The notes beneath the pieces are model-generated. The model was given only the letters and a program-made list of their open reading frames with translations, made no database searches and was not told where the DNA came from. Made by a program: the position numbers and the translations under genes. DNA of 54,792 nucleotides from Catajapyx aquilonaris (taxonomy: Eukaryota), in contig JYFJ02002569.1 of assembly GCA_000934665.2 (NCBI GenBank), forward strand, positions 1-54,792, given 5' to 3'. Below are positions 1 to 54,792 of the stretch, piece after piece (the first letter of the stretch is position 1; the number at the start of each line of letters is the position of its first letter).

Positions 1-347
1 CAACGTCAGGAATAAATTCCACTGCCCCTGTGCCAGAGAGTCAGGTAAAACCCGGAGTAAATCCCCGAAAAACACGGTCAGGAATACACGGAAACTAACT
101 TCGAAATCCAACGATAACCCTCCCGTAAAGTATAGACTTGTGCGGATAGAGTGAACCCGGAAGGCCGGAAGTGGCGGGTCACCAGAAGTTGACCATGAAA
201 CCTATTTTGGTCACTCTCAATCCGAATATGAAAACCGTTTGTCGCTATCTCTTACGGTTTAGGCCTTTATACCTGTCCACAGACGGACGGACGGACGGCC
301 AGAGCAGTTCTGTAGGACTTTTTCCGACGAGAAAAGGTCTAGAAACT
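1..347 (+). mobile_element. 3' part of a DINE-1/HINE-like non-autonomous Helentron, lying in an intron of the Academ element
   Basis: ACAGACGGACGGACGGACGG microsatellite at ~279-298, followed by an imperfect 3' hairpin (GACTTTTTCCGACGAGAAAAGGTC, ~316-339). This layout is typical of DINE-1/HINE elements. Confidence 0.5.
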
Positions 348-506
348 GATTACACACTTCAATGTCATTATATGTGGTCGCTAATGTAATCCCATGGAGT
401 ATGAGAATGTATTATTTTTGGAACTTTAAGACGTCATAACTTTTGCAAATATGGGGTTCCGCACGAAATATTTCATTTTTGGGCATCATATATTGTCCTG
501 TATTAG

Positions 507-3500
507 CATGTGCAATTTCATCAAGATCCGACATTATCACCCCGTGACCTTCCCTTGAGTATCTTGGCCAGAGAGGATCAGGATGAAGATGCTTTGGCTT
601 TCCATAGATTTGCAAGAAATTTGAGGAAGACATTGTCTAAATTTAAAACCACTTTTGAAGGATCATTCCCCAAACACTGTGAAAGGAAGTCAGTGCCGGC
701 GGCCCTCCTAGCTGCCGTCAATACAATGTTGTACGGCAAGGCCGTTCCAAACGAAAAGGGCTACACTAGGGCATCCCTGTCCGTATCCCAGTTAATAATT
801 GTATTCAACTATCAAGATAAAGCACCAAAAGGAAATATTATTCGTCCCAGGAAACAGCGCGAGCCACCCCTTCCTGTGTTCAATGCATTGTCAACGTATT
901 ATCGGATCCGCAGCAAATGCACTAACGAGGCAATGCACAGGGCCGGTCTTGGTGTATCGGCAAACCGTGTGACAGAAATTACTTCTTCACTTTGTCACTT
1001 GGTGGTGGAGCAGGCGAAGGAAGAGGGAATTATGTGTCCATCAGTTCTAAAGAAGCAGTTGTTCACCGTTGCAGCTCTGGATAACATCGATCACAACCCG
1101 CGCAGTACGACTGCAGCACACTCCTTTCATGGAACGGGTATTTCAATCTTTCAAATTCCATTTGCTGAGGAGGGCCTACAGAGGAGCTTTGAAACCAAAT
1201 ACAAAGACGTAGACAGACCAGGCAGGCGTGATGTACCTACCTTGCCCGAGAGCTTCGCTCAAGTACCGGACTTTTTCATTCGTGATAAACAAAAGACGTG
1301 CAGCGAGGTAGCGAAGGATTTACCACTCGCGCGAGGTAAGTGTACGTTGAATGAAACCTGGCTTATCTGTTGCTTCCATCTAATATATTCGCATTCCAGG
1401 TGTCCCACCCAACCTCTGGGGAGAGGAGCGGGAGTGGCTGGATCACGTTCAGGAATGTGTAGAGAAAAATGACGAAGAAGAAAGTGCGAGTCACATATCT
1501 TGGTCTGCATTTCACGCAGACAGGGACACACACGGACGTGTTGCATCGATCAGTTCTATGCTTCCATTGTTTCATGAAAAATCAACTGACCCAGGGATGG
1601 TCAAACATGGCATGGATATCACAGCCAATATAACAAAGTTTCTTAATGGAGGACATACCCCTGTGATGTGCATGGACCAGCCTTTGTTTGCACTGGCTAA
1701 ATCGGTTCAATGGAATCACCCTGATACGTATGGAGAGAAGAAGTTTGTAGTGTTACTTGGGCCATTTCACGTGGAACAGTCATTTCTGCGCCTTCTGGGG
1801 CAACTTTTGGGTGGAAGTGGTTGGGCAACTATTGTTAGTCAGTCTAACGTACTTTCGGAGGGTTCGGCCGATGCCATCTTGAAGGTAGTAACTTATCTCA
1901 GAAATGATATTTCTTGATCTGTCGGAATCAAATTTTTGCCGACAGACAGTCCAAACTTCTTCACAATTTCAGGTCACAAATGTGAAGAGAGCCCGACATA
2001 TGCATCAATTGACAGCTTCCACCCTATCAATGCTTCTCAATGACGCATATAGGATCAGTGGGAGAGAGGACATATCCATCGATGTTTGGATAGAGGAGCG
2101 CTCAAAAGGAAATCCAACTTTCCACTTTTGGATGATGATTTTAGATCTTGAAGTTTTGATGCTGTGTTTTGTCCGCTCTTTGCGTATGGCTGACTTTGAG
2201 CTCTACAAAAGGTGCCTTCACTTAATGTGCCCGCTGTACTTCTCTCTGAATCATGTGAACTACAGCCGATGGCTGCCTGTGCACGTAAAGGACATGCACG
2301 ATCTCCCAATCACTGCTCCTGACGTGCATGCTGAATTCTCCGAAGGTAACAGGTGTCAAATACTTGGTGCTTAGGGTGCGATTGAGTGTCATATAAATAC
2401 TCATATCACGCTCTCTTCCAGGGAAATTTGTTGTCCGCAATACAGAAAGGCCTTTCTCAGCTATGGGCATCGACCAGCGTCATGAGCAGAATAACAAAGA
2501 AGAGTGAAGGGCCTCGCAGTGGGATTATCTGCAGATCCAGCATCGCTTCGTCGGTTTACGGTAGCAGCTCCGGTACTCCGTTGCATCCTGGCAGACTTCA
2601 ACGAAACGGACACTGAATCAGCCAAAGCAGACACCCACCACGAGCAGTATCCAGCTTTCCAGCATAAATTTCTACAGCAATGCATGGATTTGAAGGACAG
2701 TTTTGCTGAGTTCCAGAATCCGTTCACTCTCGATTCCTCTGACCTCATGGCTCTGGACAGTCGAGCAGTTGCCGCGGAGGAGTGCAAAAATTTCATGAAC
2801 AACTTACAAGAGATAGGGAGCTCTGCTTATGAAAAATTTATGCATGAGAGACTGCGAAGCAACACAAAAAGTATATATGACGTCATAAGAAATGTTAAGA
2901 TGTCTTTGTTTTCAACTAAGGATACCAAGAAGCCACGCCGAGCTGCAGCTATTTTGCAGGACATGCAAATGAACATTGAGCTGTATATGAGACTTTTTTT
3001 CAGCAGCTCGAGCTCGCGACCTGGACATGAAAACGTTCTTCAAGTTCGAAAATCAGGTAATTTTGAAAGACTCTATCATGACGTGTTACACGACTAACAG
3101 CGCTAATTTACCATCTTCCCTCAGAAATGTCCCCCCGCTCTGGCTAAAGGTGGCAGGATGAGGTCAGAAGGCAAGAGTGAACTGCTAGGTGTCATGGAGA
3201 CCAAAGCGGAGAGTGGCGCTGAGCCTCAAACTCAATCCTGTGATGTTATAATCGTTGATGGTGCCGCTCTTGTCCACTCAGTTGCACCGAAAGGCAGAAC
3301 ATTTCAGGAATATGTACACCGCCAACTGTTCCCACCCCTTCTCAAGCTAGCGGAAAACCTGAAGTCAACTCGACTAGACATGTGCTGGGACTTGTATTTC
3401 CCACACAGCACGAAATCTGCCACGCGAATGGATCGCGGGGAGGGAGTGAGGCGAAAGGATTTACCAACAAAAGGTATGTGACATGCCGCCAATTTGTTCG

Positions 3501-4779
3501 TCGCTCCATCTGTGCTCAACACTAAAGTTGTGTGTTCTTGCAGGTCTCATTGCACCAAACTGGAACGATTACCTCAAAAACGATGAGAATAAAAACGAGT
3601 TGTTTGTCTTCCTGGCTAATGCGTTCCTTCAGATCAATGCAAATCTTGAAGTTGTGACGAACGTCGGCAATGATCTGAAATGTCGCCTTGGTCACAGATC
3701 CAACTTAAATGACTGCCAGTGCGGAGACATGGAGGAAGCGGATGCCAGAATATTCTGGCATGCGCGCGACGCTGTTCTCCACGGAGCTACAAGCATACTT
3801 TTACGTGCCTCTGACACAGACGTTGTGGTCCTTGCCGTTTCACACTTCTTCTTTCTGCAGGACCTTGGTTTGAAGGTGGGCATTCCAAACACAAAGTCGT
3901 TGAAGGAAAACGTTCCTAATATTGCACGCATGATTCACTTATACAGGAGCTATGCATACTATGCGGTAACGCTGCCAAACACCGTCGCTACATTCCTGCG
4001 CATGCAATTGCCATTGAACTGGGGAAGGATGTGGCTGTTGCGCTGCGGGGCTTCCATGCCTTCAGTGGTTGCGACCAAGTGTCGTTTTTCGTCTCCCACC
4101 GAAAGAAGACGGCATGGAATGTCTGGATGGAATTCCCAGAGGCAACTGAGGCTTTTCAGTTCATCGGAAACCCAAATGAGGAAGTTCCAGACCACATACA
4201 TAGGCTTCTTGAGCAGTACGTGGCTCGACTTTTCATTCCAAAAAAGCGCCTCTCTGAGTTGGCAGGGCTCCGCCTTGATGAGGTCCGGGCCGCTCTGTTC
4301 GACTCGGAATACAGGCTCCAGTCTCCTCCCCCGGTCGGAGGCTGCACTTTACCAGCACACTTTGCGAGCAGCCTACGAAGCAGGGCAGATCTGGGGCTGA
4401 GCCCTTTTTGGCCCTGGCTCTCCAGTGCCTTCGCCGGAGGGCTGGGGCTGGGAAAAACAGGGCAACGGGTGGGGCCCAAAGTGGTCCGAGTTGCCATGGA
4501 TCTGGGAGTCATGCAGAGAGATCAGCGCTTGTGGTTGAAAATCTCAGTGTGAGACTCTCCGATGTTCATGCAGCAGGGCCGATATCCCCTGCATAGGAGC
4601 TTGCCGTAACTGCCACGGCAGTTGCAGCAATCAAAAGTGAGTACCAGCCCCCTCAACTTGATTGTGCTGTAAGAGTTTGGACCTAGAAATTTGACGCTAA
4701 AATATGACCCGTTTTCTGCAGGAGACACAAAGCAAATGTCACAGAGGCGGAGGAGGAAGAGGACCACTTCGATCTTTAG
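507..4779 (+). pseudogene. AcademX-type transposase/XPG-nuclease/Cys8-finger gene; spliced, 5' exons outside the window, disrupted
   Basis: Splicing GT-AG introns 1336-1399, 1885-1972, 2346-2421, 3057-3124, 3474-3543, 3876-3946 and 4637-4721 joins the ORF pieces into one protein. Motifs in order: DNIDHN..SFHGTGIS, SWSAFHA, MDQPLFALAK..GPFHVEQ, NYSRWLP, IDQRHEQNNK, FENQ-KCPPAL, IIVDG, PIN/XPG-like EEADARIFWH..SDTDV, FHAFSGCDQVS, YQHTLRA, C-terminal CG*KSQCETLRCSCSRADIPCIGACRNCHGSC. Frameshifts near 2495-2503, 2994-3000 and ~4320-4410; in-frame TGA at 4398 and 4536. Confidence 0.8.
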
Positions 4780-4836
4780 CTTTGAATGCTGCAAACAACA
4801 AATGCCTGTATGTTCCTTATATGTTATGTTATGTTC

Positions 4837-5034
4837 CAATAACCTTTGACCTGTGGGTCACAGGGGTCAGGTGTGTATGTTTTTCGGAACGTACGTGAGT
4901 AGACCTATGGATTGATATATCACACGAGTGCGAGTGGGGTGATCAGGTCAGCTCATGACAGATATTTTTGACCTAACTGATAGATCAATAACCTTTGACC
5001 TGTGGGTCACAGGGGTCAGGTGTATATGTTTTTC
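4837..5034 (+). repeat. Two 49-bp direct repeats (4837-4885, 4986-5034), subterminal to the Academ element
   Basis: CAATAACCTTTGACCTGTGGGTCACAGGGGTCAGGTGTRTATGTTTTTC occurs twice with one mismatch. A third partial TAACCTTTGACC is at ~5119. Confidence 0.9.
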
Positions 5035-6349
5035 TGAATCCCCTGCACGAGGCCTATCCATTGATGTGCTGTTTATAGGGGGTTATAGGGGAACACTGTG
5101 CCGAAATACGGTGACCTGTAACCTTTGACCTATTTGAGTTAGCCCTTTTTTCCAAAGGGAAAAAAGATCAGGATGTCGTTGCCCGGAACATATGAAAAAT
5201 TGGGGGAATTAGACCAAAGCCAAATACAATTTGAACCCATAATCGATTATTCCGCCATTTTCGTTTTGCCCAAAAAAAGGGCCACCCGGGGTCACCGACA
5301 TGCAAAGTCATAGTGTCCTTCGGGTCAAATCGAAGAGTTTAACCTAAGGAACGTGCGTGCCAAGTGGCACATTTGTATCATTACATGCGGCTTTGTACCT
5401 TATTTTGGACTTAACCAATGCCACTATAGGGAGGGAAGAGGAATGCCTCTGCATCTCCATCTATCCTTTTATAGTCGACCGTACTGGTCAGCTATCTTAA
5501 GGTCTTGAAGTCTAATCTGGTTATTCTCCATTGTCTTATGGGTGAAGATGCTCCTCGCTATTCCACCCCCTTCTTACAATGGGTTCTGATAGAGTTTCAT
5601 CATACTCTATTCTTCTACTGGAGGCTGATGAGTATCTACATAATGGGTCTGTTATCAAACTTGGACGTGTCACGGTCAGACCCCTGCTACATCTGTGGGA
5701 AACCCTTCTCATATGAGCAAACTCGTACCTGAAATAGCGCATTCCTGGAAGTTTTTGTTTTACTCCTGGATTGCGTCCTCACTTTAAATTTCGCCACCTT
5801 ACATTTCTGTATGGTGTCCCATAACTGTATGGTTTACCCCTACGTAACTTAAAATTGCAGTGTCTTTTCTTGCGTTCTGTGCGATGGACACAGTTAAATT
5901 CCGGTCAGCTACCTAGTGAATCACCCTGTAGTAAGAAACACATTATCCCCCTATAATAATAGCCTAATCTTTTTCGCCTCCGGAACGCTCCAGATGTGGC
6001 GGCCTGAAGGATTAGTGCCGCGACCGAAAGGTGGCAGAACTAATTCATCAGGCCGCCACTTTCCCTTCCCGCCAAAAGTCCTAACCGCCACCTATTTCCT
6101 TTCCCGCCAATACAGGCCCCCTGGCGAGTGCTGCCACCTTCTCATCACGGCACTAAATCGTCAGGCCGGGGGTAGGGGGCCGGCGGGTGGTGGGGTGGGT
6201 GGGGTGGGTCAGTGGCTCACTTCACACTGCGCAGTGGAGAGTAGGGTCGCTTCATTGCTGTCGGTGGTCAGTACCTTACGTCCTCACCGGTCCTCACTAC
6301 CCGCTCAGTGACTCATATCCTCACAACCCGCACAATGGACCAGGTCACC

Positions 6350-8055
6350 ACGCATGCGCTGAGTGATGTAGCACGCACGGATTTGTCAAAACTGATTAAT
6401 TTGTTGATGGGGAAAAAATTCTTGCCAGAATCCCATTTTTTGTGGCAAAAGTTTTTCCGTAGGTTTGGTGGCAGTCCCAGTGTGAAGTACCACTATTATT
6501 GCATCACTTGCCAGCAACTTCTGGGTTGCTTTGCACCCAATGTAACCCGGGAAATTGTGTGCAGTAATTCCGAGGGCCTTACGGTTAATACTGTTGGGAG
6601 TAATGGTTATGGTAACTATTTCATACAGCTCTCTGTGAAGGAGCAACTAATTCATGTCATGGAGAATTCAAATAATGGATCCATAATAACTAGCAATGCC
6701 TGCTGCAGGGTGCGCAATGGGAATGAGACGAATCTGGAATGTTTCCGTAGTGGGAAAATGTACCAAGATTTTATAAGGACAGAGCAAGGCACATCTTCTA
6801 CAATTATGAATAACGATCTCACTCTCACTTTGAATTTTGATGGGGCGCCAGTTTTTAAGTCCAAGAATATATCTATTCATCCCATTCAGCTGGCTGTAAA
6901 TGAACTCCATGGTAATAAGGAGAAGTATGATAACATCATTCTAGCAGGATTGTGGTGTGGCCAGTCAGACCCTGATGTGAACATGTTCTTTCAGCCACTG
7001 GTAGAGGAGATGAAGGAACTAGGCTCAAATGGGTTTCAGTGGGAGTTAGGAGGGAAGAAAATTAGGTCACGTGCATTTATTCTTTGTTGTGTCACGGATT
7101 CCAAAGCTAGGCCTCTGGTGATGAACTGCAAACAGTTTAATGGGTACCATGGCTGCCCTTGGTGTTACCACAAAGGTGTGTCAGTTACTGGGGAGCGAGG
7201 TCAGGCAATATAATCAAATATCCATTTCATGGCTACAACAAGGAGAAGACAGCTTCAGCTTACAAAATTTTTGCCTTGGAAGCGGTGAATACTGGAGTTG
7301 ACCAATATGAGATAAAAGGCCCTACCGTACTGGCCTTACTGCCATATTTGAAGATGCCATTTAGTTGCCCCCCAGATTATATGCACTGCGTGTTGTTAGG
7401 GGTAGCAAAATTCATGAGTGGATTGTGGTTTGATTCCGATGCAACCAAAGTCGAATATGGCGTTTCAAACGAAATGAAACAGGTAGTGGATAAGAGGCTT
7501 TGCCAGGTGCGGGTTCCTCAAGAATTTCGAAGACAGCCACGTTCTTTACAGGAGAGATGTAACTGGAAAGCAACCGAGTGGTTTCATTGGCTCATCTATT
7601 ATGCATTGTTTTGTATGCATGATATTCTCCCACAACCTATTCTGGAACATTTCCTTCTTCTGTCACGGAGTGTGTACTTATTAATGCAGGATAAGATATC
7701 GAAACGCGATTTGGATGAAGCAGAAAATTGTATATTCAACTTTGTGAAAAATTTTGAGAAGTTCTATGGTTTATTCAACATGCGATTCAATGTCCATATT
7801 CTTTTACACCTCACTAGAGCTGTACAGAATTACGGACCTCTGTGGGTATTCTCTGCTTTTGCGTTTGAAAGTAACAATGGTATTCTACTCAAGTATGTGA
7901 AGGGTACAAGGAGTGTGGGCCCACAAATTGTTACTAGATTTCATGCAAAACAATCACTTCTTCATATTTCTGAACATTGTGGGGCCTCTGCTGATACTTT
8001 GTCAACTTTCTCAATTGGACTATCAGGCAAGAAGTCTTCAAAATATGTACATTGA
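6350..8055 (+). pseudogene. CMC superfamily (EnSpm/Mirage-like, Transposase_21-type) transposase, 5'-truncated and frameshifted
   Basis: Motifs HYYCITC, LTLNFDGAPVFKS, LAGLWCG..PD..FFQPLVEE, CVTDSKAR..KQFNGYHGCPWC, DYMHCVLLGV, WKATEW, HILLHL..YGPLWVFSAFAFES. Frameshift near 7190-7210; TGA at 8053. A degraded C-terminal continuation may run to ~8540. Confidence 0.85.
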
Positions 8056-8584
8056 GCTGTGCAATATGGAATAGTATTTGGCTCCAGCAGGAGGGTAAAA
8101 AAGAGTGATCTTGTTGATCTGCAAGGTGCACCAGGAGAGATTTTTGGTCAAGGTGATTGTTTTATCACAATTCATGCAGGGGCTAAAGTTAGAGGCCGAA
8201 CATATCGCACAATCAGCTATACGAGGTCAAGCAAGTGTTGTGATGCTATTGTATGGGTATGGAGCGATTGTACATATAGTGTCCAAAAGAGATGGCAACA
8301 TGGAGATGGGTTATTTTGTGATAAGAAAATTGCACCTGTTGCAGCAGACGTTATTTGATGCTGCTGATGTACCAGAATCACCCTTGTTACGTATCCTTAT
8401 GAAAAGTAGCTGCAAGCATGTGAAGGTGATGCTTGATGATGGTTTTGTAACTGTAGAATTTGAGTATGTCACCAAGTGTGTCCGTGGACAGCTATTTTCT
8501 AATGTGTCACAAATTGTGTCTCCTGTTCTCAATAAAATATTAGCTATCATTTTAATTATAAATTATTTTCTTCTAGCTATCTTT

Positions 8585-8765
8585 CCCAGCAGATATATAT
8601 CCAGCATCCAGATATATATCCCAGCAGATATATACCAGCAGATGTATATAATTTTGGTCCTTATTTTTTATATATATCCATGAAGGATAGCATGGACCTC
8701 CATGATATCTATCCATGGAAAATGTCATGGATATCCATAATATTCATATGGATATTTTGACTGAG
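8585..8765 (+). repeat. Subterminal repeats and probable right terminus of the CMC element
   Basis: Repeated CCAGCAGATATATA units (8585-8650) and ATGGA/TCCAT palindromic units end in ATATTTTGACTGAG. Its reverse complement CTCAGTCAAAAT resembles the CCCAG-type termini of animal EnSpm-like elements. Confidence 0.55.
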
Positions 8766-9237
8766 CACTGAGCAGTGCTCACAGAGCTGAGCGCTCAAGC
8801 GCTGCAGGTGGAATCTGCCCGTAGCTTCTGGCACCGAGTCACAGCTGACAGGCACACTAACTTTTGACATGACCAATTTACCACCATGACACCAGCACCA
8901 CTATGCAATATCAATATGCATACAACATTGCATTGTTATTTCTGTGTAGGGGGATCATGTTTTCATCAGGAAAATCACCTAAAAGTATCTGGTGATGCCA
9001 CGTAGATACACAAACTTTAAATTATCTAGAAGAGATAAGAGATAGGCCTACTCATTTTGGTATTTATATACTCCCCATCACTGGTCTTTGACATACCTTT
9101 ACAGGAAGGTATACTATTATGTATAATGTAGCTATTAGTTTTCTACTCATGTATTTTTTTTCTGACACATTGCAATCAACGTTTGGGAAAGTTTTGTTGC
9201 GTTTCATGCATTCCAAGACGTAATAGTATTGTGCGTC

Positions 9238-9470
9238 CTAATGAAATGGTGACGAGAGTCCTTGAAGGAAACATTGCTGTTCCATGTAGGACCCGTTCCA
9301 GGTTGAAGAAACTGCCGTGAGCCAGCACTGATCCCACTGTCGTGGAAGCTGGGATATGCCTTTCCCTGGGCTATGATCGAGCAACCAGTTTGTCACAAGG
9401 TTCTGCATCTCGGCGTCCGATGCAAACATTTGCCAGGCTTTGACCTTTCAGATATTTCTTGAGGGGGCCG
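9238..9470 (-). pseudogene. Mariner transposase C-terminal fragment
   Basis: GPLKKYLKG...FASDAEMQNLVTNWL...GISQLPRQWDQC...GSY matches the mariner C-terminus. Confidence 0.7.
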
Positions 9471-9533
9471 ATTATTATTACATGCAATTTACGTCAGATA
9501 TTCCTGTGTGAATACCATTTTACCGATTTATTT

Positions 9534-10090
9534 GAAGCAGTGAGAACCAGAAGTTGATAAGTCCATTTTTGGCGATTTTGAGATAAGGGCAAATTCTAGG
9601 CCCCTATCAGACATACTTTCATAGAAAAATGTTTTATCCCAGCCAGAAGTCCCCTTTTCAGACCGGGATACTCTTAGCACTGAAGAGAAAATTCGTGCCA
9701 GATGTTGATAAATCCAAAAAGAGCCTTCATAAAAAATGTATTTAGAATTATTGTCATCACATTCCGGCCTAATAAAGGGACTAAAATTAATTTAGGAGAT
9801 ACTATTTCCCTGCATTTCCTCACTTAAGTGGTTAAAAATTAAAATTAAAATTTCTACAAGCCAGAAGTTGCAAAGTTCAAGGCGGAAATTATTATTTTTT
9901 TCTCCTGCAGTGTAGGCACTTGATACTCCATATTTACATTATATTAACTTACAATCATAGTGATATCATATAAAAATAACCGAGACTGTAATGTCAGAGA
10001 AAGGTATTTCAAACATTATGTGAAACTTTCAAACTGCTCTCCTGAAAAATAGCAAAAATGGACTTAACAACTTCTGGTTCTCACTGCTTC
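9534..10090. mobile_element. Non-autonomous TIR element (MITE), Sola1-like
   Basis: ~37-bp TIRs GAAGCAGTGAGAACCAGAAGTTGATAAGTCCATTTTT / AAAAATGGACTTAACAACTTCTGGTTCTCACTGCTTC. 4-bp TSD ATTT at 9530-9533 and 10091-10094. Internal CCAGAAGT motif copies. Confidence 0.8.
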
Positions 10091-10194
10091 ATTTGCAATT
10101 TTATACAGGAAATGGACACTTACAGCTAATAAGCTGCTGTTTTAGTAGCTGCGTTCTGAATATAAGGAACACCATCATTTAAATCGCGACATCT

Positions 10195-10900
10195 TTGAAA
10201 CCGAAGCAGCACAAACGGCCATAGTCGAGCACAAATAAGCACAAATCGGGCACAATCGATTGGCCCAATTGAAATTTTGAAATTCGCTAAACTAGTGCTG
10301 TGGTGACCATAGTTAACTTGGCACCACCACAATATTGACCTCGCTGTATCTCGAGACCGGTTCCAGCACAAATCCCCATCTTCGGGCACAAATCAGCACA
10401 AACGAAGCGCAAACGATTGGCACTGTTGAAATTTCGACATTCTAAAGTGGTTGGGATACCGTTACCCTGGCCCAACCAAATTGAAATCGCGATAACTCTG
10501 AAACTAAACCAGCACAAACGCCCATATTCGAGCACAAATGAGCATAAACCGGGCACAAACGATTGGCCCAGTTGAAAATTTGAAATTCGCTGAACTAGTG
10601 CTGTGGTGACCAGCGTTAACTTGGCCCCACCACAATATTGACCTCGCTGTATCTCGAGAACGGTTCCAGCACAAATCCCCATCTTCGGGCACAAATCAGC
10701 ACAAACGAAGCGCAAACGATTGCCATAGTTGAAATTTTTGAAATTCGCTTTATTTCGAAAGCGCTAACCTGGCCCAACCAAATTAAAATTGCTATAGCGT
10801 TGAAACCAAGCCAGCACAAACGCTCATATTCGAGCACAAATCAGCACAAACGTAGCACAAACGATTGCCATCGTTCAAATTTCGAAATTCGAAAGTGGTT
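10195..10900. repeat. Tandem repeat, ~303-bp period, built from two diverged ~150-bp monomers rich in AGCACAAA
   Basis: AATATTGACCTCGCTGTATCTCGAGA occurs at 10331 and 10634. GCACAAA clusters recur about every 150 bp. Confidence 0.85.
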
Positions 10901-11086
10901 GAGCCAGTTTAACGGACATGTCAGACTCCACCTTGCTGTGCCATCACATCGCAAATTACATCCTTCCCTTCGTGGGCTCTGAACTGAACAGGTGAGCTCG
11001 AATTCAGTACATAGTGGTTGGTTTAATTGGCAAAATTGTTGCGAAGGTAACTACGAAACGAATGAGTTACTCCCAAGGAGTTCTGC

Positions 11087-11416
11087 AATATAATATAATA
11101 CCTAGAGGAGGTACTCCCTATCCTTTTCCATTGGACAGGCTGAGGCAGCCGCCATCTTGTTGGAGGTCATATTGTTGTTCTAACAGTTGTCTAGCAACTG
11201 GGACAACAACCAATAATGACAACTGGGCGACAATTAGTTCAATAATGTCAGGCGTCCGCCATCTTGTTGGAGGTCATATTGTTGCCTGCATTGTTGCCTG
11301 CCTCACATTTCAGGCCGAGTACCTCCTCTAGGTGTATATATAATATAGCAGAACTCTTTGGTTACTCCTATGGAAAAGTATTTCATAACCCGAGCAACGC
11401 CGGGTATCCTGCTATA
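11087..11416 (+). mobile_element. Short non-autonomous Helitron-like element with degenerate ends
   Basis: 3' hairpin CCCGAGCAACGCCGGG (11388-11404) followed by TATCCTGCTAT. AT-rich 5' end. Internal direct repeat CCGCCATCTTGTTGGAGGTCATATTGTTG occurs twice. Confidence 0.5.
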
Positions 11417-11731
11417 AGTATAAGTGAAAGTAATGTTTCCCTAGGTTTGTTGGTCGCTGATTTATATTGAGGATAGTTTTGACCCAAGCCTGCACAGGGT
11501 GTACCAAGAACACTATCGAATTTAAGAATATGTTGAATAAACAAGTGGGTGCAAATTTTACTAATATTTCTGTTTTCGGCGTGGCTGATTTACGTGGTTT
11601 TCGAGGCTACTGCCAACCCAGACCTCTACAAACTGTATGAAAAGCATGGTTTTATTGCCATTGGGGAGTTGTCGGAAGATGCTGAAGAGGCGAGAAACAG
11701 GAACATTGGACATATTAGCAGTCCCTAGATA

Positions 11732-11826
11732 CACTGTAAATCGCAAAACATTAGAAGAGCATTAAAAATTGATGTTCCATGAGAGACTCGCCAGTGATGC
11801 TCTTTTAATGTTTGCGGTTTACAGTG
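11732..11826. mobile_element. 95-bp foldback MITE with CACTG...CAGTG ends flanked by TA
   Basis: TA-CACTGTAAATCGCAAAACATTAGAAGAGCAT / ATGCTCTTTTAATGTTTGCGGTTTACAGTG-TA. Confidence 0.7.
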
Positions 11827-12048
11827 TACTGCAGTTGCAAGGTAACGCCAGCACCGCATATGCCGAAAAATAAACATTTAAGGACTGCTAATATCTACAG
11901 CACTGTACCGGGGACACCACACTCGTAAACATTCCCATAGGGACAACGAAATGCATAGCTCTTCCGAATTCTTCTGATCAGCTCTGATCCGAATAGAAGT
12001 GCCACCACAAGAAGCACGAGAAGCTCAACAAAGATGTCACGCCATTAA

Positions 12049-12281
12049 CCCTGGAACCGTGCCGTGGGGTCTTTTCGGACCCCAAAGGAATATAAAATGC
12101 ATCGCAATGAGTGATCTTGAAATGATAAATGACCTGAAACTCCGTGTATTCCTCAAAAAAACTTCCTTTCATGGATCAAATCCGGTTTCATAATTTTCAC
12201 ACCTACCCAAATGTAGATAAATCGTGGTGTTTGGACCCATGCTCACGTGGGGTCCGAAAGGACCTACATCACGGTTCCGGG
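12049..12281. mobile_element. piggyBac-like MITE, degraded
   Basis: TTAA-CCCTGGAACCGTGCCGTGGGGTCTTTTCGGACCCCA pairs with TGGGGTCCGAAAGGACCTACATCACGGTTCCGGG. The right-hand TTAA is not preserved. Confidence 0.55.
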
Positions 12282-13766
12282 CATACTCGTTTGTGTCAGT
12301 TCTTATTACGCGCCTACAACTATTCCTGCACCTCTTCATTCCCACCTTATATTTATAAAAAATATTTATATTAATTAATAGTAGTTCAAAATCGTTATGT
12401 ATTTTTTTAACTGTCTGTATAGGTGTTACTGAAAGTCTGAACTTCATATTATATACGGCATGACATTTTATACCAGATACATACTCGTACATAATAATTA
12501 TTCGCCTTGAATTTGTCCGTGTCCTGTACAGCGCTTGGAGTTCGGGTGTGGATTTCCGTATGGTGGTTCTTCTCGCTGGCCTGTGGGTGTTCTGGTCGTT
12601 TGGAGGAGAATATTATAGTCACTTGGAGAAATTTAACAGTTACTGATTCCTCTTCCGGGGGGGGGGGGGGNGGAATTTCTCAAGTACCGCGTTGCATAGT
12701 CGTGTAATATTTATATTTAAAATATAATATTGAGAGTTTGTTGTCTGAGATGGGCAGGGAGGGGGGGTCATATGGTTGGTTTATAGGGTGATTTTTACCA
12801 TTTTTAATTTAGTTCATATTTTGAGTTAGCTTGTGATTCCCGTCATCGCTGACTAACCCTTTATAGGAAAATGTCGTGATGGTGTCGTTGAATTTGTTAA
12901 AGAATTGTGTCATTACGATGATTTATTTTTTTTTCAAGTGTAGTGTAAAGTTTGTTACTGTGGGGATTATTTAAACATTGTGTGTGAGACCCTTCTGGGC
13001 TTCAACAATTTTAGTATGGATGCTGCAATATTTCATCCGAGGATAGTCATATTATTGGCAAATATTTCTTTAACCGTATTTTCAATTTCCTAATCTCAAA
13101 AATCGAATCTTCAGCATTTACTGTTTCTGCACATAAATTGTGTACGGTATAGTGATAATTATGTGACAACTACTAAACTTTCAACGAAGAGAAATAGGCA
13201 AGAGTCAGACTGAAAGGAACTTAAGTCCTTGTTTTCGCTGAGGGTTTAGTTATAATAATGACTATTAACTTCCAAATGACAACATGACAGGGTATAAACA
13301 AAGAGGGCTCATGAGTAGAAAAAAAGGTCCTCTGTTATCTATTTGAAGCGTTGACCAACAACAATAATTTATTTTATTTAAATAATCGAGCATGCGGTAC
13401 AATCATCATTGTTGTTATTAGCTTATTTGCCTCGACTAAATGTATTTGATATACATTATTAGTCAAAGTACATCGGCTGTAAAAATAGCCGCAGTTTTAC
13501 ACATGGATATAGTGGGCAGTCATATTCCATTACGGATGTAAAATGGCACTGGGTTAGGGATCCGAAGAGACTTAAGTCACCTGACTATGTAATCATGACA
13601 AGAAACAAGGAAGCCAGGAGAAAAAATTGCACTTGTAATCAATATCCACTGCAAGGAATCAAAGACGTAGATAATAATTTAAAAGAGAGCACAATTTGTG
13701 CAATGACTGCTGCTACATTCGACCTCCGACCTTTCTTATTTACCCTATAATGATTATTTTGACATT

Positions 13767-16700
13767 TTATGGGCTTATATTGTCAAGAATCCATGGCAGA
13801 AAGGCTCCGACTCTGGTGTAAATCCCAGGAAGACCTCCTTCGCCACAACGAGTAGGCCCGATAGAAACCACTCCGGCAGCATAAAAGCATATCTTGGTAC
13901 CGTCTTTGGCATCGATGAGCATGAGGGCCCCTCCGGAGTCTCCGCGGCACGAGTCTTGTCCTTTGACTCCTCCTGCACAGAATTGCTCCTTGTCCAACTG
14001 CACCTGGCTCCTGAACACAACTGAACATTGCCGGAGAGGCACGATTGGTACCCTCAGTTTTTGAAGGATGTCACTGCCTGTGGCTGAAATTCAAAGTGAC
14101 ATGATATCAGTCAAGTTCCCATTTTCATATAGTTTTATGCTAATGTGTAACAGTGATTCGTGCATTTTGGTAATGCGGTTATCTATATTATTAATACACG
14201 ACTGTTCCCATAACTCTGCCCGCACCGTATGGTCTACAGCATTGGGAGTGGTGTCAAAATTTTGCTCGCGTTTTCTATTGCAAACCACTTTTGTTTTTTG
14301 GAAACAATGCCGAGGGACTTTGTCAAACGCATAAAAACGACAAAACCACGGATTTCCCATTTCCACCGTTCCGGGCGCCAGCGCCACCTCCTGGGTAGCG
14401 ACTCGCTTACTTCTGCACTTCACCATAGGATGTCACCTCGATGCTGCTGCCTGATTCGCGTCTCTCTCCACTTTCGCACTTTTCCCTAATTTATTGCCTA
14501 ATTTTTGGCAACTTGGTGCCTAGTTAACCCTTATGGTCCGTATATTTTGGAAACAAGCCATACCATTTGATTGCGGCCCTTCATCATAGTGTGTACAACA
14601 CGTTTATTGGAATCACTAATAATATGAATAATACAAATAAATTGAACTTACGAATTGCAAAATCAGTACGGCCCCATCCAGCAACGAAAGCCGTGTATTG
14701 AAGGCGATCCAGGTTCTCCAGGCTGTTCGAAGACAACTCGGCAAATGGCAGGCAAATGGGTTGAATAAAGTCTGCACAAGAAAAAGTGAATGATACATCA
14801 AGAACCTGAATATATTTATGTGTAAAATCTACTTACTGGAAAATGTGACAGGCGCATCCAGTCGGACAAGGGCAATGTCGTTCCTAAATCGGGGTTTGTT
14901 ATATTCCGGATGCGTTACCGTTGATTCCACTCCGAAGTCTTGCGCAGGAGGAGCACAGTACCCACCAAAACAGTCTGTATCACTGCTTATGGTATGCTCT
15001 CCCAATCTCACATGAGTTCTGCAGGTAAATAATTATGTATGAAACTACTGTCAGTACTAATAAGTAAAATTAGCAATTATTGGCCTTAATATGTTAACTC
15101 ACAGGGTTGCACCTGGTGTATTGATGCAATGTGCAGCAGTCATGACGTATCTGTTGTTAATCAAACTGGCTCCACATCGCCAGCTCAGTTGTCCACGAGT
15201 AGCTGTTGAAGAGTGGGATTAATGTAGCCCAATTGTTATAAGGAAGTTCCGTCTCTGCTCATTATGCAAGAATTACTGGTTGTGTACAGTATTGTATATA
15301 AGTATATAACTTACTGGTATATCCCAAAAGTGCTGTCCAAGGGAATTCTCCAATCTTGGAGTCTTCTCCTCCAACCACTTTTTCAAAAAATAATGAGAGT
15401 CCACATTTAGGATAATCAGGAAGTAAGCGACGATTCGGATGAATAACACCAGCAGTGCTAATCGACCGGTCTGTTGATGGCTCACCAGCCGGAATGGTAT
15501 TGATGGGACAGCATACCTGAAAATGATAAAAATGTTAATCTCTTGCGGACTTTTGGAATCGGCTATTCGTGAGCTAGCTAGTGGCTAAAATAATACTAAA
15601 CATCTGCATCGATAGTCATTAGGTTTGTACTATACAGATGAGGATAACACACTGCTCTGGGGTGATTAGTGTCATTTGTAACTTTATGTCTACAGGGGGT
15701 AAGTAATGCATGGTTACACCCTTCAGAATGGTGCTAGGAGTCACCCTATTTGGTACATTATTATCTAGTGAAAACTAGTACTTTTCTAAGCCAATATTAA
15801 TATTTTCACCTCTTAGGTATAACTGAATAGGTAAAGTGACATTCTTGATGAGGTTCTTTATGAGGACTAGTGGTACTGTATAACTTATACAGTCCTCATA
15901 GTTTTTTGTAGTTATTTCTGACCTTAAATACCAGACCTTTTCTCTTGGCCCTGGGCAGAGAAGGGAGTGCAATTCTGTCCGGACATGTCGGGTGAAAAGC
16001 GGAAAATGGCCCGACCCAGCAGAGGTGACGGGGACGGGATTTCAACCCCGGACCTCTCACTTGGCTGGCCAGTAGCATAGCCACTAGACCACCATGCTCC
16101 CTCTAGTCCTCATAAAAATTAGTGACACCCTCATAACACAATGCCATTTGTATAATTTATACAATTATCAGCATAGTAAGTCATGCGGTCAGCACTCAAG
16201 ACAACATCATGCAACCTTGAGTGTGATTACGTCCACAGTAACCAAAGGTACAGAATGATTGCTAAGCAAATAAAAGTGTTACAAGGAATGCCCGAAGAGA
16301 GCATACAATGCTAAGCTGCATATGAAAAGTGATAATAATTATTGAGCCGTCTCATGTTGACTTATGTTCGTTATTTTTGCCGGTTATGGTGGCACATCAA
16401 TGTGTTTACCTTTTATAGCTATCTCAGGGTCAATAACTTGAAAGTGCAGTGTTTTTAAATGCAACATTTTAGAATATATTACGGATAACGAATCTGACAG
16501 CACGGCCATTTTATGAAAAATAAATAGCTAGTAACACATAAAACCGGTTTAGTTACCTTAGGAGTTCTTCCTTCGTATCCACACTGCGATCGTCGTAGAA
16601 ACTGAGTATTTTCAGGGCTTATTGGTTTCTGACTAAAAATTCTAAGCAAAGTCGGACATTTTCGAACATTGATGCAGTTTCCAGGTAGAGAATTTGGAGT

Positions 16701-16850
16701 CTTGCAGTCGCTCTCTGTAGTAGAAATAAGACATTAAATAATAGTTTTATTTGTATTAGAAATTATTTGGGCATTAGAAAGTGACTTACGTGCGTAAACC
16801 GCAGACGTGATCCAGCAGGCAGCTAAAAGAATAAAAACACATGCTCTCAT
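13767..16850 (-). CDS. Clip-domain serine protease A (CLIPB/easter/PAP-like), catalytically intact, 7 exons
   Basis: Exons 16850-16790 (signal MRACVFILLAACWITSAVYA), 16714-16557 (clip C-X9-C-X5-C-X24-C), 15516-15315 (VCCP...CGLSLFFEK^VVGG), 15202-15103 (TAAHC), 15018-14837 (RLGEH..DC..CAPP..DIAL), 14771-14652 (PICLP..GWG), 14083-13767 (DSCRGDSGG). All introns are GT-AG and phase-compatible. Confidence 0.93.
14199..14406 (+). mobile_element. Interspersed repeat, copy 1 (second copy inverted at 34640-34866)
   Basis: Shares GGGAGTGGTGTCAAAATTT, CTTTTGTTTTTTGGAAA and CGCCACCTCCTGGGTRGCGACTCGC with the reverse complement of 34640-34866. Confidence 0.8.
15901..16104 (-). mobile_element. tRNA-derived SINE in an intron of protease A
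   Basis: Minus-strand A box TGGTCTAGTGG, B box GGGTTGAAATCCC and A-rich tail. 10-bp TSD AGTCCTCATA at 15891-15900 and 16105-16114. Confidence 0.8.
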
Positions 16851-17618
16851 GGCTGCGGATAGTTCTAAACCTGAACTTCAGCGCCGTTTGTTCAAGACTG
16901 CAGAAGGTGTGGTAAAACTTCCTCTTCTTAAAGGAATTTGACCGCAACCTGTTTGTCTTCTTGTAATTGCGCATGCGTACTTGTCTCAAGGTGAAAATGA
17001 AATAAATCCCCGCAGATTTTACGTCAGCATTTCTCGTAACCGACGCAGGTTTACTTAGAAATATTACTTCGTGGAGCTGTCACCTTTGCCCTGGAGTTAG
17101 TTTATTATCTCTCACTTGTTGGGCAAAAAAAAAACTCATTTATATAGCTGTCCTAGTCCAACCAGATTTCAAATGAGATGACTAAACCTGGCACATTCCA
17201 AAAGGTTCTGAAAAGTAGCTTGTAACGAATAATAACTCTTTGTTTGCACGCAAAATAATGAAAAATTACAAATTATGTAAACAGTAAGCCTATAATTGGT
17301 GCTAACTTGGCCATATTAGAGCTGTACATTGAGGTGTGATTTTTCCATTGTTATATTTTGATCTGCATTCTTTCTCATTTAAAAAACGAGGTGTTTGACA
17401 CTCTGAAAGAAACGCTTCAACAATTTCCACTGCAAAGTAGCTATTTCTAAGGTGGAAAAAAAGGAACGTGGTTTTGACGGTGAATGGTTATCAATTTTTT
17501 TATTACGTATATCGGATAAAAAATAATGCATGGTCTTGATCAAATGTGATGCTGGTAACTGCTGATAAAGAAATACAACAATTTGAAACAAGCATGGCCA
17601 TCTGAAGTTAACATTGAT

Positions 17619-20600
17619 TTATTCCTGGATATTATCCAATATCCAAAGTAGATATGCGCCGACTCGAGTGTAAATAATGGATCTGCTTCCTTCACCACAT
17701 CTTTGCGGACCAGTGACATAAACACCAACCAAGGAAAAGCCTGTTTTAGACTGTAGAAGCATAAGTCCGCTCCCTGAATCCAATTTGCATGAGTCGTCAC
17801 CTCCCTCATCCATAATTACAGTTTGGACGCAGATTTCCTCAGGGTCAAGACCAGACACTGCCAGGTACTCCTTTGAACATTCTGTCAAGGGCATCACAAC
17901 CATTTGTTGTGTTTGCAAAACATCACTTGCTACTGCTGCAATGATGGAGAAAGTGTAAGGTCATTGTATACTCACTCACACTTGCTCTTTAAATAGATGA
18001 TGACTACATAGTTAAAATTTAACGAATATCATACTCATGCACTGAACTGACATTTTACTTACGTGTTTTAGGGTCGAGGCTACCCCAACCAGCCACATGA
18101 AACGATAGTTGATAAGGCTTCAAAATTTCTAAATTTTCAGATGCAAGAGCTCCAAATGGCAAACAGATGGGTCGCACGCAATCTGATTGGTCAATTGTTG
18201 GTCATTGCGGAATATATAGTATTTGAATAATATTTACTTACGAGAGAGTATTGCTCTGGTTTTGAGTCTGATGAGAGCAATGTCATTGGAGTATTTGTTC
18301 GGATAAGTGTAGTTATGATGTACGATTGTTGATTCTATGGCAATATCTTGAGACATTGGACAATGTCCCACAAAGTCGTCTTCACCTTCGTTTGAGATAG
18401 TGTGCTCTCCTAATCTCACTTGGATCCTAGTTTTTCATGAAAAATTCACATATTAATATTTTCATTCATACTGACTCCCATGTCCATTTTTCTCACAGTT
18501 TTCCTGGATAAGTTTTGACGCAATGGGCAGCTGTTAGCACGTAACGATCCGATATTAAACTTCCTCCGCAGGCCCATCTGATCTTTCCTGATGATTGCAA
18601 CTCTGGAAAGTCAAGGCAGCATGATTCCTTGTATTCCCACTCTCATTCCCAGTGTGAGATACTGTGTTGCATTAGGGGGTCATGATTACGACCAATATTT
18701 AGGTAGAGAGCTTGTAAAAAAAAAACATTTGCCAATTAGGATTATTTGTACGGTACCTTTGTTTTTTCCAGCACCTTCTGACTAAATCAAACGCGTAAAA
18801 AAAAGGTGATTGAAAGGTGTATAGGGGTCTCAGGAGGTTAAAGCTCACCGAGGAGATGGCGACTTTTGGAGTGAGTTATTTTGAGGTTGAAGATTTGCAT
18901 GTGGGTATTGTCCGAAGCAATTATTCAGTATACCTGCCTACTGCATTAGGCCACTTTCGGTCATGTTTTGCAAATTCAAGTGGATACAATGATGACCCTT
19001 GGTGTAAAGAATCAATTGCAAGTGTTAACTAAACATGAAAAATTGATTTGTCGGGTTTTGGCATTTCGAGCTTCTGTATAGTAGCCTACCGGTACCGTTT
19101 ATGGATATTGGCTACTACAACCTAACAAAACACCGCAGTCATTTCTGTTATAAGTATTGCAAGCGTTACAGGCTTCATTCCGGGAAAATTATTTCCTGAG
19201 TACTTTTCTATCACTTTCCTCTGACGTAAATGAATTTACATTAGAGTACAACAAAACTGATAAACAAACACGTAGTAAGAGTTGACCTCATTTTTAAAGT
19301 ACTATTTCTTCATCGTGAGCTAAGAACTTTACATAAATTGCTTCATGCGTAGACTTGTATTTTTGAGTGGTGCGAAAATACCCAAACTCTCATAAATACC
19401 GCACATAACTGCCATTGCTTGTAATAACATTGACGTAAGGTACTGTATACCATGTAAGTGAACCACGTGCACATAATTATCATAGACATAATTTAAAACA
19501 ATAATATTGGAATGCACGTGACAATATTATGTCAACATGGTAACACTAACTAGTCTTACTTTTCATTTTGTCCCATGATCTCATTTTTAATTAATTAATT
19601 AATTAATGGTGGCAATACTGTTGAGGTGGGAAAATCGATACCTTCGATATACTGTACGCACTTTTCGCCGCATGTTTAAAAAAAATCGTTTCTGTTATTG
19701 AGAACCTTTTTTGTCACATTTATCAAGTATGCTTATGTATACTTTAATTGCTGCATACATTCGCATGTTTCGCATGATATAGACTATTATGAATGCTTAC
19801 CATTGAATCCAAGCAATGCTACCCAAGGAAATTCAGCAACAAAAGCCTTGTCATTTCGTGTAATCTGTCGGCCATGGTTAATGGAAAACCCGCAATTGGG
19901 GTACTTGGGTAATAATTGGCGGCTTTGATGAGAATCCCAGCTGGCCTCTGCTGGTTTTACGTCTGCAGAGGGGCAGCACACCTGTATGAGATAGAGTATT
20001 TTACATTGTTTTACTTTCTCACACCAAGTCACACCTCTACAAGGTTTTTTTATTTATCATCTTGGCATAGGTCATAATTATTGTGGTTACAGTCATGCAC
20101 GAAAGAAAACAATCAGCTAACTTCCCTGGGAGTATTCACAGGCTAACAGTGCCGCAAATGATCGGTTTTAATCATGGTTGATAGGCTGTCAAGTGAGTAA
20201 ATAATTATGATGAAAATAATCGAAAATTTGTAAGTGAAAGAAATCGGCACTTAGAGCTCCAATAATAACAACACGGTAGCATGAAACATTTCCTTAAAAT
20301 ACGCTAAATGTGCAGCCTAAATATGCGTACATTATAGGATAAGGAATACCAGTGCGAGGGGGAAAATATGGGAAATTCCAATATTAATTTTAGACTGGTC
20401 ATTATGCATATAGCGTGCACACAAAAAAACGGAAACTGCTCGATTTGATACCATCTGACGTAGATGCACAGATAACTCATGCAAATACTCGAGGGGATCA
20501 TTTTACTAAAGGAAAAAAGTCAACGAACGACTTTAGATATACTGTAACGGTATGCAAAATATTTGAAGATGACGATTCTATTCATCAAGTGCCCAACATT

Positions 20601-21157
20601 TGGATAAGTCGCTTCCTATACCAACACGAGCAACTTTTGCCCTCTCAATTCAACTGAATCGTTTTTCTAATGATCCATCCAATTTTAGCAATCAGTACTT
20701 GTCATAATTGTACAAGCTGCAAGTTTTTGCTCACATTTTTTTTTCTGCTCTGAAGAACATCCGCAAGCACGCAATCTGGCAGGAAACCGCAATTTTCCGG
20801 ACGGAAGAGCGAGACGGAAAAATAGTGTAACAACCTATCGCAATACCTTAGGCGTTCGTCCTTCAAAGCCACAAGCCGAGTCTCGAAGAAATCTGGTGTC
20901 TTCAGTGCTCAGCGGCTTTCTGGAGATGATGACGAGAACGGAAGGACATCTTTTGATATTAACACATTTTCCTGGCCGGTTGTCCGGATTGCGACAATCG
21001 TCAATGTATTCGGCATCAAAATCATCTTCTGTGGATATGAGTATCGTATTGAATGACGTAGACAAATTATTATGATGTACACTATCTTACGGGAAAGAAC
21101 CAGTCCTGCTTGGATGATGACGACAGCAATAAAGATGTTGAGAGGTGTTGCTTTCAT
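17619..21157 (-). CDS. Clip-domain serine protease B, atypical (probable protease homolog), 7 exons
   Basis: Exons 21157-21091 (signal MKATPLNIFIAVVIIQAGLVLS), 21028-20847 (clip), 19981-19801 (CGFSINHGRQITRND, no IVGG), 18602-18497 (TAAHC), 18426-18242 (DIAL), 18182-18063, 17935-17619 (DSCKLDSGSG in place of GDSGG). Confidence 0.9.
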
Positions 21158-22205
21158 GTCGGAGATCACGTAAGCTAGTCCAGAGAAGGAAATGTATTAG
21201 GTGAAGTGCGTAATGCAAAAGTATGACGTTTTTTTCCTCGCGTCTCAAGTTTATAATTAAGCATGGCAGTAATGTTACAGAATATTTGAATAATAGGCAG
21301 TGTTTTTGAGTAAGAATATTCTGCAAGACTTGTACCGCAGAAAATTACATTGCATTTATTTTGATGATGGGGGAAGAAAATGTCCCAGAAACGTTACATG
21401 AACCTCGAAGTAATTTTAACATCAAATTAAAATTAGTGGTTAATTTAAGCCTATATGATAAAGGATAGATTAGGTAAATATGATGCGATTATGGTACAGC
21501 TTGGGTACATAAATGTAAAGGCAGCTTGAGGTCAGGCTGTTGAGGTTCTCTTATCAGCAAGTCCCCTTGGTGACATATTAATATACATGTTTCCTCCCTA
21601 ATGAACACCCTCGTATAAAATTAAATTTTATGCACTTATACCCTTTTCCTCGGGTGTTCCATATTTCAAATTAAGAGAATGCAAGAGGCATCATACCAAA
21701 TTGTTCAGCTCCTAATCTTCTATTTTTTCCCTTGGCTGTAAAGTTGAGGACCACGTTTCACACATAGACCGTATAGGACTACGGAACAGTTACGAATAGA
21801 TGAAAGTATTGTTACTGGAAACGGTCTTTGAACTTGAGCAGTATATCTTTGCATAACTTTGCGTTGGTGTTTCCGGGTACACAGGATATGTGCGAATCTT
21901 ATCTCCAATATTAATTAGACCCCACAGCGGTTACCGGTGCTATAGCGCATGGCATGACTCGGATATGAAGGTGGCATGACTTACGTCGTCTCCGACAGTA
22001 ATAGTCCGCAATTAAACCAAAAGATAGGTTACTATTCACATAACTACTTGCACACATGAAATGAAGCTTGGGCGCGGCACATTTGATATCTGCTGAGAGA
22101 CTACAAATTATCGAATGAGTTTTATAACGTATGTATATCCGAGATGTGTATGACTATAATTATTGAGTTTAAAGTGAAACAATGTGATGAGGCATATATA
22201 ATGTT

Positions 22206-22278
22206 CCCGGGCGGGGATTAGAACCCGGCACCTTTCGCATAGCAAGCCGAGACGTTACCATCTCGGCCACCGTGCCTT
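22206..22278 (-). mobile_element. tRNA-derived SINE head or tRNA pseudogene
   Basis: Minus strand GGCACGGTGGCCGAGATGGTAA...GCCGGGTTCTAATCCCCGCCCGGG contains A and B boxes, but the acceptor stem pairs poorly. Confidence 0.6.
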
Positions 22279-22969
22279 CCCCAACCACAAGGAAATTAGT
22301 ATTGAGTAAGCGACTACTAGTACTAACCTTATAGCCTACATTATGGATACCTAATGTAACTTATGTGTTGTCAGCCCACTCACAACTACAATAATAACTT
22401 TCTCAGACCTTAACATAGTGATGTAATGCCAAGGGTAAAGTTTGACCCTTTTCTTCTATTAGTATTTAAATGATTGAAGAATAGTAAGTTAAATGTCATG
22501 AACCAGTTTTCATTTACAGTAAATTACTAGTCCTAAATGAGAACTGGACCACCAAAAACATGCGTTTGCAGCTCCAGTTACAAATATCACGTCTGGAGGA
22601 AGGATATAAAATTGTGCCTATTTGAGATCTTTATATGATGTGTTGGTAATATTGGTAAAAGCTCACCTTCACACATCAATCTCCCCTCAAGGCGGAAATG
22701 GACAAGCTCGATGGATTCTCAGTGCTGCAGGGCGTTCTTATCAGGGGTCTTCTCTTTGGTATTGTCGATATCGACTGACAAAACAGTCATGATATAAAGG
22801 TGTTAGATGTCTGGTTCTGTGTCGATGTGACGATTTTATATGTGCAGAATGGAAAAAGCAGACAATGTTGGCGATTATTGACGATTCTTATTAGTTTTAG
22901 ATTTGTCACATATCTGGTTTTGTCTGTCAGGTATCGGTGTAAACGTCTATTCGTGAGTAGGTTATAATG

Positions 22970-23257
22970 ATTCATACCCCATTATCAGCCTATCGGCTCT
23001 TTAGGGGGGAAGTTTTTTTTTGTTTTGCCTGGAACTCTTTGCTTTCATTTTACTGCGCTCTTTGGGATAGGATAGGGACGGAAGGAAGCGGCTGTGGCCT
23101 ATTAATTACGGAAGCAACTCCGGAATTTTCCTGGAAGGACCGTGGGAAACCACAGAAAAGTGAGAAAACCACGGTCAGAGTTGCCGGCCCCGGGATTTGA
23201 TCCCAGGACCTCCCGATTAGCAGTCGGACACCATATCCCCTACTCCAAACTGCTTCG
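22970..23257 (-). mobile_element. tRNA-derived SINE flanked by a 25-bp direct repeat
   Basis: B box GGGATCAAATCCC on the minus strand. The body contains GAAGGAAGCGGCTGTGGCCTA..TTTCCTGGA..GAAAACCACGGTCAG, resembling SINEs common in hemimetabolous insects. Flanks GTCTATTCG(T/A)GAGTAGGTTATAATG at 22945-22969 and 23258-23282. Confidence 0.8.
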
Positions 23258-24545
23258 GTCTATTCGAGAGTAGGTTATAATGTCCCTCTTGTTTAATTTG
23301 AATCGTAATGACCACGGGCTATTTACGTGAGATCTTTTTTAACTTGCCCGAACTATAGTTATCATATTGGCTGCAGTCTCATATAAAATGCCTTGTAACG
23401 TTCACTAATAGATTACTGAATTGAAAGGTTACAATATATTCTATACTCAGTCATACTCTAATATATTGTGGAGAGGTATTTACGTATGTAATCACTCCCC
23501 CCCCCCATTTCAATACATTAATAAAGTAATCTGTAAATTAAATTAGTGAAAAAGAACTATGATGACTGATTTGTCAAGAAAAATTAAGCTTATACTAGGT
23601 TCTGAATGGATTTTAAACTTTACATGTTCAACACCTCAGCGGCAAGGAAAAATGACCTCCTGTGATATTACTAGCTATAAGAACGATACGAATGGTATAT
23701 ACTGTATAAGAACCATCATTAACATAACTTTTCTATAGGCGGGGCTAGTGGGATATAAAAGTTTGCAAAAAAATAATGTGACAGATATTTTTATTTTAAC
23801 GACACTTAGCAGGTCAAGTTAATTAGAACTATATGATCATATTTTTTTACACCGGCATTTCCAGCCAGGTTCATGTTATAAACTGATGATGCTTAACACT
23901 TACTGTATTTGGGCTCCTGTTTGTTACCAGCAGCTTCCGGTGCATAAATGGCATTTTTGGTTAAACATTACGCAATTTATAAAACAATCGTGATTAAGTC
24001 ACGTTTCTATCTATACAAGATTGCGTGTTATGTTTGGCTATACATAACAGAAGGTCTTCGTGGAGTCCACTGCTTTATACACACAAGTATATATTTTTCG
24101 CTTCTGATAAGTATGAAAAATATTATTATTCACTGGCGAGATGAATCCCCATTACCAGTCATGAGCACATACGGTGCATGGACATACCGTACTTGAACTC
24201 ATAGCTAGGAATGTAAAGAGATCCTCTTAAAATATAACTCATACCAATTGATGGCAGGATGTTATATACCGTACTTTTTAACAAAAAAATTTTTTATGCA
24301 TTAAAACCCGCGTCATTATTTTTGCATGCTACAGTGCAACAGCAAATAAATTAACAATTGTGAAGAAACTAATGCTCGAAATTTTAAAATGTCTCTCTGA
24401 AGCTCCTCATTAAGGGTCACTTGGGAATGAATGAATGAATCACTTCAGTCAACCTTCTTGCTCCTTTCATTTGTTATAGTTTAGAAAATAGAAAAGCAAA
24501 GAAGCGCAAAGTAATAGGTAGAGAGAAAGAGGCACGAAAGGCTGG

Positions 24546-27500
24546 CTAAGGCTTGATAGTGTCCAAGATCCATCCAAGATATCCGCCAATGCGAGTATAG
24601 ATCCCTGGTTGTCCTCCAGTTCCGCAAGCAGTTGGCCCTAATGACACGACAGCGGCCAAATAGAATCGGGAACCCAGGGGTGACCCTTGCAGAAGCATAA
24701 GTGGACCTCCAGAATCTCCACTGCACGAATCTTCTCCCTTCTGACCTCCAGCACACATCTGACCTCCTGCTAGTTGGATTTGATTTTTGAACACGCTTTG
24801 GCACTCTTTAAGAGACACCGGTGGCACCTTCAACATCTGCAGGATGTCACTTCCACCTGAAAGTTACGAAATGATCCCCAATCATTTTTATACATAATTC
24901 TGATGGAAATTGAACAACAATTATAACTATATTAATTGGAGTTAGATTGTTGACTCCTTATGTGAACTTACGTCCGCTTTCGGTTTTGCCCCAACCTGCC
25001 ACAAACAGGGCCTCCAGTTGAGGGTTAAGACTCATCATGTCGTTGTTTGACAATGGGAATGGCATGCAAATCGGTCGAACGAAATCTGAAAGATGCAGTA
25101 ATGTTAATGATGATGATTATGATTATGATTATGATATCTTACTGTTAAAGACGATCTCTTTCCTAATTCTTAGGAGGGCCACGTCGTGCCTGAACCTGGG
25201 TGTGTCATACTGTGGATGTACTCGAATCTGCTCCAACTGGTAGTCCGCAGCAGGAGGTGCACAATGATTTGTGTCCCTAGCACAATCTGGACCTTCATTT
25301 GAGATGGTATGTTCTCCGAGCCTCACACGAACCCTGTGGATATCAACTATGTCATTCACCATACACTCGATGGGTATGTAAATATAACCATACTAGCTGC
25401 GGCACCCGGGGTTGCCCAGGAAGAAATGAATGAAGGGAAAACACCTGCCAGTAGCCCCGTCAAAATTTTCAAGCACAGAGAGCCGCCACGACAGTTTTCC
25501 CAGCCGTTTTGGACTTTTGCACGTGCCACCTTGTCCATCTGCTCCTGATTAAGCCGCCGGAGAACAATAGCTCCTCTCCGGCGCTCCCACCTGCCAACAA
25601 TCTGGATCTACTGTAATCCCACCTCAGCTGCAACCCCTTCCGTCCTTCCCACCCGGACCGCAGATGGCAGGCAAATGACGGTTGGCAGGCAGACAGACAG
25701 ACTCACAAACGGCTTTATTTATATATAGATAATACTCACAGCTTGTAATTTGGAACGTTGATGCAATGAGCGGCAGTGATGACATAGCGGTCGTTGATGG
25801 CTGCTCCTCCACACATCCATCGTTCAGAACCTTTGGTGCCTGTCCAAACACTTCTCGATTAGGTACGCTAAACACTGTCATTTTATTGTGAAAAATAGTG
25901 TATGACAGGCAACTTGCTATAGAAGGGATACACTCGTTACTTACTTCTATATCCGAGAAGTGCAATCCAAGGAAAGGCTCCAACTTTGGCGTCTACTCCG
26001 CCCACAACTCTTTCGTGGAAAACGGAGAGGCCACATTTTGGGAAGTCGGGAAGCAGCTTTCGGTGTGGATGGCTCTCAAAGTCACTATCTGTGGTGAATA
26101 AGGAGCCGGTGGTAGGACAGCACACCTGGCAAAATTTAAAATCATGTTAGCTGCAAACATATGCAACAAGGGCACATACTAGTATCTCACGATCATGCTG
26201 TTTTTTAAACAAAAAACAAAAAACAGGTTGTATTACGTTAAGCACATAATTATAACAGTCATGACTGCTTGTCAAGGAAAACCTTTGTGTCCTTCATGTG
26301 CCCTTGTCTTCGATGATTATATGTTGTGTGGCTTATAAGCAATATGATGATGATGTGGGACTTATACAGTAACACCTTGGCAATTACCAAGAAGCTGTGC
26401 CCGATTAGTCTTGTTCACTCATTCCTTCACAGAATTATCCCAAGAAAGGGTAGCCAACGATGACCTGGCCGATGGTCAGGTAAATGAAGAATTAGTGTTG
26501 TAACAGTAATTATTGTGTTGTTGAGGCTCTCGTAAGAAGATCCTTCAGAGCAATGTGTCAAAAATCAAAGGAATAGTGCAGAAATAGTTGTGTCGGAGCT
26601 GCACTTTGCCTCAAAAGTTTCTGCCTGCCTTTGCCTACAACGTGGGGCATGTGTCTAGGGGCAAGCAAGTATGTTTGGTCGCCTACCTAGTTACCGGTTG
26701 GTCCCTCTACATTTCTGACCCCTATATTTTTGATTAGTATTGGGCCAACGATTACTCTGGCGACATGATCTTGTCAGATCAGAAACACCATGTATATCCT
26801 GTACACACAGGCAATGGCGCTTGATTCAATCATTCCAAGAAGGTGGTGTCACAGTGTCTTTTGCCCTCTCAGAGCAGGTGGCAATCGAGTACTGCTGAAG
26901 AACCACTGGTTAAAACATGCAAGATTCATAGTCGGTGTATAGCAGGAGTCGAGGCTACTAAGGTCATACAGCAATTTGCATCACTCGTTTGTAAATCTAA
27001 TGGCATAATAAACGCAGCAGTTAAGGAATATTTTATGTATGTCGATATTTATGTCATTACAGATAGTTAGTGTCAGAATGACAGCGTATTCTACTCTCCT
27101 GTAATATGGCATGGTTCAATATTGCATTGTTCCTATTAGTTAACAGTTTTGTCGTACTAACTGCTTATTATCAAGTATTGCTTTTGAAGTTATTTTTACT
27201 GTTTATCAATATATAAGCTGCTAACATGATGTTGAATGGAAGCTTCCCTTCAGGTCATGACCTGGTTTTTCAAATATTGCAAGCTATCCATTTTGAGCAC
27301 GTGAAGTCAAAAACGGGTTTTTTTTTTCATCATAGACCCTCCCGCAATAGTTAAAAAGAGTGTAACCATTTAACCTAATAATAATAGGGTACCCAGTGAT
27401 AACCTCCTTGGGCTTTTTAGGGGATTATCTTTTTAATTAACCGACTTTAATCATTGCCTTTGCTGTGACGGATTTTGATAGTGGGAGGAAAAACGGGAGA

Positions 27501-28896
27501 ACCCCAAGAAAACCCACGCGAACACGGAGAGAACCCATCGAATCCACACAGCATTCAATTTAAACTCCCGTTTTTTTTTTTAATTTTGGGTCACTTACGA
27601 GGGATTATGTAAACATTTCGGAGTTCAGATTCATAAATACAAAGTCCAGTACAATGTCGACAAGGTGATGACATGGGGGAAAAACCGAAAGAGAAGGCCG
27701 AATCTAAAGTTAATGCAAGGTCCCCTTTCGGTATGATGTCCACACATCCTTCGGCATACTATATACTTTCATGGACATACTGTTCTTTACTTATTGCTCC
27801 TCCAACACAGTATATTGCGTTTTGTTAAGTTCTTTCCCAAGTACTTCAGTTTGAAATTGCCGACAGTCAAACCTGCATCGGTGTGCATATTATGCACCAT
27901 GCCTGCCATAATATGGAGATAATAATTTTTTCAATCTGACAAAAATAGCGTAAGGAATAAAACGTATGACCTCCCAGATGCACCTGTGACCTTTCTGCCT
28001 GTACGCTGGCTACTTCAGACGCATAATGATCATAGATAATCGCTTCAAATTTGTTTCGCTTCTTCATACGATAGTTTGTTAATATAGCTTTCATTATTAT
28101 TATTATCATTATCTAGTGTCAGTGTTTGTGCAATTTACTAAGGGTGCGTGCGCTTTTCCGTCAAGTAAAACTTACATACTGTAAGCATTGGCAGTACCTA
28201 ACAATGCAAAGGGGTAGTGGCAAGACGTCGGAGACAAAGAATCGACATTACTTGATGGTCAAAAGGTTTATGAGTTTTTTTGTACTTTTCCATGGTGTAG
28301 TCGTTCAAAGTTATCAATAAATACTTCAAACGTTCTATAAGTATGCATTGTAATTCAGAAATGAAGATACTGTGGCATTCTCCTACGTATTTCCAACTTG
28401 AGATTACGTAACCAGTTTTTATTGGAACCGCCACGGCTGGTGATTCGATGTGTAAAAAAAAAAAACAATAACGAATCCCACCAAATGTACATTTCGACAC
28501 TCATTAAATTTAACATAAAAAATACCCCCCTGAAACAATTAACCAGAAGAAAGCAAGAGAGGAAATACTAAATGTTTCACCTTAGGGGTGCTTCCCTCAA
28601 AACCACAGGCTGAATCTCGAAGGTGCTGCGCAGTATCCGGCTGTACTGGCTTGACAGCCAGTGTCTTCAGTAGTACCGGACATTTCCTGATATTAATGCA
28701 GTCACCAGGTCCTTTTTTAGGCGTCCGACAGTCTGAATCCCCTAAGAATAAGATGTCATCATGCAACAGAATCCGCGCACCATTTGACCAAGTATCACCC
28801 TCGTCACTAGTGTGGACAACGGTGGTGTGGCTTACCGGGGCGGCAGTATACCGAGCCGAAGAAGGCGACCGACAGAATCAGCAACACTCGCCTCAT
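24546..28896 (-). CDS. Clip-domain serine protease C (CLIPB-like), catalytically intact, 7 exons
   Basis: Exons 28896-28836 ([18 protein letters not shown]), 28741-28581 (clip), 26125-25945 (CGLSVFHER^VVGG), 25839-25740 (TAAHC), 25333-25143 (DVAL), 25085-24972, 24856-24546 (DSCSGDSGG). Intron positions match gene A. Confidence 0.93.
25393..25729 (-). mobile_element. Non-autonomous Helitron inserted ~10 nt after a splice donor of protease C
   Basis: The minus strand starts TCTATATATAAATAAAG and ends with hairpin GGGCAACCCCGGGTGCCGCAG-CTAG. It sits between A (25730) and T (25392) with no TSD and contains a (CTGT)n tract. Confidence 0.85.
27481..27551 (-). mobile_element. SINE central-domain relic (V/Meta-domain-like)
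   Basis: GTGGGAGGAAAAACGGGAGAACCCCAAGAAAACCCACGCGAACACGGAGAGAAC..TCCACACAG resembles the antisense of the conserved V-SINE/MetaSINE core. Confidence 0.55.
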
Positions 28897-28998
28897 CTGT
28901 ACCCGTGCCTGAGATACACTGTAGAGATGCTGAGCAGAGCAGCGCTGCAACTGGGCCAAGGCGCCTCTATTAGCTACACACAGTCGTGCTACAATCTT

Positions 28999-29039
28999 TG
29001 ACGTCACGTGGGGCAAATCCAAGCCCGACCATGACGTCA
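28999..29039. promoter_or_regulatory. Two perfect CRE/ATF palindromes upstream of protease C
   Basis: TGACGTCA at 28999-29006 and 29032-29039, ~100-140 bp upstream of the ATG at 28896. Confidence 0.45.
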
Positions 29040-31802
29040 TACATTACCTACCTTCACAGGGGGCTTTACCGATGGGATGGTTACGATGGAATCCTAAGCA
29101 CCTAGAAAGTGCAAATGTGCATTTTGGTCGTTGGTGTGCCGCGTTTTACATCGGATGCTGATATGGTCCGGTAGTTCTTGCTGATATAATTTTATCTGGT
29201 CTTGGGTGACCACAGTCGTACAAGGAAATGGTTGGGATAATTAATATGGCCATTTTTGTTATGGGGGGTGTCATAATTAGTTTCCTGGAATTACTTGGGG
29301 GTGGTTCATTTAAGATTTTTATATGGAAGAAAAAAAGTGCCAATTATTATGGGATGCATGAGCGGATAAGTGAAAAAGAGGGAAAAACGGGCGTTGATGA
29401 CCTTGTAGAGATGCTTCAGGCGATTTCGTTTTCAGTCGTGATGTTGCGAAGGACCACAAAAACGCACGAATACGGTACGCAGTCGGATCCGCATGACGGG
29501 GCAAGACTCGTGTGAAAAAAAAAAATCATATCTAGAAGGGTTCGCGTAACTTAGCAGAAGATCTAGTTATGTGCAACTTTAACATTTGAATAGAGCAGAA
29601 CATTACTATTTTAAAGGGGAGGTAGCAATAAGACATTTTAAACTATTCCGCAACTACGAGTAGTGGTATGACTTTTCGGTTCTTCCTGTAGCTTATACGT
29701 TTTATCATACTGAAACTGCCTCAAGGTTTTGTTGCATTGTTACCTTTCGAATAAATCATATAATTTCTTGGAAAACTGAAATCAACACGGTTGGTATATT
29801 CCTGGAATACTTTTTTCAGTTTCTCTAAATAAAAAAATGGGTTGATGATATCATAAGTATGTGTTATAGCACCTTGCAATACCAATGCCTCAGTATCATT
29901 TTATTTACACACTGCAATATTACGTCAGAATAGAACGACTCAGTGCCACCTGCAGTGCATTTGTTGATTCACTCTTTTTTGTCGCAAAATTAAAGTGGAA
30001 TTCCCTCGCACGTTTCGTGACCATGGAGAAGATATAATCACATGAAGATGAGATCTTCGACACTGTCAAGGTTAATGTGTAGGTGTATTTACTTGCTAAA
30101 ATTTTTGCCAAAAAATATTATGACATTCCTCTTACATATTACTGATTACTGTAGTATAGAAATGGCATGAGTGTCGATGAGCATATGTGAGCTTAGTTAC
30201 TCTTTTTTTTAACCTGCATATATTCAAACTACGCTTGCATGAACGCACTACAATAAAACAACGTGTGTTCTGAGGTTACGTGCAAGGACACACTGGTTGC
30301 CGGGAATCCGGATAAGAGAGAGCATATTACGTAAGGTTACTTTGATAGTACTATGAATGCCCTTCCTTGCACTTGTCACGCTCGTCAGTCATATATTACA
30401 GAGTCACACAAATATTTCAAAATGTCGTGACTAGGTGAATGCTTTTATTAGTTTCCCATTGAACGTCAATTTGATTTCTGGCAGAAATCTTGTCATTCTC
30501 TCTCTCGTATTGCCGTATATTTATTTTTAATAAAAATAAATGATATATTTCTTTACTCTAACCAGGATGACAGTCAGTGGTCATTCGTAAGGACACTATG
30601 CTGCTGTAAATCACTTTACAATATTACTTACAAGGGACGAGTGCGACATCTCACTCTTTGTCAATGTTAAATATTAATAATGAACATGAGTTCACACATA
30701 TACTTCACTTGTAACCTGGGATTGGTTTTGCCTTGTACTCGAGGCACTTTCAGGCATTCAATAGCTGTTAAACTATCAAATTCTTTTCCCAAGAATTAGG
30801 AAAATCTAGGAAATCACCCACTTTACACCGGCGGACCAGCTCTCCCAGGGCTCTTGGTCAACCTCGTTTTTACCACCATGCTGCAATATGCAGGGTAGGC
30901 CTAATAAGTAATCATAATGTACTCATTGTACCAATCACCATGTATCAAATATTTTTTTATAATGAAAATAAATATACGCGCTTTTTTATGCAGATAGGCA
31001 ATTAGGTGAAGGGCATTTGTATCCACAAGTTTATTACTCTCAAGTCATGGCACGCATTTATTCATCGGATATCTGTGCATTATGTCCTAAAAAAAGAAAT
31101 CTTATAAACAATAGGATTGATGTGTCGATGACGTGTGTAGTATATCTCTGTTTAATGCAATAATACAGTTGCGACATTTATGCCGGTAATTTGGTGAAGG
31201 AAATGGGTAGTAAGATAGGTTTCACATTCTGTTGAGAATGTAAACTCCGAATGAGAGGAGAAAGCAAAACATAGGCCTATATGTCAGTCAATTATTGCAG
31301 GTATCACAGGCATGCATATCTTATTTCTCAGATTCGTACTAATTAATATGTGAAACGGTTCTCTACCGTTTAATACTCCAGTGCACTGTTGAGTGGTGAT
31401 ACCTTAATGTCACAGTACCATAATAATTATATTCTAACGTTTTGTACCTGTTACTTGGTATACGTACAACTCATTATATGAACTCCAAGCATTGTATCAG
31501 ACACACCAAATAAATATCTCAAATGTTATTATTTTCATGGTGGCAACGCATGGTGGCACTGTGTTATGATTATTGCATTCAAAATACTTCATTTTATCAC
31601 TTACAATAAATTGTGTTAGAATGTATTACATTAATTTGGATGTATTCACTGGCTCGTATGACAGGTGTAAGGCATACACACGCAGTTCATTTACAAGAGA
31701 CCATTGGGCTGATTTTGTTTCAAGAAGGGCGGACAATAGACACTCAAAAGTGCTTAACGTTTCCATACACCTACTTCATCTAGGAGTGCTACGTAGCTTT
31801 CA

Positions 31803-31902
31803 CAGTGAGCCCCCAGTTATAAAAATACGTGTTAGACTTTTTAAATCAATGTTTTTATTGAATATTTAATGTCTTCAAACCACGGATAACCGGGGCTGAC
31901 TG
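31803..31902. mobile_element. Tc1/pogo-like mini-MITE
   Basis: Imperfect TIRs CAGTGAGCCCCCAGTTAT / ATAACCGGGGCTGACTG-TA. Confidence 0.5.
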
Positions 31903-31976
31903 TATTTTTAAACGCAGGCGCAGTCGAAGTAGGATCCGTAATCAATAATAATCATTGCAGGAATCAATGGAGTTAA

Positions 31977-32087
31977 CCACTTTGGTACTCCGGTGTACAC
32001 CTGCAGTGGTACTCCCAAGTACTCCTTAGGTACCTTACTCTTTGGTACTTCTTAGAATTTGGTACTCCAGTGTACACTTTACAGTGG
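31977..32087. repeat. TTAA-flanked short element with internal GGTACTCC/GTGTACAC repeats
   Basis: TTAA-CCACT ... AGTGG-TTAA, with TTTGGTACTCC(G/A)GTGTACAC twice inside. Confidence 0.45.
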
Positions 32088-33272
32088 TTAACCCTTTGGC
32101 ATGAATTTTATGCTGCTTTAATTCGTATACCTATATGTCAACGAGCTCGAGCTCTAGAATAGGCTAATATCTATCACTAAAAATACTATACTATAGTATC
32201 ACTAAAAAGTTGTGCCAGAAGTAACCTGAAGGCAATGCAACTATTAGCACCTCAGTTGGGTTTTTTTTCCCATTACTTCACTCTGGCGAGATGGTTGCCT
32301 AGCTATAGGATACGCCTGTCCAAAACATCTTATTATACGGTAGACCGTACGTTACAGATGGATCAGATCTGACCACTTTTGACGGCCAAGCAGTCAGGAG
32401 AACTTGGCCTTTTTTTTACAGAAAGGTTTTTGGTGGGATACGGTAGACCGTACGTTACAGATGGATGGACACTATATATAAATACGATGTAGTTAGGCAT
32501 ACCTGCTTCAATCTCAGAGAGTTTTTCGTCGACACTTTCATTGCCCTTTTTACGCAGAAATTCCTGGATGTATGATTTCTACAGAAGAGGAAGTTTCGAA
32601 ATACATACCGACACATGCATGATGTAGACTGCGTAGAATGTTGTAGATGTAGGTCTATACGCCACAGTTGATTCATTGGAGCACCCTGATATAATATAAA
32701 TACTGTAGTGGATGAGCTAGAACAATCTAAAATGTCTGATTGTTCACTTTCACCACAAGAAATGTGTGACACTCATTGCTTGTTGCAGAAGGGAAAACGT
32801 AGTCAAAATCACCAACGTTCAAATTTTTATTTTATTTGAATTGCCCATTGTGTGACCATCTGTGTAGGCGGTTTGCGATCGATTGAATGAAAACCAAATC
32901 AGAGATTTAAAATCATATACCTTATTAATAGCTATTCTGACAGGAAGGTCAGTCATTTTGTATAACGTCATGAAAAGCACATATTTTTTTATTATTTTCA
33001 GACTCATGTGACACGACAAACTGGCACTTAAAACAATATCGCAGTGTGAAACTCAACATGCTATGTAGAATGAGTGAAGTGATTTTCTTTCTGTATAAGT
33101 AATCATACACACAGGCGACTTTACTGCCAAACCTCGATTTGTGAACAACCATTATTATATTTATCCTTCAAACTTGATTTACATTTAATCTATTTTAATA
33201 CACTGAATAACGTTCAAAAATGATATGGATGCAGCTTTTATTATTTCAGCCTGACTGACAACAACAGTGTTC

Positions 33273-35694
33273 TTATGACGACTGAAGATGGCTGAGAATC
33301 CAAGGGACGTAAGCGTGGACATTGGTGTAAACGGCCGGAATGGCATGTGATCCACACATTTTGAGTCCAAAAGAAACAATTCCTTCCAGTACGTATCGGG
33401 GAAGACCCCTGGCAACAACCGGCTTCATCAAAGGCCCACCAGAGTCGCCTTTACATGAGTCTCGTCCTTCCTCTCCTCCTGCGCATAGTTGTGCCGACGG
33501 ATCAAGGCTCGTGACTTTCGAATAGAACCGGGCACAATTATCCTGGTTTCCAAGCGGCAACCAGGCGTACTGCAAGACGTCACTTCCATCTATCAAGACA
33601 TAATAGATACTAAGCTCTGGTATCAGCTCGGTTTGTAGAGTTACTTACGACTTTTTCCGGTTGCTCCCCAACCAGCCACCACGAATCTGTTGTCATCAAA
33701 AGCACTGTTTCGAAGATCTTCATTTACAGGAAGGCAAATTGATTCGACCACCTCTGAAAACCAGTACATATTACTACATCTTCGTGTCGACACCATTCGA
33801 TTGTATTCGGTAGACAGCGGTGCATACCGTTAAGCTTTGCTCGCTCGCTGAGACGAATGAGAGCAATGTCATGCCGATATGCCGGGGTGTCGTAATCAGC
33901 ATGCGAAACAATTTGTTCTATACCGATATCTTGCACAGCAGGAGCACAACGACCATCTTCACAGTCTTCATCAGTAGAAACCTTATGTTCCCCCAAACGT
34001 ACTAAGCTTCTGTATTAAAGAGAAACGTTATTGTTACGGTTGGCAAAACTCCCTGTCACGAAATGAGCATACAGTTTGACTGCGGATGGCAAGTCAGCAA
34101 CACAATGTGCGGCTGTCAAGACGTATCGTGTCGAGATCAAAACAGCTCCGCAAAGGAACTGCGGGAATGGCCTTCCTGTGACTTGATAACCCAAACGAAC
34201 CATCCAGGGAAATTGACCCAATGAAGCATCGCTACCACCAATCACTTTAGGGTTCAGGCTGTACCCACAGTTAGTGGGAAGCAAACTAGAGATGGGTTGA
34301 GTCTTCGGAACTGTAGGCCTAGAACCTCGCACCATCATGCCTATAGCAGAGGCTGAGCAACATTGTTGGCCTTTCCAGGAGCATTCGTCATATGCATCGT
34401 GGGAGTAGGGACAACTCTTTGGTTCCGTGCAGAGACCTACGCGGCCCCGCACATCATGGCACAATTGGTCTTTAAATACGATGGCATCTGAAACAACCGA
34501 AAGCATGCCATCATAATCATACGCTCCACCTATAATGACACAGTTACATTTTTTTTTAAATACGTTAATGAATAATAATGTGCAACTCGGATTTGTTCTC
34601 TCCAAACCGAAGTAAATATTATTTTGTTGCGAGTCGTTTTGTGCGAGTCGCCACCCAGGAGGTGGCGTCTGGAACGGCGGAAATGGTGATTCCGTGGAAC
34701 GGCCGCGGTCGGCTTTTTTTTTTCGTTTTTAAAGTTTCAGAAAGTCCATCGGCGCCATTTCCAAAAAACAAAAGTTGTTTGCAAATATAGAAAACACGGG
34801 CAAAATTTTGACACCACTCCCAAAGCTGTAGGCCGTACAGTGCGGGAGGAGTTGCCATGACAGTCGGTTTTTAACAATAATATAGATTGCAAAGAGTTTT
34901 ATTGCCGGTTATTTCCGGATAATATCACAGGGTGTTTCATAATTATTCAAACTAACTTCCAGAGCTCATTCCTGATAATTCCAGCTAATTAGCATTAATC
35001 AAAAGATGAATTGTACCATTTCCTAGGTAACTTATAGGATACAGCCTACGACAATATTCCATCACTCTTCGATGACTGTCGGGTACATCGAAATATATTG
35101 TAGTTTCACACTGCATGTGTGGTTTTACATTTTACATTACAAATACATAAAAAATAGAAAGTCGAGTGGAGGGATGCATACCAACCAGGATATTTTATGT
35201 GTTGCCTTTTAAGCCCATGATTTTGGTTAGTAGGCTTCGGAGATCAAAATAACGGCACCTCTAAAGCGATCCTCTGGTGCATAGGAGCTCATCCTAGAAG
35301 CTTGTCTTTATCATTATGAAACACCCTGTGTTATCAGCTCTTGGATCTCATATCTGTCGGATCTGCACGACAGTACGCTTCACATAATATTATATTACAC
35401 TATTCATTGCAATTTTATCATGAGTAACTATTAAAAGCATCCGATTGTAAAAATAACGGAGTGCATTTGAGGCTTCCCATTTGTTTACTTTTGCATAAAG
35501 AATACGGTATTTGTAATATTTTTTTGCACGTGCATAATTTTTTGTTTTTGTGATCACGCATTTTGGTGCCAATAAAAACCTGTCTTTAGTTAGGCCTGTA
35601 GCCTACTGTAATACTTACCTTTGTGGGAAGATTTTTCTTTGGCCCTGACGCAGGTGTAGAGCAGTAATAAAATAGCAGAACTTCTTAGTAACAT
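33273..35694 (-). CDS. Serine protease D with a miniaturised clip-like domain, catalytically intact, 5 exons
   Basis: Exons 35694-35619 (MLLRSSAILLLLYTCVRA), 34487-34073 (C-X9-C-X5-C-X9-C-X6-CC, CGYSLNPK^VIGG, TAAHC), ~34009-33828 (DIAL), 33753-33649, 33589-33273 (DSCKGDSGG). Confidence 0.92.
34640..34866 (-). mobile_element. Interspersed repeat, copy 2 (same family as 14199-14406)
   Basis: Reverse-complement similarity to 14199-14406. Confidence 0.8.
34928..35328. mobile_element. Tc1/mariner-type MITE in intron 1 of protease D
   Basis: TIRs CAGGGTGTTTCATAAT / ATTATGAAACACCCTG, plus weaker inner inverted similarity around the GAGCTC motifs. Confidence 0.65.
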
Positions 35695-36988
35695 GCTGAT
35701 TGCAGAAGCAGGGGTGCCACTGGTTCCCCAAGAGTAGACCAGAACGACGATCTCTTAGGAGCTTGGTCTCATGGAGCACTGCGGAAATAATTTATTTCCA
35801 AGCTCAAGTTCGCTAAGCGGAGGAAACCTCATTTCCTATCAGCAGAGGAATATTTGCATCACGCTGCTAAAAAAGAAAGAGAGTAAAAAAAAAAAAAGAA
35901 ACCGCTCTCTCAGGTAACCACTTGGCTGCTACAATTGTAACCGCTAACTCCAGCAAGACTTCTAGTAAAACAATATAATATTGGTTCGACGCTTTTTTTG
36001 ACATCGTAACATCAATTATTAAAAATATTGAAAAGCCATCACTAATATAACTATTGACACCGCTTGTATCCTAGTATAACTTGATTAAACATGGCAGTGA
36101 TATACAGTATGAGTAGCCTACAGTATGTTGTAGGGGGTTTCTCCTATAGTAGGCCCTATATGCATATTTATAATGCAAAAATATTTCATGATGAAACGCA
36201 TCCTCTCCCAGAAAGTGGCCACCTATGGAACAGGGTGTAAATATAGACTTTATTAGAAGAAAAAACAGTTACCATTTCCCATTAGGGTGATAACAGTCAT
36301 TTATTTCACTAGAAGCCCATAATACAGTGTAAAACATGCCTTACTTAGTGTCCTCTCAAACGGCACCAGATAATAGTAGTATAAGGTACTATCAAGTTTT
36401 AAATTAATTTAAATAAAACTTATACAGCCAGCAAGAACAATATTGACTCGCGACATATTGTATTTCTGTCATATAGGCATTTCATGGCATGAAAGTGAAT
36501 ATATATTATTATATGGAGTAGTTGCGTAATTCCTCTCAGACGTAAGTTTCTTGCGATATTCCTAGACAAATTTTCTCTAGTTTATTTTGAAAATTTCGGT
36601 TCCGTTACTGAGATAATTCCATGTTAATATTTTAGTCACCCACAACAGTAACAGGTTCATCCTGCGGTTCATGCGACCCACACAGCATGTAAGGTAAGGT
36701 GGGAATACCAAGTATACAATAACCTGCAGAATGTTCCACATGATTCACTGAGTGGAAAAACCAAAATAAGAATGTTATTTATTCCATAATGGAACCCAAC
36801 TCACCTATAGTGTAATTTTGTCTTGGAATATCTCTATACACTGTCCAAGAAGGAGGTTGTATCGCCTTCAACAAATTCAGCATCTCTTAGTTGCTACTCG
36901 TCTTCTCACAACTCAAATGATATACCCTGACATTAAATATATTAGTAGACCTACTCAATTGGCTATGTACCGGTACCTTACTGTGTTA

Positions 36989-38151
36989 TTAAGGATACCA
37001 CATGGACTTGAGGATCCACGGTAAAACCGAATCAACTCTGGTAAATATACCAGGAAGACCTGGTCTGGCACATGTCAGTCCTGAATTGGTAAGAGCCACC
37101 TGTACATATTTGAGATAAGGAGCGGCGTCGGGGGCGTCGTGTCGGAATGGAAGCAAAAGGGCGGCACCAGGATCTATGAAGCAGGAGGTACGGACGTCCC
37201 CAGCGCCGGCGCACAGTATTTGAGGGGCGTCGCTTTTGCTGAGTCCCAACACATCCCCTAGCTGGAACATATCCTGGTAAAGGCGTCGGCATGCCTTCTC
37301 ATCCACCATAGGGAGGCGTACCGCTTGAAGTGATGTACCCGATGCTGGTGGTGCTCGCAAGTTCCAACCGGCCATCACTAGAGCGATGTTTCCTACCATG
37401 GTCGCTGCTGATGCCCAAGATGTCTCATGTTCAGCCAGGGGCAAGCATACTGGGCGTACATAATCTGTTGGATACAAACCGATTGTAATCAGAGGAATTT
37501 CATTATAGCATATGAGTTACCAGAGAAATTGAGAGGCTTAGCAAGCCGGAGTACAGCAGCGTCGTAGTAGAGGAATGGCTTGTACAATGGATGTATTGTT
37601 ACATTGGTGACGTCAATTTGGTGTGGCCTGGGAGCGCAGACCACTGCATCGCAATCGGGATCGCTACTCAAATCATGCTCGCCCATTCGCACTCGCATTC
37701 TATTCCAATAGTACAAAAACCTGAATCAGTGGCGTGCACCAACAAAAAAAGCTGAACAGAAAAAATGAAAACACACCCTCCGTAGAGTTTACCCACGCGA
37801 TCCTCCTCAAGAGCAGGACTCACGCAAGAAGCAGCAGTCAGGACATGTCGGTTGCTAATCAACGTTCCCAAGCATCGATGACGTCTCTCCCAAGCTATCA
37901 AAAGGATATCAATACGCCATCAAATCACTATATAGTAATGAATAAAAATGGTCATTACTCTCAAAATGGATCCTGGCAGTCCATGGGAATTGCCCCAGAA
38001 AAGCTGGCACAGCGTCGGAGGCGTCTTCGTCATTCATGGCCCTCGACGCTGAACTGCTTATACCACACTCACGCCATTCCGGCAATAATGAGTTAGTGGC
38101 CACCGTGTTGGTCACCCAAAGAGTCAGAACGAAAGCTACTATCAAGTCCAT
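36989..38151 (-). CDS. Clip-less serine protease homolog E (non-catalytic), ~4 exons
   Basis: Signal MDLIVAFVLTLWVTNTVA is followed directly by LLPEWRECG, with no clip domain. Motifs GQFPWTA, TAASC (His lost), YDAAVLRL, SCFIDPGAAL (Ser lost). Exons ~38151-37959, 37894-~37780 (donor uncertain), ~37701-37520, ~37463-36989. Confidence 0.87.
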
Positions 38152-38620
38152 GGTCCTATCTTCTTCTGACTCGGATCTGGACGAAGACAGGTGTGCACAC
38201 CCTTTTGGCAACTCATTCAGGAAGGTACATTTCAGTTCATTGCCCTGGTCATGAACCTACATGTTTTATTCAACCATCTTGTAGTTGGCATCTCGATTTG
38301 GAAATAGCGATACCGGTACGGATATCCTGCCGAAGAAGGAACCCCATAACCGCAGATTATTATGGGCGGTGGTTGTTTCCGGGAAGGGGTTGACGCAAAT
38401 GACCCTGCACTACAATATCTCACCCAGCCACTAAACTTCCCCATACTTAACCACTACCGAAGCACCTGTTGTACCAACCCCCTCCCTATACCCTCCTTAT
38501 ATCACCACTTTCCTTTTTTTTCACCTGTTTGCTGGGGCTGTCCCAAGGCCAAACTGCTGAGTGCCCTGATTCACCTGTTACTCTCCGTCTAGTCTTCTTC
38601 CGAGACACCAGCACCCGAGG

Positions 38621-40429
38621 ATGCTGGCGGCCGTCAAGAAACACGTCATTCTTCTTCTGTTGTTACAAGTCACATTTTCAAGTGCACGTGAGTATATTGG
38701 ATATGGTGTCTTTCAATTGCGCATTTTTTTCCATCTTTGCTTCTTTGTCAGCTTTTTGTGGCTTTCTATGTACTTCGCTAGCTCCCGTCATTTTGTATGC
38801 AGCATATGCGCTGCTATCGTTTTATAGACTCAGCGTATAAAGCTTGGAGGTGTAGGAAGCATCGTGTAGCATCGTTTAATAATTGCACTAATTAACCCAG
38901 GTAGCACAAAAAGTTGGGCCAATATTGGACGAATGTTGGCCCAATATTGGCCTATATAGCCAGTCTGAAGCCAATATTAGGCCGATATTGGCAGCAGATC
39001 TATTGCCATTCGAACTAGATAGTTCAGTGTCAAAAGGCCGTGGTTTCGAACTTGGCAGCAGTATGTTGACCATAAAGTGTAAATCAGATGCAACTTTCTA
39101 AGTGATAAAATAGTTAATTCTGAAATATTCTAGAGCAAAGAAATGTGCCAATGTCCGGTTGTTAAATTGTATACGCCACTTAATTGCCCCTATTATTGCA
39201 TTGTAAAAATGGTATTATTCTCGTTGGACAGGTCAAGTGAGAATATTAGTGAGAGGAGGCGTCCCAGCAACTATCTTCTTGTTCCCCATCTTTACGTCTT
39301 ACCTTATCCTAGGTAAGACACTCTGCTCCAGTTGCTTTCTCTTCTATATGTTTCTTCTCGCTTTCAACAGATTATTCTTGCTGAAAATTCTTCAAGTCTA
39401 AGTCATAACCCGTCAGTGTCAGGGTCATACGTAAGCTTCTCATATATTGTGGAATTCCAAGATGCTCACTTTCCTCTTTTATGGCCTAGATTGGGAAGAA
39501 CGTTTTTTACTGGAACACATTTTGGCTATTCATTTAGTTCCGTTTGTGTGGGTATAAGCCTTGGTATTCCTTCTTAAAGTATAATCATTTTTCCGTCCCG
39601 AAGGTTGTTTTTTTTTCCTTCGATGTCTCCACTTGTTTGGGATTGAATGTCATTTGTACAAAAAGTGGAACAACCTCTGGAAATGCTCTTACGGGGAAGT
39701 AACCAACGGTCATGCAAAGTACTGTGGGTGAAGGCCAGGTTTTATTTGCATTGGCTTTCAAGTTTGGACGGAATAACAATGACCCTGCCACTGTAAATAG
39801 TGAAGGTGTTGGAATTACTTGGTAAATAAACTGCAGTGTGTCTATTTTTTAGCCACGTAGTTCCAAGACGGAAATATTAGTCTGAATAATAATATATTCA
39901 TTATGTAAATATGATGCTTGTCTTCTTGACATCTTTGAGCTCATTTGTATTCAGCTGACAGGTTTTCCAAGGTAGTCATTGAGCGACAGCTTGTAGGTCA
40001 CTTCATGGTTCGTTGTTCTATTCTAATTGCATCGGGGAAAATCAAGGTCGGTTTTACGAGACCTCAAATAAAAATAATAAAAAAAACAACCTGAACTATT
40101 ACTGTACCCACGCCGACAAACCAGTTCATTTAGTGTTGTGAACCTTTCATGGAATCGTTTTTAAGGTCAAGTGATGATCGTGAATCAGTAGACATTCCTT
40201 TGAAGGCAGGAATTATAAGTCAATGTTTGTGAAACTCTCAGAAGAATTCCCATGGGAGATTACTGACATGATAATATTACTTGTTATTCATAATGTGGTG
40301 GACCCAAGACGTAATGAAGGTAACAATCCCATTGAAGTGGCTAAATAGGCTTAATACACAGGTATATTTAAAAGATCAATTTAAAGTGCGATAACTAGAT
40401 AAGTTTCCCTATGTCGATTTACGGCACAC

Positions 40430-40506
<77 letters not shown>

Positions 40507-43500
40507 GCCCATATCCTACTTGAAAAATATGGTGTGGTTGCATTTTAAAACTGTTTGAACTGAAATGCACAAGTAGTTTTATGCGACCAGAGGAGCAGTG
40601 CCACTTTTTTATATCGCTATGCAAGGTTATTAAATGGTGACAAGTTTTCAGGATGGAGTTGGGAACTTGTTCTATTGGGTATTCAATTATTTAATATTGA
40701 CATAATTACCTCATTTTGATAGGAAGTAATTGAATCAGATGGCCCACTTTGATTTTTAAAAACGTCCGAGATATCCCACCTCGATATGGATATTTCCGCT
40801 CTAAGATCCACTATTTTTAAAAAATACCGAGATGTCCCATTTTGATAGCAGGCTTTCACAATCAAAAGAAGCCCATTTGATAGGAAAGCTTTAACGCCCC
40901 ATAAAAATACATGGGCTTAAATTAAGGCAATGTTGGAATCCATCAGAATAAATCAACTTATTACTACTTGTGGTAACAAACACTACCTTTTTGTTGTACA
41001 GTACAGTACATGTAAATGACATACTCTATCTTCACTATCAGCTTAAATGAACGAAAGTGATAATTACCTGAAATACTTTTGTAAAATGTGACGTAATTAT
41101 ATGATGTTGTGGTATTTTTCATAGATTACCTAGTATAGTCTTTGATTTCTACTAGCACTGTACAGCCGTAGGTTTACTAATTATTGTACATAATCACTGA
41201 TCATCAGGTTTTTGTTGGTTATGTCAGCTCCGCATACCTGGTTAGTTTTTGTACTCTTTAAGGCGTTAACATCATTGGTACTATCATTTTTAACATCACT
41301 CGTACGTTATGTCTGGATGTATTTCGATATAAATGGATGACAGAGTACTTATCAGTATCTTAAAAACAGGTCGCTGAATTCCTTGGTATAAGTGATCGGA
41401 ATATTAATATCATAATCTATTGCAATATTTGTCAGAGAGGTTACCTCCGTCACGAGAGCTTGGAGATGACTGCACAGAAGGTTTGCCTTTGGGCCAAGTG
41501 GGCATATGTACACTGGTGGACCGATGCCCATTCTGGAGGCAAGCTTTAGAAGCTGTGAGACCACCTACTTCAAGCACAATTCAGAAGATTCAGAGAGCAA
41601 CTTGTGGTTACCAAGGGACCAAGCCATTCGTGTGCTGTCCAGATGCTGTCAATGGACCTGACACGAATCCGGATCGAGTTTTTCCAACACCAACTGGACC
41701 AAGACCCACTGGACCAAGACCCACTCCTTCACCTATAACTCCAGTTCCCCGACCAGTAACTACAACCACACGCGCTCCTGAGATGCCTTCTGGAGGAGGA
41801 TCATTCGACAATGGAACTCCGACTGGTGACTTCAGCGACCATCCCAACCGACGCTTGTTACCTACTCAATGTGGCTCTGCTCTTAGTGAAGACATACTGA
41901 CCGGCCCAATCGACAATGCCACCTTAGGACGCTTCCCATTCGCCGCCAGGCTTTCTTTTTTTGGTATGTTACTATTGTTCTATTTTCTCATTTTTGCATG
42001 GCAACTATTTCGTAAAACTGTCTCGCGCATCTTGTATTTTCACAATTTTTTGAGTCTGTAGAAACATGTATTATGGATAATATCCTGCTGATTCTTCCTG
42101 TGAACTTATGAAGTACCCTGACACAATAGACTGTGCTACAATACCACGTTTTTGACACGTCAACCCTTGCGTGTATAATGACATTGCCAGTTGGTCGCGT
42201 GAAGAGACGAGTATATGTTCAGATGGTCACGAGAATCGTCGTGGTCTCTTCCACTCAGGATCACAAGAAAAAAATATTGCATGCCACTCTTGAGGGATCG
42301 GCCCAATAACCTCAAATGAGCAATGTGCACGCAATGTAACTACCATTACTATTACGCTGCATTGCGACGCGGTCATGAATATCCCATCAGTGTTAAGACT
42401 TATTGGCAATAGTCATGCAAGCAGTCTTGGACCATTACCGATGAAAACCGTTCTTAGAATCGCTATGGCCAAACTTTAGCAATGACTTACTTTGAGCATT
42501 GCAGCGTAACTAGTAGTTACATTGGAACGATTGAACGAATAATAACAAAAAGCCCTAATTGGGATGAATGACACTACCAACTTGCAAAAATTCCGTAGCA
42601 AATCTGGTGCTAAGGGTGGCGAGTGGCGGTCATTGTACCGTGAAAAAAGCGAAGTCAATTACACATGGCAAGACCTTGGCCTAGGATACGAGCACTAACG
42701 TGCCTGCGAGTGCCCGGTCTGTAAGGTGGAAATTATAAGCTCGTGCAATGAAAGGGTGAAACTGACCTTGGCAGAGATTCTTTTATGAGCATGGAAGACG
42801 GCTACCATGCTCAACTGTGCATGGAAACCACTTAGGTTTGCCTCATTTCAAAACTACTGGTCGTTATGTGCTCATTCATGGAAATTACCGGTCATATTTC
42901 ATCGGTAATCATTTTGAAAGTCTGAAAAGTTACTTCTGTTACAGTCGGAAGGATGAACCAGAACTTGTGTGCAGGAGCTCTCATATCTGCGAGATACATT
43001 GTGACAGCTGCCAGATGTGTATCACGACTACCAAGCAGCCTACGTCTGTGAGTATTATCATTTTTTGATATGTTATAACATATTGTAAAATAATATGTAT
43101 TTTTCATAGAGCATCTGTACGACTGGGAGAGTTCAGCACTCAGTCAGATCCAGATTGTGAAGGAAGTAGATGTGCTCCTCCTGCACAAGATTTCACTGTT
43201 GAAGAAATGATTGTACACCCGCAGTACACCACAGGGCCAATTGGAAATGACATTGCCCTCATTCGGTTGTCCCCTACGCCTCAACTCAGCGGTATTTCCT
43301 CTTTCACTCTTGTCCCCAAAAAAAACACACACACATTCTCTTGGTTCTAGGCTAATATGCAACTTTATTACAGATTTCGTATGGCCAGTGTGCCTTCCAT
43401 TTGACTCACCTGACCCTCAGCCAGGCCTCCAAGGAGTCATGGTTGGATGGAACAGAACCGAATTTCGTATGTATTCTACAACTGACCACGACTTGTACTT

Positions 43501-43826
43501 GAATGACACAATGAATTTATTTTGACACAGAGAGTGGCCAAGGAAGCGTGGTGCAACAGATGTCAGGAGCCATTTTGTTGCCTTCCACCAACTGCAGTTT
43601 AACCAACCCTGCCGATGTGCTTTGCGTATCAGCCGCTGCTACCACCGTCGGAGCTTGTGCTGTCGACTCCGGAGGACCACTGGTGAGCCCAGGGCCACAA
43701 GGCACACCTCGTTTGACTGGGGTAGCTTCGAGTAACCTGAGATTGTGCGCAAGAAGTACCACTCCAGCCCGATTTACATCCGTTCGAGCTCACCTCAGGT
43801 GGATCCTGGATTCCATCCGAGTCTAG
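38621..43826 (+). CDS. Clip-domain serine protease homolog F (His->Arg), 6 exons
   Basis: Exons 38621-38687 (MLAAVKKHVILLLLLQVTFSSA, GTGAGT donor), 41436-41963 (clip, Pro/Thr-rich linker, HPNRRLLPTQCG), ~42944-43047 (TAARC), ~43110-43292 (DIAL), ~43374-43466, ~43530-43826 (CAVDSGGPL). Linking exon 1 to the rest is inferred from its signal peptide and phase-1 compatibility. Confidence 0.87.
38896..39000 (+). mobile_element. Left terminus of a CCCAG-type (EnSpm/CMC-like) element
   Basis: CCCAGGTAGCAC followed by repeated CCAATATTGG palindromes. Confidence 0.55.
40431..40505. repeat. (AAT)~25 microsatellite
   Basis: Perfect trinucleotide run. Confidence 0.97.
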
Positions 43827-46800
43827 TCGACGTCCTCTTCATCTTCATCTTCTGCTGGTTCCTTGCCGCGAGCCAAGTCTAATGCGGCCTTCCAGCGTCT
43901 CGCAGCGTTTCTGTTACGTGCCAGCTGAAAAAAATAATAATAATAATATTGTGCAGATATTTTCAAACTACAAATACAACTATGCTTATAACCTGTCCTT
44001 GTCGTTGAACTAGAGTTGGGCTAACCCAGACCCTATCCATCATAGCCTCTCTTTGAAGCAGCCATTCCCGGCTGCGTATGTTGGCATCATCACGACGTTC
44101 ACGCAGAAGATGTGCCAGCGTCTTCTCTATATCCACTCGTGTTCCTTTCAGACGACGAGCCCACTCTCGACGTCGACGTCGTTCGCTATTCAGCCAGGAT
44201 GGACCCGGGGCAAATACATGAACAGGGGAATAGGTTTTAGGAGATGGGGATCTCGCTGAGCGTTGTGTAACTCTGGTGGCTGACGAGAATGGACGGATCA
44301 CAAATGGCTTCTGTGGTATAGGCGGAGCGCTACGAGATCTAGGTTTGCTTTCCTGTAAACCAAACAGGTTACTTACAAAGGTACCATTGAATAGATGTGT
44401 AGGACATACTGGAAGTGGTGAGTAGTAGGTATCCCCACAGATTCTGTATGAAGCTGGAGGTGAAAGAGATGGAGGGCGAACTGGTATTTTGATGACATTT
44501 CTGCCTCTTTCACTGGTCAGAGGTCGGGTTACCAGAGAGGAGGAAATGTCATGGATGGTGTTGGTTGGGCTTGGACGATTCAGCCTGCTTCTGTTCACGT
44601 TTCCATCTGGCGAAGGAGGAGGCTTTGGGCTGGTGGCAGCTGAAGCAGTTTCACTTTTGGACTGCTCTCGTTTGGCCATTGATGGTGGTAGGCTGGCCGT
44701 CCGGAGCATTTCATCGGCTCTCAGCTGCCGCCTCAACCTTCTGTGCCATAGACATAAAATATTATTGGTCAAAAAAGGGTTAGTCGAATCTGTCCTGGCC
44801 CTACACAACAATTAGCCATTTAGATAAGCCGCCTCTAACTTTCACCTTGCTCAAGTGATGATGGTTGCGTAGCGCCAGGATACCATTGGCCGAGAGCTTT
44901 TATACTGTATGTGAGAGTTAGTTTCTTAGCAACTTTCAATTAAAACGTCTTCCACACCATGCTAATATTGGCTTATTGCGTAGACCTAACAGCTGACCTA
45001 TCCACATTCTTACTTTCTCCCCCACGCCAAGCCACGATTGCGAAGTAGCACATCTATAAAACTCCAATGTCAAAATTGAGCAAGTCATAACTCCAGATCT
45101 ACCGACCATATTCAGTGTTTCTTTTCGGAAATGAAAAGATCGAAAGAAGGGGAGCACTTTTTCCGTGAACTAATTATACGCTCAAATCATAATTAGGATT
45201 CTCCAGTTGTTGTTGAAGTTGTCCGTGTGAGAGAAATGTGACATAAGGAGGCAATTTTTGAAGTTTGTGGGAGTGGACACAACACTATATTAGAATTTTC
45301 TGAATTTTTAATTCACATTTCTAATTTTCGGACTACTTTCCCCTCAATGTCCCTAATCGGGAAATAACAGGGTAAATAAAATAAAATAAAATGAAATGAA
45401 AATTCTGGACTACACTAGATATATTGTGTCTGTGTACTGTACAGTTGTACTGCACATATCTGAAAAATGCTGGTGCTTCTATAATTTATTGTGGGTGTTT
45501 CCCTAAGCTTGCTTGGTATCCATATGACATGGGAGACCTTTGTCCTAAGCTTAATACTGTAGTAGTACAGGGTGCAACTTCCTCTCGTGAGCCAGTGATA
45601 TGAGCAGTGCAAAAGGGTTGCTCTTGTTATTGATACTGCACCAAAATAACATACTTTACATTAATGACATATAATTAGATCCAGAGAATCACAATCAGTT
45701 TTGAGTCATGTATTATTCGTAATACAAGCATATCTCGAAACACTCAATATGAGTAGGACTATGTGGTAAAATAGCAATAAGTTACTTGCAGATTTTGCAA
45801 TGTGCTTAACACGGCTGAACACTTGACAGTGTCATGTGCTAGTGGTCTAAGCAATCATACTGTAGCACACAAGGTGTTCCAACTGAGCAGGTTCATTAGA
45901 ACATGTGGCATTTAATTGCGTTTAATTAGCAGTAATTCTCAATAGTCGTTTCAGTGGCCAGTAGAAAATTAATATTTATCATATTGCAGTATTAGGTTGA
46001 ATGTGGGGCATTCATGTTTACACCACTGCAAAGGTGGTTTCATTTATTGGAAGAGTCGAGACAATAATTAAGGTCATGAGTCATATGGAGAGAAGGTGAG
46101 AATGATAGAGGAAGATGAGTTTAGGGACAGTTGGAATAAATGGGAAAACCCAAGCCTGGAGAGAACCCATTAAAATCATTCCGCATGATGAAATTCTCCT
46201 TCCTATCCAGATCAAACTCGGGATCTCCCAGAAGTTAACCACTACACCACCACGCCAAGGACTAATAAAAGAGCTATTTGCCCATGACCACGCCCAACTG
46301 CAAGGAAAAGTCCGGCCTGGGAAAAAAGGAGATTATCCTAGAGTTTCTCTTGAACTCTGATGCCAGTGGTCCCAAATAGCCATTCCTAAAGATTAAACTC
46401 GAAAATTTATTACGAACATAAATGTTTTGTGACATTAAAAGTAACTATATACATACCGGTAATATCATGAAAAGGAAGTTAACACCAAAGCGGGTAACTT
46501 GGAACACCCTGCACTGATAAATTAATGAATCAGAAGCGTTGTTACAGCCTGCAATATAACCAGATCTGGGTCGATTTTTTTACTGTGAGAACGTGTATCC
46601 TGCCAATGAGGCAATCAAGACCTTCCCCTGCACTACCTAAAAGCAACTCCGATTGAAATCAAGCACATGTAAAAGCAAACCCTCAATTTCTCCAACGGAG
46701 TAGAAAAGCTTGATTCTTGTAGTGATATCATCTAAACTAGGAGTAGGAGTACCGGATTAATCCCAAAGAAGTCGCATTAAAACATTTCCTACCTTTCTCT

Positions 46801-48060
46801 AGACATTTCTATGGACTGTCGAAAACTCACCTCTTTTTCTTCCACATTTCCTTACGACGGTTGTGACAAATGTACCTATACAAACGTCTAGCTACACATC
46901 GAGCTCAGCCAACTGGACAAGTAAAACGTGAGGTGCACTAGTAATTTAATGGTAAAGCCTAAATCGTGGTTACATATTATTTACGAGGGAGGTTTAAAGC
47001 ATGCGCAGCATAGAGCCATCTCATATTTGACCTGTAAATCTCCTCTTCCTTGATCTTCTCCTTTGCTCGAGCACCTAAGACATGCTGAGGTGCAGGTCGG
47101 GCTCGAAAACTCGTCCTACTGCGGGTCCTATCCAATCCCTTGGTTTCTTCCCCACTGAAGTCTTCTTCGTCATCATCTTGACACCCATAATAAGAACACA
47201 TATCTCGAGTACGCTGGCCTTTACCCCAGAAGCTGAATGGTTTCTCGTCTGCCAAAAGTTGCAGCTGACGTCTCTCTCGGATCTTCCTGCTTCGAGCTTC
47301 CTTCTTGGCTACGATTTGGTCATAGCGAGGTAGAGCTGTAGCGAGAGGGACTGGATGGGCCCGGAATGTCTTTGATGTTTCTTCCTGAGGATTTTTTTCT
47401 GACAGCTTCTTCATCAGCTTACTCTTAAGGAGATGCCTCCTGGCCTGTGCTAGGAGTGGATCAAGAATTTCGAGTTCTTTGAACTCGAAATCCGATTCTT
47501 CCCCCTCTCTGGGTTCATTGGGTGGTGGGGTTTTCTCACGTCCTTAAGGGAAGAAATACAATCATAATGTTTTCACTTGATACCGTACCGGTATATCTGC
47601 CTCTATGCACTTGTATTTTTTCAATCGCTATTTTCAATGAAGCGAGTTAGGTCGTTTGATAGCGGATATTATTAAAATTATGGTTAGAGAAACATGCTAT
47701 CCAAATATTGTAATTCTAATGACAGTAATAAGACCTACCCATCATAATGGTACGCCGGATGGAAGGTTTCATGAAGTAATATCGGTGTGGTTTATCGGGC
47801 ATTGTTATCACCCTATCCTTTGGCCGAGGGGTAGATCTTTCAGGCGTGATGGGTGTGACATTCAGCAAGGCCAAGCATCGTCTCGTTTCCTTTCTTAGTT
47901 CCCGTATCTGCTCGCGGAACTCAGCGTCGGACAAATGGCGAACATGCTCGTAATTGGGAGGAATTCGGTGCCACAGGGCGAGGATCGGATCGACCACAAG
48001 TCTAGCACACTTTTCCACATCGTGAAGATGAGGGGAGAGCTTATGGGGCGTAGGCGACAT
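43823..48060 (-). CDS. FAM161: FAM161 family (UPF0564) centriolar/ciliary protein, 5 exons
   Basis: Exons 48060-47739, 47542-47032, 46875-46831, ~44800-43993, 43924-43823, with phases 1, 2, 2, 0 compatible. Motifs FRAHPVPLATALPRYDQI..EKPFSF, FRARPAP..KEEEIYR and RADEML..ASLP match FAM161A/B. Confidence 0.8.
46120..46256 (-). mobile_element. Degraded tRNA-derived SINE
   Basis: Minus-strand head GGCGTGGTGGTGTAGTGGTTAA...GAGTTTGATC with A-box and B-box-like sequences. Confidence 0.45.
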
Positions 48061-48123
48061 CTTCGACTTTCTGCTTCTGTGCTTGTTTATTTAGGTAACG
48101 CGCTGTTCCGTCTGTTGCCAACG

Positions 48124-48137
48124 GTTGCCATGGTAGC
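48124..48137. promoter_or_regulatory. RFX X-box upstream of FAM161
   Basis: GTTGCCATGGTAGC is close to the canonical GTTGCCATGGCAAC and lies ~65 bp upstream of the FAM161 ATG. A second GTTGCC half-site is immediately adjacent. Confidence 0.65.
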
Positions 48138-48326
48138 TATACTACCTCCACCACTCTCAATAAGCGCCTGTTTTGCATGTGTAAAACTTGTGATTATATT
48201 ACCGCTACTATTTATATTTACGGCATTTTATAGTTGCATGCCAGTGACGTGAAGCTTATTACAATTTATTAGACCGTTTAGCTAGGACAATTCGAACTTT
48301 GAACAGAACCGCGCCATCGATGGACT

Positions 48327-48520
48327 AAAAATGGCGGCACTCCATTGACTTAATCCTTGCTCACAGATTTGAGCAGTAAAATCTTAAAATTACAAATTAA
48401 ACATGATAATACGTGTTAAAATTATGGCTATTGATTAAAATAATTATTTTTGGTAAGACCACTGGTTGGTGTGACATTGGCAACATTGATCCAAAATCCG
48501 AATGCACAAAAATGGCGGCC
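48327..48520 (+). promoter_or_regulatory. YY1/Pho-like AAAATGGCGGC motifs in the bidirectional promoter
   Basis: AAAATGGCGGC at ~48328-48338, and again overlapping the COQ6 ATG at 48509-48519. Confidence 0.4.
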
Positions 48521-49624
48521 ATGTGGAAGTTAGTTTCTGTGTGCTCTCTTGCCGGAAGATTTTTGAAGCCTTCTTGGGTACCGGTGCGACTCCTAACGTC
48601 GTGCAAGGAGGAGCCTGGGCACGACCAGTACGATGTGGTCATCGTGGGAGGAGGTCTTGCCGGAACTGCCCTAGCTTGTGCCATTGGTATTCATTGACAT
48701 ATTTGCACATGTTTTTCTTTGGGTTTACATTTATATATGCAGTAGTTGCACGTCAAGGTGATTGCCTTGCAATGCTGAGTAAAGATCTGCATTCACTCAC
48801 ACACAACCGAACGCCTACTATTTATATTTACATCATTGCATACCAGTGACGGGCACCAACAGGACTGCAGTGGGCATACTAACATTTCTGCTGATAAATT
48901 CTGAAATAAACAGTGTGTTCTTGTGTGTAAATCCCATCATCATTGATGTTCATGCAATGAGAATTCATTGAGATCAAAAAACCATTGGATCTCTGGCTGT
49001 GCAGGAATTATAATGCCTGTTTTGATCAAGGCAAACTCATTCCGTTAGTTTGTTGCTACATATTCTTCAATGTGCATGGGTGTAATACTAAACTATTTAG
49101 AGTGGACTTTTACATGTTTGCTACATGATGCTTGTGACATCATTAAAGGACAATTTTATTCTCCAGGGCAATCACCCGTGCTGTCACATCACGGTGTGCT
49201 TCTACTTGAAAGCAGTCGAGCACCTCCTCCCGGTCCTTGGGACCCCTCAACGCCATATAGCAACCGTGTCTTGTCAATCAACCCAGGGTCAGCTTCATTC
49301 CTGGACCAACTAGGTGTATGGTCTGATGTTGTATCCATGCGTGCCCAACCCGTCAAGCGCCTGCAGGTGTGGGAAACAACTTCTGATTCCCACATAACCT
49401 TTGAAAGAGACTCAAAGATGGAAGGAGATGTAGCTTATGTAGTGGAGAATGATGTTCTCATGAGGGCACTGTGGAGTTGTTTGGACAAATTGGATACAGG
49501 CAATGTGCAGTTAATGAGGGGAGCTAAAGTGGTAAAATTGGAGATGCCAGATAAGATGAAAGATATGGAACAATCTGCAACTATTCTCTTGGCTGATGGA
49601 ACCCAAGTTCATGCCAATCTGGTG
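48512..49624 (+). CDS. COQ6: Ubiquinone biosynthesis monooxygenase COQ6, exons 1-2; gene continues past the window
   Basis: Exon 1, 48512-48686: mitochondrial-like leader plus YDVVIVGGGLAGTALACAIG (GxGxxG FAD-binding motif). Exon 2, 49167-49624: YSNRVLSINPGS..QVWE..ITF..VAYVVENDVL..ANLV, ending at a GTAAGT donor. The expected GADG exon was not found inside the window. Confidence 0.92.
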
Positions 49625-49879
49625 GTAAGTGGCAAGATTGTTTGTCATGAAATCAATATTAAAAAGTCCAATTTTAAAAGTTTGATGCTGTCATACTTTC
49701 AATTTTTATTAATAGTGTATATTAATAATATGGTAACATCTACGTACATTTTATACCTCATGTTGGAGTCCATTGTGTCAGTGATGATGCTTCAAAGACC
49801 AAATGACATCTCTACACAAAGTTATACCTGATGTCCAAAAGATCACCTTAGAACAGTGGTTCTGAGCTTTTCCGACTAT

Positions 49880-50333
49880 AGGGTCATTCCCATGTGCCAC
49901 AGGGATCATGATCCTTACCCCCGAAAAACACACATGCCCTTCCTCCACCCGCACGCGTTTATGAAGTTGACTGCCATGTTCCGAGTCGTGATCCTGACGT
50001 CACTCCTCCCTCCTGACCAGTTCTTAGCCGAGCAACATGGCGGCTCTCTGCTTGGCCCCGTCTGCCCCCTCGCTCTGCGGGCAGCCAAGACCTGTGTAAT
50101 AACGTAGATAGCATGCCTTCATGCTATTACAGCCAGGTCTATCGCAGAGTCACCCGTGCCTTTGGCCGGGAGCCGAAGCAAGAATCATTTTTTCGCCAGG
50201 CGGGCCTCCAGACCCATCCACCAAAAATCACGAAAAGTACGCGGCTCGTGGAAACAGTCGCCAAACGATCATGATTTTGCCCCTCAGAAATGTGGTTCAA
50301 GATCGAGATTTTGTGGCATGTGGGAATGACCCT
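49880..50333. mobile_element. MITE in COQ6 intron 2
   Basis: TIRs AGGGTCATTCCCATGTGCCACA / TGTGGCATGTGGGAATGACCCT, with a candidate 3-bp TSD TAT. Confidence 0.7.
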
Positions 50334-50489
50334 TATGGCTCATTTGGAAGGGACAAGGAAGCCCATTTGGTCACTATAAGAATATTGCCATTAGTCTAAG
50401 GCTGAATTGATTTTCTTCACCATTTGATACAATTCTCTCTGTAGCTTGTAGACAACCATTGCCACTGCCAAATTTTCACCAATACACTA

Positions 50490-51467
50490 CGAGGGTCGTT
50501 CGGAAATGATCCGCACTCGATTTATTGTCGCGTCATACGTGGCTGCCCGAAGTTGGTATTTATCTCAACAGTGGGGGCCACTGTGCCCTACACTCTGTAA
50601 AAAGTTTGCCGTAATCACCGCATCAGGTCAGCGACAGCGCCACTTGAAAACCGGGAGGGTGTCGACTAGCGTGGACAAGATGGAGGTCGACTAGCGTGGA
50701 CAAGATGGAGGGCGACTATCACGGGCCAACGGTGGACAGCCCGGTTCTTGTGGAAAGAAGGTGGGACAGCAGCGGACATTCACCACCGTCTTGTGGCTGT
50801 GTGTGGAGAAGTGATGGCTCCAGGCCGCAGAACAGTTTACGACTGGATCCAGGCATTCAAGGCAGGCCATGCCACAGTGGAAAAGGGGGTTAGTGCAGGC
50901 AGACCGTCGATTTCTCGGACAGCTGTCATGGTGGGGAAGGTTAACGACTTGATTATGGAAAATCGTCGAATCACATTCGATGAACTGGAACTTGACACTG
51001 GCCTAGGTCGGGCCACCCTGCATGTCATCATTCATGAGGATCTTGCTTTAAAAAAAGTGTGCGCGCATTGAGTTACGCGTGATCTCACCCTGCAGCAGAA
51101 AGAGGTGCGAGTCCAGAGGTGCCGAGAGTTACTGGAAGCTCGAGTTCGGTTACACTGTGTTGTCACACCCACCCTATTCCCTGGACCTGGCACCTTCTGA
51201 CTATGGACTTTTCGACGTGATGAAGGAACCCCTCCGTGGACGAAGATTTGCCTATGCAACTGAGCTCCAAGGAGCTGTCCATGACTGGGTGGTGAGGGCA
51301 CCAAAAGAATGGTTCCGAGAGACGACCATGAAGTTGCCAGGAAGGTGGCAGCGGTGCATCGACCTCGGTGGAGAATACATTGAGGCAGCCCAAGTGTGAT
51401 TCAGCCTCTGCTGGTACATGTAGTGGCCAAAAAAAATCGAGTGCGGATCATTTCCGAACGACCCTCG
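50490..51467 (+). mobile_element. Mariner element, internally deleted and non-autonomous
   Basis: Perfect 34-bp TIRs CGAGGGTCGTTCGGAAATGATCCGCACTCGATTT with TA TSD. Transposase HTH region (IHHRL..TVYDW..F..G..GRP..ENRRIT) has a stop at the WVP-equivalent, then jumps at ~51140 to HPPYSLDLAPSDYGLF..RWQRCIDLGGEYIE. Confidence 0.93.
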
Positions 51468-52006
51468 TAGAATGTGTGAAATGTCAGGAAACACATTTTA
51501 AGCACGTATCGTGAGGTTCAAAATTTGAAATACAACCCTTTCCACCTTCACTTTTAGACCTGAAATAACAACATTCCCCAAATGAAGACCTCGGGGGAAG
51601 AACGATCAAGGTCCACCTCAGGTGAAACTGAGATATTCCAATTTTAAATTTCGAAGGCCCATAAGGTTCTATTGTAAATCCCACTTTTGGGGCCTTCCTT
51701 AGTGACCTGTGATCATTACTCCACAACCACGACCCAACCATCATAATTATTCTACACTAGTGAGACTATGTTCTGAAATGTGTAACTCATTTTTGACTAA
51801 AAGTGGACCTTGATCATTCTTCCCCCAAGGTCTTCAAATACAACTTCTATGCTTATTCATTACCTGTACTGAGGATGGCCTACTTAACTACTCTACCAAG
51901 TTTGAAGAAATTCTGCATGTTGCACTTGGCAAATGTCCTGTGTCAATATGGGAAATTTGCTAAGACTTTTTTAAACTTTTGGATTTGTCATTGGTATTGT
52001 CAGTAA

Positions 52007-52118
52007 AGGTGCGTTTACATGTGAGCGATTTGACGAGCGAAATCTTCGCCGAGGCTAAAATTAACAATCTATTTTCACCTCAAACAATCAGTCAGATAGC
52101 TCACATGTAAACGCAGCT
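52007..52118. mobile_element. Harbinger/Tourist-like mini-MITE
   Basis: AGGTGCGTTTACATGTGAGCGATTTGAC / GTCAGATAGCTCACATGTAAACGCAGCT, flanked by TAA/TTA. Confidence 0.65.
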
Positions 52119-52545
52119 TTAAGCCCTAACTGAGTCATCGATATACAGTATAGCTTTTATTGTGTTTTCAATGTATACATATAGTTTATCCGCATAATTG
52201 TATGGTTTATTGGGAGCAAGGCAACTAGGCCTAAGTCATTTCCATATAAGTACCAAAACTGGGGAGGATTGACTGTGAAGGGAGCAAGTTTGCATATGCA
52301 ATAGCAATGTCATTGCTTTTTCATATTATGTTACCTGGGTCTGCTAAACATTAATTTTGGTTTTCAAGATAATTTATCTGATGGCCAAAAATAGTTGCAA
52401 ATTATTAGGTACCTTTGGTAATTTTATTCAAAATTACATTATGAAGATGTCCTACCCACTGTTGTAGGCTATAGGTCTAGCCTAGAATGGACCTACAACA
52501 AAAAGTAGCTTTTCCCAATTCAAAATGTACTTAATTTTAATAAAT

Positions 52546-52786
52546 AATTCATTCATTCATAACATCGCGGCATAATCCCGGAAATGGGGTAGCCAGCGAT
52601 GACTAGTTTGTGCCTAGCCGTCTCATGACCATTACAATGGCTCTTCTGGTGACTGGTCAGGCCACGCAGAGGATATAATGAGTTTGGTGATGATGAAATC
52701 GGTCATACGAGACGGCTAGGCACAAACAGTCGTCGCTGGCTACCCCATTTCTGGGATTATGCCGTGGTGTTATGAATGAATGAATT
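52546..52786. repeat. Long inverted repeat, ~85-bp arms capped by (ATTC)n/(GAAT)n
   Basis: 52546-52630 is the near-perfect reverse complement of 52701-52786. Confidence 0.9.
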
Positions 52787-53433
52787 AATTAATTAATAAT
52801 AATTTAACAACAATGCTTATCCTCCTTTAAATAATAACTTTATCTCATTAAAGCATTGAAAAACTTGATTTCTAACCATGTCCCTATTCACCCCACTGCA
52901 CTGCAGGTAAACATATACCCCTGTTCACACAAAAATGTATTAAAAATTTTCAAGGTCAGCAATTTTAATTTTAGAGATTTCAAATAACTCACCAAACACC
53001 ACTGAATTCCACTCTGCATTCCCCAAAGCTATCAGCCTAACCAATTGATTGAATCAAGAAACAGTTTGTGAGCTATTAAAAATGGTGTCACAATAACAGC
53101 TGATTCTCATCATGCTAATTTAAACATTAATAATTTTTAAACAATATTATGTCTCCTCAACTTATAGAGAAAAGACTTCACTTCTGCAACGATACTATTT
53201 TTATATCTTTCATTTTTTTTTTTAAAGGCCAATAAGAATTTAAACATATTTTATAACTTTTTGTTCCTATGAACCCCGTGTTACGGTATTGTACCAAATA
53301 AATGAGATGAACACCACGCAATTTGGGTGCATTTGAAAAATGAGTTTCCAATGTTTGGCTGGTTCCTGCTCAAAACCAACTTTTAGAAGTTGGTCTCTAA
53401 AGTCTCAGGCAGCCCTCTAAAACTCCTACTTAC

Positions 53434-53652
53434 AGAGTCTCCGCCAGCCTGGAATTTGGTGCTGGCCTCGCTTAATGGGGCCAGCAGGTTGCCAGGCGCA
53501 TTCCGGCTGTTGGCTGCCAAATCTGCAGAAGGGGACTGAGGGTGCTGTACTGAGTATTGCCAGTTTGGGTTGGTTCAGAAGGCATTCACCCGAGTGAATC
53601 TGGCAACCTGCTGGCCCCCAGTGAGCGACGCCAGTGCCAGCAGAGAGACTCT
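53434..53652. mobile_element. GC-rich foldback MITE
   Basis: AGAGTCTC..GGGGCCAGCAGGTTGCCAG pairs with CTGGCAACCTGCTGGCCCC..GAGACTCT. Confidence 0.65.
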
Positions 53653-54792
53653 AAGTACGCTACTGTCACCATAAGGCTAGGGTGGGAGTTGCGGGGTGCT
53701 GGTCTCAAGTAATGAATCCAGCCAAATTCTCACTAGAATAGACCAAGAAGTCATTGATGTGTGTGAGATGCAGGCCAGCATGGTGGTGTACTCAGTGCCG
53801 GATCTAGGAAATTTCGGAGGGGGGCAGAAACTTTTCCTGCCGCCCCCCACCCCCACCCCCGCGGTTTGAAAGTTTGGTTTCATTTTTCTGACATGGATCT
53901 TCTGCACTTCAGGCAGTGGCGCATGCAAAATGTTCTTTTGGGGGGAGCTGGGAGGCGAGGAAGCCCGCCGCAGGCGAAAATTTTTGTGCGTTCAAGGTCA
54001 CACAAGCTGAGTGTGCTAAATTTCTTTCTGCCAGAAAGAAATATCATCTTCAGCGTTGTTTTGCATTTCTGCTGGGAAAGAGTCCCTAAGATGCACTACA
54101 GTTTTGACTACCAGTCCAAATAATATAGGCTACTGTTTGCAGATATTTTCGTAATGAACGCACGTCTTGTCATTGTCCCGGACAATACACAGGAGAAGGG
54201 TTAGCATGAAAGCTTTCTGCAGGACAAGAAGGTTAATAACTATTTCAGATCTGCATATTGCACTTGAAAGGAGTTCTGCTTAATAGGTGGCTGTAGATTT
54301 GTCGTTACAAGTTCACAAACAATTCCAGTGTTGTCAATAACGTACATTAGCGGGTTTTCAATCATTACAGAGCCGTGCTTCCCAATCTTTTTCGGATAGA
54401 TGCGTAAAATTCGCGACCACCACTTCCAATTCAACCCTACCCCTTTCCCTTGGATGGTATTTAATTACAATAATCGCTAAATTAACACATCTCGTTTACG
54501 GGCAAATTTTCTAGAGAGATAGAATCAATCTGCACAAACACCACTATACGTAGTTAACCTTCCTCGCGACTCCAAAGGGGTCGCGACCGCAAAACGGAAA
54601 AGAACACAACAGCGGCGGATTTTCCATTAGGCACAGTAGACACTGGCCTAGGGGCGGCAGCGAGTTGCAATAAATAATATTTCTCAAATACAATAATAGG
54701 AAATTAAGGCGAGATCACTAAGAAAATCGAATTTTTGAGAGCTTGATTTGCCACTAGAGGCAGAAAAGGTAATTGTCGAAGGGCGGCCGCCC

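Follow-up and report, generated by a model that had tools for sequence, protein, structure and literature searches.

The window analysed here is the whole 54,792-nt stretch of the Catajapyx aquilonaris genome (contig JYFJ02002569.1 of assembly GCA_000934665.2). Two of its genes lie on opposite strands with their 3' ends facing each other, an arrangement that we tested on both gene models: gene F on the plus strand, a member of a clip-domain protease family, and a FAM161 gene on the minus strand. Both frames end in the tetramer CTAG at window positions 43823-43826, which holds one TAG on the plus strand (43824-43826) and another on the minus strand (43825-43823). This is a convergent 4-nt stop-stop overlap, the available tetramers being CTAA, TTAA, CTAG or TTAG. 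A sequence-only reading of the window had placed both stops on this tetramer and left zero intergenic DNA between the genes, and the overlapping stops bear out both statements. The features of the locus are collected in Table 1.

Table 1. Features of the gene F / FAM161 locus (window coordinates).
Feature	Position	Strand	Basis or remark
Gene F coding exon 1	38621..38687	+	X1 contig loose end; signal-peptide-like N-terminus (judged by eye)
Gene F exon 2: clip domain, Pro/Thr-rich linker	41436..41963	+	PF12032, E 1.3e-7; X1 contig
Gene F exon 3: TAARC replacing TAAHC	42945..43047	+	X1 contig
Gene F exon 4: NDIAL, catalytic Asp kept	43110..43291	+	X1 contig
AATAAA, second downstream of FAM161 stop	43369-43364	-	In gene F intron before last; candidate poly(A) signal
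Gene F exon 5	43374..43466	+	X1 contig
AATAAA, first downstream of FAM161 stop	43516..43521	-	In gene F last intron; candidate poly(A) signal
Final coding exon of gene F: VDSGGP with Ser retained; C-terminus WILDSIRV*	43531..43826	+	PF00089; X1 contig
CTAG common to both stop codons	43823..43826	both	Gene F stop (+) and FAM161 stop (-)
FAM161 last coding exon: conserved terminal helix, 13-residue acidic tail	43823..43924	-	Profile alignment; shared intron site
Stretch beyond gene F stop	43827..43920	+	Same RNA-type X1 contig (strandless); most simply gene F 3' UTR, antisense to FAM161 last exon
FAM161 last intron, 68 nt, phase 0, ancestral position	43925..43992	-	Homology; predicted
AATACA	43973..43978	+	Lies in the last intron of FAM161; candidate poly(A) signal (variant) of gene F
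FAM161 coding exon 3, ends SPTLVQRQGQ	43993..44740	-	Profile alignment
FAM161 coding exon 2, core UPF0564 region	47032..47542	-	PF10595, E 2.8e-17
FAM161 coding exon 1	47739..48060	-	Open frame, GT-AG junction; start ATG 48060 assumed; predicted

Gene F has six exons and an open 422-aa frame, in which a clip domain (PF12032) precedes a trypsin-family domain (PF00089); the plus-strand frame 43515-43826 forms the end of the latter (E 8e-8). The catalytic His is changed to Arg (TAARC for TAAHC), the Asp and Ser motifs are kept, and ILTG stands where active paralogs show VVGG or VIGG. Because clip and trypsin-family domains occur together with a replaced catalytic His, we classify the predicted product as a clip-domain serine-protease homolog. 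Non-catalytic clip-domain homologs are a normal class, and clip-domain homologs act in extracellular immune cascades; judged by its family, gene F may have a part in melanization or Toll cascades. No database homolog of the clip exon was found by word-based protein search. The last exon matches other family members and the nearest paralogs at only 30-41%; gene F is therefore old, and a duplication breakpoint is not visible.

Transcript evidence came from X1, the only public run that contains the stretch; it has no recorded kind, consists of contigs and was compared over 40800-48700. One 1,406-nt contig matched in five pieces (41436-41962, 42944-43047, 43110-43290, 43373-43466 and 43531-43920) with zero differences, and its four GT..AG joints are the four downstream introns of gene F. 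Having spliced joints without differences, this contig behaves as RNA. It also carries a 96-nt loose end, the last 30 nt of which map to 38658-38687, an upstream exon ending at 38687; transcription of gene F would start at or before about 38592. At its other end the contig runs across CTAG and 94 nt beyond the gene F stop, followed by 14 more letters that are unplaced in a masked repeat. On this evidence gene F is transcribed and spliced. The contig is unstranded, and its spanning two genes is no proof of a single transcript nor of whose RNA crosses. Some RNA does cross the junction, whose sequence is right unless X1 shares an assembly error. We give next to no credence to an assembly artefact that joined two unrelated ends: the assembly is fragmented (20,583 contigs, 286 Mb), an (AAT)n run lies 100 nt away, and the one run that supports the junction possibly has the same source as the assembly, but the contig matches 43531-43920 without any difference or gap, the junction stretch is single-copy in the assembly, and both genes are family-typical up to the shared bases.

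The FAM161 model comprises four exons with GT-AG introns and an open 560-aa frame from an assumed start ATG. PF10595 (UPF0564) matched it with 63.2 bits against a curated cut-off of 29.9, and in a PF10595 profile search of the genome this was the single match over the cut-off; judged by this profile, it is the genome's only clear FAM161 gene. We also built a profile from HMMER homologs (115, reduced to 81 by a length of 350-900 aa and to 79 with the anchor motif), against which the 560-aa model scored 173.8 bits. FAM161 is the name carried by 7 of 10 homolog clusters looked up. For two FAM161 exons, word-based protein searches returned no database homolog; the full HMMER search gave the 115. 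Intron 2 is common to none of 8 homologous loci showing the EEExY motif and was placed only by the profile and its GT-AG ends. Within 40800-48700 we saw no X1 contigs over exons 1-3, a blank that we do not take as evidence on expression. In the middle of exon 3 (44100-44600, minus strand), about 150 aa rich in Ser, Pro and Arg are strongly diverged and remain unaligned to profile columns 188-330.

We considered whether only one of the two coding ends is real, gene F being a decaying pseudogene or FAM161 non-functional. The missing catalytic His, the ILTG motif and the failure of word searches with the clip exon and two FAM161 exons could be taken that way, but gene F keeps its frame open over six exons and is spliced in RNA, it falls into a class in which lack of catalysis is normal, and FAM161 combines an open frame and a high profile score with being the sole family match over the cut-off in the genome. 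Decay of either gene thus appears very unlikely.

The last FAM161 exon (minus strand, 43924-43823) reads LARNRNAARRWKAALDLARGKEPAEDEDEEDVD* and is preceded by a 68-nt GT..TTTTTTTCAG intron (43992-43925). The spliced end aligned to profile columns 330-415, gapless over the splice junction, whereas the alignment of the intron-retained end stopped at column 395; splicing adds 20 aligned columns (25.3 vs 19.8 bits). The acceptor ranks second of 367 candidate acceptors in 6 kb, and the sole better-scoring one lies 5.2 kb off, with pyrimidines at 4/14 positions vs 11/14 at the FAM161 acceptor. The score of the exon was equalled in 13-14 of 500 shuffles of it. By profile score alone the exon is moderately supported; the stronger evidence is the intron position. 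From metagenome contigs we collected 16 FAM161 loci (29-42% identical), of which 7 hold the motif and are informative. All 7 encode a C-terminal helix after the PxLxE motif. In three of them, two being close in sequence to each other, the same Gln is followed by a GT-AG intron in phase 0, with the same helix in the last exon behind it, and the other four encode the helix unbroken. The predicted intron is 21% GC and belongs to the local size class of 62-82 nt. Homology and a shared intron site and phase therefore support the last exon and its predicted splice, in agreement with the intron and the acceptor at 43924 that the sequence-only reading had proposed.

Were the intron retained, the frame would stop at 43965-43963 after VISIVVFVV. 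If FAM161 mainly retained it, stopping at 43963, or ended elsewhere, the coding sequences would not overlap and some 137 nt would separate their ends. Compared with the usual consensus, the donor CAG|GTTATA differs at intron positions 3, 5 and 6, which could favour retention, as could the second rank of the acceptor, the shuffles that reach the exon score and the four of seven informative loci without an intron there. Against this stand the profile columns gained by splicing, the poor pyrimidine content of the distant rival acceptor, the three loci sharing intron residue and phase together with the unbroken helix in the other four, and the base composition and size of the intron. We consider predominant retention improbable. 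As a separate observation, 7 beetle and wasp FAM161 proteins diverge directly after PTLFERxSQ, the site of the conserved last intron, and are without the usual terminal helix; the C. aquilonaris genome keeps this helix.

The palindromic form of the shared stop is a property of the genetic code, since TAA and TAG codons that follow a C or T also read as a stop in antisense. All 8 stop codons found in the clip-protease family are TAA or TAG, and 4 of these 8 already carry an antisense stop in the same phase; no partner gene is shown for these. For an open antisense frame that enters the end of a family gene, 4 nt is the commonest overlap (4/24 gene-by-phase cases); in the remaining two antisense phases of gene F the overlap would be 32 or 198 nt. 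Because half of the family stops hold the antisense stop in phase, CTAG would need no selection, and by this comparison the palindrome has no added meaning. Its exact 4-nt form is unsurprising once coding ends meet, and the rare part is the meeting itself. The 111 nt around the junction folded at about -24.5 kcal/mol on either strand (a value without shuffle control), and neither fold had a long hairpin centred on CTAG; we therefore gave up the idea that the palindrome has a structural role. We also weighed stop-codon readthrough: the frames past the stops are 33 aa (gene F) and 10 aa (FAM161) long, and nothing hints at their use.

There being no intergenic DNA between the stops, the 3' UTRs of both genes must, on these gene models, overlap the last coding exon of the partner. 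This had been predicted in the sequence-only reading and is upheld by the structure itself, by the RNA-type contig over the junction and by the base composition past the gene F stop (see below). Overlap of the transcripts is forced if both genes are expressed, and one unstranded contig crosses the junction. Candidate poly(A) signals for FAM161 lie in the last two introns of gene F. For gene F, no AATAAA is present on the plus strand from 43827 to 45100, and the nearest candidate is AATACA, which is counted as a variant poly(A) hexamer; such words arise easily in AT-rich introns. The two mRNAs could pair over about 390 nt (43531-43920). On the minus strand, a consensus-like donor (GAG|GTGAGC) occurs at 43793, about 30 nt past the FAM161 stop, and another at 43409; donor words of this type number only 7 on the whole minus strand of the window. 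Use of the donor at 43793 would create an intron in the 3' UTR, by which much of the gene F coding sequence would be left out and the duplex would become smaller.

The gene F transcript very probably runs over the last FAM161 splice acceptor, because the contig extends to 43920, only four bases from this acceptor, and has 14 further letters unplaced, and because the nearest candidate gene F poly(A) signal is inside that intron. One could imagine an immune-to-cilium splice switch in which the antisense transcript of gene F blocks the last splice of FAM161; we regard this as a speculative idea with little chance of being right. If it were true, induction of gene F in ciliated cells could keep the weak-donor intron in the FAM161 mRNA, and the terminal helix and acidic tail would be swapped for the short hydrophobic end given above. 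Splice regulation has been studied at the mammalian TR-alpha2 / Rev-erb-alpha pair. As far as the available part of the source describes it, an antisense mRNA there likewise covers the partner's terminal coding exon and possibly its acceptor, but its long overlap involves an alternative exon, whereas neither an alternative form nor regulation is shown for F/FAM161 (PMC3047299).

It is more plausible, though still unlikely, that the genes form a functional 3' cis-antisense pair kept by selection, acting through endo-siRNAs over the 390 nt of possible pairing or through polymerase interference, so that induction of gene F would lower FAM161 or the reverse. The sequence-only reading had suggested a link of this kind between an immune-family and a ciliary gene, with mutually exclusive expression, transcriptional interference or endo-siRNAs as possible outcomes; our analysis lends these no support. 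The forced overlap of the transcripts and the RNA-type contig across the junction fit such a pair, and the length of the overlap follows if FAM161 uses the AATAAA at 43521. The accessible text of one study describes 360 of the 992 convergent pairs in D. simulans testis as repressed, but only 5 of 694 in D. melanogaster (PMC13228617). No Rfam family reached the gathering threshold in 41000-48500, and an overlap of UTRs would suffice for such regulation without touching stops, so that CTAG adds nothing to it.

Which of the two ends has changed can be judged from the families. Gene F ends 7 residues past the conserved Trp; since 7 of 8 family ends lie at 7-8 residues (one at 22), it appears to end at the normal position of the family and not to be extended. 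After the terminal helix, FAM161 has a tail of 13 aa. Once the 48 of 79 profile rows that lacked the aligned region were dropped, 31 homologs could be compared, none of them a known close relative; all 31 have longer tails, of 18-192 aa with a median of 74. Where the intron is shared, in three loci, the last exon encodes 73, 73 and 102 aa, against 33 here. The tail is acidic up to its final codon, and homolog tails have a median of 30% D+E. The 100 nt past the gene F stop are 56% GC, compared with 30-39% for its five neighbours, as expected of coding sequence on the opposite strand. On these comparisons gene F seems to be without a 3' UTR of its own, and the FAM161 tail looks cut exactly at the gene F stop. 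As this tail is shorter than in all 31 homologs, the spacer and most of the acidic tail have probably been deleted.

We therefore favour, with good but not full confidence, a tolerated tail-to-tail overlap that arose as a by-product of the loss of spacer DNA and is not a regulatory device. Gene F is the sole plus-strand gene of a six-gene clip-protease-family cluster (window 13767-43826); the five minus-strand genes have their stops at 13767, 17619, 24546, 33273 and 36989. As the single inverted member, it would have come to face FAM161. A deletion, in one step or many, or a rearrangement breakpoint would then have taken the intergenic DNA and the gene's own 3' UTR, along with the distal low-complexity acidic tail of FAM161 and its old stop. 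The loss would have halted at the conserved C-terminus of gene F and could go no further because that C-terminus ends there. The FAM161 frame would end at the first antisense stop it met, supplied automatically by the C-TAG of gene F. Both genes would be translated normally, each mRNA taking the last exon of the partner as 3' UTR and probably being polyadenylated at a signal within the AT-rich intron of that partner. The arrangement would persist because the tail of FAM161 is dispensable and its loss neutral, and because gene F and FAM161 probably work in separate cell types (ciliated cells vs immune tissue), an expectation borrowed from flies; duplex formation and interference would be minor because the cells are separate.

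The accessible part of a fly study bears on dispensability: Fam161 mutants without about the last third show normal mating and geotaxis, and the protein is found at sensory-neuron centrioles, localises to the centriole/transition zone and is not detected in testis when expressed from its own promoter (PMC11500687). Against the deletion reading, the window does not count as compact, since the other cluster genes lie kilobases apart, and general compaction fails to account for the site. The FAM161 tail may also be short across the lineage for other reasons. Our searches gave no look-alike windows for the locus and no relatives, and the ancestral state is a presumed one. Apparently, most of the acidic tail can be lost from an arthropod FAM161.

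We regard the overlap as real and as uncommon among animals, and the pair as a new and extreme case of a known tail-to-tail cis-antisense class; the convergent antisense class, the 4-nt geometry and rare coding overlap in arthropods are all known already. In the searched literature, mostly openly readable papers without supplements, no animal nuclear genes described as having a 4-nt stop-stop overlap came up; supplementary lists of FlyBase might affect how rare it appears. According to the parts of the sources available, 3' convergent pairs are the predominant sense-antisense class in the fly (PMC1524920), and such pairs yield Dicer-2-dependent siRNAs (PMC7144943). These pairs also consist of facing protein-coding genes whose 3' ends must overlap (PMC1524920, PMC7144943, PMC13228617). 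Their overlap, as described there, is one of 3' regions up to the poly(A) sites, whereas in F/FAM161 the stops themselves overlap and the UTRs lie on coding exons; fly pairs have been shown to produce siRNAs and to undergo repression, whereas F/FAM161 is known from sequence and one unstranded contig.

The closest geometric likeness is prokaryotic. The accessible text of PMC2174442 gives 4 nt as the modal overlap, lists the same convergent tetramers (CTAA, TTAA, CTAG, TTAG) and attributes the phases of convergent overlaps in E. coli to stop loss. Geometry and tetramer are identical here, and the origin is likely the same, a stop-less frame running to the next stop (PMC2174442). Unlike those overlaps, F/FAM161 is nuclear, spliced and polyadenylated, in a 286-Mb animal genome with kilobase spacing and no operon or terminator context. 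For D. melanogaster, the available text of two papers reports a single annotated opposite-strand coding overlap in FlyBase 2015, CG34148 / P5CDh2 (PMC4528330, PMC4528329). It too consists of two intact arthropod coding sequences overlapping on opposite strands, but the genes are different and F/FAM161 share stop codons only. With just one such case annotated in that fly, coding overlaps on opposite strands may usually be selected against, which speaks against a tolerated overlap. Related arrangements in the sections available to us include mRNA duplexes between closely spaced convergent genes in yeast (PMC6993858) and oppositely oriented nested pairs in mosquitoes, which showed no expression correlation (PMC3689595).

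A second convergent coding overlap of 7 nt was found in the same genome on contig C2947 (1468-1474), between an ATP12-family gene and a membrane-protein gene, the plus frame ending at 1474 and the minus frame at 1468. Like F/FAM161 it has interlocked convergent coding ends; it differs in its length and in joining two housekeeping-type genes. This suggests general tolerance instead of a special device. As a further speculation, the lineage may tolerate convergent coding overlaps far more than Drosophila (two verified here vs one annotated in the fly); it could then serve as a model in which to study how animals cope with mRNAs that must overlap. A search of the genome for an IRAK4/SLC25A26 overlap, in which 30 of 121 mitochondrial-carrier matches were scanned by motif, gave no SAM-carrier motif and no kinase neighbour that was convincing. 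Further genes lie close by within 4 kb on contig C2947.

As it stands, F/FAM161 cleanly illustrates that the nuclear genome of an animal can carry a stop-codon overlap of bacterial style; the overlap would matter more if it were conserved or regulatory, or if a genome-wide count confirmed a lineage-wide excess. It is also a warning for annotation, as pairs like this will come out merged or truncated from gene finders and unstranded RNA-seq, and a dsRNA or probe designed on either 3' end will hit both genes.

Several observations concern the surroundings of the pair. In the clip-protease cluster, genes A, C and D keep GDSGG-type and TAAHC motifs, and genes B (DSGSG) and E (IDPGAAL) look non-catalytic. 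Gene E (minus strand, ATG near 38152) and gene F (ATG 38621) stand head to head at a distance of about 470 nt and may share a promoter. Open frames of considerable length between 500 and 8700 are of probable transposon origin; 6245-7210 matches Transposase_21 (PF02992), and the others gave no Pfam match. At its 5' end, FAM161 is head to head, over about 450 nt (window 48060-48690), with a gene whose first exon carries a GxGxxG FAD-binding motif and which looks like COQ6, with no Pfam match at E 0.01. An X1 contig covers this first exon (48523-48687), and one of its introns holds what looks, by eye, like a mariner-like transposase remnant with inverted ends (50470-51470).
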